Assembly (NCBI GenBank): GCA_024679065.1 | Contig: JAGIQG010000008.1 | Coordinates: forward strand, 27,590,001 to 27,654,000 | DNA length: 64,000 nt | Origin: Sphyrna mokarran | Lineage: Eukaryota | Direction: 5' to 3' | In this document: piece by piece, positions 1 through 64,000 of the stretch | How positions within the stretch are numbered: the first letter of the stretch is position 1 | Layout of the letters: every line of letters begins with the position of its first letter | Made by a program: the position numbers and the translations under genes | Notes under the pieces: model-generated | Seen by the model: the letters and a program-made list of their open reading frames with translations, nothing else | Database searches by the model: none | What the model was told of the DNA's origin: nothing

Positions 1-2107
1 AGAAGGGAGCGTTTCATTAGACCATCTTACTCTATTTGACATAATGCAACTCTGCACCTATTTTGACCCATTGCTGGGCAGTCCTATGAATTGGATAGAT
101 CAGGAACTGAAGTGAAGAAAATGGAACAGAAATCTGGCTTCTGATCTCTCTGCATAAGCATTTAGCAGGAAAAAAGTAAACTGCAGCAGTCCCAGCAAAG
201 TAGGGGGAAAGAAAATTCAAGTTGAGAAGATGGAACACTGGTAAGCCTAACCATTCAACCTGTGCCACACTCACCCCCTCCCCATCCGCAAACACACAAT
301 ACACACACAAGCAGGATGCTTCATATTGTTGTCCTATCCAAATTCACAAAGAGACCACCCCATCCAAGTCCCCATTATTTCACAGAAACATTATCTTCTT
401 CCACCCTCCAGATTCATACTGGCCATCATTTCTCTTGAAATGATAAATTTGAGATTCTTCTTTCCTGACTATCCAGTTAAAGAGATATTCTTCACTGCTC
501 AAATTGGTGTTCACAACCTTCTCCCTTCACAAGTTCTTTACACTCTCTCTCTATCATTGTATTTTGCTGCTCTGTACTTGCCATACAATCTCCTGCTGGT
601 ATATCATTCCACGTTCCACCTTGCTCATCCCTTTTGTATGTTTCAAGCGCCAATGTTCTAGATTTCTACCGCTACATACTAGAAGAGGGACACTTTATAA
701 CCAAAGAGAATTCCTACTTCTAATTGTCGTAGGTGGCAGCAATTCTTCGATTTGAAGATAATATCATTTCATAATTACAAATTTCTGCCATGGGTCTTCA
801 TGTGGCTAAACAGGTCAATTCTTGGTCCACTGATCTTTGAAAACATTTTCTTTCTTCCTCTGCTTCTCATCAGTGTGAAGCAGTTTGATGGACAAGGATT
901 GCCATTCTGAACAATTGGTAGAAAGCTCTTCCCTGTCATTCAGGTCAATGCTGCTGTGCTTCATGGAGAGCTACCTCTTTTAAGATTATGGGCTACAAAT
1001 CATCAGGTGCAGGGGGCTTGTCAGGCTTTAACACCATTAATTTGCCTAAAACTAATTGATGGTGTCTATATTTAAATCCTCCCCTACATTTTACTATTTC
1101 TGGGATAACTCTGATATCATCTTAAAGGCTGATGCAAAATATCTTTTTAATTCCTTTGCCATTTTCTTGTTCCCCATAAATACCTCCTCAGTTTTATTCT
1201 CTAAGGGTCCAATGCTTTCTTTTACTTCTCACTTCTTAAAAAAAGTACTTTTTGTCTGTTTTATGTTTCTCGTTAGCTTACCCCTAAAGTTTACTTTCTC
1301 CTTCCTGATTATGTTTTGAGTCTATCTTTGCTACATCCTGAATCTCTCTCATTCTTCTGACCTACCAATAACCTTTCCCATCTTATATGCTTCCACTTTC
1401 AACTTACTGCCTTCCTTAACTTCCTTGGTCACCCATAATAAGTTCTTCCTCCCTTTAAGCTTATTGGGATGTATTTTTGCTGGGAGTCATGAGTTATCTT
1501 CCTAAATGTCTGCCACTGTTCATCTATTGTTTTACCTACTAATCAATGCGACCAATTCACTTTGGCCAATTTCATCCTCATACCTTTGTAATTCTCCTTT
1601 TATGATCAGCACCGACATTTCAGTCCCAGTTTTCTCACACTCAAGCTGAATCCTAATTCTGTCATACAGTGATCACGTCTTCCTTGGGGATCCTTAACCT
1701 TGAGATCATTTATTAAATCTATGTCATTACACGTTGCCAAATCCAAAACAGCCTGATACATAGTTGGCTCCATAACATATTGCCCCAATAAGCCATCTTA
1801 ATACATTCTATGAATTCATTCTCTTGGCTGCCATGTCCAATTTGATTAGCCCAATCTATATAAAAATTAATATCATCAATGATTAATGTAGTGCTCTTGC
1901 TACATGCATTTGATATTTCTTGATTTAAACTCTTCCCTACAGCATGGCCACTTTTTGGCGGCCAAAATACAATGCTCCTAATACTCTCCTCCTCTGTGTT
2001 TGTCACTTCCACCCAAATTGATTCCACATCCTTAGCCTAGATTGTCCCTCAGAACATTAATTATTCCCTCTCTTATTAGCAGAGCTACCCCATCATCTTT
2101 TCCTTCT

Positions 2108-2248
2108 TAAACAAAAACAAATTATTGCAGATACTGGAATCTGAAACCAAAACAGAAAATGCTGAAAAATCTCAGCAAGTCTGGCAGCATCTGTAAGGAG
2201 AGAAAAGAGCTGACATTTTTTGAGTCCAGCTGGCCCTTTGTCAAAGCA
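2108..2248 (-). mobile_element. Short Penelope-type terminal-repeat element with decayed hammerhead motif, inserted into CR1
   Basis: Splits the CR1 FRKDRLEG/KDDGVALL segment; 6-bp duplication CCTTCT at 2102-2107 and 2249-2254. Minus strand reads gct-TTGACAA-agggccagctggactc-AAAAAA-TGTC-agct, consistent with a decayed CTGACGA..GAAACGTC core. Confidence 0.72.
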
Positions 2249-2306
2249 CCTTCTAGCCTGTCCTTCCTAAACGTCAAATAACTCTTTCCCCCTAACAACC
2301 TTGCAT

Positions 2307-3013
2307 TGTTAGGGGGAAGAATGATTCATAGGTCAAGTGACAGGCACTCTTTTGGTTCCAGTTTTGAGCTGCTGTTTTAGCTTGGAAGGGATGTGAACAT
2401 CAGACTGCAAAGCAGTGTTTCTCTCTCGCCACTATTAGAAACTCTGCTTGCTGGCTGGAAGCAAGACTTCCTGGCCTTCCTAGAATGAAAGTTCTGCTGT
2501 TGGTGGGTTGCCAGTTAGTACCTACAGCCTTTCTCGTTCTCTTCTTGGTATTTTGGGAAGCTGTTCTGACTCCAAGCTTGTCTGTGTGTGCATTAAGAGA
2601 GCCGAAACATTCAACCAAAAAACTAAGTTCCAGCATCACAGCCAATATAATCTCATGTATGTGGACATGCTGAACTGAATCATACAATTCTGTATTATCT
2701 AGGCTAAACCTATGGATTTTATATAGGGAAGTCTGTCTGGTTGGAACATTTCCTATATTCATTAAGGCTTATACAAAATCATGGTTGTTTTTATTCTTGT
2801 TTGTAATCAATAAAAATTGTTTATTTTCTTTCTATACATGCTAATTGGATTCTTAAAATATAATAAACTTTGATAAAAGCTCCCTAATGGATCAGGTGAA
2901 TCACACCTGAAATGAAGCATCTCATTCTCACCCTAGCCAAATTCAAACCACAAAACTTATGATCCAAGCGGACTTCATAAAACACCTTGGAATTTCTGAC
3001 CTGAATTATCACA
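2307..3013 (+). mobile_element. Probable solo LTR inserted in CR1
   Basis: Non-coding block interrupting the CR1 between ORF1 and ORF2; begins TGTTA, has AATAAA signals (~2808, ~2862) and ends ..ATCACA. The 3' end weakly resembles the LTR end at ~58100-58169. Confidence 0.5.
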
Positions 3014-3899
3014 CTACCTATCCTATTTCTGCTCTCACTACTGCATGGCACTGGGATATTCCTGAAATTATTACCTTCACTGTCCTGCTTCTTAATCTAA
3101 CCCCTTGTACTCAGCTTTCAGGACCTCATCCCTTTTTATTACCCAAGTCATGGTACCAATCAGTACCCCATGCCCAGTGAAATGATCTGCAACTGCTCTG
3201 AGACATCCTGGATCCTAGCACCAGGGATACAACTTGCCATCCTGGAATCAGTTTTGTGGCCACAGAAATACCTATCTGTTCCCCTTATAATTTTATCCCC
3301 TATCACTATAGCCCTACCCCTCTTTCTCCACCCTGTCTGCACAGTTGATCCACTCGTAGTGTCATGGACTTGCTTTCACTGATTCTCCAGAGCAGTCATT
3401 ATCCCCAATAGTATCCAAAGCAGCATGTCTGTTTGAGAGGGGTATGGTACCAGAGTATTCCTGCATTACTTACCCGCTCCTCTGTCTGACAATCCATTCC
3501 TTTTCTGCCTTTGTAGATTTAGCCTGGGGTATGTTTGGTGTTCAACAGTCTGAAATGGACTATCATTGTGCAGATGTTCAATTTTTTCAGTTCTATACAT
3601 TTCAGTGCTGGCATCCAAGTAAAACTGAGGACATGAAAGTCATACCAATTCTAAGATAAGAATGATCTTCAAATATGTCTACATCTTTTTAATTTCTTGT
3701 TCCCATACATCCCCAACTTTGCCCAAAAATCTTTACTGCTAAGGGAACCACTGAAAAAAGATGTGTCTTTCTTGTGACACCAAGAACACCAATATTTTAG
3801 CACAGAAATAGTTATTACTAGAAGCACTGACATTGCAATTTTATGATCTTAGATATTCAACTGCCCTACTGACAACTACCTTACAGAAGCAATCTGGGA

Positions 3900-5140
3900 G
3901 CATGCATACTGCAAAAAGACAAAGTGATTACTGCATTTGGTTCAAAACCTTCGCTTATAATGCAATCTGCTCCAACATCAAGCAGGAAACATCAGCTTTA
4001 GTATTTGGAGTTACGTGTTTTCACACCTTTCTATTTGGCAAATAAATTGTGGTAGAGGCTGACCAGAAGTCACTGGAGATGATTTCCTGAAAATCATTGG
4101 CCAATGCAATGCCAAGATTGCAACAACGCTTGTTGAAGATTCACGGTTACAGCTGTGAAATCAAGGACAATCACATCCGATGCACTTAGCAAATCGCCTA
4201 ACCCAGTAAGAACAGAATCCGTATTCTTGGATCTACATTTTGACTTCACCGCCATCAAACTTGAAGATGTGGTCCAAGTTGATCAGATACATTTAATGCA
4301 ACACAAATGCCAGGAGCTACAAGAAGGAGTAGCAAAAGATTCTACACTGCAGAAACTGTAGAAAACCATCATCAGAGGATTGTCTGATTCAATTCAGCAC
4401 ATCCACACACTTGAGACCATATTGGCCATAAGAGAATGAGCTAGCCATCTCCTGTGTAGTCATTTTTAAAGGCAGGCAGGTCATCAATGTATCTTTGCAA
4501 CTTGATAATTTTCAACAACTTCACCATACACACGTGGGCTTAGATTGGATGAGGAGACTCACAAGAGAGAGAGAATCTATTGCTGATGTTTGTCAAGAAG
4601 TCCACAGCATGTCAAGAGCATATGCCAAATTAGAACAAACTACTCATTCCATATGAAGTTCTAACTCACCTTTGGTCCAAAATCACATCTCGCCTCTTTC
4701 ACATCCATGGAATTGACTACATTATCGACCAAGTTACCAAGTAGCCTATTATTCGACGATTAGACCATATATCAAGCACAACTGCAGCACATGCTAAGTG
4801 CTCATTTCCATTTATTAGATGTGTCTAGAGAGATTATCACAGATAACAGGCTGCAACTCATTGGTAAGACATTTCAGGATATGTGTTAGAAGTGAATTAT
4901 CGATCACAGGATATGTGTCTCATTATCCTGGATCGAAATAGTCTAATTGAATAAATGATTTGCAATGTGAAATGTTTAATTATCAAATGTAAATAAACCA
5001 AGCAAGACCTACACATTGCAATGGTCTGAGAGTGACATCTTTAAGTGTGCAACTCTTCCATCACTGCAGAGCTCATTTTTGGCAGATCAATGCATACCAA
5101 TTTACCTATTCTTGCCCATTCTATTCTGAGTACACTAGGC
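3900..5140 (+). mobile_element. Decayed Ty3/Gypsy pol (RNase H + integrase)
   Basis: CSNIKQETSALVFGVTCFHTFLFGK*IVVEADQKSLEMI..ANAMPRLQQRLLKIHGY..SDALSK (RNase H), then RPYWP..LHHTHVGL..CQ (integrase zinc finger) and core remnants; many stops. Confidence 0.82.
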
Positions 5141-5169
5141 AATAACTGTTTAAACTACAGTAAAACAAG

Positions 5170-5500
5170 AGTGAGTATCTTAAACTGGAGGTAATAAGGT
5201 GATGCAGGGAGTGGTTTGGTAGAAACTAAAAGTATGTCAGCAAGCATATAGTGATTTTTTCTGAATGAGCTGAAATTTATATAGTAGGTAGGACAGGGGG
5301 CCAGTCAGGACAGCGTTTCAATAGTTGGGTCTCTCAGTGACAGACATGAATGGGATTTTATTAGCTGATGGGCATAAGATAGGGGTGGGGGCAGATAACA
5401 TAATGGAGATTTAAATAGGTGATTCTGATGGGGAGGATATGGAGATGGAAATCCAGCTGGAGGTCAAATACAATGCCAAGGTTGTGAACGGTCTGCTCGA
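5170..5500 (-). mobile_element. L2 LINE fragment
   Basis: Minus strand reads VHNLGIVFDLQLDFHLHILPIRITYLNLH, resembling L2 ORF2 C-terminal LGVxFDxxLSF..HI. Confidence 0.55.
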
Positions 5501-5524
5501 TGTGTGTCACAGCACACAAAGTCA

Positions 5525-5810
5525 AGTTTAAAAAGTTTATTTGTTAGTCACAAGTAAGGCTTACATTAACATTGCAATGAAATGACTGTGAAATTTCTTT
5601 AGTCATCACACTCCGGCTCCTATTTGAGTCAATGCACCTAACCTTCACGTGTTTCAGACTGTGGCAGGAGGCCGGAGCACCCAGAGAAAACTCATTCAGA
5701 CACAAGGAGAACATGCAAACTCCACACAGATAGTCATTCAAGTCAGGAATAGAACTCAGGTCCCCGGTGCTATGAGGAAGCAGTGCTAACAACTGAGTCA
5801 CCATGCCACC
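5525..5810 (-). mobile_element. tRNA-derived V-SINE with non-HER1 tail
   Basis: Head GGGTGGCATGGTGACTCAGTTGTTAGCACTGCTTCCTC with box-B-like segment, V-domain core, tail ..AAGCCTTACTTGTGACTAACAAATAAACTTT. Confidence 0.85.
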
Positions 5811-7280
5811 CATACATGACATAACAGGACATGACAGAGCAAAAATAACTTTTAAATTAATGCTTTTCCAGCTGAAATGTAAATAAAACTGCTGTTTAGT
5901 TATTCACAAGTTCAATGTTTTTAATATTGCAGACTTGTCGGTTCTGTCAAAACTCATGATTTGCCTTGAGGGGAATTCGACAACTTGTAGAAACATTAAG
6001 ACTTAAGTATTCAAGATCAATTGATATTCATAATGTATTTATGTCAGTCAGTGAGATCAGGAGAAATCAGGCAACAAATGCTTGACTATCTTGGAATAAA
6101 TAAGAAATATAACAGAAACATAAATTACAAAATATTTTTACTTACAAAATATATTACCTCAAGAACGTTTTACATTAATTAATGTTAATCATTGCAGACT
6201 GTATTCATTGCATCATAATGCTATATTATAAACTAATGCCAATTCTTCAGAGTGAGGAGGATAGCTGCCACGGAATCCTTGACTAAATTGAGGAAAAAAG
6301 GGTGAAAAGTAAAGAGAGGTGACATCAATGAAAGGTAAAGGAGATGAAAAAGAGGTTGAAGGCCAAGGGAAATACAAAATTATCAAGGGGTAGGCGGGGG
6401 GAGAAATCAAATTCCACATTGACCATGGACTAGATAACTGACTGACTGCCAATGAGGAGTTGCAAGTGTCCTTAAGCTATCTTCCTGCTCCAGTTTTCAT
6501 CATCTGCCCTGCTTCAAAACCAGATAGACTTCAGTAAAGTACGACTTGTCATCATGATCAGTCCGGTGCACTCTCTTCCTAGCTGTTGAGGTCAATGTTA
6601 ATCTTCTTCATGTAGGCTTTCAGGGAATCTTCGAAAAATTTCCCCTGGTCACTCTGTGATCTTTGGCAGCAAGCTGAGAGTAAAGAACGCGTTTCAGAAG
6701 GCAAATGTTCAGCATTCTGATGAGTCACTTGCCCCGATCAGTGCTCATGTTCACACACCAATCCATCCAAGTGATATGGAGGATCTTCCACAGGCAGCAT
6801 TGATGATATTTCTTGAGCTTTCTCAGGTGGTGTGATACGTCACCCAGATTTTGCAACTACAGGGGGGATAACTGCCTTGTAGAATGTAACCTTTGTGGCC
6901 ATCCACAGATATGGAGTAGTGAAGACTCATTTGAGCACCTTCCCAAAGAAGATGCTCATGCATTGGATTCTGTACAGAGCGGTCAACTATCTCCATATGG
7001 CCACTGTGATGCTGGGGGTATCTGGCATACTCCCCAGTTTTAATGACAAGAGGAGCTTCTTTTTTTTAAATCAGCAGTCAGATATAGTGCTGGAGCTTGA
7101 TACATTTCTTCAAACAGGTCAACGATGGCCTATAGATTGTGTACTGTATGCACCCAGATAACACCATCATCTACATATTGGAGATCTGTCAAGTTCATGT
7201 GTAAAACTTTGGTCTTTGATTTCAGCCTATGAAGACTGGAAAGCTTCCAAATGAACTGCTGCTCAATTTGCACCCCGGGT

Positions 7281-8947
7281 ACATAGAACATAGAACATAG
7301 AACATTACAGCACAGAACAGGCCCTTCGGCCTTCGATGTTGCGCTGACCAATATAAAAAGCAATGCCCCTCCAAACTAAACCATTCCCTTCTCTTCCATA
7401 TACTTATCAACTAACCTCTTAAACGCCACCAAACTTGGCGCATCTACAACTGCTGCAGGCAGGGCATTCCACTCCCGAACCACCCTTTGGGTAAAGAACC
7501 TACCTCTGATATCCGTCCTATAACTATCACCCCTTAATTTAAAGCTGTGTCCCCTCGTGCTAGCTTTCTCCATCCTAGGAAAAAGGCTATCACTGTCCAC
7601 CCTATCTAAACCTCTAATCATCTTATATGTTTCGATCAGGTCCCCTCTTAGCCTCCTCCTTTCTAACGAAAACAACCTCAAATCCCTCAGCCTCTCCTCA
7701 TAAGACCTGCCCTCCATACCAGGCAACATCCTGGTAAACCTCCTCTGTACCCTCTCCAATGCCTCCACATCTTTCTTATAATGCGGGGACCAGAACTGCA
7801 CACAATACTCCAAGTGCGGCCGCACTAGAGTTTTGTACAGTTGCAACATGACGTTGCGGCTCCGAAATTCAATCCCTCTACCAATAAAAGCCAAGACTCC
7901 ATATGCCTTCCTAACAACCTTCTCGACCTGACTGCCTACTTTCAGGGATCTATGCACATACACACCAAGATCCCTCTGTTCATCTAGACTACTAAGAATC
8001 CTACCATTTGCCCTATACTCTACACATTTATTATTTCTGCCATAGTGCATTACCTCACACTTTTCCACATTAAACTCCATTTGCCACCTCTCGGCCCAGC
8101 TCTGCAACTTGTCCAAGTCCCTCTGCAAACTATAACACCCCTCTTCACTATCTACCACTCCACCGACTTTAGTGTCATCTGCAAATTTACTAATCCATCC
8201 TTCAATACCCTCATCCAGATCATTTATAAAAATTACAAACAGCAGGGGCCCCAAAACAGACCCCTGAGGTACACCACTTGTCACCGAACTCCACGATGAA
8301 TATCTCCCATCAACCACCACCCTCTGTCTTCTATCTGCTAGCCAATTCCTAACCCAATTAGCTAAATCACCCTCTATCCCATACATCTGCATTTTCTGCA
8401 GAAGTCTTCCATGGGCCACCTTATCAAACGCCTTACTAAAGTCCATATATACCACATCAACCGCCTTACCCCCATCCACCTCTTTAGTCACTTTTTCAAA
8501 AAACTCAATGAGGTTAGTAAGGCACGACCTACCCTTCACAAAACCATGCTGACTATCCCCAATCAATTCATTTCTCTCTAAATAACTATAAATCCTATCC
8601 CTAATTATTCTCTCCAATACTTTGCCCACAACAGAAGTAAGACTCACTGGCCTATAATTCCCTGGAAGGTCTCTCTTCCCCTTCTTGAACAACGGGACCA
8701 CATTCGCTATCCTCCAGTCCTCCGGAACCACACCCGTAACCAACGACGACCTGAAGATCAGAGCCAGAGGCTCTGCAATCTCCTCTCTTGCCTCCCAGAG
8801 AATCCTAGGGTAAATCCCGTCCGGCCCAGGGGACTTATCCAACTTCAAACCCTCGAGAATATCTAGCACATCCTCCCTATCTACTTCGATACCTTCCAGT
8901 TTGCTACCCTGTACCTCAGTGTTCTCCATAACTACATTTACATCTCC
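7281..8947 (-). mobile_element. Young 5'-truncated CR1/HER1-type LINE
   Basis: Uninterrupted RT ORF, CpGs retained, 3' UTR hairpin (..AAGGCCGAAGGGCC..) and (TGTTCTA)3 tail at 7281-7304; essentially no TSD (single A). Confidence 0.95.
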
Positions 8948-9007
8948 TGAGAGCTTCTTGACCAGGCCAGGGATGGCAGCTAGAAAGATGGAGAAGAATA
9001 GGTGCAT
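7376..9007 (-). CDS. Open frame encoding CR1 ORF2 reverse transcriptase and C-terminus (no endonuclease); first ~20 aa come from the flanking RTE
   Basis: 543-aa ORF with KSPGPDG, NYRPVSLTS, QHGF, DFSKAFD, GVPQGSVLGP, FADD and DLGV motifs typical of CR1-clade RT. Expression is not evidenced. Confidence 0.75.
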   Translation of the reverse strand: MHLFFSIFLAAIPGLVKKLSGDVNVVMENTEVQGSKLEGIEVDREDVLDILEGLKLDKSPGPDGIYPRILWEAREEIAEPLALIFRSSLVTGVVPEDWRIANVVPLFKKGKRDLPGNYRPVSLTSVVGKVLERIIRDRIYSYLERNELIGDSQHGFVKGRSCLTNLIEFFEKVTKEVDGGKAVDVVYMDFSKAFDKVAHGRLLQKMQMYGIEGDLANWVRNWLADRRQRVVVDGRYSSWSSVTSGVPQGSVLGPLLFVIFINDLDEGIEGWISKFADDTKVGGVVDSEEGCYSLQRDLDKLQSWAERWQMEFNVEKCEVMHYGRNNKCVEYRANGRILSSLDEQRDLGVYVHRSLKVGSQVEKVVRKAYGVLAFIGRGIEFRSRNVMLQLYKTLVRPHLEYCVQFWSPHYKKDVEALERVQRRFTRMLPGMEGRSYEERLRDLRLFSLERRRLRGDLIETYKMIRGLDRVDSDSLFPRMEKASTRGHSFKLRGDSYRTDIRGRFFTQRVVREWNALPAAVVDAPSLVAFKRLVDKYMEEKGMV

Positions 9008-9329
9008 CCTTGCTGGATGCCAGTTCTGATGGGGAAGGCATCAGATTTTAGTCCATTGCAGAGTATGGTGGGGCAGTCATTTTGTCATCACCTGCATATA
9101 GGCAGCAATGTACTGATGGTAATTAAGCACCTGGATAAAACTCGGGTATTTCTTAGCAGAAAATACCATGAGTGAGCAGGCTTTCTTGGAATCCCCTCAT
9201 ACCCTGCATGGGTAAGGACATAGGAAAGGTGTCCTAAACATAGTTATATAATCCGTGTTACTTTTTCATGGTTAACTGCATTCAGCAGGTTCATTTACTT
9301 TTACAGCTATAAAAATAAGAATACTGAAA

Positions 9330-10840
9330 AACCTTGAAAGGGTTCCTAGCTTCATGGACTGCAAAGTCAATATGCCCTCCCCCAAAGATGAACTGCCATG
9401 ATCACAAAAGAACTTGCAAACCACAAGATCAATAGCGCAGTCTTCAGCAAGATGAGGCATCTTGGGCAAGTTATATTTCAGGAGCTGGATGGTAGTTCCA
9501 CATTTTTTTGGAAAGGCAGCAGTTCCCTGGAGAAGTGAATGAATAGAGTCAACTTTGCCATTCCTAATGATCTTGTCAACTGGTTGCTGGGGCAACTAGC
9601 AGGGCTAAGTAAATGAATGGAGATCCTCCCACTTTTCCTCTCATGTGCATGCATCACAAAGGTAATCAGTGCCCAACTCTGGATTCTGAGGACACCATGA
9701 ACCGTTCTATGCAGAAACTAGATAGTGCCTTGGGTGGTGTTCCAGGAGACAACAGATTGTCCTAATCAGAGCTTTTAATGCTAGAGGTAACGTGATCTGT
9801 AACAGAATGATCAGGAAAGAGGGTGTAGAGCAATTCAACCCCAGCAGCATCTTACTTTTGAGTAAATGCGCTCAGCACAAACCCCTAATTATCAATTAGA
9901 GTTATGTTTTGACAATGTTTTGACAAAGTGACAGGTACAAAAACTGGCAGCAACCTAATTCCTGATAATGACATCCCTTTGATGATATTATTGTCTGCAC
10001 CCAACACCAATGAGATGTCTGCATCACTAACAATACATGACACTGATGACCGATCACCGTTTGGTCAAGTTGATCATGAACGTCAGGCTCGCCAGATGTT
10101 GGTGTAAGCAGGCATAGGCTGCGCATGGCAGTTCTAACACCTGAAGAAAATGACTACATGTGAGCCATTTCAGCAATTCCTCCAGCCCGAACTTGCCATG
10201 CTCCCTGAGTCAGTTCATATCTGATGCAGACTTGCTTAAGAAGCTTCTACCAGGCTACATGAGCTGACTACCGTTCACCCCCATCAGTTCTCACTACTGT
10301 CCATGCTGATGACAGGTCCACCCTGCTCACAAACAGTGACTCCAACAGGATCACGTTAAGAGTGTATTTTGAGGCTCTTTTCATCTGTGACCCAATGGTC
10401 TTGGATACCACCCAGCTGTATATGCCAGTGCCAGAGGATGAGTCCCACTGTCCCTGGATGAAACTTACTTGAGCTACATGGTTTCGCAGCTGAGGTGTAC
10501 AAGCTTTTGCAAGCACTCAGTTGTGCATAGCCTATATTTACCTTTCCAAAAACGTTTACATGAAATAAGAGTCTTAAAAGACCTCAGTGACGCTGAGATT
10601 GTCTCAACCTTCAAGAAGGAAAACAAGACTGAATGTGACAACTACCGAGGCATAACTTTAGCCTCTACTACAGGCAGGATGCTTGCCAGAATATTACTGG
10701 ACCACCAACTCCCATTTGCAGAAGTTATTTTGTCAGAATCTGACTATGATTTCAGATGGATCTAGCAGATCAAAGAGAAATTTCCCACAGAAAACCAAGC
10801 TCTCTGTTTGGCCTTGATCGATTTGACAAATATCTTAAAC
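9330..10840 (+). mobile_element. Decayed RTE LINE 5' half (endonuclease to start of RT)
   Basis: TAMITKELANHKI.. (9395-9440), FNAR..IRKEGV..ILLLSKCAQH (9775-9880), DAEIVSTFKKENKTECDNYRGITLAS..ILSES and ALIDLT (10585-10830). Confidence 0.8.
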
Positions 10841-11079
10841 TCAATTGGAAATGTGCGATTTGCAAATGTAAAACCAAGCATGCAGATTTATTTCTCTCCA
10901 AAGACATTCCTCACTTTGCAAATAGAAGAGAAATATATTTCCTTTCAGTACCTGAATTTCATGTACAAATCTTCTCAAATTATTTACTCACATTCCTCAA
11001 CCCATTTCTGGGACACAAGAGAGATCGCAAAAAATAATAGTCAATAATCCAAATTTTCCACAATACACCTGTTTGTTTT

Positions 11080-11285
11080 CTTTACTCATTCATGAGGTCT
11101 GAGCTTCACTATAGTGACCAACATTTGTTATCCATCCTCAATTTCGCTTGAACGCAGTAAAAGTCAATCACATTGTGAGTCAGGGATTACTTGTAGGCAA
11201 GACCAAGTGAGGATGGTAGATTTCCTTCTCTAAAAGGATTAGTGAACCAAATGGGTTTTTATGACAACCAACAATGATTACCACA
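11080..11285 (-). mobile_element. Fragment of the tRNA-SINE family seen complete at 55790
   Basis: Reverse complement matches 55960-56130 (AAAAACCCAT..GGTTCACTAAT..AGGGAAGGAAATCT). Confidence 0.72.
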
Positions 11286-11593
11286 TCTAATATGCACAAA
11301 AACAATAACGAAGATGATCATGACAAAAGGTGCAACAAGTGAACAGCCCAGCAACTGGAAAGAAAAACAAGAGAAACAATTGCAAGACAAGGAGAATATA
11401 AGAAAATCTTCAACCTAACTCCGGAAAAAAGGCAACAGTAAAAGAAAGAGAGCAGGAAAGAAAAGTTCTCCATTTGCCATGGTCCTTTGATGACATGGAA
11501 GGTCCAGATCAAGCCGAGAAGTGACAGAACTAGCATCACAGGTTAGTCAGGGGCAGAACAGAGTGCAGAACAAAATAGATGAAGAACAGAATA

Positions 11594-11810
11594 GGGACAG
11601 CACAGTGATTAGCACCTCTGCCTCATAGTGCCAGGGATCCAGGTTCGATTCCTGGCTTAGGTCGCTGTCTGTGCGGAGCTAGCACGTTCTTCCTATGCTA
11701 GTTAAATGCTTTAACCTGAACAGGCATCAGAGTGCGGCGACTAGGAGAATTTCATAGTAACTTAATTGTAGTGTTAGTGTAAGCCTTACTTATGACTAAT
11801 AAATAAATGT
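11594..11810 (+). mobile_element. V-SINE with non-HER1 tail, internally deleted
   Basis: GCACAGTGATTAGCACCTCTGCCTCA..GGTTCGATTCC box B; tail AAGCCTTACTTATGACTAATAAATAAA. Confidence 0.85.
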
Positions 11811-11849
11811 TAATTTACTAAGTGCAGAATTAAATCAGAATTGATTGTT

Positions 11850-13150
11850 ATGGGAGTCTTGGGAGAGACACTATCAAATTTTATTTATTCTTTACAGCTA
11901 AGGGTTGAGTTGGCCTTACTGAAGGTTCTTGAGATAACAAGACAGACAGAAGAAAGTTGTAAACCAAAATTTAATTCTAGGTGATAAAGATGTCTCATGG
12001 AGAAAACCAACTGATGCACATTGAAAATAAGATGCACCCAAATAGAGAGAAAAAAACTTGGCTGCCATTATTTTGTGTTCTCATTGTGGTGGAGAAAAGC
12101 TAAAGCAGCAGGAAGAATCCTGATTCTGAAATCCTGAAAATTTCAGAGTACCTTTCTGCCAGAAATGAGGCTTTAATCAGTTTGTTGCAGCAAACAATTC
12201 TTAATCAAATAAGTAAAGGAGAAATGACCAAGATCTAGGATCATTCAAGAAATTAAAGACATTCAAGAAATTAAAGAAAAAGAAAGTACCATTCTTAGAG
12301 AAATTACAGGATAATTGAAGTGCAGCTATTATAGTCAATGGACATAAAATACACTCCAATTTAAACAATACAGCAGGAGTTTCAATTCTTTGAGACACAG
12401 AAAGGTGACTTATTTCACCCATTGACCATAAGACTCCAAAGTTTAGAAACCACTCAGCTGAAAGTAAAAGTTAAAGTAAATTTTATTTATTAGTCACAAG
12501 AAGGCTCACATTAATAGCGCAATGAAGTTGTGAAAATCCTCTAGTCGCCACACCTCAACAGCTGCTCAGATACACTGAGGGGCAAGTTAGCATGGCTATT
12601 CCATTTGACCAGCATATTTTTCAGACTGTGGAGAAAACTGGAGCACCCAGAGGAAACCCACGCAGACACGGGGCAAATGTGAATCGAACCCAGATCCCTG
12701 GCGCTGTGCCACCGTGCTGCCTCTTTGTTTTTTCAAAGGATTGTTGATGGCTGAACTTCAACACAAAGGAAAAGAAATCACAGAAGCTTTGTACGTGATT
12801 CACCAATCAAGAAAGTCCAAAAACTTACGCAGGTCTACAACTCATCTTTAAAGGAGATGAATTGACAAACCTTGAGGAAACCAGATCAAAGATTTCCCAG
12901 GTGAAGAAACTAGATAAATATGTGCAAGGCAAATAGCAAACAAACACAGATGCATTGCCAAACATCTCTGTGGGGAAGACTGAAGAGGAGGACATAAATC
13001 TTGTTGAGGAGGTCAGGTCATATAATTCACTTACTGCAAAATTCTGACCAGCAACCACACAGAAGCTGAACAAAATATGGCAAGTACAAAGAACAGGTCA
13101 ATAATATACTAAAATTAGAGATTACTGCAAATAGATGGCCAAACTATATT
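11850..13150 (+). mobile_element. Decayed Gypsy gag-pro-pol remnant, interrupted by a SINE
   Basis: IIVNGHKIHSNLNNTAGVSIL (protease-like, ~12330-12390) and KYVQGK*QTNTDALPNISVGK..EEVRSY..PATTQKL..IRDYC (RNaseH-integrase linker, 12917-13130). Confidence 0.6.
12470..12721 (-). mobile_element. V-SINE with non-HER1 tail
   Basis: Reverse complement of the same head, core and tail as 11594 and 53280. Confidence 0.82.
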
Positions 13151-13660
13151 TCAAACAATCTCATCCTAAAAAAGGACTTCTAGCAATACCTCAGTTCAAT
13201 CTCCACAAGATTTCTTTTTCGCTGAGAATTAAAATTTTGCTTTGAATTCTCTTTTCTGCCTGCTTCAAAATCTCAACAATCTCTGATATGACCAACTCTT
13301 GCCTTGACTGTAAAAAAAATCTCTTCTAAGACACCCATAACTATGCAATTCTGATCTAATGCCATATCTGGCTAACTGGGTAAGGCTAGTTTTGCCATGC
13401 TTTGGGCATTATCTGGAGATCTTGTAATCTCGTTCAAATAAATCTCAGGTTAACTTACTGTATTCTTGGGCCCAATTTCCCAATCAACCTTGCACACAGA
13501 AGGTGTTCATAGATGTTGGATGTCCCTCATCTCAATCTTAGCACACTGTTCTAAGTATTCATCAGGCTAATGCCCTACGATCAACCATCTTCAACTGCTC
13601 CATCAATGGTCTTCCCTTGTCAAAAGGTCAGAAGTAGAGATTGGTTATTGCACAATGTTC

Positions 13661-14620
13661 TGGTGAATGTATCCAGCATGAGAGGTCACAGTCTGAGGAT
13701 ACAGGGTACACCGTTTAGGACAGAGATGAGCAGAAATTGCTCCACCGAGAGAGTGGTCAACCTATGGAATTTTACAACACAAAGCATGTTGTGACCAAAA
13801 CTTTGATTTTTTTCAAGAAGCAGTTAGATGTCACACTTAATTTTGATTTGATTTATTATTGTCACGTGTTATAATAGTGAAAAGTATTGTCTCTTGCGCA
13901 GTGTACAGACAAAACATACCATTCACAGAAAAGGAAACAAGATAGTGCAGAATGTACTGTTACTGACATAGCTAGGGTATAGTGAAAGATCAACTTAATG
14001 CAAGGTGAGTCCATTCAAAAGTCTGGCAGCAGCAGGGAAGAAGCTGTTCTTGAGTCTTGAGACTTCAAGAAGCTGTTCTTGAGACTTTTATATCTTTTTC
14101 CCGAAGGAAGAAAGTGGAAGAGGGAATGTCCAGGGTGCATGAGGTCCTTAATTATGCTGACTGCTTTGCCAAGGCAGTGGCAAGTATAGACAGAATCAAT
14201 GGATGGGAGGCTGGTTTGCATGATGGATTGGGCTACATTTACAAACTTTTATAGTTCCTTGCAGTCTTGGGCAGAGCAGGAGACATATCCAGCTGTGATA
14301 CAACCAGAAAGAATGCTTTCTATGGCGCATCTGTAAAAGTTGGTGAGAGTCATAGCTGACATGTCAAATTTCCTTTGTTTTCTGAGAAAGTAGAGGCATT
14401 GATGGAATTTCTTAACTATAGTGTCAGCATGGGGGGAGAACCAGGATAGGTTGTTGGTGATCTTGACATCTAAACATTTGAAGCTTTAGAGATGAAATGG
14501 ATCAAAAGAAATGGGGAGAAGCGAGTGTCAGGCTATTGAGTTGGACAATAATGAATGGCGGAGCAGGCTGAAAGGGTAGAATGACTTCTTTCTGCTCCTA
14601 TTTTCTATTTTTCTTTCTTT
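13661..14620 (+). mobile_element. HER1/CR1 3' end, itself split by a Rex1-type LINE
   Basis: RGHSLRIQGTPFRTEMSRN..RVVNLWN; 3' UTR resumes at 14488 and matches the copy at 29600-29872. Confidence 0.82.
13840..14487 (-). mobile_element. Rex1/Babar-type LINE 3' end
   Basis: TNFYRCAIESILSGCI..HPGHSLFHFLPSGKRYKSLK..NSFFPAAARLLN and (TCAAA)n tail at 13840-13855. Confidence 0.8.
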
Positions 14621-15796
14621 CTGTGTTTCAGTGCCATTCGTGATTCCTTAGAAACTGAAGCTGCCGATGACCATATGCGACAAAACCTGGATAATATCCA
14701 GGCTTGGACTGACAAGTGGAAAGTAACATATATCCTACGCAAGAACCAGACAATGGCCACTTCCAACACAAGAGGATCTATCCATTTCTCCCTGACATTC
14801 AATGGCATTATCATACTGAATCCCCCACTATCAATATCCTGGGAGTCACCATTGACCAGAAACTGAACTGGATCAGCCATATAAATATTGTGGCTAAAAC
14901 AACAGGTAAGAGTCTGGGAATTCTACCACAAATAACTTATCTCGTGATTCCCCAAAGCCCATTCACCATCTACAAGTCAGGAGTTTGTTGGAGTGCTCTC
15001 CATATGTCTGGATAGATGCAGTTCTAACAACATTCAAGAAGCTGAACACCATCCAAAACAAAGCAGCCCACTTGATTGGCAACACATCCATCACCTTAAA
15101 CATTAACTTTCTCCACTACTGACTCTCAATGGCAGCAGTATGTACCTTCAAGATGTACTGCAGCAACTCCCCAAGAGTTCTTCAGCAGCATCTTCCAAAG
15201 CAAAATATCTTACCACTTAAAAGGATAAGAGTAGAAAATGTTGAACACCATCACCTTCAAGTTCCCCTCCAAATCACACACCATCCTAATTTGGAAATAT
15301 TTTGTTATTCCTTCACAGTTGTTGGATCAAAATCTTGGAACTCCCTTCCTACATTAAATGTGGGTATACCTATACTGGAAGGATTGCAGTAGTTTAAGAA
15401 GGCACCTCACCATTATTTCTCAAGGGAAATTACAAGTGGGCAATCCATGCTGTCCAACCAGAAATGCTCACATTCTTTGAAAGAATACTTTTTTTTCAAA
15501 AAATCGGATTAATAAGATTTATTGCCTACTCATTTTAAGCTTTACATTTATGTTGAACTGCAGGATGGCAAGCAGCAGGAGATGGTAGCTTCCCACAGTA
15601 TTTTACAATTGCCATATTGCATTGGTGAAGAACTTTATGGGCAGATTTTTACTGAATGTCATAGGGGAATGTCCTACATATAAACCATTACAAAAGTGAG
15701 TTATTGTTGCAATTATGGGAAAAGTCTATCTAATTGAAACAGATGATCAACCCAACAGCTTCGTGCTGTTCTTTTATTTTTTTTCACTCCATCTTA

Positions 15797-15983
15797 AAGT
15801 TACAAAGCCAATGCTCAGAGTAGACCGGAGAAATCCAAATTCACTTCTTATCTGCTCCAAAAACCAAATTTAAAATCCAATTGAACCCAATTTCTGGTCT
15901 CCAGAAGGGAGACTAACAGGACCCAAGCTGCCAGTCTTGGGCTTGATCTGAACTTGATCTTAGCCCAAAAGCTAAGAATCAAC
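15797..15983 (-). mobile_element. Element headed by a U2 snRNA 5' fragment (Keno/SINEU-like)
   Basis: U2-like 32 nt followed by a non-U2 body with a repeated AGATCAAG and a CCCAAG..CTTGGG hairpin; 3' boundary approximate. Confidence 0.55.
15952..15983 (-). pseudogene. RNU2: U2 snRNA nt 1-32 fragment
   Basis: Minus strand GTTGATTCTTAGCTTTTGGGCTAAGATCAAGT versus vertebrate U2 ATCGCTTCTCGGCCTTTTGGCTAAGATCAAGT: 25/32 by hand, the last 14 nt identical, several mismatches at CpGs. Confidence 0.75.
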
Positions 15984-15988
15984 TTGCC

Positions 15989-16027
15989 TGTTCTGACGAA
16001 GGGTCATCCAGACTTGAAACGTTGGAT
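15989..16027 (+). ncRNA. Minimal type-I hammerhead ribozyme motif within a Penelope-type terminal repeat (repeat extends to ~16089)
   Basis: CTGACGA (15993-15999), stem II GGGTC-ATCCA-GACTT, GAAAC (16016-16020), palindromic ACGT stem III, GTT triplet; stem I is weakened. Confidence 0.65.
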
Positions 16028-17062
16028 CCATTCTCTCTCCACCGAGGCTGTCAGACCTGCTGAGATGTATCAGCATTTTCTATTTTTGTGCCTGATCATT
16101 CGCTATTCCTTACCATGTGAGATGATTGGGAGCGTGCAATAGTTGAAATGTTGAATCAAAATCTATTGGTCTTTTTTGGTACTTCAAGTTATGGGTAAGG
16201 ATTCTTTTCAACTGCACAAAGAGGTAAGCATTCTTGTATCCCAGTTAACATTTGCTCTTGAAACAAACTTGGCACCTATAAAAGGTCAGCTGATCACATG
16301 CCTCATTGCTATTTGTGGGATATTGTTCATGAGGAATAACTGTCACATTGGACAAGTAGCCTTCACTAAAGTGATTAGGATTATGCAAGTGCAAAACTAT
16401 CTTTGAAAAATCACATCATATCTTCAGAATGTACAAGGTTAGTATTAATTTGCATCAATATCCCAAATTTCCACCCATACACGGGGAAGAGGTTCAAGAA
16501 TATTCCAAGCTTTACTTGCAGAGTGCTGGAAAATCAGTCATCAATATTTTAGTAGCAATATACATTTTTGCGATCATTATGAAGTTAATTGTTGAAAAGA
16601 TGTTGTAGGAGTGTTTGCACTGAATATAACACATTCTGGATATGCAGTGTCAACTAAAATTGCTTTCAGCTAATATTCTTGGCAAATATTTTATCACCCA
16701 AATCCAACAAAGTTGTCTTTATTCCAAATGTGGAACAAGATGGGTCAGACAAAAGATAATTGCTCATGTTTCACCTTCAGAATTTCTGCATTGCAATATT
16801 GTCTTCTGTTATGTCTGTGTTGTCTTGCCATATGCTGTACTGAAAATCAACAAGCATGCACAATGTTCTGAAAGAGCCTGCTTTGCTTCAGCCTTTTATA
16901 GATATCCAACTTCCTTCTTTGGCAACTGGTAAAGGCAACTCCTGACAAGTGGCGTCTGAAATAGAATAATTACTTCTTTAAAGATTAATGCAACTTTTCT
17001 ATAAGGAAATTTAAAGATACATTCATCTAATCTAGCCAACTATCTATCTTTGCACCAATACA

Positions 17063-17382
17063 GGCAGCATGGTGGCACAGTGGTTAGCACTGCTGCCATA
17101 AAATGCCAGGGACCCGGATTCAATTCCAGCTTCGGTGACTGTGTAAAGTTTGCACATTCTCCTCATGTCTGCGAGGGTTTCTTCTCGGTGCTCTGGTTTC
17201 CTCCCAGAGCCCAAAGATGTGCGAGTTAGGTTGATTAGCCATTCTTAATTGTCCCTACTGTCAGGCAATTAAATATATGGGGTAAATATACGGGGTTTTG
17301 GAAATAGGGCCAGGGTGGGACTTTGACCGGTGCTGACTCCACATGAATGGCCTCCTTCTGCACTGAATGGGTTCTAAGAATC
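17063..17382 (+). mobile_element. HE1-type V-SINE (HER1 tail)
   Basis: GGCAGCATGGTGGCACAGTGGTTAGCACTGCTGCC head, V core, GAATGGCCTCCTTCTGCACTG tail. Confidence 0.9.
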
Positions 17383-17699
17383 CACTTTCAAGATTAAAAA
17401 ATAATTTATTTCATGTTGGATTTGCAACTTTTCTTCCCCATTAGTATGTACCATTCATAACTGGTGGTTTGTTAGCATCTCATCTTTCACTTGGGCACAT
17501 ATTGCATCCCTTGGGACAAATTTTGAATTTGGCAGCTTTGGATTGTGACCTTTTATCCTTTCAAACTTCTTTTCTTTAAAACTATCTCATGCGTGTATTG
17601 CCTCATCCCCCCGACGTGCACACCAAGTTACCTGTTTTTTGTTCTTAAAGATGCTACATTTTTTGCAAACCCGCACATTTACACTTCATTACCTAATAT

Positions 17700-17812
17700 T
17701 ATCCCTGTCTTCAGTTCTGATGAATAGCCCAAAGGAGTCAAAACATTAACTCTTTTTTCTCCTTACCGATGCTGTCAGACCTGCCACATTTTTCAAGCAT
17801 CCTCTGTTCTTA
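17700..17812 (+). mobile_element. Penelope-type terminal repeat with decayed hammerhead
   Basis: AGTT-CTGATGA(17717-17723)..AAAAC-ATT-AACT: stem I AGTT/AACT intact, GAAA and GUH mutated; followed by GATGCTGTCAGACCTG as at 16040. Confidence 0.65.
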
Positions 17813-18412
17813 TTGGTTTATTAACTCTGATTTATCATTTCTTTTTGTCACTAATTATGTCTCTCATCCTCCCCAATCCCAGGCCCTTTTCTGATCCAAC
17901 CGATTCCTGGCTGGAGCTCTCTGGCACATCACAAAAGCACTCTTCATTTATACAAAAAAAAAATCGCCAGCAAGCGTAACCATGTTATTTCAACCACATC
18001 TGAAATCACAACCAATCCTTTCTTTACAATTCTATCAGGAATCAGTGGATAGCAATCAGTTACCGGCTAATTTTACATTCTCTAATCAAGATGACTTGAG
18101 ACCAAATATATCATCACTGTCATTAATCTTGATAAACCAGAAGTAGAAGGGAGTCCCAAACCTAATCATCATTCTCCTAGTAAGAGGAAAACTATACAAC
18201 AGCTTATTTAAATAACTGCTAAAATCAAGCAAAATAGAGAAATCACATTTTTTGTGACATATTACTTGGTTCAGACTTGCAGTTTTATTGCTCAATGCAA
18301 CTAAATAAGATTTATTTAAGAAAGGTATATTAAGTCTCCACATTTTTTAAAAATGGGGAAAGATAACTGCATGAAACTTTCGGCCAGCACCTGAAAGGGT
18401 GTCCACAGTGCC

Positions 18413-19020
18413 ACAGAGTCATAGAGGTTTACAGCACGGAAACAGGCCCTTCGACCCAACTTGTCTGTGCTGCCCTTTTTTAAAATCCCTAAGCTAATCC
18501 CAATTGCTGCACATCCCTCTATATCTATCACACCCATGTAACTATCTAATGCTTTTTAAAAAATAAGATTGTACCTGCCTCTACTATTACCTCTGGCAGC
18601 TTGTTCCAGACACTCACCACTCTCTGTGTGAAAAAATTCTTCCTCTGGACACTTTTGTATCTCTCTCCTCTCACCTTAAACCTATGCCCTCTAGTTTTAG
18701 ACTCCCCTACCTTTGGGAAAATATATTGACTATCTACTGATCTGTGCGCCTCATTATTTTATAGCCTCCATAAGGTCACCCCTCAGCCTTCTATACTCTA
18801 GAGAAAGAAGTCCCAGTCTATCCAGCTTCTCCTTATAACTCAATCCATCAAGTCCCAGTAGCATCCAGTAAATCTTTCCTGCACTCTTTCTAGTTTAATA
18901 ATACCCTTTCTATAATAGGGTGACTAGAATTGCACATAGTATTCCAAGTGTGGTCTTACCAATGCCTTGTAAAACTTCAACAAGATGTCCCAACTCCTGT
19001 ACTCTATGTTCTGACCGATG
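18413..19020 (-). mobile_element. HER1/CR1 3' end
   Basis: Reverse complement of the same subfamily as 37137-38005 (..LVRPHLEY..ESKTRGHRFKV.., tail GCTGTAAACCTCTATGACTC). Confidence 0.9.
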
Positions 19021-22000
19021 AATATCTATGCCTGCCTATGTGTTCTGACGTTCAAGGAGATGATACCAGATAAGATGGAAGCAGACCCATTCCATATTCA
19101 ACCACAGTGATGAGGTGATGGTAGTCAGTGATTCTTGTAATTACTAGCTTGTCCATATTTGGGAGCAGGAGGCCCCTATGATTTTAAGGCAACTTGCAAC
19201 TTTTAAAGGCAGTAGGCTGCTTCGGTGAGGTGCTCTTTCTATTTCTCTGACAGTTTTGTGGAGTTCTTGGTAGATGATGCAACCAGAATATTGATTCTGA
19301 AAATTGATATTGAGTGCCTTGTCATTGCCAGATAACTTGGCTGCAATGGATAAACCTGGCAACGACGTAAAAAAGAAATTATATGACAACTATGGCAGGC
19401 AATACAGGTACAATGGCCTTGCTCTATTCTGTAACTATTCTATGATTCAATGAATTTAGTTGCTAAAGTAGGACTCCTGATCAAAGCTTTATTACATGCT
19501 TCACATTCGCGCACCCATCTATTTAACTCCAGTATTAACAACCTTTACCTTTCCTGCTGCCTATTTCTCTCTTCCAATCACAGCAACTCCTACTTCTACT
19601 TTGCACATCATCAAACTTCACAGACTTTACAATTATTGGCCCCTCTTCTTCTCTGTACATCCCTCATCATGCACACCATTCTAGGCTGCAATCATCATCT
19701 TCACATCCCTTCAAGAGGCTGTCGGTAGCACAATCCTAATCTTCAAGGAAAACTGGAACATAACAGAACGGAGATCTGGAGAACCATTGGGTGCCACCAA
19801 ACCACAGAGGTTGCCAGTCACCAAAATAATAATAGGCAAGGAAAAAGTATAAAGTGTAGTAGGTAGCAAACTAGAAGAAAATTCCCGCAGGGTGTTCAGC
19901 CATCTATCTCTCCTCTAATATTAATATTGAATTCTCTTCCTCACATACTCTGCATGAATACTCTGCTCATGATTTCCACTGTCACAAAATGCCATGTGTT
20001 ATGTATCTCCCTCTCTTTAGAGAACATGGTTAGTGACAATGGAAATCACTGCTTTACATGACAGCAGTTGAAGATCAGTTTCAATAACGCTGAAAATGCC
20101 ACTCTCTCAATCATTTCTGTCAATAATTTGAGAATCTGTTGTAAAACTGCCAAATAGTTTGCTAATGTTTATCAAGGTAGCATCTAGGCCTTGAGATGAG
20201 CACATGACTATTATTCACATATTAAATAGGTGACTTCGAGCAGGTACGCCAGACATCTAACAAAAGACTTGATCTGAAATGGTGTTGTGTGCAGTTCCGC
20301 AAGTTAGTGACACAATTTTCAGGGTCCCTAAACCCTATAGATTCCACAATGAATGATAAGTACTTAAAAATATCCATCTTCCCATATTATACATTATTGT
20401 TGCTTGAATTAATTCTGCCTCAGATCTGTAATTGGTGTGAACTGATAAAGTTTGCCATCCTTGCAGTATCAAAACAATGCTTTATACAGTGATTTAGCCT
20501 TTTTTTAGCTTTGCTCATTTGATTTTTTCTTGCTTTAGTTATGGTTTTGCAACTCAAAATTCGAAGAACAATAAGTTCCAGGAGTTTTTTTGTCGCACTA
20601 TTCACAAAGACAGATTTAAAAAGTTTACCAAACTTCAGGTATTTAATTGTTTGAGGATTTATAAATAAGGATCTGAATAACACAAACTCACTTTAAAGAA
20701 TCTATTGCATGACAGCTACAAATACTTCATTTGAAAAAAAGTTATAAGTATATACATTACAGTAACTCTTTCCCTGTTACATTTTAATGGACTTTCATTT
20801 TTTTTACTGTGACTGAAACTAGAAAACATAAAACTGTAATGTTTTGACTTTTATAGGTGAACATTCTTCTTATTGTCTAATGCGATTTGCAAAACTTAAA
20901 ATTGCTTCATGCACAATGCCATAAAAGGGAGGGGTCAAAGAAAACCAATGCTTATGAGAATAAACAGGCTATCCAATTTCAAAAGCAAATGATTCAGAAA
21001 TTCCACGGCTGAAAGTAAATTATCAGTCCAATTTATCAAGAAGGAATAACAGCAGATGGACTTAAGTCTGGAAACTTCTACTATTTTTTCACATAAAAGG
21101 TATCCTATTGTTAATGGACAAAGACATCAAACATGTGAAAATATAAAAAAGTTATTTTAGGTAAAATGGAAAGCTCGCTCTCATTACTTCGCACTCATTC
21201 AGTTGAGTTATGAAATACTTTTAGAAAAAATTTAATTTTAGCTGGTTTATAAAAGTTACTTGGAATTGACAGTTCTAATAAAATTAAACACTAGATCCCC
21301 CCATGGCGCTGTTCATAATGAATCAATGGTTGATGAAAGGGCTGATGTTGCTTCTATCTAGTCTTATTATGATGCAAATATCAGGCTTCATGTTGACAAG
21401 GGGAAAAAAAGGACATGCAGTTGCACAAAAGATATTCACTTGGTTGTTCAACAATATATTACACTATTATATTTCTGTTTAATGAAACTTTAAATTTATT
21501 TCAAATTCCATTGTTCCATCAACAGGGTTTAGAATCGGGGTGCCAGATGGCTGCAATGCTTTACATCATCTGGGAAATGTCAGCAATTGGTCTGTCTCAA
21601 ACATCCCTGGCAGTTTAGTGAACGGCAGCAACTGTCCTTGCCACATACAGACTCCTCTACTTCCTGTTGTTCCTCCTCCTCTTCCAAAGATGTAGAATAC
21701 TCATCATGTTCCTCCTCCTTCACTCCCGTTCTTGCTACTGAGCTGTATGAGACATGTTGTCTAGAAACTCATGCTGGTTTACACTAAAGAGTCACTCAAG
21801 GTCTTCCCAGGTACCTGAATGCAGTTACTGCTCAATTACAACTCTTTTGTTCATATAGCTGCTGTAGCCCCGTTCCTAGATGTCAATCCTACGGCATCTC
21901 AAAAACATCTCCACAGGGTAGCCCCTGGAACCATCCACTGATTGTCCTTTGAGATGGAAATTCTGTGAATGACTGACCATCAAATGCAACATGAAGTTAC

Positions 22001-22061
22001 TGTGGCAGCTCAGTGGCTATCTTGAACGGAATTGTGACACACAATAAAGTATGAAACTCAG

Positions 22062-22262
22062 CTCATCATGTGTGCACCAGCTTGTCATAGGGGGAATTTA
22101 ACAATTTAACATCCCAGCCTTCTCCCTGTAGCACTGCACATTGTTCCAAATAATAATCCAATTCCCTCTTGAATGACTCCAATGAACCTGCCTCAACCAC
22201 ACTATTGGGCAATGCACTCCAGATCCGAACCACTCTTGCTATGTTAAAAAACATTTTCCTCT
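22062..22262 (-). mobile_element. CR1 3' fragment
   Basis: RKMFF..RVVRIWSALPNSVVEAGSLESFKRELDYYL. Confidence 0.82.
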
Positions 22263-22309
22263 GAACAACAAATCTGAAGGCTCTCTCATTCCAACTGGAC
22301 TCAACTTTA

Positions 22310-22365
22310 GGGAAATGTACATAAGCACCAAACTCGGGAAATGTACATAAGCACCAGCCTCGGGA
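22310..22365. repeat. 26-bp tandem duplication (~2.2 copies)
   Basis: GGGAAATGTACATAAGCACCA at 22310-22330 and 22336-22356. Confidence 0.95.
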
Positions 22366-23900
22366 GATATGGCATCTGTCTACTGAGAGATGTATTTGTA
22401 TCACCAGCAGATCTCTGGAAGGAGCCAGAAGTGAAGACATTAAGTGCTTTGGTGATCTTGACTGTTATTGCCAGTGCATGGCCACCTGATCAACTTCAAA
22501 GGAAGTCTTACTTCCAGAAGTTATAAATGTCAGCTTTCAACTGATGGTAAACTCCCGAGACACTCAAATCATGTCCCAGAAGCTTATCCACAACATGAAT
22601 ATTTTAGGATGGGCAGAGTCTCATCTGAGGAGAGGAAGCTCTCCTCTGGGGCAGTAAATAGTTGAGGAAAAAACTGTTGTTGGTGTTGCTTTTCTGGTTC
22701 CACATCAGCAGCCCTAGATAGAGATGCATAAATGGCTTCAATAGTGCAATATGAAGGCTTTAGCTGGGGAATGAAGAAAAATGGCAAACAAAATGCTAAG
22801 GTAGCAGAAATGACCTCCAAAATAATGAAATCAGCTCCTAAGCAATGAAAGCACACGTGCAAAACAAGTTCCTATGAACAAACATCTTTCACAGAGACAT
22901 AAAAGCTGTTATATCACAGTTCTTAAGATGACAAACCTTGCTTGCCTGTCAAGTGCTCAACTCTGTTAATTCCCCCTGTCATCGCACTTGTTTTATCTGA
23001 CCAGTTAAATGAAGCCTGGAAACCTGTGTACACAAAGTTAAAGACAAAATTCTTGGTTAGAATTGCAGTTAATGGCCATTTAACAAACTTAAACATTAGA
23101 CCCATCTATCCTAACGGCTGATGAAATTTCTCCGATTGGAGGCAAACATCAGTCAGTTTCTCCTGACTCCTTGATATGCTGGCAATTTCTGGTGTTTTAA
23201 TTACACAGAGAAGTCCGCACCTTGGCAGATTACTATTTCCCTCTCCCCCATTCCCAAAAGACAATAAACTCACGGTTTGCATACATAACCATAATCTGAA
23301 TAATAACTTGTGTTTTGCATTGTTTCCCTGTGAGTGCTGGACTGCATAATGGTGGATGAGAATTTATTGAAAAGAAGTGTCAATAACTTGATTCGCTCAC
23401 TTCCTGCAACCACATAAACAAATCTTGTACAAATATCGCTTGCTTTAACTAATAAAGAAAGGAAAGGTATTTTAATTATTTAAACTTGCAGTCAGTCCCC
23501 TCCTTGACTTTGCAGCTTGTCTAGTTTTCCAAACTTAAAAAAGTTACCAGCTTCTAAAGTCTAGGCTTCATAAAACTTTTGAAGTTCCTCTTCCAGATCA
23601 TTTAAAAATCAACACTTGTTAAATCATAAACTCTAAAGGCACAACATTTTCTACCATGATCATTTTGAACTTCTTAGTAAAATTTAGTGTCCACATTATT
23701 TGCTGGTGCTCTCTCTCAGTTTAAGTTTCAAAGGAAAATATCTAACAATTTGTAATTGTTTAAAATGTGGGAAAAAATGTTAAAATTAACTTCTAGTTGT
23801 TTTTCAAATTACTTCGGCAAAATTAAAGAATTGTGGAATAGTGCTACAGCATGACAGTTGGTCTTCTAACAAATTGAGAGAATCCTAGTGATGAGAACCA

Positions 23901-24730
23901 GGGCCCAGCTTTATCATTTTGATTCTAAGTGCTGGGCGGGCTTGAAGCTGGGAGTGTTTTAGATCCGACTTTTAGACTCGTTCTCAGGCTCCCCGTTGGC
24001 ACTCTGCCTGCAAAATTCTCAACGATCGCGAATCGTGCTGTTGAAGCCTGTGGGCAGGGCTTAACATACTCAAAATCATATAACTCCAATGCATGTGCAG
24101 GAATAAAAAGATAGAATGCAGCTCCCCTGCCACCTCGCTCCCACTCCGGATGCCCTACAGACAATGCCCCACCCCCACAACATTACTGACACTTTTATCC
24201 CCGACCCAGACCTATCGCAACCCCTTCCCCTTCCACAGATCACAGGCAGAGTGACAGCGAATTGCTCCTTTCCCCTCACTGATCACAGGCAGAGTGGCAG
24301 CAAAATTCCTCCCCCCCCAATCTCAAGCAGAGAGCCATCAGACCTATTTCCCCTCCCGCCCCCCATTGACCTCAAGCAGAGAGCAGTTGGACGCTCTGCA
24401 CTTACTTCACTAACTGGAGCGCCTTAATTGGACTTTTGTAGAGCATGTCTGTTTTGCACTGATTCTGGATGGGCAAATGCAGTGGTAAAGCAGGAAGTGC
24501 CAGTAAGGTTGGGCATGCAGCCCATTAAGTAAATTTAAATGTATGCAAATAGCATATAATTGGCCATTGTGCCCATTTTGGGCGCGATCCTGTTCACGGC
24601 CATTTTCGGGTCTCGGTAAAGGATGAACTGGTGTGGAGGTGGGCACAAATCATGTCACTCGCTTCAAGCCCGACTTTACCAGGTTTTCGCTCCCACAAAT
24701 GACTGCAATGCAATGGTAAAATCTGAGCCT
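23901..24730. mobile_element. Non-autonomous Harbinger-type DNA transposon
   Basis: Imperfect TIRs GGGCCCAGCTTTATCATT / AATGGTAAAATCTGAGCC; internal GATCACAGGCAGAGTG and CTCAAGCAGAGAGC direct repeats. Confidence 0.65.
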
Positions 24731-25799
24731 CTAGTGCTCAGATTATACATGTCCCTTAAGCTCATCCTTGGCTTTAACCCCAGTGTCTTTTTCGTAGGTC
24801 TGGCTTTGAGACAACTGCAATCAAGGTGCTCAAAGTGACAAGGATCATGCTCATTTTAATATTTGTGAAATATACTTTTGTTATGTTTTACACTCTTACA
24901 AACATTATCTGAGTCTATCATTAAGATAAAGAATTTGCAGAAGAAAGACATTTTGAAATACTTTGAGTGATTTGGTGAGTTTTACTTCCGCTTGGTGAGA
25001 AATCAATGGTTGGATCAATTATAATTAATAAATTCTCACACAACCAGGTGTGAAAAATTTGAATCTGAGGTAGTGCAACTTCCAGTGCATGATGTTAAAT
25101 TTAAGCTGTGATAGAGTAATATCACAGTGCAACAGACAGAAAAAAATGTGAAGTACAGGAAACAAGCGTACATGGCACTTTTTTTCAAATGAAACGGTGT
25201 ATATAATGGACAAATGATCCAGTACCATCTCTTTTTGTGCTCTCAAATTTCAATTTTATCCCCACTGTAAGACAATGAAATTGTTGATATGCCACATTCC
25301 TTGCATCCAAACATTGCTATGCTATTTTTGTGGCCTTTCTCCTGCTGTCACTTTCAAATGCTGCCACTACTCTCACACATCTGTTGCTACCTCACAAACA
25401 AATCATCTGCCCTCTCCTACAGAGGGTCTTGGCAGATGCGCCATCATTCACTGTTCTATTTTTCAACAAAGAACTTAAGAGAGGGCGAGTGAGCTTTACT
25501 TCATAGCAAAAGGAGCTATTTCCTGGACTCAACTTTCAAATGTTATCATCTGAGTAAGAAAAATCCTCCAGTGCAGTGGATTGACAGAAGCTACATAATA
25601 GGAAGAATGTGGAAGAATTTAATTTCAACTTTCGTATAACATTCCGTACGTGGCATTGATTCACCATGGAGCCTATGGTCAGCTCAATACAGACTGCAGT
25701 TGGGCCTGGCATCCAGGACAGTGTGACACCAGCAGTAACACCTCTCTGAAATACACATATTTAAATGATATAGGCTTATGGTCCATCAGTTATGCAGCT

Positions 25800-26300
25800 T
25801 ATTAAGTTACATAGAAAAGTACCTCCAAGGCATCATTGCACTGCTACAGTCTACTCTGCAATAGCCCATTCATCTTTTGTTCTGTGCCACAAAACCAGCT
25901 AGCCATCTTGCTCCAAGAGTAAACAAAGTTTCAATTACTAAGGCCCAACCCTCTTGAATTCACAAGTCGTGGTCATCTCAAATTCCCTCCAGCAACCATT
26001 TGTATCCAAAAATCATTTGGGCAGCAACTTGTCAGAGCACTTAAGGAACTGGAAGAGCTTTGGCTTTGTTCCTGAACAGCCATTCTCTGACTCCAATACT
26101 CAGGAATTAAACAGCAAGGGGTTTCAGGATTGGCACAGGCTACCAGGAAAGTTGACAGAGACTAGCAAGGATGTATCTCCTATTGTCACACACCAGCTGC
26201 AAGTTTAGTAAGTGAAATTGCTTTCATTCATAGAGATAGCTGTTTGGTTGCCTGAGTAAAGCTCTCACCAACTATTTCTGTGTACCCTGTCAATTTTGCA
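25800..26300 (-). mobile_element. Decayed PIF/Harbinger transposase fragment
   Basis: QFHLLNLQLVCDNRRYIL / VSVNFPGS / GVREWLFRNK resembles GFHSLNVQLVCD..FPGS..GWLLGDKG. Confidence 0.62.
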
Positions 26301-28109
26301 GACTTGTACAATAAAGGAGCAGATGCCAAGCCTGTCACCCTCACAGAGACAGTAGTGACTGCCATGCAATACACAGTTTGTATGTGTGTATGGATAGTAA
26401 TGGCCCTGAAACTTAGCCACAGTTATCCTGCAGGCATGCTGCATGCTGACTAATTAGATGGCTCACTTTTGGTTCACTCAAATCTGCCTCTTATTCCAAT
26501 ATGTTAATGGACTGAGATTTTTTTAATGCTTTCCAAATTTTTGTCCCTCTTCTTGTGCAATTTAATTGTTCCCTTCATCCAAAATTTGGTTTTCAATTTC
26601 AAGATAAGTAAAATGCCCTGTTAATTGCCACAGGTGTGTCTGAAATACAGCCTGAGCTTGGAAGTTGCCCAGTTAATTTGCAGTTGAACTGAATGCTGAG
26701 AAGCTGCTGGTCAACATGGCTACCAAGCTCAGTGAGCCACAAACTTTTAAGCAATTCAGTCCATGACAGCTTGTGTAAATATAAGGCATTTTTTGTTGAG
26801 GCCATAAAGCCACTTTGAAGACGCAAATGCAGGGAACAAACACTTAGTGAATCATAAATATGTCATGCCTCTCTATTTCTGTGGAACCCTTAGGATTAAG
26901 AGAGGCCAGAAACTAAAAATGGGTGATCGGTGCACTAGCGGATGCCTCCATGTCTAAAAAAATCCATGTTTCAGTGGTTTAAAAGACGTCCCCAGACACT
27001 TATTGACTTTTGAGATGATTGGCACAAAAAGGAGAGAGGCTTTCTCACACATGGGATTATACAGGTTAGACAGTTTTTCCAGTAGCAATAACAGTTTCTC
27101 TCGATAATCAGTCATCAACAATGGTCAATACTTTATAATGCAACTTGCTTCCTTTAGACCTCACTGTTACCTAATGTGAGCAGAAAGGCAGATCCAACTT
27201 TTTTGTTATGTTCTTGCATTGGCGCTGGTCCAGGGGTCTGATGTCATAATCATGATCTTAACTCTTGTTCAAATTTGCTACAATAAATAACCGACTTCAT
27301 ATGTTTTCTTTCGTGTTGTTATTTCCAAGGCATATTCCAACTTAGTCCGTCCTCAGTCTTTTTGTAATAAAATCAGCCAAGAGATATTGTGTTGGAATAT
27401 TTAATAACCTTTGTGCCTCTGTTTTCTCAACTGTTTTCAGCTTTCATTGGCATGCTCTTGCCTATAGTGGTTTCACAATCAACTGGGTGATGTTCTCTGC
27501 TGGAAGCAGCCTGAGGCATCTATTAGTTTTGGTAGTTGTAGTTAGGTAGAAAGGTCCAGCATGACAGATCTGGCAAAAAATGCCTTCCAAGTCTTTGGGC
27601 TTGAGCATTTGCTGCCAAGAGTTGAAGTTGCTGCTAAGTAGATTATGGAGGTTTCAATATGCACTAGTTAAGATCCTCTGGACTAGTTAAGGTCCAATTG
27701 TTTTCTAACTACAGTAATGGACAGATTTCCTCAAAAGAAGTGCTTTGCTATCAATGAACCGCTATTATATCAAAGGTTACCATGCCAGAAGAGTCCTTAG
27801 TGGACAGTGGACAGACACAATATTGCATTATTCCCCTTATTCCAGGTACATTTTGGCTGTCACGTCCTTCAACCCCATTCCACAGGCTGTAACAAAGATA
27901 TCGATGTTGCTGTGTTCTCCAGGCTGTGGTGAATCAGCAGGGTTTGCACCCCCTTGATTGTCCAATCTAACATTGCTGCATTTCAAAAACATTTCAACGC
28001 TTGCTGACCTCCTTTACAAAAGAGGTGAAGCATAGAAAGAAACTGCATTGATAAAATGTCTTTCAAGAACAAGACATTATACAGCCAATTAAATTCTTCT
28101 ACGTCGTTA

Positions 28110-29525
28110 CTGCTGTCAGCACATGACAAATCCAGGAAAAGTGCAGGGAGCAACATCAACTTCTATACACGACCATCTTCAATTTTGGAAAGGCTTTCAA
28201 TTCTGTCAGTTGTGAGAGTTTGTGGAATGTCTTCCTTAAATTCAGTTGCCTGCAGAAATTCATCTTAATTCTCCGCCTGCTCCACAATGACATGTAAGCT
28301 ATGATCCTCACCAACAGAACCACCACGGATCTAATACGTGTGCAAACTGTGGTCAAACAGAGTTGCATCATCTCACCAATGCTCTTCTCCATCTTCCTCA
28401 CAGTACGACTCCATGGCATCACCTTGGTGCTTCATGTTGGAGTGAAGCTAATCTACAGGACAAGCATGAAACTATTCAACCTCCAGGCCAGAACCAAGAC
28501 CTTCCTAACTTCTGTCATTAAGCTGCAATGCACAGACATTACCAGCGTACATGCACACTGATAGACTGAGCTAGAAACCATCATCGACACGTTCATCAAG
28601 GCAAGCGAGAGAATGAACTATAGGTTAAATATCAGGAAAACAAAGGTTTTCTATCAACCCACCCCTGTCACACAAAATTACTCCTTGACCATTAAGACTC
28701 ACCATTTTCCATACCTCGAAAGCCTCCTCTCAGCACAAGCAGACACTGACGATGAAATTCAACATTTACTACAATGCACAAATGTAGGCTTCAGGCACCT
28801 GAGTAACAGAGTGTTTGGAGACCGAGACCTCAAATCCAGTACCAAGCTCATGGCCCGCAGAGCAGCGCCGGTCCCCCCTCTCATCCTCCCCTTCCCCTTA
28901 TCCTTCCATACGCATCAGAAACATGGATAATGTACAAAAGACTCCTCAAATCCCTGGAAAAATATCACCAATATTTGCCTCCACAAAATCTTGCAAATCC
29001 ACTGACAGGTTAGACATATCAATGTCAGTATCTTCTCCAAGGCTAATATCTCCAGTATCGAGTCACTGGCCATTCTCGATCAGCTGTAATAGACAGGCTA
29101 CATTATCTGCATGCCCAACACAAGACTCCTGCAACAAGTGCTCTACTCTGAGCTCTGGAAAGCCAAGTGATCGCTAGGACTGCAGGGTAACACAATAAAG
29201 ACAACCAGAAAGCTTCACTAAATAAATGCAACATCCCCATCAACACAAGATTCACTTGCCTTAAAATGTATAAATTGCAGAAGAAGCATCTGCAAAGGCA
29301 CTCCATCACCTTGAACATCACCAGATGGAGCACGGGAAAGCAAAGCATAAACAGCAGAAAGAAAGAATCCAGAGTGTCCCACCCACCTCATCAAACACCA
29401 TCTGCCAAATCTGTGGCAGAGTCTGTGGCTTCAGGTTTGGACCATTCAGCCACTGCAGAACCCACCCTTTCCGGAGTGGAGGCAAGACATCCTCGAACCT
29501 AAAAGATTGCCAAAGAAGAAAAAGA
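28110..29525 (+). mobile_element. RTE (BovB-like) LINE 3' half
   Basis: QIQEKCREQHQ..GKAFNSV..VKQSCIISPMLFSIFL..LNIRKTKV..FPYLESLLS..C-terminal CQICGRVC..FSHCRTH zinc finger and GAAGAA-type tail. Confidence 0.9.
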
Positions 29526-29599
29526 CTGCTGTAAATGCAGGGAATCTAACAGTCAATCTGTGCATTGCCAGGCCCCACAAAAAGAAACGGGATATTGAG

Positions 29600-29872
29600 C
29601 AGACAATTTTGGTGTAGATTGAAGACAAAAAATTTCTTTACCCGGAGAGAGAACAGCCTATGGAATTCACTACCACAGAAAATAGTTGAGGCCAAAACAC
29701 TGAATGTTTTCAAAAAGCAGTTAGATATAGCACTTGAGGCAAAGGAGGATCAAAGGATATGGCGGGATGGGATCAGGCTGTTGAGTTGGATGATGAGCCA
29801 TGATCATGATGAACGGCAGAGCAGGCACAAAGGGCTGAATGACCTCCTCCTGATCCTATTTTCTACGTTTCA
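29600..29872 (+). mobile_element. HER1/CR1 3' end
   Basis: KNFFTRRENSLWNSLPQKIVEAKTLNVFKKQLD plus 3' UTR. Confidence 0.85.
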
Positions 29873-32444
29873 ATGACACAAGAGTGTGGGGATTGCTTGT
29901 AGTGCCAGTTTGTCCACTTTAGATTCTGGCACTGCTAGGACTCAAGGGCTTCCACAAGTCAGAGTGGCCGGCAGCTTTCCGAGGCAAGACTTCCTCCTGA
30001 ATGAGGGAAAGAAGAATCATCTCCAGACATTTAAGGCTCCTTGGAATGGTGAAGCTAACATAGGTGGAAATAAATTCCTCACTGACTCTTTGGGCAGCTG
30101 GGTGGAAAACCCCATCATCCTAAAACTCCTGGCCCTCATATTTGGCCCAAAAAACACTAAGGGATGTAACTGGCCTTTGGTGGAAGCATAAAGAAGCCAA
30201 TAACAAATTTGTAGTCCACTATATAGGTTCTTCAATTTTCTTGTACATTGGCTAATAAACAACAAGAGGGGTGTGTAAAACAGACAGCCAATTCGCTTTT
30301 GCCAAAGATAGATTTCAAACTCCAAGAATTTAACTATCATAAACAGATGTTCTGGGATTAGTAGGCTGTTATCTTGTTTGCAGAATTAAAAAAAAAGTTC
30401 CCTCGTGAATTTATTAATTACATTTTTATATTTGTTCAAATTTAATAATGAAATAGGGAATGAGGTTGAGTGATGGTGAGCTAAGCTAAATTTAAAAAGA
30501 TTTGTACATTTACAATATTATGCTATGGTGATGCATGAAGGAAACATTAGCCTGCTTAGTGTGTGAATTGTAGCACCGTTATGTTTTGTTACTCTGAAAA
30601 CTAGTTCAGCTTGTTTACACAGTTGCACGTAAGTTAGTTACTGTGCAATAGACATGAAACATCCACGCTAAACTCAGTTAACAATCACAGGGAAATTAGA
30701 GAATTTGCATTAGTATTCGATGAAAAGTTTAATAGACTGTAAACTCCAAACTAGAGATCCACGTCCATTTAAATGCGTAAAATTCAGCTTCCCGCATCTG
30801 TTGCTGGAAACCAGATCTTTGTGCTATTTAGTTTGTTTAAATAATGACAAAATATGATTTTGAAAAATAGACAGCCAGCATAGATAGGAATTACAGTTGT
30901 TGATTATGGCAGTTGGAAGCTTTATTGCACTTGAATGGCATTCAGTGTCCATTATCTTTTCAGAAGCAGTGAGGTCAGAATTTGTTGTTGGCTTTTATCA
31001 GGCAATGGTAATTTCTAATCTCAACTTTTAAAAGCAGAAAATATTTCAAATGCATAGAAAATTGATCAATGTAGAAAGAAAGAAAGAAAGGATTGGTTGA
31101 AGTTTTGTTGAGTTCTATCCATCATCAGATTCTGTATTAACTTAACAGTGATATCCTTCCTGAAGCTAATTAATATTGTTCACTTCGAATAATTAAATTA
31201 TCAGTTTCTGTCCAGGTATTACTCTGTCTGCCTTTGGCTGCCATGGTTTCAATACACTGAGTGACCCTTTCTTTTGTGAATATGTGAGGTTACTAAAGGT
31301 GCACTCTATAAAAAAAGGTTCTAATTCACAAATTAACATACATATGGGAATTTGTAAGAGTTAGACACCTCAGCTCAAAGCCTTGCTCAACAGGTGAGCA
31401 AATAGGATCAACCAGAAATCAGCATGTCTTGATGTGGGGCCTTCATCAGTCCTTAAGCTTTCTAAACTAATTAACTCCAAAATAAAAAGAACCGCAATTC
31501 TTCCAATCTGTATTCCCATTGAGTAAATCTCTGTCCCAGAAGTGTTAATTCAGCCGAGTGTGTCTTGGGTTAGATTCTAACTGAAAAGAACTGAACCATG
31601 TGAAGCTGCACCAAAGTTCATACAACTTCCACTTTCATGTTTAATGTATCTGCAGCTCTTCCTGGATAAATGCCAGGTATGTTTCATACAAACTCAAACA
31701 AAAAGAAATCTAAATGTTCTGGGGGAATCAATTACACAACCTGAAAATAAGCACCTTTTGTGCTTTGAAGCTCTTTGGTAATTTCTAAGACTAACAATGG
31801 AGAGGGCACTTGTGCAGACTGAAAGTTTATTCTTTGCAATATTTTATTGCTCCTTTAGTTCTATCTTTACATAATGCAAGATGTATATTTAGGACTGTGT
31901 TTTGATTTTAACAGACAATTGTAAAGCTGTTGGTTTACCGGTTTTCGAGGTTATCTGTTAAAGGCTTTCCGAAATGAAAGTGAAAGAGAATCTGGACAAA
32001 AATGAATTCTATCACTTTGCGTTGGAGCATGCAACAATCATGTGTTGCAACATTGGACAACAAGAGTTAGCCTTCCGAAAAGTTAACCCCAATTTCTGCT
32101 AAATTAATTTTTATACTAATGCAATGTTTTTCCCGTGCAAGCCTCAACAAACTCAGTCAAAACTTTCTTGGAATTTAGTGGGATATAACAAAAATAAATC
32201 AAGATTTAAATGTAAAAAGGTTGGAGTTGCCAAACATGATTAAACAAATTCCTGGAGTTTCACCACATGACTTGCCCCTGACACTCTCGTCATTACTCAA
32301 CCAATACATCTGTCCTTGTGAAGCACTGCCTTTCTACACCAATTGGAAAACTTCAAAACTCATTATTCAATTAGGGTGATGCTTAGCTGACAGATATTTT
32401 TGTATCTGGTATAGAGAAAAGTTCAAAGAAAGTGATAAAAGAAA

Positions 32445-33285
32445 CAATGGAGTTCTCCCATGTGCCCAGCAGGTTCAATGGAAGGTGATGGGCGTTAATT
32501 TGAATTTAGTGCAGGATCTTCCACTGGTGTCCATTATAATGGAACAGGAAACTCCTGAAGGCTGATGAGAAATACATTTGTATCTCACATTGAGGTGCAG
32601 ATGAAGGTGTGATCACTCAAACCCAATTCGCCTTGGTGCCACCAAGAAGGAAAACAAAATGGTACAAAATATGTTTGGAACAATGTGGTGGGACTTGCCT
32701 GAAGAATGCCTGGGGCTGTTTCTGGAGACAAAGGTGGAGGACACCTGTAATCATGGATCCTGGATCACCATAGTTTAGGTAGGAGAAGTACCTACAGGTG
32801 GACCTTGCACATTTAGTGTCGTGGCAGGGGTCCATCTTCCAGCCTCAGAATGTTCCTGAAAATCTGTCCTCTCTATCAGGAGGTCCACTTCCCAATTTCA
32901 GAGTGCTCCTGGAGAGCCACCTTCCTTTTCAGGAGGTGTCATTGAGATGAGCAACCTTTTAGCACGGCACCCAGATAGGATGTTGAAATGCGTATCATCA
33001 AGCTTGCCCCACTACAGAATATAGTGCAAAGCATAATTAATGAGGTCAGGAACGGAAGATTTAGTGGGTGGGATTTTCCAACCACACTCGCCCCAACATC
33101 GGAAAGTACCCCCTCAAGGTCAACAGATTTTTGTGTGGCCCGTGTCCTGCCCGCTATAAATCCTGTGGTGCACGAGATGGGAAAATTCCACCCAGTGCAT
33201 TTCTCTGCCAACCTCTGCAATAGTAAAAATTCCACATTTCTAAACCTGCCACAGGACTGAGTCTCCAGATGGGAGAATTCCAGCC
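32445..33285. mobile_element. Non-autonomous Harbinger-type element containing a nested MITE
   Basis: TIR pair TGGAGTTCTCCCA (32448-32460) / TGGGAGAATTCCA (33270-33282). Confidence 0.55.
33066..33193. mobile_element. 128-bp Harbinger/Tourist-type MITE
   Basis: 14-bp TIRs GGGTGGGATTTTCC / GGAAAATTCCACCC (13/14) with a perfect 3-bp TSD AGT. Confidence 0.85.
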
Positions 33286-33560
33286 AAACCTTTTTAATGC
33301 CCTATTGATTTTTCTCCAGGGCTTTAGCCAGTTGTGTTCCTGAAGATTAATATTAAATTTTAGGAGACTCCAGGTGAATCGTGAAGGCTTGGTAACAGTA
33401 AAGAAGGCCTATGTTGCAAGGATAGTCACACCACACTCCTGACCAGTTTGAATCTCAGTGTTCCTGATATTTCAGTTGATTTTTCGAATGGGCTAACTTT
33501 GTCACTGGTTGACTCATGAAATCATGCACAAGTCAAATCATCTTTCCTCTCTACTGAAGG

Positions 33561-33700
33561 ACAGTAAGAAGTCTCATAACACCAGATTAAAGTTCAACAG
33601 GTTACTTTGGAATAACAAGCTTTGGTGGGCTGCTCCTTCCTATTGAACTTTGACCTAGTGTTGTGAGACTTCTTACTGTGCCCACCCCTGTCCAATGTCG
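33561..33700. mobile_element. Inverted pair of Penelope-type terminal repeats (second family)
   Basis: 41-bp arms at 33561-33601 and 33639-33679 (36/41); the spacer read on - is GGAAGGAGCAGCCCACC-AAAGCTT, a truncated hammerhead stem II plus AGCT palindrome. Confidence 0.65.
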
Positions 33701-34584
33701 GAGGTATGGTCATCATTGACACGCAAAAGAAAACAGTAAAACTCAACAAAACTGATCTATCAGAGAAAATTTAGTTCAAGTAAAGACAGATTCTATCTAA
33801 ACATAAAGTTGTGTATTTTACTTTGATATTTACTTAGAACTTTCTTTCCCAACTCCCACCACCTCAAAAGAAGCTTTTACCTCGAGCAGTTTTCCCAGAC
33901 AACAGCAGTCTGATGTTTGTCTTCAGCAACACTAAGATATCAGGATTCCTGACAGTGCAATAAGAAATCAATTGTCACTTTCTGACAGTTTAAAAGTCTC
34001 AATGTTGAAAGAACACAACTGCTGCTGTTGAAACATTTCAAAACACATACTCCTTTCACCTCCCCAAACAAATAGCAGAGTGAACTTCAAATGCATTGCA
34101 AGACTATTAGGTAATCCGTTCTTTGTTTGGATTCAGAAGGGTTCAGTGACAAACATTCATCTCCCTTTCTATATTCAGCCTTGTTCTTTTACTGACTGCA
34201 CAAAACTCTGACAAATATAAAAATGTAGCTTGTATACCAAATCCATAAAACACCTTAAACATGACATTTATTTGTGGCAAATTGCATGATTTAATTTTTA
34301 CAATGCTCAAAATAATTCTTAAATGTATTTCTGAAATACTTGGAAACCAAAACATAGGCGGGAGAGAATATTTTAAAACTTTTACGGGCTTTAGACAAGG
34401 ATGAGAATTAATTTAACTAAAGTGGGTATGTTTTGACAAGGTTGGGAAACTTCTACACTTTCTACATGATTTACGATTTTGTTAGAAAAGTTCTCCAATG
34501 TGTTTCAGATGGGAGGATTATAGTACAGAGAATTAAACTTCTTCCCTATTTTTTATAATGTTGAATACCCATCATTCTGACACA

Positions 34585-34764
34585 GAGGACTTTAACGGGA
34601 GGCGGTCCTCCATTAGGCAGCAGGAAGATCCTCTGGTCCCACCATTTTCACTGGGATTCCCCGTTGAATACATCCCTTGCTGCTAAGAAAGAAAACCTAC
34701 GGCAGTGGTATGCCATCGGTGAAATGGAAAGATCCCACCAACATGGACAACCAGACAGTTCTGG
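34585..34764. mobile_element. Degenerate MITE related to 35245-35432
   Basis: Shared internal GGGA(T/A)TTC..TTGAA(T/G)ACA..TGCTG core. Confidence 0.45.
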
Positions 34765-34810
34765 CGAGGATGTATGCTTTGAGGATTTTCTCTGAATTTA
34801 TGATTATTAT

Positions 34811-35144
34811 GGGTGGCACAGTGATTAATACTGCTGCCTCACAGCTCGAGGGACATGAGTGTGATTCCTAGCTTGGGTCATTATCTGTGCGGAATTCGCA
34901 TGTTCTCTCCGTGTCTGCATGGGTTTTCTCCAGGTGCTCTGTTTCCTCCCACAATGCAAAGATGTGCAGGTTAGATTGACTGGCAATGCTAATTTGACCT
35001 TGAGTGTCCCAGACTGTGTACATTAGTGGGATTAGCAGGGTAAATATGTGGGGTTTCAGAGATAAGGCCTGGGTGAGATGGTTTGTTGGTGCAGACTTGA
35101 TGGGCTGAATGACCTTCTTCTGCACTGTAGTGTTTCTATGTTTC
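34811..35144 (+). mobile_element. HE1-type V-SINE
   Basis: tRNA-like head, V core, GATGGGCTGAATGACCTTCTTCTGCACTGTA tail. Confidence 0.9.
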
Positions 35145-35244
35145 AATTATGGATTCTTTCATGGCTCAGTGGGTGAATGTTCAATGCAGAGACCAGTTAT
35201 TCACAGTCTAGATTAATGTTGTTTCGTGTGTGATGTTAAACTAT

Positions 35245-35432
35245 GGGCAAGATTTTCCCAGCGGTTGGAGGCAGTCTACTATTTGCTGGCAGAGGTATGT
35301 TTTGATCTCACCGCTATCAATGGGAATTCTCATTGAAGACACACCGTGCTGTTGAGAAACAAATGGCAGAGAGTGCGCTGCTGGCAGGATTAGAGAATCC
35401 TGGTGGTGTGGTCAGCTGAAAAATTCCTGCCC
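35245..35432. mobile_element. Harbinger-type MITE
   Basis: TIRs GGGCAAGATTTTCC / GAAAAATTCCTGCCC. Confidence 0.65.
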
Positions 35433-35499
35433 AAGTCTTGACTTCCAAATTGCAAACGGTACGTAGAGGTATGACTTTATAGTGTTCTCATTTCTCCTG

Positions 35500-36250
35500 T
35501 AGGGACCTAGTTCTGTTCTTCTCGAAGTTGAAATTGCTTGATGAAAGAAATTTCTCCATTCAGGTCAGTCCAGTATTGCAACTTTTCCCACGTGGCGGCA
35601 TCCAATTTACAGGCTCTGAGGCTGGCTTTCGGAATGCTTTTGGGATATTCTATGTTGCAGGATCCCATGCTTAGCTGGCTATAGATTACAGCCTTCGGAG
35701 TGCAGGAATCCTCAGTGTGAACCACATGGCCGGCCCAGCAAAAGTTGAACTCTGCAGCTCAAAACCAGGTTAATGGCACCTTGCATGAACTTTGGCTTTA
35801 GGCATTTTGTGTTACCACTTAATGTCACGGATAGAATTTAAACAGTGAAGATAGAATGCATCCAGTTGCTTCATGTGAGCCAAGTAGGTTGTCCATACCT
35901 CATACAATAGAGAAGTGAGGTGAGGATCATTGACTTCGATATGTAATTTGAGAGAAATTCCATGCTCTCTTCAAAGCCAGTGATAAGATTGCTAAATGCC
36001 AGGTTTCTGTCAGACGATGGGTGATTTTATCACCCAACGTGGTGTTGTTGGAAAGAATGCTCCAAAGATAGCAGAATTTCTGAACTGAGTTGAGAGATAC
36101 ATTGTTGATACTGATGATGGATCTTGGGGTGCAACAGGACTGGTTGTAAAGATCACTGTCTTTTTCAGACTTTTATGGTAAGGCCGAACTGTTCTCGGGC
36201 TTGGCAAAAAATGGACAACAAGCAGCTAGTTGCACTCCAGCACATGTGCT
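35500..36250 (-). mobile_element. RTE LINE 3' fragment
   Basis: CWAGHVVHTEDSCTPKAVIYSQLSMG..KASLRACKLDAATWEK. Confidence 0.78.
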
Positions 36251-37136
36251 ATGAGAGTAAGTTATGAGCAGTGATGTTGTTCAGTGATGTTTGTGAGAGC
36301 CTTGAGTCTTTGCAGATGAACAGTTGCTCTCTGCCTCGAACACAATGTGTATACTCCTATGACAAGATCTTTTAGTGCATAAAAGAGCATAGCTAAATAG
36401 CAGATTATAGATTCTATACGCAAAAAATCTTGAAAGACTCCACCTAAAGTATCAGTTTCAGTACGTAGCTCTGCAGCTGCACAGCAGAGTTTCCTCTCCA
36501 GATTCTCTGGCACTTAATGCACAGACAATCTGGAGATGTGGTTTTCACCATCACTCTGGTGGGATCTTTAGAGAGTGCCCTGATCTACATTAAAAATAAA
36601 GTCCTCTCCCACCCCATAAGCATTGTGACACTTCCCCCCCACCCCCACCTCAAGGCAGCTCATGTCCCTCTCTCCCCTACAGGGATTACACACTTACTTT
36701 TTCAGCCCCACTGAGTTCTCCTTGACAGCTTTGGCTTTTGCAGAAACCATTGTAAATGGGAGGAGTTCCTTATCTGGAGCGGGGCGGGGGGGCACATATG
36801 GTGGGAAAGCCCTTTAAATTCATGTCAATATATTTAAAGGAGGGTCCCATTCAGAATGGATGAGAACTCCATTGTATCATGGCCAGGGACAGTGAAAATC
36901 CTAGAACAAGATCTTACCAACAGGATTTTCACTCAGTTTTACAGGATTTTCCACCAGCCTCACTATTTACGCAAGCATCAAACACTGACTGAAAATCACC
37001 ACCTATAATTCTTGTTTCCCTCTGCAATTTCCCTGCAAAATTGTTCCATTGTATCTTTCCCACAGTTACTGGCCTAAAGAATAGCTGGTGTAATTAAAAC
37101 TTGATTGGTTCTTAATCCTAATAAATAGATTAGCAG

Positions 37137-38005
37137 TTGACACCAAGATTGATGGTATAGTGGATAGTGAAGAAAGTTATCTCTGATTGCAATGGGATCT
37201 TGATCAATTGGGCCAGTGGGCTGACGAATGACTGATGGAGTTTAATTTAGATAAATGTGAGGGTGATGCATTTTGGTAAACTGAACCAGGACAAGGCTTA
37301 CTCAGTTAATGGTAGGGCACTGGGAAGAGTTACAGAGTAAAGAGATCTAGGGATACATATTCATAGCTCCTTGAAAGTGGAGTCACAGGTGGACAGAATA
37401 ATGAAGGTAGCATTCAGTATGCTTGGTTTCATTGGTCAGAACTTTGAATACAGGAGTTGCATCATCTTGTTGAAGTTGTACAAAACATTGGTAAGGCCAC
37501 AGTTTTTACATTGTGTACAGTTCTGATCACCCCATTATAGAAAGGATATTATTAAACTCGAAAGAGTGCAGAAAAGATTTATTAGGATGCTACCAGAACT
37601 TGATGATTTAAGTTGTAAGGAGAGGCTGAATAGACTGGGACTTTTGTCTCTGGAGCGTAGAAGGCTGAGGAGTGATTTTATAGGGGTCTATAAAATAATG
37701 AGGGATATAGATCAGCTAGATAATCAATATCTTTTCGCAAAGGTAGGGGAGTCTAAAACTAGAGGGCATAAGTTTAAGGTGAGAAGGGAGAGATACAAAA
37801 AAGTCCAGAGGGGCAAATTTTTTCATACAGAGGGTAGTGAATGTCTGCAGCAAGCTGCCAGAGGTAGCAATAGAGGCAGGTACAATTTTGTCCTTTAAAA
37901 AGCATTTAGACAGTTACATGGTTAAGATGGCTATAGAGGGACATGGGCCAAATGCAGACAATTGGGACTAGTTTGACTGTTTTCATGCTGTAAACCTCTA
38001 TGACT
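37137..38005 (+). mobile_element. HER1/CR1 3' ~870 bp
   Basis: DTKIDGIVDSEE..QKRFIRMLPEL..LERRRLRSD..SKTRGHKFKV and tail CTGTAAACCTCTATGACTC. Confidence 0.9.
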
Positions 38006-38059
38006 CAATGACCCTAAATCCTTCATCCCTTCAGGACATCCTCCCTCTCCAGCATCGCT

Positions 38060-38230
38060 AAAATTAATCATTACAGTTGACCTCTCCTTTCCAGCCTTCC
38101 TGAACTTTCCAGAACACATTACATCCAAGAATATTAGTACCCAGTCCTGCTCTTTTTTGAACCAGGTTTCCATTTCCATGTGGTGATGTGCACCTGCAGT
38201 TCTCCAAGCTTACCTATGCACTTTACTCAT
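38060..38230 (-). mobile_element. CR1 endonuclease N-terminal fragment
   Basis: METWFKKEQDWVL.. resembles ITETWLxxxQDWxLNIPGY. Confidence 0.6.
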
Positions 38231-38612
38231 TCATTCCTTCATTTCTCATGCACTTACAAGAAACAGCATAGTAAAATGGGTCACAGGAACACCGAACAAA
38301 GAAAACAAAACAACAAAATCACCAAAAACATTCCAATTATTTGTGATTTCTTTTTTGAGAGCATCAATATACAGCCATGTTCATACCTGCCCAACACAGA
38401 TTGGGAAAATCAATGACAAAAGCCAAGAATTCCATACTATTTTCATGGGTCTTTAATAATGGTCTAATTGGGGCAAGTATCGAATTTGACAAGAAAGTCT
38501 GGGGCGAATAGTGTAGTGTGGGATGGGTAACATATGCCAGGGTAAAGCCCTCTTTAATGTCAAAGACGGAGGAAATGAGAATAAGCCAAAATAGTCTGGA
38601 TTATGGCGACTA

Positions 38613-38912
38613 GGGTGACACAATTGCACAATGGTTAGCACAGTTACCAGGGACCGGGTTCAATTCCGGCTTTGGGTGATTCCATAGAATTTATACATTC
38701 TCCAGTTGCTCCAGTTTCTTCCAACAGTCCAAAATTATGCAGATTAGATGAACTGGCCATGTAGAAATTGTCTTAGTTTCCCAAGATGTGCAAGTTAGGA
38801 GGATTAGCAGGATAAATACCTGGTGTTATTGGGATAGGGTCTGAGTAAGATGCTCTGTCATTGAGTTGGTGCTGACTCGATGGCCTCCTTCTGCACTATA
38901 GGAATTCTCTGA
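38613..38912 (+). mobile_element. HE1-type V-SINE
   Basis: GGTTCAATTCC box B, V core, TGGCCTCCTTCTGCACT tail. Confidence 0.82.
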
Positions 38913-39507
38913 TGACTAAAATCTGTCTTATTCAATAAATTAGACTGCCAGTCAAAGAAGTGTATTTATTTGGTTCTTCTTTCTCTCTGTCACCATAACT
39001 TTCATATGTAAGTAGGGTTTCTGTTACAGTTACAGTGGAAAAATAGACAGGCACTGAGAAAATTCACAGTTCATTACCCCCCTAGCCTAGAGAGAGAGAA
39101 AAAAATCACAGTAGGCCACATTAGACTCTTCTGATTTGAAGAGATCCATAGTCCTGTGCCTTTAGAAGAAACAACAAGGCAATCTGTAAAATCTATTGCA
39201 ATATCAATCAGACATTTGGAGTAAGTTGAATTCTGATCACCTCAAATTCGTATGAGTCATGCCATCTCCACAGAGCCCCAACTCACAGCTCTGTATCTTT
39301 TGAAGAGGAAAAAAATAAGCTTGTCATTAATATTTCCTTTGCGTTATAAGCGCGCGCCAGATGTACACAACAGTAAATGTTTCCAGGGTATTTCCCAATG
39401 GCTCTTGATATACTCCATTAAATTGCAGTATGTCAAAGATGTTTTAAAACACAAAGAACAAGAGAATAACTAAGGAATAGAAAGGGCCAATTAGAGAAAA
39501 TAAAAGT

Positions 39508-39691
39508 AAAAGCAAAATACTGTGAATGCTGGAAATCTTAAAAATAAGACAGACTGAAAATATTCAGCAGTTATGGCAGCATCTGGGGTGACAGAAACAC
39601 TTAACATTGGGTCAATATGAGTCAAATGAACTTGAAACTTTAACTCCTTTTCTCTGTCCACAGACCTGCTGAGTTTTCCAAGCATTTTCTG
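39508..39691. mobile_element. Head-to-head pair of Penelope-type terminal repeats
   Basis: Left arm (39508-39620) is the same family as 2108 and 62036; right arm (39621-39691) is the inverted copy with GAAACTTTAACT..CACAGACCTGCTGAG. Confidence 0.7.
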
Positions 39692-39840
39692 ACCATAAAG
39701 CTAACTTTGTGTGCAAAGAATAAGAATATGGCATAGTTCTTAATGAATACTATATATCTAACTTCACATGAGAAGAGGACAGTTCACCATTATAGTTAAG
39801 CAGCAATGCTGAGAGAGGAAATATTAAGAGGTTTAGCATT

Positions 39841-40178
39841 CATAGAGCCATGGAATCCCTATAATGCAGAAAGAGGCCATTTAGCCCACTGAGTTGACAT
39901 CAACTCTCCAAAAGTGTATCTGAGCCAGGTACTCCCCTTTGCCCTATCTCCGTCACTGAGTGCATTTACCACGGCTAGTCCACCCAATCTACACATCTTT
40001 GGACACTAAGGGGAAATTCAGCATGGGCAATCCACTGAATCTGCAAATCTTTGGACTGTGGGAGGAAACCAAAGCACCCTAAGAAACCCATGCCAACATA
40101 GGGACAATGTGCAAAGTCACCCACGGCCAGAATTGAACTTTTGTGCTGTGAAGCAGCACTGTTAACCACTGTGTCATC
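39841..40178 (-). mobile_element. HE1-type V-SINE
   Basis: Reverse-complement head (CAGTGGTTAACAGTGCTGC), core and tail. Confidence 0.85.
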
Positions 40179-40746
40179 CTTGAAAGTAGGCGGATCATCA
40201 AGTTTGGGGAAAATGTACAGCTTGGGAGCAAATAGCAGAGACTATGACTATCATTATTCAATCATCTCTAGTTACAGGTGTGGAACGAGAGCACTGGAGG
40301 CTTGCTAATTACTGAAAAATATAAGTGGAGACTTTCAAGTAACAAGAAAAATAACATGCTTTTATAAATATCCCATATTTTCACATGCATACATAGAAAA
40401 AGTTGGGGGAAAAGGAATAAAGAAGGAGATGTTGAGTCATGGTACAAGTGTTAGGAGAGTCGAATACTTGAACACAAAGTACTTCCCACTGATCTTGCAT
40501 TCTCCTCATTGGATATGCTGCAGGGCGTCAGATTCAAAGGTACCAAAAACTGTACCAATCAATTGTGTACCTTCTTTAGGATATGTATAGTGGTTGTGAA
40601 ATGTTGGTACCTTTGAATTTTAATGTGGGGAAGCAGTTTGCATTTATAATGAAACTTTTTTTAAGGAACATATTAGAATAATGAAAGGTGCTTCTTTTAC
40701 CACGCAAGTACATGCCAGTAGAAGATCTCTATCTTCTGGTGGCTTT

Positions 40747-41072
40747 GAGCAGCATGATCACAGAGTGGTTAGCATTGCTGCCTCACAGCTCCAGGAGTCT
40801 GGATTCACTTCCTACCTTGGTTAACTGTCTGTGCAGAGTTTGTACGTTCTCCCTGTGTCTGTATGGGATTCCCGCACTGCCCTGGTTACTTCCTACAGTC
40901 CAAAGATATGCGGGCTAGCTGGATTGGCCATGCTAAATTGCCCCTTCGTGTTAGGGAGAATAGGAGAGTGAATAGGCAGGATTATGGGATAGGGCCTGAG
41001 TGGGATTGTTGTCGATGCAGGCTCGATGGGCTGAATGGTCTTTTTTTGCACAGTAGGGATTCTATGATTCTA
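40747..41072 (+). mobile_element. HE1-type V-SINE
   Basis: GTGGTTAGCATTGCTGCCTCACAGC head; GGATTCTATGATTCTA tail. Confidence 0.9.
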
Positions 41073-41371
41073 ATCAATAACAAAGTTAGTTGGCTTCAAA
41101 ATGTTTGGACATTGAACTGTACTTTTCAGCAAGTTGTTCATAATTGGAATATCATTCATTCTTTTCTCTGTCTGTCTGGGGAAATCTATTTGCATGACAA
41201 TCTATAAGAAGCTGAGTTTGGAACAAGTGACAGTTTACAGGTCAACATATTAGATGGTCACCAACAGCTATGGCACTTATGATTCAATATACTCAGACGA
41301 AAGAAAGAAAATTATTGGACAGAGAAAGAGACTTGGCAAAAGTTAGAGCTCCATAAAATGAAAATCTGATA

Positions 41372-41696
41372 TCTAATCCTATAATCTACAGTGCAGAAGG
41401 AGGCTATTCAGCCCATCAAGCTTGCACCAACAAAATCCCACTCATGCCCTATCCCTGTAACCTCACATATTTACCCTCCTAATGCCCCTGACACTGAGGG
41501 ACAATTTATCATGGTCAGTCAACCTAACTGCACATCTTTGTGGAGTGTGGAAGAAAACCGGAGCAACCAGACGACCATGCAGACATGGAGAACATGCAAA
41601 TTCCGCACAAACAGTTACCCGAGCTAGGAATTGAACCAGGGCCATCCCTAATGCTGTGACACAGCAGTGCTAACCACTGTGCTACAGTGCCACCCC
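41372..41696 (-). mobile_element. HE1-type V-SINE
   Basis: Full head with GGTTCAATTCC box B, V core and HER1 tail on -. Confidence 0.9.
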
Positions 41697-44636
41697 ATTA
41701 TATGGACATCTTTCTGTGGCAATGAGATAACTAAATGTAAAAATATTCTCTCTTGCTCTCAGCATACTTTAATGTTGATGTTATTTACAGGACATAATTA
41801 AATAACTGTTTAAATAAAGACATTTTAAGCATTAGCACTTTTAGGCTTTCAATCCATCAAAATGACTTTTATAAAATGTTTAGACCCTGGAAGATACCAC
41901 CACATTAGGGTATCATCTGGTAAGATTCATTTTGGAGGACTAAAAGATAGAAAATTGGGATATAATGAAGAATTTGACACATACCATTCGGGTATAAATG
42001 TAATTGTGATAATCTAACTTTGAATTGTTATTAATCCCAAATTGTATTAGACAGTATCTAATTGAATTGTAAGGTATTACCAAATGCCCAATGCAATGAA
42101 TAGTAACTTAGGCAAGCTTATTCATATTCCAGTCCAAAATAATAAGCAGAAAATATTTTTCTCCCTAAGGATAACAGACAAAATGAATGACCCAATTTGT
42201 TTTAATTAATTAATTAATATTAAAAGTTCTGGAAATGGCGCAAATGTGATTTTAAAAATCAACATGTTTAGCATTATTGGGACTATTTATGATACATATT
42301 GACAGTTTGGCTGTTGTTCTGAAGTCAACTATTAAAAGCAGACTTATCCAATGATGGTCATAGAACTGTTTCCAGCTATTAAGTTTCATTGTTAATTCTT
42401 GTTTACATTATTAAATTTCCATTTTTTGCCTCGACTTCTATCTGACATATTTTAAGACAACTTGTATATACCTCTGCCCTTACTTTCAGTAAAACTGAGA
42501 AGTAAAATGTCTTGAACAATTCTACTTTTCACACCCTCAAAAAAAAAACCACATTGAGATAGTTTGGGGTTTCTACAGCTGTTACTTATATTAGTGTCAT
42601 TTGAAAAATATTCAAGTCCCCAACTCCTGAAAGAAGTCCATCGTTAATGAAATACAGACACAGCAATGAGATCATAAAAAACATATATTTCAACAACTCC
42701 ACTTGAGCCACAATGAAAAAACACTAAGCATGAACACAACTCAAGCTAGCAGTGCCAAAACAGGAAAAAAAATAAAGAAAAATTGCCTTCTCAGATTCTG
42801 TGCATACAGTTCAAACAACTGATGCCCCTGCCCTACAACAGTCTTAACTCCAGCTCCAGCAGACTAAACAACTCAACTTGGCTAAGATAATGGTAAATAA
42901 ATCCAAATCCATGGTTACTTACAACACAACTCAATACAACTAGAAAATGTGGAGTTGATATCTTGTTACAGCACTTGCTATCATAATTTTTTTAAATCTA
43001 TTTTCTTATCATTTTAAACTTCATTATTCTGTCTCATTATTTCATGAAAAACAGAAACATTCATGGTGCGTTTAGCAAACACTCATTTTTCAGCATCTGC
43101 TATCCATAAAAGTATTCTCGCTCCATGAATACCACCTGCTATTAAGTACTAGACCAAATTTAAAGAAAAATACATCGCTTTAAAAAACAATTGCACAGGA
43201 GTATAAAGATGAGAAATGGAGGAATGGGGAAGAAATGGAAGGAAGGAAAGATTCGCTGGGGATCAAAGACCGTCTGTCAACATGTCACACCATGTGGTGT
43301 TCTGTTTTCCTAACTCAAAGTCATGCTCGAAGTTTTTAAACTTCAAACAACTGAAATACCACAACATTCATAAAGGAGAGCTGGACCACTGGGAGTAAGG
43401 AAAAAAAAACACAAAAAGGTAGTAGACCTCAACAGCAGATGGCAAAATTAACATTTCAACAATTTTAGCCTTCATCTGGATTTCCACAGTTGTGTTCGAA
43501 AAACTACAAGAATTAAAGCAAAGAAAATATACAAGCTGGATATAGGGAAAAAATAGACTGGCTTAGTAACATTAATAGTTGCTTTGAATTAAATATTTAG
43601 TTCTGTTAATGCTTTTACAGGTAATTACTTTCCATAACTTAAAGAAATACATGGTGAAACTCCCAACTGAAAGCAGTGATTACTTTTAATTTTAGTGCTT
43701 CTTTTCTGAGAGTTAAAGAGCACTTTTCATAGCTGATTCAATAGGTCAACTGAGCACATTGGCTGCAAGGCTCATCTGCAATAGACAGCTTTGCTTGTGT
43801 TACTGATTATCTGTAATTTTCAATTATAAAATCCAGTAAGTCAACCTAGACAACCTCACCAACGTAACATCATAAAGGATGGTACACTAAAGGTGTATTG
43901 CACAGCTATGAAACTTGCCAAGGGCCTTCAGTTCCTGACTTCAAATTCAGAATTCATACTTTGAGTCCAGTCTCCAGATCGTTGGAGACCAGATGTACCT
44001 TGAAAATGCATGTGGGGCCCTCTGAAATCTCAGTATAAGCACATCCCTGGTAATTATGCAGGAAGTTATGTGGCTTCTTGTTGCTGGATTTACCCTGGCC
44101 TGATTGCTCTATGATTGGTTGGAGCCATGGAGACGTGATCTAGTAGAAAATCAAGAGAAATCAGCTGGAGTGTCAACGCACTCCTGTGCCCACAGCAACG
44201 TTCACCTCCTCCCTTGCCAAAAATATTCACTTTCCCCTGCCACACCTCCTGACAGTATTTAACCCCTTCCATGCCTCAGGCAATGCTCATCCACAACTGA
44301 CCCCTGTCCAGCCAATATTGGAAAAGTCAGCGTATTCGAGGAGTCAGCGGGGTGAACATTTGTGTACGGGAGGAAGGAGAATTGTTTCAGGGGTTGAGGG
44401 GGAAGAATGCTTGTCAGGCTGAATGTGGGGAGTGGATGAAGGAGTCAGGGGACCACTGACGAAGGGTGAGGGAGAACACTGTCATAATGAGGAAGGCAGA
44501 GGAACATTATCAGGATAAGGGAGCTGATGTTAACATCATCAGTCAGGCGAGGCTATGCAGTTTTGGAGATTGATAGTACCAGTCAATCTTAAACACGCAA
44601 GTTTTTCTCTCAGTCTCAGCCTATTCATTCAAAAAA

Positions 44637-44776
44637 ATCATAGAACATTGAACCCTACAGTGCAGGCCTATCGAGTCTGCACCGAACACAATCCCACCCA
44701 AGTCCTACCCCTTATCCCCACATATTTTACCCACTAATCCTGCTAACCTACACATCCTAGGACATTAAGGAGCAAT
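44637..44776 (-). mobile_element. HE1 SINE 3' fragment
   Basis: Matches the 3' third of the other HE1 copies. Confidence 0.75.
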
Positions 44777-44923
44777 AATTGCAAGTTATTTGATTCAGAG
44801 ATACCAGCATATATTTAATAATATATTAAAATCACATTTTTACTGTGAAACAAAGCTGGAAATAGCAAAGTTGGAAACAGCAAAATTAACATGCGCTTTA
44901 GAATATTTAAACTTTTACTTATC

Positions 44924-45228
44924 ATCGAATCACAGAACCCTTACAGTGCAGAAAGAGGCCATGCAGCCTATTGAGTTGGCACTGACTCTCCAGAAAAGCA
45001 ACTGAGCTAGGACCAATCCTTGCCCTGTTCCCTTAACCCCACGCATTTACTCTTCTAAGTCCCCGTGTCTACACATGGTTTCACTAAGGGCCCTTTAACT
45101 AGGCCAATCCACCTAACCTGCATATTTTTGGACTGTGGGAGGAAACCACAGCACCTGAAGGAAACTCATTTGTGGTGAACATGCAACTCCATGTAGTCAA
45201 TCCAATGTTGGAATTGAACCACTGTGCC
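44924..45228 (-). mobile_element. HE1-type V-SINE
   Basis: HER1 tail, V core and deleted head on -. Confidence 0.82.
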
Positions 45229-45620
45229 TCAGTTCTATACTAGAATATGGCAGCTAAAATTGGGACATGGTTTGGTCCCTGTTGTGCTATGCTGAGGCCT
45301 GCCTGGTTATCTACAATAAAGGTTTCAGAGAGTGATCAGCATCCAAAGTATGGCCTTAAAAAAATGCTACCAGCTAAGTGTGTATTTCCTCTTAAGAGTA
45401 GCAATGGGTGGAACTGTTCCGATGCTAATCATAAGATTTGGGCCAAAAAAACTGACTGTTAAATTTCCAGCAATTCATCCATAACTAATCTCACTGGATA
45501 CAGTGAATCCATAATTAAACCATTTATTATTAATACCTAGTACTAGCACCCTTTGTTCAGGTACAAATGCCAATAAAAATATCAGATGATGTTATCCCAT
45601 CATTGCAGCTTGGTATAAAT

Positions 45621-46315
45621 AGGTCACAATTTGCTATGAAGTAATGATGAGCCTAATGTTATTCACCATTATTTACGGTAAATGGTACAGAAACTTCAAG
45701 TGAGAGGCATGGTTAAATGCCAAAATCCAAATGTTTGCTGAACAAGTTGTAGTACTCCGCTATTAGCTTTGCAAAATCAGCATCTCGGTGTCTGTCTTAT
45801 CTTTGACATGCATTGAATGCCATGAAGCTGCAGTATTTCTGCAGCAGGTATGAACTATATCCATTCCCAGTTATTTGGGCTAGTGCTTAATAGTGCAAGT
45901 AACCTTCTAACTATGTGATAATTGTTAATCACTGTCAATCAACTTCTCTATACTAAAAATAAACTAATACAGATGTGGTGTCTTAGTTTTTCATTTTTGA
46001 ATTTTTAAGAGATTTTATAATTCAAGTAATTCATATTTTAAATTCTTCTTTCTTACTTTTTTTTGGGTTTTTTTCTCTCCTTTAATGCAATCTTTCTCCC
46101 TCTCATTCCCTTTCGCTACCTGAATTTATATTGAATTCACCCCTCCTCCTTTAATTCCTTCCTTCCACTGTATATGTACTTAGGCTCCGGTGCCTTGTTT
46201 CCTTCACTGCATCATTATCACCTTGCACGTTCACAACTTTGCGCTGACTGGCGCAGAAGTAATTCTAACCAATGACATACGGTGTTAGATGTCTTATGCC
46301 AGCAAATTCTGGCTC
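45621..46315. mobile_element. Old non-autonomous TIR DNA transposon
   Basis: Imperfect TIRs AGGTCACAATTTGCT / AGCAAATTCTGGCTC; internal part is homologous (inverted) to 53997-54240 (AAGTTGATTGACAGT, GAGATGCTG). Confidence 0.6.
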
Positions 46316-47249
46316 AACATGCCGACTCATATTTTGAAATATACATTATATGCGTGGTATCTCTTCATGTGAAAATTCTGGCATTAAAGTCAGTTGGTAG
46401 AAACAGATAGAACTATTTCACATCCAATTTTTCTCCAAAGTCCACCAATGTTAAATCTACAGAAAAATACATTGACTTTTTTTTTTAAATGCTTTGCATG
46501 ATTTTGAAGATACCAAGTGAAACGCTTATACATTGAAGAGATTGAATTCAACGTTTGTATTGAGAAAGAAGCACATGTTCTGTAAAGTATAATTCTTTAA
46601 AGTTATCAGTGCAAAGTAACAGGCAGTACTGATGACAGTCGCTGAATCAACATATTTCTCTTTCTCTGCGCTTAAATTTGTTTCCAAAGCAAAAATGAAA
46701 CATTTAATGTCAGTTTCAATCTGAAACTTTACTTGAAAATGTGCTCTTAAAATTCACTTAAAATTTTTTTCCAATACACACGAATCGCTCAATCTTGTCT
46801 ATTATGAAAATTTCTAGACTATTCCTCAGACATTATTTATCTCCAATTTTAAGTTATCAGATGTTATGGTCATAATTCCCAAATGAAAATTTGGACGTGT
46901 CCTAGATTTAGCCTTAAGATTAGGACTCCAATTTGGACAACCATCACTTTACGCTTTCAGAATAGGCACTGAAATGTAGAACAGGGACATCACTTTTAGA
47001 CATAATGTGTATAGAAGACTAATTAATTTTTACTTACTGCCACAATAGCTCAAGTTCTCTTTACATCAAAATCATGTTGTCTGTATTCTATTTTGCATCA
47101 AGTTCAGTGCACTGTGCCTGAATATTTCAAATGTTAAAATCTCATTCAGTCTATGGGAGATGGACACACCCCATCTTGGAAACCTCCTCCAGTCCTACAA
47201 ATGTCTGGAATCTTTGGTCATCGGACTTGGTTTTACTCCTGGAACCTGT

Positions 47250-48000
47250 CAGCTATTATGGCATACTATCCATGTATCCCTTTCTCCATTATATCGTGGT
47301 CTCATGTTTCTCAGCATTCCTCTGGCCCTCCTGCACCTCCTCATCCTCCTATTCTAAGGAGGACTTCTCCGCCAGTTTACCCTCTGTCAGGGCCTTACCT
47401 TTCTGGAAAGCCAGACAGTGAAGGACTCAGCAAACTGCAATCATACGACAAACCATCTCTGGGATGTATTTCGGAAAGCCACCTGAGCGATCCCTGCATC
47501 TGTTGCAATAAGAGCTATGTTGTATCTTTCCTCAGCTGGAGTTTGAGGGTGACACAGCGGAGTCATAGCCAATGTTTTAAATGAGTAACCCATATCTTCC
47601 AGCGCCATCCCTGCAGACTTTCCAGCCCCTCGAAGTTCCCAGGCACCAGAGAGTGACTGAGGACATTGGAATCATGGCAAATCTCAGGGAACTGAGCACA
47701 CACATGGAGGATTTTCTTTCGATGGTCACACATCAATTGCATGTTGATAGATTGGAAGCTCTTGTGGGTTATGAACATCAAAGTTTGCTGTCTTGGAGAC
47801 CATATCACCACATGGGTGCAGCCTGTTGCTCTCTGCAGTTTTGAGATTCCCGAGATAGCTGCAAAACCCTTAAATCTCTGAGCATAGCTATCCTCATTCA
47901 GAGCAAAGTTTACATAATGTTGGGCCCACCTGTAAAATTGCAGCCTTGCTCTGCACTGCCATTCATTCAGCAGACTTGTGGACAACAGATACTTGGTATT
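47250..48000 (-). mobile_element. PIF/Harbinger (HARBI1-like) transposase pseudogene
   Basis: GFAAISGISKLQRATGCTHVVI..HKSFQSINMQLMCDHRKKILHVCAQFPEICHDSNVL..LQGW..WL, then MTPLCHPQTPAEERYN..RCRDRSGG. Catalytic D of DCTH and the GD motif are lost. Confidence 0.88.
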
Positions 48001-49049
48001 GTGTGTCACCTCCACTGTCTGGCTCTTTGACCCTAGCCTCCATTGATATTCAGGCTCCCTCCTACCCACGTCCCCTAAACAGTGCCTCCAGCTGGAGCTG
48101 CATACACTGATGCCTTTCCTTCCTCCTGTCTCAATGTGGTTTCTGAGAAAAGCTCCCTGAAACATTGGATCAATTTTCACTTTCACAGCCTCTCTGTAAT
48201 GACCAAAGTGATTAGAGGGTGACAAAAAGAAAGATACGATCAAGAGAACAATGGGAAAAGTTGGGCAATTAAGCTTTGGCAATTTAGATTGCATTCTTCT
48301 TCATGCTGTCTTACCCCGGGACTCTAGCACACAAAGAGATGAGCAACTTTTCATTCCACAGATGTGACATCTGGAACCCTGTGGGGGTAAGAACTTGTGA
48401 ATCACATCACTGAACCGGTCTGGCTCTGAACACCAATTTTTGACTTGGTATAACTGAACATTCAATTGCTCATAGTAAATGAATGAAATCTATTCGGCCA
48501 CTGATGAATGACATTAGTATTAACCCCTGATTTCCCTTCACTGATAGGATGGCTGAGCTGATGCAGTTCTGCCACTTTCACTATGGCCTTTATTCTCCAA
48601 GACTGCATTCCTATCTTCCACGACATGGCTGTCCAAACTTTGACAAGAGCACATTGAGTTGTGTCTAATCCTTTAAAAGCTCAAAATTCGAAATCTGGCT
48701 TGCTCTTCTCTCCTGGGCGACGGGCTCTGAGTCCTGTGTGTAATTAATCTGGACCCAGTCCAGTGTAGCAACATCAACAAATGAATATACATCCCAAGAA
48801 GTTGCCCCAAAGCCCAGCTTGGCAGTTCTCTTACATTTCATCAAACCAATGTGCACAATGTCATGTTACCTGAGTGTCAAGATGGTGGTGCCTACACCTG
48901 TTATTAACAGATAGAGTTCAACATTCTCTCCTTCAATATCCACAGGTCTCCCATTTATCTGGAGCCACATGATGTGCATCCCAATTGTTTGAAACCCAAT
49001 TGTTTGAAAAGTGGCCTGCATAAGACAGCTGTCAATTTGCCAGAGACTT

Positions 49050-49800
49050 TGAGGTGAGAGCAACCAGCCATTATGCCATGCTGCTGCTAATGAGCTGTAC
49101 ACCATTCCGCTGGGGCAGACCAGTTCCTGCCTCCATCTCCATGCCAAGCTGGCCTTCACTGACAACATCATAGTGCTGGGCTAATGGATCTTCCTGCGTC
49201 ATTGACTCAGGTCAGTATTGTGCCTGTCCCTCAGTGCCTGGCTGAACTTTGAACCTTTGCTGTGATGGCAGCATGAGTCCTGCAGCACAGAGTTGTCCAG
49301 ATAAACACTGACGTGTGGCACCAGGAGCAAGGAGACACCTGTACTCCCCAACCCTAAATGCAACACTGATCTCAGTCAATGACACAAGAGGGTCCTTGGG
49401 TCCAGCAGCAGTGTGACTAGCTGAGAAATGTAGGCAGAAACTGGTCTGCCCTGGGAACAGGGCAGTGTTGTGACAGAAAGGCTTTGCTGCACTCATCTTG
49501 AATACTCCTGTGAACTGAGGACCGCCTCATGCATGCCATTCTTTATCAACTGGGTTTCAACTGATGCAATTTTCCGCTGGCGTGACACAAGATTGGAAGG
49601 CCTGACTGGAAACTGGCGGACAATTGTTTAATGAGCACTCATGAGATGCAAATGAACATAAAAGGCATTTATGACCTCAGCCAGTGGGAAGGTTGACCCG
49701 CCATTAACCCGCCACTAGGAGAATTCCAACACGATTTTACGCTGGCAAGTTTCTGACTTATTGGCTCTCTCTAAATTCTTCACTCCTGCTGGGCACCAAA
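49050..49800. mobile_element. Non-coding DNA-transposon-like segment with an internal long inverted repeat
   Basis: 49470-49710 is homologous to 53665-53885; inverted arms at 49113-49222 and 49360-49451. Confidence 0.55.
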
Positions 49801-50849
49801 TCACCCTGAGTGTTGCACTAACCTCCAATATACCTTACAACTACTTGTAGGATCACACATTTGGCAACCATCAAAACAGCACTTCAGGTGCAAAGGTGCT
49901 ACATCACATGCTCACAGTGCCAATTTCTTCTCTTCCTGTTTAACTTGGTTCATACTGGCTGCTAGCAGCAATCTGTTTCCTTCAAACAGCCTTTAAAAGG
50001 AAACACAAGTTTTACATAAGTTCAGCCTGTATGTCTACAGTAATTTATAAGGCTGATTTTTTTTTCTTTTGGCCCTTAAGCGTTGTTGATGTGCAATTTT
50101 CCACCTCATCTTTTTGGTGGATGTCCAACACCAGAGCAAATATGGGTCAGGACCCCTATGAATAATAAATTAAAACTAATTCCTGCAATATGCTGACAGG
50201 TCAGCTTGGTGGAGAGTTGCTGAGTGATAATCTCACCACTCTAGGTCCACCAGGATAAGAAAATTTATTGTTGAAGTATGCATATTTGCATCATATGTAA
50301 CTAATCATACCTTGAACATCTGTAATGCATTGCTACCCGTTACTTTTGACTTTAAGCTAAAAATCTGTCATTTTTAAGAACTGTAAATAGGGTGGTCGAC
50401 AGCAGTAACAAGCTCAGAGCAAGATGCAACTGAATATATTATCGTACGTTTTTACATCTGTAATGGGGCCCAAGAACGGAGACGGCAATCCTAACTGAAA
50501 GAATGTCCAACAAATCTCGGAGAAGAATGTTTAGAGTCTTGTGTGTTCCCTCAGATAATTTTGAAGACTTTTGTAAAATTAAAGATTGTGGATAGTCACA
50601 ATGGCAGAAAATTGGAAAGCAGTCAGAACTGGAGATCAAGTGAGGTTCAAAAAGATATTGAAGGAGAGATATTGATGGAAAGAGAAGTAAAAATAAGCAA
50701 GGTGGCATACTTTATTTTTCTGGAATACACTATTCGACAATTATTTCAGTGTTTCACTCCTTCTGTTGATCTACACCAGATCACAACCCCAAACATCGTC
50801 CATGAATATAGCTTAAGAATACAGTTTAGGGAAGGGTTTATAGCACTGG

Positions 50850-51330
50850 TGCAGATTACAAAGATAACTCAGGGCAAAGCAATGAATGGATTTAAATACA
50901 AGGACTGGATTTTTAAGTTTAAGGCATTGAAGGACTGGGAGCCAAATCAGTCAGGGATAAGGAAAAATGCTAAAAGTTAAAGCTTTAAATTAGCAGGAGT
51001 TTAAAAACAACAACTTGCATCAATATAGTGTTCTTAACATAGTATGAGTATTGTATTAGAATTCAAATATCACAAAGTGCTTCACACAGTGATTATCAAA
51101 TGATAACACATCAGAATAGTTAAGATGAAACTGACAGGCATAACTGAGAATTTTAGTGGCTGTTAGGCTAAAATAAGGAGAAATGGGGCTGATGTTGTGG
51201 AGGTGAAAGCAGGAGGTCTTCCTGAATTGGGGTCTGAAGCTCAGCTTGGGGTTGAACAGAAGTGCCAATCTTCTAAACTACAGGATACAGCTCAGGAAAG
51301 TTGACGGACAGGGACTGTAGTCATTGACTG
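50850..51330 (-). mobile_element. L2 LINE fragments
   Basis: LALLFNPKLSFRPQFRKTSCFHLHNISPISPYFSLTATKIL and WLPVLQCLKLK..VFKSIH; L2-like tail near 51005-51090. Confidence 0.68.
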
Positions 51331-52656
51331 ATCAGGGTAACAATAGCATTGCTTAAATTATCAGTTGCCTGGATCCTATTGCCAATTTAACCCCTCCTCC
51401 ATCCAAGACAGCTGCCCAGTTTATATTCTAAACTGCACCTGCAACCATCAGTGGAAATGCTACTTACCCCAGAAACATCTCAAATGCACCAACAGGGAAA
51501 ATGGAGGTTCCATGCTTACTCAGCCCACATTGCTTCAGAAATCTCACATGTAAATTCAGTTTACACATGAAAAAGATGAGAGCGCAACTGAAGAAAGGAG
51601 TAACTGACCGAAACAGAGCATTTTGGCCTGAGCAGGAATTCAGAGTGTGAGGACGGTAAATTATCTCAGTTCATAAGTTTAAAGGTCTGCCAAAGGGATT
51701 AGCAGAGACCAGCACCTGTTTTAAATCAGTAAATGCTGAAACTGATACTGAGTTCCTAGCTGCTGAGTATTAACTGTTCATTATATAGTTTTGGATGGCC
51801 AAACTGGGAAAGCCAAATGGAGATCAAGTGTGTTGCAAATACTGAAACAATATACAATGAAGTAAGTGTGCAGGATGTTTCTTGAACTTATAGAATATAA
51901 GTAGGAGAGTGAGTGATGCTTAATGATGAAGCAATTCAGGATAATCACAAATCTTGCTTTCTCAAACTTAAATCAATGAGGTTGAACAGCAGTTGCAGGC
52001 ACTACATAAATGACATGAAAAATAAGTTCCTTCCTAGAATCATCATTCCAAAAGATGATCCATTCATAGGGACAGCAAGTTAGTAGAGGAAGAGCAGTAA
52101 TTAGCCAGTTATTGAAGTGTAAGAAGAAAACAGGCAGAACTATTTTAATTTCATCAGTCAGTGGGTCATTCAGTACCCTATTGTCAGACAGAATCAGTAC
52201 CACAAATGTCTCCTCATGGACAATATCTCTGACAGAATAAACTTATCGGAGGTTCACTGAATTGAATAATGAATGAAATTGGTATTTCTTTATTAAGTCA
52301 ATTATACAACCAACACCTTGTGATGTCCTCTCATAAACCCTGTCTGTATCCATAGATTTTGCATACCCCTCATTCCAGGGCAACGGAGTCTGAACATGAT
52401 TTTAAGAACATAGATATGTTTCCACAGAGCAAAGACATAACAGCTTATGTAGCCAATGTGGTTTAACCACTTGAATAAATCAAAATTGGTTTTGGTCCGT
52501 CTGGTAGCTAGAGGGCTAGAATTTGATGAAATAGTACATATTGTGTGGACATTCAATATTCAATGTTTTGCTCTTCAAGCTATGGACCAATTGAGATAGA
52601 AGATGAATTACAGTGGATGAATCCAATGTCAAAACATTAACAGAAGGAGAATTAAA

Positions 52657-53890
52657 GGGTGGAATTCTCCATTTTTGAGACTTAGTGCTAAGGTGGAACA
52701 TTCCGGCAGCGCCTTTTCTGCTGGCCAGCGGGATTCCATACCAAATTCTGCACTTGCAACCTCATTAATTATGCAAGAGTAATTTCTACTCTGAATCTCC
52801 TCGAGGGCTGACAGCTGATTTCTCCACCCACCTTAATTGACAACTTTGATAGCACCATATTTAAATACCAGTCCAGCACATTCATATCAATCTTTCTTGC
52901 CCACCTGTCTTCAACAGGCAATGCAGGATGCCAGCACCCTAGAAGGAAAAGGCTAGCAGTGTCGAGAATAATTCAGTTCCATGATTTAAGCATCCTTCAC
53001 CCGCAAATCCATTACTTACAGAGTGTCCATGCGCTATTTGGACTCTTAGCCATTGCATCAGGAGTCTCCACTGTCCAGCTCTCATTCCACATCTCCCACT
53101 TGGGCACCCCCATCCCGGCCCCAGCTTGCGTTCCACCTCCAGTCAAATTTTAGTCCTTTGTTGCAGTGGCTGCATGAGGCACACAGTCTGGGTAGACACT
53201 GCTTGTGGCACCATGGGAAGAAGACCTCTGTACTCCACAAGCCCAAATGCTGTACTGATCTGACTCAGATGAAACAGGAAAAAGCTTTAAAGTTTATTTA
53301 TTAGTCACAAGCAAGGCTTACATTAACACTACAATGAAGTTACTTAAGCGTCTGGTCGAATCAGTGCACCTAACCAGCATGTCTTTCAGACAATGGGAGG
53401 AAACTGGCACATCTGGAGGAAACCCATGCAGACAAAGGGAGGTCATGCAGACTCTGCAATAGTCAGTGATTCAAGCTGGGAATCGAACCCAGATTCCTGG
53501 TGCTGTGAGGCAGCAGTGCTAACCACTGTGCCACCAACAGGATGGCCAATGGGTCCAGTAGCACAGTGCTGTTCATGAAGTTTGGCCTGGCATGGAGATG
53601 GACGGCAAGACCAATCTGCCACGGCAAAGTGGTGAACAGCACAGTAAGAGAAGTGCAGCATTAAGGCAGAAAGGCTTTGTTGCACTCATCTCAACATCTC
53701 TTGCGAACTGAGGAAACTTTGTGAATGCCACTCCTGATCAATTGGTTTAAGACTGAATTTCCCACTGATGTGACGCAAGATTGAAGGCTTTACAAGATGC
53801 CATTGGGGTTTTAATGAACATTCATGAAATACAAATGGCATGTTCATGCCACCAGTCAGCAGGAAGACCGACCCACTATTAGCCCAAATT
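52657..53890. mobile_element. Non-autonomous Harbinger-type element with an inserted SINE
   Basis: Starts GGGTGGAATTCTCC (same TIR type as 32445, 33066 and 62255); distal part is homologous to 49360-49710. Confidence 0.55.
53280..53535 (-). mobile_element. V-SINE with non-HER1 tail and 7-bp TSD
   Basis: AACAGGA at 53273-53279 and 53536-53542; box B GGTTCGATTCC on -. Confidence 0.9.
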
Positions 53891-53996
53891 CCCCAAGCAT
53901 GCAAAGGATGATTGGACATAAATAGGAGACTAGTAAGCATAACATCTAAAACTGGACATGTTTGAAATGTTCAACAACAATTCACCACTGAAGGAA

Positions 53997-54340
53997 TGAG
54001 ACTCCACGTGTTTTATTTTCTAGGGTACAAAAGTTGATTGACAGTCAATAATTACAACACTGTTAAAAATATGCTTGAATTAGTAATAATACTTAACTTC
54101 CTGTTGGTGAGTTTAAGAGACAATTAATATGCAAAAATAGCAACTGCATGAAACTTGTAGGGAGATTATGGGTGAGATGCTGTTTTCACAAAACTCGTGG
54201 TGGAGAGGATCAAAATGTCCAGCAACTTGTGGCAATTAGCAATTCAAGAGATTTTCTTTGTCACAATTAGCTGGTTGATTTAGCACATTAATAACAATAC
54301 ATGCAGTTCATACACAGTTCTTCCATCAGCAAAGTCCAGT
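53997..54340. mobile_element. Old DNA transposon fragment related to 45621-46315
   Basis: Inverted similarity noted by eye. Confidence 0.5.
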
Positions 54341-55098
54341 TCCTTATCTTTTGATGACAAGTGACAAGCCAGGGTAGAAAATTGAAATGTCACAAAGAAA
54401 AAACAAGGAAACCACAGATTAGTGGTGTAATGTTATATTAACCAGGGCATGTGGCAAATCATTTCAGAGTAATCAGTTCAATTGTCCAAGAGTCATAAAA
54501 CACCCCAAGTCAAACAAAGCAAGGATTAAACAATTTAATCTTGTTTCTAAAATGGCATAAAAAAGATACATTCAAGTAGGACCTTTGACAAGATTAAGGA
54601 ACATGAAGAACCTGGAAAGGTATCAATTATGATTCATCTTCTTTACATATATGTTTGTAGATGTAGGATTGCATATAGGTTTAAAATGACTATTTTGAAA
54701 CAATAAATGTACTTTCTCTTTAACTTGGCAAACACAACTTATATTTAACATATTCTTGCATTTTTCCTTTCACCTCTAGCTGCTTACTAATTTGATCTTG
54801 AATTATTATGGTTGTTTGGTTCATTTCCTGCCCATTAGAAGTACGTGCAATGGATAGGAATATGGCATGCCATCTGGTGTTGATTTCTAACACCACCTAT
54901 TTGATAGAATGAGAGTATTTTGAAAGAAGAGTTATTTTCCAAAACAAGAAAGACTGTCATTAATCAATATAAAAGGGTGCATGGATGGATGTTACATCAC
55001 TATTCCGCCATCTTACCATGAAGCATGCCTATAGAAGTCGGGCAGGAAAAAGGTTTCAAGTGGACCTGTAGAGATGGAGCCTTTAAAAGTTCCATAGA

Positions 55099-56741
55099 TG
55101 TTATGATTACATATTCTAGGTCTTTGAAAGGGTCTTTGTATATTTATTTTCTTTATTACTTGCACTTATTGCTGACATTTAGATTTTCAGGGGTCAGTTG
55201 TAATAGTGCCCTCTTGTGGGCATTTGTGTATATATGTATATAAATCAAACCAGGTTAAACCAGTTTTGACTTAGGCACTGGCTGCATGTTGCATACTGTT
55301 TTGTCCTGCAAAGATATCACACTCTGGCAACTAAAGTTAAGATCATGTACTGCCTCCTACATGAAAAATTTGAGTTAGGAAAGCTTCCATCCAGTAAACC
55401 AGCAACTTGCAAGTTTTCTTTTTCAGTGAAAAATAGGCTTAAAATCCAATGTTAGAGAAATGGCTGTTTGTGCATGTAGGTGGATTGCCTTCAAAGGAGC
55501 TGCATCAAGAGGTATTTTTGGGCAGCTGGGATGTACTCTAATAGTGACTGAGAACATTTTGGTGTCTAAGTGAAGTAATTAGGGATGTGTTTCAATGCTA
55601 ATAACATCCTCAATGATCCTCATAATCCAGCTATTATAAGAAAGGGAAGGGCAATATATTTTAACTGAATTGGGCCCAGGAATGCAAGGAACAGTCAATA
55701 ATTTGTTGACCCCTGCTAAGCCGAAAGAGACAACACTATCAAACATTTTGTGTAAGCTTAAGCAGCATTACAAGCTGTTAGACATTTAAGGAGAGATGGT
55801 GCATAATGGAATGTCACTAGATTGTTAATCTAGAAATCCAATCTTATAGTCTGGAGACATGGGTTTAAGTTCGACAATGGCAGCTGGTGGAATTTAAATT
55901 CAAATAACTCTAAAATTATAAAACTAGTTTCAGTAACAGTGGATGTGCCAACTATCATCAACTGCAAAAACCCATCAGGTTCACTAATGACCTTTAGGGA
56001 AGGAAATCTGCAGTTATCGCCTGGTCATGTAACTCCAGACCCACAACACTGCCCTCCGAAATTGACTAGCAAGCCACTCAAGGGCAATGAGGGATGGGCA
56101 ACAAATGCTGTCTTTACCAGCAAAGCTCACACTCCCCAAACAAATAAAACACAGTTCTGAAAAGCCATTGGCTTGAAATCAAGGAGCAGGTCCTCAGCGA
56201 GGACATTGGAGAGTTCTATGTGGCCGTGAAAAGGCTGATAATTCATTGTAATTTTAAGATCTTGGGCAGATCTGAGTACTGTATGAAAAGTGAATGCATT
56301 TGCTTTTGTCATTGACAAAGTTAACTTTTGACAGAGGTTGTCAGGTTGCATTGATGGTGGATGTGGCAGAACGAGACTCAAGAGAAGTCAGAATTAACAA
56401 CCACTAGTTATCTGCTTAAGTAAATAAGTTGTAGTTGAATAAGATGAGTCAAGGTTCTTCCACAAGTTCTGAAATTCAGAATCAAGAAAGGGAATATCTT
56501 CTTCACAATAGGAAGCCAATAGTTAAGTTTGATTTGTAAATAAATTAAAATCTAAAAGTGTATGTAGTTGTATGGCACTTGAACATTGTGTCACTTTAGG
56601 ATGCAGGACTGTGATAATTCCTTCTTATGGCCATTTGTATTATGTATATATATATATGAAATAAAACAGACTGAGCTAGATTTCACTCGAGTACTGGACT
56701 CCATGACGCACGTTGTGATTTTGTCTTGCATAGATATCTCA
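55099..56741 (+). mobile_element. Internally deleted Gypsy LTR element with two diverged LTRs
   Basis: 5' LTR ends TTTTGTCCTGCAAAGATATCACA (55321), PBS-like TGGCAAC; gag remnant FNANNI..NNLLTPAKPKETTLSNILCKLKQHY / EDIGEFYVAVKRLIIHCNF; purine tract AAGAAAGGGAA (~56484); 3' LTR ends TTTTGTCTTGCATAGATATCTCA (56741). Confidence 0.7.
55790..56150 (+). mobile_element. tRNA-derived SINE whose tail matches the 13570-15490 LINE family
   Basis: Head GATGGTGCATAATGGAATGTCACTAGA..GGGTTTAAGTTC; tail CTCAAGGGCAATGAGGGATGGGCAACAAATGCTG. Confidence 0.8.
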
Positions 56742-57202
56742 GTAGTGATTATTTAGTTATTGTTTAGCCTTCTGACTTTCCTTTACAGATCCAAGAGGAG
56801 TGCTTCATAATGATCCTCTGAATTGATGTGTTTGGAGAAAGGAAATGCGAGAAATTCCAAGAGATGTTCCATTTGTAGTCAGGCCAACGAGATCAACTCG
56901 TATGACAAATTTTATTATTTGCAATATGACATGTATAATCAAGATTAGCTACACACACCACAAATGTACTCTCTTCTTCAATACCTGTGCACAAAATTAT
57001 GAATGGTTCTTAAATAGAAACAAAATAAGTGAAATACTCAGCATCTGTGGACAAAGAGTTAACATTATGAATAAAATATGACTTTTCAGATTTTTTTGTT
57101 TGCTTTTGCAATGAGTGATTCTTATTTGTTATAAATCAAAAAGTATTAAATATTTGGCATTTAATTTCTCGCAATATATACTTTTGTTAATGCTATACAG
57201 CT

Positions 57203-58169
57203 GTTATGAAGGCTATGCTTACCTTGTTGAGAGCATGGCTGGAGAACGAAAGTTGTGCTTTTGAGTCAGTGCGAGAGTGCATCCTCAGATATCCAGGGAA
57301 GCAAAATCTCAGGAGATGAAATTGAAACCCTGGGCCTTCATTGTTGCCATCCAAGTTGGAAGAATGTTACAGAAAATTCTGAGGTTAGATCTTTAAAGAT
57401 AAAGACTCAAATCTCTTGTGAGAATGACAGTTTCAGTTGGATTGGTTGACTCTGTCTTTACAGACACCTGGGTGGATTGTTGCAAAATCCATGGACTCTT
57501 TCTTGATTGCATCTATCATTTATTGTGCAGTGTGGGTCTTCAACCACAGTTTGCCTGTTAATTCATATGTACCACATATTACCCCTGAAAGTTGGAGTAA
57601 AAGGTGGATATTGTAATTTGTTTTATTTTTGTGATCTGGTAACATTTATTTTTGTTTGTTTAAAACCTGCAGAGCAGCGACATGCAACTTAAGCTGGAGA
57701 GTGGATCACATGAGTGACTCTCCTTCACCTCTGTGAACCACAAGATTGAAATCAGACTTGTTCAATAACCATCACTCTATGAATAAGGTAAAGTACATTT
57801 AATACACACCAATCATTTCATAATGAGTAATGGAAATTTTTAACCATTTAAATATTGATATATATTACACAGTTCTCACAGTCAATGTTGTGTGCAATCA
57901 GTATGCACCTCACTTCACTTCCCTTACTTTACATGCACATCACTTCCGTCACACTGGTGGGAAAGAAATATGTAGACAGAAATCAGCAGAATGTGGCAAC
58001 ATTGAGCATGGACAACAATCAACATGATCCAGTCTCAGAACCCAGGTGGGTTACATTCACTTAGTAATTATCCTTAAATTGCAAACTTTGGCAAATCTTA
58101 ACAAAATGCTATACTGAAGTCTAACAGAATTCTCCCAAAAACTTGGGGGTTTGGCCTAGGGTCATAAAA
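57203..58169 (+). mobile_element. LTR-like sequence preceding the PBS (5' boundary uncertain, possibly composite)
   Basis: Starts TGTTATG; ends GGGTCATAAAA just before the PBS. Confidence 0.42.
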
Positions 58170-58174
58170 TAAAT

Positions 58175-58192
58175 TGAGGACACTTCCAGGAT
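58175..58192 (+). promoter_or_regulatory. Degenerate tRNA-Pro primer-binding site
   Basis: TGAGGACACTTCCAGGAT versus TGGGGGCTCGTCCGGGAT, 13/18, in the expected position between LTR end and gag. Confidence 0.6.
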
Positions 58193-58339
58193 TTCAGATC
58201 TACAGAAAAATGGCAGTGCTGGTATTCACTGAGGTCAAGTTTGATAAGGTTTACACTGTAAATTTTGGTTTGCTAATTAAAAAGCAGGATGGCTTTGTCA
58301 ATCACCATGATTCTTCTGGAGAGAGAAGGTTTATCCTTG

Positions 58340-59921
58340 ATGATCTGGGACAATTAACCAAAGTTAGGTTAATCGCATTAGCAAAAAAGTTAAAAGCAGG
58401 AATAAAAGAGTAGAAATAATTGAGGAAGCAGCATAGCATCTGGGATTGGAAGAAAAAAAAAATCCAGATGGCAATTCAGTTGAGTTAGCTAGAATTCATT
58501 TGCAAATTATACAGCTTGAAATAGGAAAAGAGAGGAAAAAAAGTTTGAACTGGGAAAAAAGGAAAAGGAAAGAGCAAAAGAGAAAAAAATAAAAGGTTTG
58601 ATCTGAACAAGTAAGTTGAAACATGAAAGCTCAGGTTTCAAAGAGAGAGATCATATAAATTGGTCAGAGAAAAGCTTAGGTTTCAGGGTGAGAGAGAATA
58701 TAATAATTTGGATGAGGAATCAAGTCTCATTCTGAGCTTCGATATAACAAGAAATCTTTATCTATTTCCTAAATTTGTTGAAGACGGAGTTGAGAAATAT
58801 TTCATCTCATGTGAAAATCTGGCTACAAAGCTAAAATGGTCAACGAATACATAATATCTCCTTTTGCAAAGCATTTTGTCAGGAAAGGTATGAATGTGTA
58901 TTCCACTTTCAGAAGAACAGAACAATCTTCAAATTATAAGGAAGTTAAAACTGCAACATTTAATACTTATAAGCTTGTCCCCGAAGAAGATGAGTTGAAA
59001 TTTTAGACTTTAAAGCAAAGATTGAATGAAACATTTGTGGCATTTGCTTGGGAGAAATTAATTCTGTGGGGCCGGTGTTTTCAACCACCAAAGTTAAAAC
59101 AAAATTTTGAGAAAGTGGAGGGATTAATGATACAGGAGGAATTTCAAAACAGCATCTCAATAGTGATTAGATTATACTTGGAACATGATAAGATTTCTAA
59201 GGAATGGGAAGTAGCAGTTCTGGCAGATGGATGAGATATATAACATAGGCAGTTTAGGAGAGCACATCCCCATTTGTAAACTCACAGGAATGCTGCAGGA
59301 ACAGAAAATAATCTAGTTTTATGGAAAAAACAGAGGCTGTTCCAGTCAAGAAAAATCGAAGTGTGGAGGATAAAAGTAATTTGACAAAGCCATAAAACAG
59401 GGCATCTCAAAAACCCATTGTTAGAAGTTGCACAGTAAGCTGGTGGCAGTTGTAGAAACACTCATGGAGTCTTTAGAAAAGACTATAACATAAATGGAAA
59501 TGAATGTTAAAATTATAGTAATAGCGCAAGTGAAACGTCTTCTATCAGAACCTACTAGAAGGAATTCTTCCTTAACTACTGTTAAAGTATGTCAAGTTAC
59601 TGGAGGTTTTTGAGGTTATATTGAAGGGAAAAGTGTTCCCTTTGTCATCCAACAAGACATGTAAACACATTAATAGCTTTAGAGACAATGTGGCAAATCA
59701 GTCATTGATAGCCGTTGATTTAATTTACGTTCCAGATGATTTGAAAGAGAAAGCATTAATACAAAATTATTAATGGAATTTATGGTTCTGTTTCCTTCTG
59801 TAAAGTCTATTTATGAAGTAAATTAGCAAATTAATTTGTCATTGTGGCAATTGTTCCCAGTTTACCTATTGATGGGACAGATTTAATTTTGGATAATGAT
59901 TTGGCCAATGCAGGCAGTAAC
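58340..59921 (+). mobile_element. Decayed Gypsy (Gmr1/SCAN-like) gag and aspartic protease
   Basis: FDITRNLYLFPKFVEDGVEKYFISCENLATKLKW..LLLQSILSGK..YKLVPE..TFVAFAWEK..EEFQNSI..AVLAD (gag); FRDNVANQSLI (decayed LRDTGASQSL, 59678-59710); IVPSLPIDGTDLILDNDLA (protease end). Confidence 0.85.
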
Positions 59922-59924
59922 ATG

Positions 59925-60766
59925 ATGACGGCTACATTGCAGCAGGTGATTGAAAATGCTGATCTTACCAAACTTCAAAAAATTATTGTGGCCAAATATG
60001 AGAAACTTATTCCTGACAAGGAGCAATTGAAAAAAGATCTGATTAGAGTAGAGAAACAACTTTTTCGCATGAAAGATGAGTTTGCTTACGAAAAGCAAGA
60101 ACAGATGAAAAAAAAACTCGATTATTTAGCAAAGAATTAAGAATTGCAGATAAATCGAAATATTTGGTTGAATGCAGGATTTAAAAACAAGACTGATGAA
60201 TGACTGGAACTTCATCATAAAAAGGGCAATGAGATTTCTGAACTTCAATGCAATTTGGAGAACATGAGAAATTAAGAGCTGGATTTTCAAGTCGCACTCA
60301 CTCCAAGGCCAGAAATTTCTGCCTGAGGTTAACTGACCTTTGCACGGTCTTCTGAATTTTCTACCCTGCCCATTACAATTCAGCCCAAAATGTCTCTAAC
60401 ATTAAAGGGCAAATCTAGACTTTAAATCTCAATAAGGTTTGAAGAGACAGACTGAAGATCTAGCAATCAAATCAAACAAGTCTGAGGAGCAACCACTAAT
60501 CATGGAAGAAAGACTCCAAAAGGAACTGAATGCCAAGGTGAAGCTGTTCAGCTTGTAAAAGGTAACAGAATCAAAGACAACTGAATTCATCAGAGTAGTT
60601 GCAGAGCTGAATAAAAAGATTAATAAGCTTGGAAAATAATTGAAAAATAACAGAGTGAACAAATATTTGGAAGGAACGATAAAATGAAGGTTCCATTTTT
60701 CAAGCACCAGCAAGGAGGAAATAGCGTGTGCAAAAGGCTGTAGCATATCTCTTGGATAAACTAAAA
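59925..60766 (+). pseudogene. TPR: Intronless, internally deleted copy of nucleoprotein TPR N-terminal coiled coil, in frame with the retroelement protease
   Basis: Colinear blocks match remembered human TPR: MTATLQQVIENADLTKLQK ~ MAAVLQQVLERTELNKLPK; NIWLNAGFKNKTDE*LELHHKKGNEISELQCNLEN ~ [54 protein letters not shown] ~ [29 protein letters not shown] ~ NKRINKYLD; RVQKAVAYLLDKL ~ RAQKAVASLSVKL. Confidence 0.85.
60276..60386. mobile_element. MITE (same family as 33066) inserted in the TPR copy
   Basis: Ends GAGCTGGATTTT / ACAATTCAGCCC; left flank TAA; internal similarity to 33066-33193; TPR similarity resumes after it. Confidence 0.7.
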
Positions 60767-61444
60767 AATTACTTGAGTAAATACTCCCTCAGTGCAAGTT
60801 TATTCATCCAATATTGAAAACAATGAAAAGAGAAAATCTGTTATGGAGGAAGTAATCAAGGAAGATAATTGTGAAGCTGGTTGCCAATCAGACATACACT
60901 ATTTCCATAGCAAACTTAAAGGAATATTTCTATTAACAGTGAAGAAGTGCAAACTAAACCTCATGTTCTCCTCTATTGACAAACCTATGCAACGGTCATT
61001 TGTATCACAGAGTATGGATCCATATTTGAAGAGTGGAAGATAGCCAGAGTATTTATTTGTAGTCACATCAATTAGTTTGAAACCAGTGGTACAAAGTAGA
61101 GATACAAGCTGGTCAAGATATTTCTAAAACAAAGCTTTAAAAAATTTTCACTATCTTTGGTTGACCATGAAAAGACTATTGGCAAACATTATGTAATTGT
61201 TGGGATTCTATTTAGTCTTTAAAGAAATGGCGTCAGATCCTGAGTTATTATAGTTCTAGATATATGAATCCTGCTAATTCTATTGATACATGTACTGACA
61301 TTTGTTTAGGTTAAACCTTTGTAACTAAATAATGCAGTTGGTGTAATTGTGGAACAAAATACCGCTGGTCTGTAGGGAATATAACAAGCTATTGATTAAA
61401 GATTTATGATGTTAATCACCTAGACCTTCCTTCTTAACTGCACA

Positions 61445-61550
61445 ATGGAGTGCAGCAGTTAAAGACAGCAGCCCATCTCCTGAAGGACAGTTAGGGTTGG
61501 GCAATAAATGCTAGCCCAACCAGCAATCCCCACATCCCATGAAAGCAATT
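61445..61550 (+). mobile_element. 3' tail of the 13570-15490 LINE family
   Basis: TTAGGGTTGGGCAATAAATGCTAGCCCAACCAGC..CCCACATCCCATGAA. Confidence 0.75.
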
Positions 61551-62035
61551 TTTTTTAAAAGGAGAACAAGCAACAGTAAAACGCATATGAACAAGCTCTG
61601 TCAATTAGACATTGGCATCCATTAGCTTAATTATTAGCACTCATGATGTTTAAAGAATAGTAGAAATTTTGGACCAATGTGTGATGAAACACAGGCAGAA
61701 GTGGGCTGCAGCCAGACCAAAGTTAATGGGTCATTTGTGTGCCTGATCACTGGAGGGTTAGATTGCAGATGAATTCTGCTCTGTCTGTCTCAGATATGAA
61801 TCTCAATTGGCTGATGTACAGGGGAATATTGATGGTGTCACCTACAGAGATGCTGGTTACATTGGCTGGCCTATGGGACACTTTCAGTGTCAAAGGATAT
61901 TCCTTCTGGCTCCAACTTGGCAGAGAGCAAGACTTCCTCTCTACAGCCTCTAACTCACCCCCTCATTGTGAAGAACAACAGGCACAGCAGCTGCAGTCCA
62001 CATGTTCATTGTCAATTGTCGCTTAGTCAACTATA

Positions 62036-62114
62036 AACTAAAAGCAAAATACTGCAGATGCTGGAAATCTGAAATAAAAACAGAAAATGCTGGAGAAACT
62101 CAGCAGCTGGCAGC
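62036..62114 (-). mobile_element. Penelope-type terminal repeat fragment (hammerhead part missing)
   Basis: AAAGCAAAATACTGCAGATGCTGGAAATCTGAAATAAAAACAGAAAATGCTGG, as at 2108 and 39508. Confidence 0.75.
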
Positions 62115-62230
62115 ACCACTACACTCTGCACATTCTCGTTTCTTCTCTATGAACGATACACTTTGTCAGTGTCATGCGCAAGAAACCATACTTTTCACTG
62201 TACACTAATACATGTGACAATAATAAATCA
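62115..62230 (+). mobile_element. Rex1/Babar-type LINE 3' tail
   Basis: Reverse complement of 13850-13955 (GCGCAAGA..ATACTTTTCACT..ACATGTGACAATAATAAATCA). Confidence 0.75.
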
Positions 62231-62254
62231 CTTGTGGTGAGAGAAATTTGTTTT

Positions 62255-62893
62255 GGGCAGAATTCTCCCAAAGAAGTCTAAGTATCATAAAGCTAATGAA
62301 GTGACTTGTGCCAGCATGTCAGATTGCTATTTTCCCACTCTTAGTCTTTTTTGGGAGAATGGCGGTTTTGTATTTTCTGAAAGGGGCAGAGACTAAATAC
62401 ACCGGTTTAGAGGTTACCTCAATCTCAGATGAGATGGAAAAGCCCGTCCCTCCCTCCCCCAGGTAATCAGGACACGGTCCCAAAGTTAACACATTTCTCA
62501 TCCCTCCCCACTAAAGACTGCCAGCATCAAGGCTTTCCCAATGTCCTTCCTTTGAGCCCCACCCTTTTATGACTCCCCCCCTTCGTAGCCTCCTCTTCAT
62601 GCCCCATCCCTTTCATGCCCCCCTCCATTCATGATTTCCACTCAGGTCCCATCCCCTCAGCGCCGACAAACTGGCACATTTGACGGGGGTGGGGGAGTGG
62701 AGGGGAGGGGTAGTGTTGCATGCTGAACTCGCTAATGAGATTGAAATGCAGCCAATCGCATGCAAATCAGCCTCACAACTTTTCAAACAAGCTTCATATT
62801 TGAAAAGGGCCAGGAGAATTGCAAACTGTTTCGCACGCTATTGCCCGGATGGCACGATCTACAAATGGAGCATTGAGGGTGGAGAATCACCCC
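62255..62893. mobile_element. Non-autonomous Harbinger-type element
   Basis: Ends GGGCAGAATTCTCC / GGAGAATCACCCC; additional inverted repeat at 62262-62282 and 62340-62360 (19/21). Confidence 0.6.
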
Positions 62894-64000
62894 CAATGTT
62901 TCAACACCATTTGTTACCTGATTCAAAACATCAATTTCAGCTTCTCCCTCCACAGATTACCATCAGTTCCATTCCTGTTGGTGCTCATAAGAGTTTTCCG
63001 TATGCATACTCTTTTCAAAATGATACACAAGTAGACCATGTTGGAAATAACTACAAATGTCCCCAGGAGGGCTTTGGGCTTCTTTGGTCCATCTCCAGCA
63101 ATGTGAGGATCTGAATTTTGCACCCAGTATATTTCAAATATATCTTAAAAATAGAAAGCTTGTCTACAATGCTTTTAACCTTACATGTTTTATAATGCAC
63201 ACAATAACTGCAATATCATTTAGTTGCCAAGTTACGTCTACTTCTAAATAAAACTCGACTTCGAATCATTTTTCTTGCTACAGAAGTTTTTTTTGCCAAA
63301 GTTAACATTTTGCACCTTTTTAAAAAGGTAATGTTGTTACTAAACTCTGATTTGAGCTTTTATAGATCCTATTCATCTGCAATAGCTCTTAAAATTAAAT
63401 AGTGCATTAATGACAGAAACCAAGGTAATGGAAAAAAGGGCATGCTCTCTATGACTCTTTCTGATTTAAATCATTGGGCATAAAGGCGGTTTACAAAGTA
63501 GACTCAAAGAATTAAAAGCCAGCTTTTATGAAAACTATTAATAACATATTAAAGTAAGACAATCTATACCAAAAGTAGTGAAATGGCACATTCTTTGGAA
63601 ACTAAATTAACTGCAGCCATAGAAACACTTTCATACTTATTATGTATCCTTGTGTTGATGCAATTATCAAAAGAACATCTGACAGCATCAGATTTAATTG
63701 AATTAATTTAACTGGATGAACAATCACTGAATTCCTGTTATTTGAAATTTCTTCTGAAAACTAACACTGGCATTTTGAAATTGCCTATAATTTGTATTCC
63801 GAAATACAATAGAAAGAACCTCACACAGATCTTTATATTCAGAAAATCGTTTTTGGATTCATGAACAAACAAAAGTGCAAATGAAGGCACTGCAGTGAGG
63901 ACTGAATGTTTCCTATTATTTATCCCATTTTATTCACTTGGGACCAGTCTCTGGCTTTCAACTTTAATCAAGTACTAGACTACATTTTCAAATTCATTGG

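What the first reader, a model, noticed from the sequence alone, without database searches (positions are those of the whole stretch)
58175..60766. Gypsy LTR element carrying captured nuclear-pore basket gene TPR fused in frame to Gag-protease
Seen: PBS, gag and protease, then with no stop or frameshift ..DLILDNDLANAGSN-M-MTATLQQVIE.. (ORF 59844-60140). This is followed by further colinear blocks resembling TPR residues ~1-460 (human numbering from memory), starting at TPR's own initiator Met and lacking introns. No RT/RNaseH/integrase is recognisable downstream. Known: TPR forms the nuclear-basket filaments; its N-terminal coiled coil homodimerises (as in TPR-MET), and its NPC-binding segment begins around the end of the captured region. 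LTR elements can capture host mRNA by template switching. Inference: this may be a relic of a non-autonomous family that replaced pol with a TPR module, which might have been released by the protease or docked particles/RNA at the nuclear basket, or acted as a dominant-negative on TPR-dependent retention of unspliced RNA. I do not know of such a system being described. This copy is dead (stops, frameshifts, MITE).
Basis: partly seen in the sequence, partly recalled or inferred. Interest (0 to 1): 0.92.

Follow-up and report, generated by a model that had tools for sequence, protein, structure and literature searches.

The report
Shark retrotransposon carrying two host genes
An ancient, now dead shark retrotransposon family lost its reverse transcriptase and integrase genes, took up spliced pieces of two host genes (TPR and an NCOA7-like gene) in their place, and still spread to at least 150 sites in the genome.

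Summary
The window copy (57225-61415) belongs to an old Gmr1-like Gypsy family of at least 153 loci on 32 contigs. After gag and protease comes intronless TPR, starting about 19 nt into its 5' UTR and ending near residue 460. A second captured gene follows, shark NCOA7-like, in two pieces out of exon order. One copy has paired LTRs 3.1 kb apart, leaving no room for pol. The protease-TPR join is shared, and in frame in 33 of 44 copies. Six joins keep one frame, but amino-acid change between subfamilies looks neutral (omega 0.96, CI 0.58-1.57). The TPR residue M489, needed for pore binding, was not captured. The best reading is a Bs1-like, trans-mobilised passenger whose host pieces kept the frame open, not a nuclear-basket docking module. 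The reversed NCOA7-like join falls at a splice donor, so a circular RNA template is possible but unproven. Verdict: a new, unusually successful variant of LTR-mediated gene capture.

The parts
57225..57666 (+). 5' LTR, inner part (its first ~500 nt are missing in this copy)
   Evidence: 69-70% to the 5' LTR and 68% to the 3' LTR of the C738 copy
57670..58056 (.). Unrelated high-copy repeat inserted in the 5' LTR
   Evidence: Many separate matches at 69-84% confined to this span; 2148 first-look candidates for the whole 57600-58700 query
58057..58168 (+). 3' end of the 5' LTR
   Evidence: Matches L090 and L091 up to the PBS
58175..58192 (+). Decayed primer-binding site, tRNA-Pro type
   Evidence: 13 of 18 to the PBS-Pro sequence in PMC4587795; 14 of 18 in L091; 9-12 of 18 in four other stretches tested
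58210..59560 (+). gag (SCAN-type capsid, zinc-knuckle remnant), broken by stops and frameshifts
   Evidence: PF02023 in 3 of 12 segments; 90 genomic matches, none with an open frame over 218 aa; knuckle read by eye
59606..59902 (+). Aspartic protease, broken
   Evidence: Asp-Thr-Gly motif readable in copies such as L070 and L079; family label recalled; no database hit
59903..59921 (+). Last ~19 nt of host TPR 5' UTR, read in frame as a linker
   Evidence: Alignments to host exon 1 start 10-19 nt before the ATG in several copies
59922..60275 (+). TPR residues 1-34, 89-92, 106 onward (host numbering) to the end of exon 6; shared in-frame deletions plus one ~150 nt deletion private to this locus; stops at codons 73, 94, 118
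60276..60430 (.). MITE-like insertion with imperfect inverted ends
   Evidence: Covered by 1 of 65 loci; depth rise in four runs; ends
60431..60776 (+). TPR ~245-315 joined in frame to ~411-460 (eel numbering)
   Evidence: 70% to host exon 12
60761..61075 (+). NCOA7-like residues ~517-634 (Mustelus numbering), two exons without their 1.6 kb intron; overlap with TPR is an 11-of-16 in-phase microsimilarity
   Evidence: E 4e-33 to shark NCOA7-like proteins; host gene on C1104; exon alignments
61076..61180 (+). NCOA7-like exon 2 piece (~residues 35-65), placed after the downstream exons
61181..61222 (+). Probable last ~13 codons and stop of the element's own pol
   Evidence: Shared by 5 copies; resemblance to an RNase H end is recalled, not tested
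61223..61415 (+). Element 3' untranslated part; this copy ends before the PPT and has no 3' LTR
   Evidence: 7 matches end at query 629-636; other copies go on to PPT and LTR

Best explanation
A Gmr1-like Gypsy element co-packaged host RNAs, and during reverse transcription switched template onto an NCOA7-like RNA and TPR mRNA, replacing nearly all of pol (inferred; the products are shown). The chimera kept LTRs, PBS and PPT and was copied by RT and integrase of an autonomous relative (inferred; no partner identified). It spread to at least 153 sites in several lineages that deleted parts of TPR independently (shown). One reading frame ran from gag to within about 350 nt of the PPT (shown for the sampled codons and joins). 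The host pieces most likely served as open-frame filler, keeping the RNA translated and away from nonsense-mediated decay, with little constraint on the protein itself (inferred). All copies seen are dead.
For: Paired LTRs, 67% identical over 801 nt, 3.1 kb apart. Introns lost in both genes. Microsimilarity at the TPR/NCOA7-like join. Frame kept in 33 of 44, 29 of 44, 11 of 20 and 7 of 11 copies at four joins, against 44 of 56 in a control stretch. Two further deletions in frame by alignment to host exons 2-3. No codon of 269 is a stop in over half the copies. Private deletions of 6 nt or more are in frame in only 20 of 57. Subfamily contrast: omega 0.96 (0.58-1.57) for TPR; differing columns 15/11/15 by codon position.
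Against: Short repeats in these coding pieces share codon phase 45-67% of the time, so six in-frame joins have a chance of 0.002-0.09, not 1 in 729. No shared stop among 41 subfamily changes has P=0.125. The last NCOA7-like join is in frame in only 4 of 19 copies. The decay-avoidance step has no direct evidence here. The protease omega is uninformative (0.45-2.6). Selection before the first amplification cannot be separated from host-lineage change (shared-versus-host omega 0.18-0.39).
Confidence: 0.55

Rival explanations
1. Pure hitchhiking: same origin, but the open frame was never selected. In-phase microsimilarity made the joins in frame, and only the cis signals mattered.
For: Neutral omega; in-phase share of repeats up to 0.67; absence of shared stops not significant; last join mostly out of frame.
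Against: Six of six upstream joins in frame across two deletion lineages; private deletions in frame only 35%.
Confidence: 0.27
2. Functional TPR module: the TPR coiled coil, fused to Gag-protease or cut free, dimerised with host TPR, docked RNA or particles at the nuclear basket, or relieved TPR-dependent retention of unspliced RNA, at least in the founding lineage.
For: In-frame fusion from the 5' UTR; high copy number; TPR limits export of unspliced CTE RNA (PMC3258255, passages); few amino-acid differences shared against host exon 6.
Against: M489 not captured; the SPOCD1-binding region 775-877 (PMC7618654, passages) not captured; much of the N-terminal oligomerisation region deleted in the main lineage; omega near 1 between subfamilies; no gag-protease-TPR fusion among 117 protein hits.
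Confidence: 0.15
3. Ordinary processed pseudogene that landed in frame in one old LTR element, later duplicated segmentally.
For: None beyond intron loss.
Against: At least 153 dispersed loci; copies 57-80% alike in a near-star tree; LTR and PPT at the 3' end, no poly(A); two genes, both lacking their 3' ends.
Confidence: 0.01

Closest known systems
Maize Bs1 (via PMC5131818 and PMC13317346, passages; the primary papers were not held)
   Same: LTR element with fragments of several unlinked host genes, some in frame, and copies sharing switch points.
   Different: Bs1 has 1-5 copies and is reported as a possibly functional gene; this family is vertebrate, ancient, at least 153 loci, all dead, with subfamilies.
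LTR-mediated retrocopies in animals (Tan et al. 2016, PMC5131818, passages)
   Same: Partial intronless mRNA inside a discontinuous LTR element, microsimilarity at joins, several parental genes, secondary retroposition.
   Different: Those are young retrocopies; the passages read report no old, large family with a long Gag-protease fusion frame.
Mouse circRFWD2 pseudogenes (Dong et al. 2016, PMC4897178, part 1 of 2 of the text)
   Same: Reversed exon order, tens of copies, little poly(A), LTR sequence in the flanks.
   Different: They keep the exact back-splice junction; here about 53 nt at the start of exon 2 are missing, so the circle is not proven.
Gmr1-like Gypsy elements (bioRxiv 10.1101/2025.03.03.638093, passages)
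   Same: SCAN-type capsid followed by protease; abundant in fish.
   Different: Integrase and RT/RNase H are replaced by host sequence.

Membership tests
Gmr1-like Gypsy | Paired LTRs | tested here: met
   C738 copy, 67% over 801 nt, score 535 against 62 for shuffles; absent at the 3' end of the window copy
Gmr1-like Gypsy | PBS next to 5' LTR and PPT before 3' LTR | tested here: met
   PBS-Pro 13-14 of 18 in 2 of 6 stretches; purine tract read by eye in L086-L089
Gmr1-like Gypsy | SCAN-type capsid in gag | tested here: met
   PF02023 in 3 of 12 segments, best E=3e-4, cut-off not shown
Gmr1-like Gypsy | Aspartic protease after gag | tested here: inconclusive
   Motif by eye; no hit; model pLDDT 51
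Gmr1-like Gypsy | Integrase before RT/RNase H | not testable with these tools
   pol is gone; the retained end resembles RNase H from memory only
Gmr1-like Gypsy | Target-site duplication | tested here: inconclusive
   The one copy examined has a truncated 3' LTR
LTR-mediated gene capture (Bs1 type) | Partial intronless host mRNA between parts of an LTR element | tested here: met
LTR-mediated gene capture (Bs1 type) | Microsimilarity at switch points | tested here: met
   11 of 16 at TPR/NCOA7-like; the two element-side joins need the parent element and were not tested
LTR-mediated gene capture (Bs1 type) | Copies share switch points | tested here: met
   44 of 67 loci align across the protease-TPR join
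LINE-made processed pseudogene | Poly(A) tail and mRNA 3' end | tested here: not met
   Host pieces end inside coding exons; PF07926 matches only the host gene
circRNA-derived retrocopy | Exons in reversed order | tested here: met
   Residues 517-634 precede ~35-65
circRNA-derived retrocopy | Exact donor-to-acceptor back-splice junction | tested here: inconclusive
   Donor end reached in 16 of 21 copies; acceptor start missing; no copy with it found in a search with 1 candidate
Pore-targeted TPR fragment | Both L458 and M489 present | tested here: not met
   TPR homology ends near residue 460, eel numbering

The most novel reading that the evidence does not exclude
The element captured a back-spliced circular RNA of the NCOA7-like gene together with TPR mRNA. 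That would make it a fossil of a circRNA older than the split of two shark orders, first built as one continuous frame from gag to the native pol stop (donor and acceptor share phase; the exon 2 piece runs in frame into the pol end in 3 of 5 copies). In the boldest form, the TPR coiled coil also helped the founder export its unspliced RNA. I put the circRNA part near 0.4 and the TPR-function part near 0.15.
Probability: 0.4. Interest if true: 0.75.

Novelty: new variant of a known kind. Interest (0 to 1): 0.6.

Why it matters
It shows that a multi-gene capture by an LTR element can become a large, long-lived family in a vertebrate, rather than the few-copy event of Bs1. Many dead copies with successive lineage-level deletions allow a direct test of whether passenger elements are selected to keep a frame open regardless of protein content. 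It preserves ancestral shark TPR and NCOA7-like states, and possibly a very old circular RNA. It also warns annotators: a TPR profile hits 85 non-gene loci in this genome.

Tried and rejected
Word-index search with the window's TPR piece found nothing. The protease model was too poor for a fold search. The gag profile had no PDB hit and a plasmid search no match. No RNA holder listed. Target-site duplication: the C738 3' LTR is truncated, and the fetch for a second 5' LTR landed in an insertion. No autonomous partner: 90 gag matches, longest open frame 218 aa. A SPOCD1-decoy idea was dropped because the binding region was not captured. In one search the second NCOA7-like exon was read out of frame, so only the first exon's diagnostic sites were used. 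Literature searches for this family found no description, nor did earlier scan notes; Repbase and Dfam could not be searched, so a deposited family cannot be excluded.

Full report
Setting. The window is G000:C1437:27590001-27654000 in a 2.77 Gb genome. The host is a shark: its NCOA7-like exons are mostly 84-100% identical to the Mustelus asterias protein. The genome could only be searched and fetched in pieces, about 300 kb in all, so copy counts are lower bounds.

TPR is real. The frame at 59835-60140 runs from the protease end into TPR without a stop. Read with X at stops, 59922-60278 matches Pfam Nucleoprot-TPR above its cut-off (E=9e-8). A profile of 22 in-frame segments from the window and other copies gave 117 hits among 1.84 billion proteins. 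Of the 20 looked up, 13 are named TPR or TPR-like, and none of the 117 looked like a gag-protease-TPR fusion on reading their first 120-300 residues. The host gene lies at C1548:55.297-55.36 Mb. Against its exon 1, copies align from 10-19 nt before the ATG, so the switch fell in the 5' UTR and the first Met, at 59922, is TPR's initiator.

It is a family. DNA across the junction has 41 matches (the window itself and 40 others at 66-80%), most spanning it. The TPR profile matches 86 of 150 scored candidates, one being the host exon, while a mid-TPR domain matches only the host gene. The union of four searches is 153 loci on 32 contigs; overlap between searches suggests 200-375. For that count I dropped host exons, duplicates of the window and a few protease-only rows: 4 of 41, 2 of 23, 1 of 86 and 3 of 74. 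Among 46 copies with enough sequence, pairwise identity averages 69%, with one supported subfamily of 24 and a nested group of 9.

It is a non-autonomous LTR element. The copy at C738:32.197-32.203 Mb has a 5' and a 3' LTR, 67% identical over 801 nt (K2P 0.45), around an internal part of about 3.1 kb. Two more copies show LTR sequence after a purine tract. Pfam finds no RT, RNase H or integrase in 21 frames from the window and five other copies; that scan also missed gag, so the spacing is the stronger evidence. Gag carries a SCAN-type capsid (3 of 12 segments), which marks Gmr1-like elements (bioRxiv 10.1101/2025.03.03.638093, passages). The protease rests on motifs alone. The window copy lacks the start of its 5' LTR and ends at 61415, before the PPT.

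A second captured gene. After TPR residue ~460 the frame continues. A profile of 14 such segments matched 5 proteins among 6435 candidates, all shark NCOA7-like (E 4e-33 to 4e-31). The host gene is at C1104:66.225-66.274 Mb. The element holds residues ~517-634 with one intron lost, then part of exon 2, out of gene order. The TPR/NCOA7-like join sits in an in-phase microsimilarity, 11 of 16 bases between the two host exons, as template switching predicts (PMC5131818, passages). After the exon 2 piece come about 13 codons and a stop shared by five copies; from memory they resemble the end of Gypsy RNase H.

The reversed join. Homology to the downstream exon reaches its last base in 16 of 21 copies. 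The letters that follow fit the start of exon 2, an 8-nt repeat of it further inside exon 2, and less well the normal next exon. A back-spliced circle followed by a deletion of about 53 nt explains this, and the two splice sites share phase. A second switch on linear mRNA explains it too. No copy with the start of exon 2 was found, in a search with one candidate. LTR-flanked circRNA pseudogenes are known in mouse (PMC4897178, part 1 of 2).

History. L074 and L095 keep TPR residues ~35-81, which the main lineage lost, and lack 82-98, part of which the main lineage keeps. Two lineages therefore deleted independently from a fuller founder. At diagnostic NCOA7-like residues inside the captured span, copies side with three orectolobiform sharks at 5 sites, with the host and Mustelus at 3, and with neither at 3, and they keep three codons this host has lost. 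Capture therefore probably preceded the split of those orders (Jurassic, recalled). The same insertion with its flanks is present in contigs of four other coded organisms, about 7-8% different, while each LTR has drifted about 0.22 since insertion.

Selection. For an open frame: four joins are in frame in 33 of 44, 29 of 44, 11 of 20 and 7 of 11 copies (control 44 of 56), and no codon of 269 is a stop in most copies; two more deletions are in frame by alignment; private deletions are in frame in 20 of 57. Against: repeats here share codon phase 45-67% of the time, the lack of shared stops has P=0.125, and the last NCOA7-like join is in frame in 4 of 19. On protein content: omega between subfamilies is 0.96 (0.58-1.57) over 173 TPR codons and 0.99 (0.45-2.6) over 85 protease codons; differing columns are 15, 11 and 15 by codon position. 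Differences shared against the host give omega 0.18-0.39, which shows the statistic can fall, but may reflect host-lineage change.

Function of the TPR piece. TPR retains unspliced CTE RNA only when anchored through L458 and M489 (PMC3258255, passages); M489 lies beyond the captured span. The SPOCD1-binding region, 775-877 (PMC7618654, passages), is absent too. With the deletions and the neutral omega, a basket role is unlikely in the lineages that spread, though not excluded for the founder.

Verdict. This is LTR-mediated gene capture of the Bs1 kind, distinguished by two nuclear-protein passengers, a long in-frame fusion, at least 153 copies against Bs1's 1-5, great age and a possible circRNA template. 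Four literature searches (listings only) and three look-ups of earlier scan notes found no description. Repeat libraries and supplements were not examined and may hold the family. Interest 0.6.

Noticed in passing
L074 (C783:41625366-41628578) and L095 (C816:12133700-12136200): Less-deleted variants keeping TPR exon 1 end and exon 2; L074 also keeps more after residue 315 and already has the NCOA7-like piece.
   Followed up: partly
P0015 (XP_033011504.1, Lacerta agilis): 390-aa 'TPR-like' protein with an unrelated N-terminal half that looks gag-like by eye, fused to a TPR piece; possibly an independent capture in a lizard. Pfam confirms only the TPR part.
   Followed up: partly
window 57670-58056: High-copy repeat inserted in the 5' LTR; family not identified.
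   Followed up: no
L096 1-91 (C738:32196900): A second PBS-plus-gag-start fragment, 90% like the main one, lies upstream of the 5' LTR of the C738 copy.
   Followed up: no
L099 (host NCOA7-like exon 2): The host has lost three codons that Mustelus and the element copies keep.
   Followed up: yes
G000 C772:11443817 and C557:4246969: Stop-containing matches to NCOA7-like residues 178-285, outside the captured span; possibly separate processed pseudogenes.
   Followed up: no
G000 C1326:111.47-111.76 Mb and C816:10.07-10.12 Mb: Two further multi-exon genes of the NCOA7/OXR1 family; the captured piece matches the C1104 gene.
   Followed up: no
L009 and L062: Copies holding the junction region twice (L009 in tandem, L062 partly inverted).
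   Followed up: no

Follow-up and report, generated by a model that had tools for sequence, protein, structure and literature searches.

Shared in-frame deletions in a host TPR mRNA captured by an apparently non-autonomous Gmr1-like Gypsy element of a shark genome

LTR elements are already known to capture host mRNA, and the closest described systems are crocodilian endogenous retroviruses (ERVs), in which CrocERV31 has nectin3 in place of env and CrocERV29 carries a KIT-ligand sequence with shared in-frame indels (PMC4299795, in excerpt). Here we describe a related case in a 64,000-nucleotide stretch of Sphyrna mokarran DNA (the window), where a Gypsy element carries part of the nucleoporin TPR. 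Like CrocERV31 and CrocERV29, this is a spliced host mRNA in a multicopy vertebrate LTR element, a capture that usually costs the element genes of its own, and it too shows shared in-frame indels. Unlike the crocodilian cases, the carrier is a Gypsy (Gmr1-like) element, TPR is fused to Gag-protease and replaces integrase and reverse transcriptase (RT), nearly half of TPR has been removed by serial deletions, the copies seen are all dead, and selection on residues went undetected (both comparisons with PMC4299795, in excerpt). Transposons also take part of a host nuclear-export or silencing gene in Drosophila, in TART-A/nxf2 and in captures of piRNA-pathway genes by telomeric elements; those elements are non-LTR and a piRNA-based action has been proposed for them, whereas the shark signal is frame preservation in a protein fusion (PMC7785250; PMC13534243, both in excerpt). 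The N-terminal TPR coiled coil is likewise a portable module in the oncogenic TPR-MET/RAF/TRK fusions, but those are somatic and place TPR N-terminal to the kinase, whereas the shark TPR is inherited, trimmed and C-terminal to the protease (PMC3258255, in excerpt). TPR in a shark Gypsy element is apparently unreported: titles and abstract openings in the freely accessible literature yielded no report, and TPR is unmentioned in the main text of a survey of host genes in transposons (PMC3597677).

The element lies on the forward strand of the window. Its 5' LTR (57233..57670, ends approximate) matches both upstream and downstream positions in four other loci (L034, L037, L043 and L012), while self-alignment against 60700-64000 gave only a shuffle-level score and detected no 3' LTR for the window copy. 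A profile built from intact SCAN-gag/protease/integrase/RT polyproteins matches window 58339-60107 (E 3e-29), and 58339..59903 (+) holds a decayed SCAN-type gag and aspartic protease of Gmr1-like Gypsy type (E 3e-29 and 8e-13) that closes with the protease-end motif G-D-I-L-x-N-D-L. Pfam alone returned no relevant match on this gag-protease region. The profile also matches upstream of TPR in 18 of 29 ten-kb loci belonging to families B and C, described below. A high-copy repeat with very high contig depth separates the 5' LTR from the gag leader at window ~57670-58055; the same interval is a gap in matches to other element copies.

Integrase before RT is a hallmark of Gmr1 elements, and the intact polyprotein P0138 shows the order protease, integrase, RT. 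SCAN is typical of Gmr elements (PMC4131045, in excerpt). The shark element shares with Gmr1-like Ty3/Gypsy elements, P0138 among them, a SCAN-type gag and an aspartic protease; unlike them it has no integrase, RT or RNase H, and TPR plus a family-specific tail stand in their place. LTR pairs, 68-72% identical, surround gag-protease-TPR-tail in L034, L037 and L043, and no integrase or RT was found between them. In 40 of 41 ten-kb loci the sequence after TPR yielded no collinear integrase or RT, and for this reason the element appears to be a non-autonomous Gmr1-like derivative rather than a full member, its class assignment resting, for an element without RT, on gag-protease similarity. In the exception, L114 (L018; G000:C882:111.28 Mb), TPR is separated from the family-B tail by a PBS-like motif and a Gmr1-like fragment that covers the end of integrase and the start of RT. 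This fragment is probably a nested relative, and is a candidate lead to an autonomous partner family. A motif for the tRNA primer-binding site (PBS) gave degenerate matches only.

The genome (2.77 Gb) holds a single intron-containing TPR gene, at G000:C1548 ~55.30-55.39 Mb, with exons 65-100% identical (most >85%) to the whale-shark TPR P0003. We mapped 15 of its exons with GT-AG borders and used the spliced coding sequence (CDS) as reference for frame-blind DNA alignments. In these, window 59904-60775 matches the 5' end of the spliced host transcript (TPR codons 1 to ~465). Introns are absent and exon junctions are joined: window blocks span the junctions at CDS 333, 792 and 873, and other copies span those at 430 and 534. 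At the capture junction (59904..59921, +) the alignment reaches into the host 5' UTR, so that the protease-end motif, six codons of host UTR and the TPR start follow one another in frame, with constant spacing in 14 of the 15 motif-bearing copies. The TPR in the element is a captured spliced host mRNA. A LINE-made processed pseudogene, which would be expected to have the mRNA 3' end with poly(A) and a single origin per copy, was considered and rejected, as the copies do not show these features.

Among the 26 matches listed, non-host matches to whale-shark TPR stop by aa 359. TPR gives way to shared tails at CDS ~713, ~1325 or ~1393, and we did not find these tails to be continuations of host introns 6, 11 or 12. 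The captured part ends near aa 465 and is without aa 356-417; it holds neither the complete pore-binding region (aa 357-606) nor the SPOCD1 site (aa 775-877), and by this measure does not qualify as a functional nuclear-basket TPR. An annotated protease-TPR fusion protein did not emerge from two protein searches: one returned nothing, and of 16 matches in the other, the 13 inspected were TPR-only or protease-only. No RNA carrying the sequence was listed either, a result that has no bearing on expression.

In the window copy, a three-frame reading of 58200-61300 places a TPR-like stretch from 59922 inside a decayed retroelement. Pfam PF25481 matches this stretch (E 1.2e-7), and PDB matches to TPR are weak (E 0.02-0.07). 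Aligned to the host CDS, and all on the forward strand, 59922..60023 is CDS 1-102 (aa 1-34), followed by a shared 162-nt deletion; 60024..60138 joins CDS 265-277, across a shared 39-nt deletion, to CDS 317-~414 and ends at a 147-nt deletion; and 60139..60272 is CDS 563-696 (aa 188-232), where the Pfam match lies. A private, repeat-like 114-nt insertion then occupies 60273..60386, with only two weak 41-50-nt matches among other fetched loci. TPR resumes at 60387..60591 with CDS 697-915, which contains small private frameshifts and precedes a shared 96-nt deletion with 10-nt microhomology. CDS 1012-1065 (60592..60645) is followed by a 186-nt deletion present in every spanning copy, and CDS 1252-~1392 (60646..60775; aa 418-464), with frameshifts, ends the captured part. 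The family-B tail (60776..61400, +) has 42 other matches in the genome and no integrase profile match, and its first ~90 nt carry on the TPR frame. An integrase zinc finger suspected by eye at ~61050-61200 found no support from Pfam or from the polyprotein profile.

An earlier note, made from the letters of this DNA, had described ~460 TPR residues squeezed into ~240 codons, and our alignment bears this out, with about 465 codons reduced to about 255 and blocks close to those it gave. It had also described these blocks as joined in frame within 59925-60272 and within 60439-60687. This is right for the large net gaps (162, 39, 144, 96 and 186 nt, each divisible by 3), of which the 144-nt gap is the shared 147-nt deletion plus 3 nt, with an A-run the likely place. 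At finer scale the 114-nt insertion and several 1-10-nt indels intervene, which the note did not mention. The block given as residues 187-310 is present as CDS 563-915 but is broken by the insertion and by small frameshifts before 60426. Farther on, the open frame over 60439-60687 contains 10-nt and 2-nt losses near 60562; since these cancel each other, and since four other organisms lack the 10-nt loss, its continuity is partly accidental. A junction supposed to fall where TPR has LEN twice reads ELEN / KQEN in the host shark TPR, with 2 nt of exact DNA microhomology, and TPR similarity, instead of ending near 60690, runs on with frameshifts to ~60775. Three stops interrupt the 59925-60272 segment and three the 60439-60687 segment.

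We next considered the other copies. Searches of the shark's own genome gave at least 48, 24, 86, 26 and 40 matches, all lower bounds. After duplicate removal 111 loci were aligned to the host CDS and 105 were kept, a lower bound for the genome; the six dropped were L010, a tandem duplicate of L009, and L140, L141, L142, L144 and L153, which scored below 90. The 105 TPR-bearing loci are spread over many contigs, as amplification at unlinked places would have it, and the TPR-like fragments that shark genomes contain, over 100 in number, should be taken for repeats and not for paralogues. Two near-identical pairs, L005/L017 (about 95%, on different contigs, both kept in the counts) and L009/L010 (in tandem, 3.4 kb apart), are later segmental duplications and not transpositions.

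In a star-like tree of 86 copies, two clades have support, A (34 copies) and C (22), and both are nested within the basal group B. The TPR frame of family B runs into the tail, where 19 copies show 16 stops in the TPR frame, 40 in the +1 frame and 48 in the +2 frame. Family C ends at CDS ~713 in a different tail, and family A spans CDS ~240-290 to ~1325 with its own downstream sequence (L116:6311-7500 (-), L107 and other family-A loci). Upstream of TPR, family A carries an unrelated coiled-coil-like sequence that is itself multicopy (44 other matches at 66-83% identity) and whose open reading frame matches no Pfam family, and a gag-protease match was found in none of 11 family-A loci. Family A may have arisen when a second element acquired the TPR module by recombination; alternatively, it may represent a second captured gene. 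At least five family-A copies share a 21-nt in-frame insertion. TPR aa ~188-206 and ~218-233 are retained in all three subfamilies. The least-deleted copies are L099 (G000:C783:41.62-41.63 Mb), L156, L043/L106 and L169, and L054/L099 retains most of CDS 15-1065; these copies help to place the deletions in order.

Eight large deletions are common to copies (162, 39, 51, 117, 147, 33, 96 and 186 nt), and all eight are multiples of 3, as the earlier note had anticipated. We defined this list from modal lengths: the modal net length is 186 nt in 29 of 57 copies, 96 in 33 of 45, 33 in 13 of 17, 117 in 6 of 13 and 201 in 6 of 12, the 201-nt gap being 162 + 39, with L161 carrying 39 alone. The ~147-nt event measures 146, 147, 148 and 144 nt in four copies (L049, L143, L149 and L170) and also occurs in the window. 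The ~51-nt event comes from three noisy copies with lengths of 52, 52 and 49 nt, and we take its length to be 51 nt, the offset at which a 10-nt microhomology occurs. Exon 11 matches the host alone and non-host matches to exon 12, all 39 listed, begin at exon position 45 or later, and thus the 186-nt deletion is in every copy seen. The 96-nt segment is still present in L054 and L169, showing that the deletions were stepwise. The four commonest deletion modes are identical in loci found by DNA search only. Sharing among copies, which had been proposed as a check, holds across the copy set, and some events act as subfamily markers. The 147-nt deletion corresponds to host CDS 415-561, is exactly seven heptads long and is readable as GT...AG without a pyrimidine tract; cryptic splicing of element RNA is a possible origin.

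Private indels provide a built-in neutral control for these shared events. In contrast to the shared deletions, all of which are in frame, only 19 of 61 private deletions of at least 10 nt and 59 of 244 of 1-9 nt keep the frame (shared versus private of at least 10 nt, Fisher p = 2.7e-4; p = 6.8e-4 without the 51-nt event). Internal branches of at most 1.56 substitutions per site carry the eight shared events, while terminal branches totalling 18.4 carry seven private deletions of at least 30 nt, an enrichment that is rough, as the filter drops some private events near shared junctions. One-nucleotide indels recur at a few sites in 4-6 copies each, mostly across unrelated subfamilies, and we read these as slippage hot spots. 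Conservation of heptad phase, also proposed in the earlier note, was rejected: one of the eight lengths is a multiple of 7, and five of eight fall in {0,3,4} mod 7 (p = 0.22).

Substitutions tell of no such constraint. Singletons are neutral (nonsynonymous over expected, 0.96-1.07), and the copies decayed neutrally after insertion. On the subfamily stems, with changes polarised by host and group B, nonsynonymous to synonymous counts are 9:3, 10:4 and 12:2 (sum 31:9; omega ~0.7-1.5, not significant), so that purifying selection on residues was not detected in these 40 stem changes, where power is low. Stops among the same 40 changes number 0 against 2.5 expected, a weak deficit. For the differences from the host that are near fixation omega is 0.13-0.37, but we rejected this as evidence of constraint: synonymous change on the host branch alone suffices, and that branch is confounded with the element branch. 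Overall, the constraint seen acts on frame and, at this low power, not on residues, and the coding constraint claimed earlier stands in the former sense only.

Contigs of four other organisms cover 59025-61418 at about 92-93% identity and carry what appears to be the same 114-nt insertion. Copies within the genome are on average 65-73% identical to each other, and TPR copies are now ~73% identical to the host. Judging from these identities and from those of the LTR pairs, the insertions are probably several times older than the split of the five organisms.

We think it likely that these copies descend from a non-autonomous Gmr1-like element whose Gag-protease-TPR-tail frame had to remain open and in which TPR acted as a length-flexible coiled coil or as read-through filler. 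Such an element picked up the spliced 5' end of TPR (~18 nt of UTR and ~465 codons) after its protease, presumably by RT template switching, and TPR lies spliced and in frame at this position, in place of integrase and RT. The resulting LTR-gag-protease-TPR-tail-LTR element would then have been copied by helper enzymes into at least 105 places. Large deletions were frequent while lineages replicated, with only the frame-preserving ones passed on. This filter points to a long open frame that was translated and had to stay open, and suggests that the hybrid protein was produced, and was of consequence, during the spread of the element. The identity of the retained residues would have been of little importance; TPR most probably served as a coiled-coil, oligomerising part of the Gag-protease polyprotein, or else as filler through which translation had to pass to reach the tail, perhaps as a way of escaping nonsense-mediated decay. 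Once inserted, the copies underwent neutral decay, and no intact copy of the fusion, nor a protein record of one, was found among the copies and records searched.

The simplest alternatives deny that selection kept the frame. Exon skipping in host transcripts, or private decay of the window copy, is scarcely credible as the source of the gaps: although the 147-nt deletion has a readable GT start and AG end and a single breakpoint comes within 5 nt of where an exon ends, none of the deletions runs from one exon border to another (distances 5-80 nt), in keeping with the earlier expectation that breakpoints ignore exon boundaries, and five of five window deletions recur in other copies. The deletions are frame-preserving, unlike exon skipping and not private, and both ideas are already refuted, cryptic splicing being conceivable for the 147-nt event alone. 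A mutational account, in which RT jumps between repeats of the coiled-coil mRNA are biased to in-frame offsets, draws on the in-frame fraction in the TPR CDS, which climbs with microhomology from 0.32 at 0 nt to ~0.5 at 5-7 nt and 3 of 3 at 10 nt, and on the neutral-like omega of the stems. With the present-day host gene as reference, exact microhomology reaches 10 nt at two of the eight junctions, as RT microhomology jumps, invoked in the earlier note, would predict, but is 0-4 nt at the other six; conditioned on the observed microhomologies, eight of eight in frame has a probability of 1.9e-3. This account would also have to cover further events, namely the protease junction and the tail, both in frame, and the insertion of 21 nt, and we regard it as improbable and already disfavoured.

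Other alternatives give the capture a role against the host. Antisense piRNAs from the captured sequence could have acted on host TPR, leaving the protein irrelevant; TART-A and nxf2 in Drosophila offer a precedent (PMC7785250; PMC13534243, both in excerpt) and TPR has roles in transposon control (PMC7618654, in excerpt), but frame preservation is not predicted, and this very improbable process could only add to the open-frame explanation. An active decoy is conceivable though unlikely: here the element-borne TPR coil would pair with host TPR or its partners, weakening retention of unspliced retroelement RNA, or would dock particles at the nuclear basket. Unspliced Gag/Pol-CTE RNA is exported more when TPR is knocked down, with retention needing pore localisation (PMC3258255, in excerpt), and piRNA-directed LINE1 methylation in mouse needs TPR for completeness (PMC7618654, in excerpt); the preserved frame and the two segments kept in all three subfamilies also fit. 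Against a decoy, the captured part falls short of M489 in the Nup153-binding region and is distant from the SPOCD1 site, the universal 186-nt deletion takes part of the ZC3HC1-binding segment aa 386-481 (bioRxiv 10.64898/2026.10.08.757499, in excerpt), constraint on residues was not detected, and heptad phase is not conserved.

Copy by copy, these loci preserve a fossil record in which a vertebrate Gypsy element captured the mRNA of an essential nucleoporin and trimmed it stepwise under frame constraint. Since TPR both limits how much unspliced RNA of retroviral type is exported and aids silencing by piRNAs, this capture makes conflict between transposons and the nuclear basket testable. One speculative, rather doubtful extension is counter-defence, in which a trimmed TPR coil on Gag-protease disturbed the nuclear basket, or docked there, and proved useful enough to pass from one subfamily to another and also to family A, an unrelated element. 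If true, a shark retrotransposon lineage would have turned the host's gatekeeper for unspliced RNA against the host.

Elsewhere in the window, 7376-9040 (-) holds a 554-aa reverse transcriptase open frame, which we take to be of CR1-type LINE origin; similar pieces are inserted in many element copies. A 245-aa open frame at 47563-48300 (-) presumably resembles, in its C-terminal part, a Harbinger-type DDE transposase.
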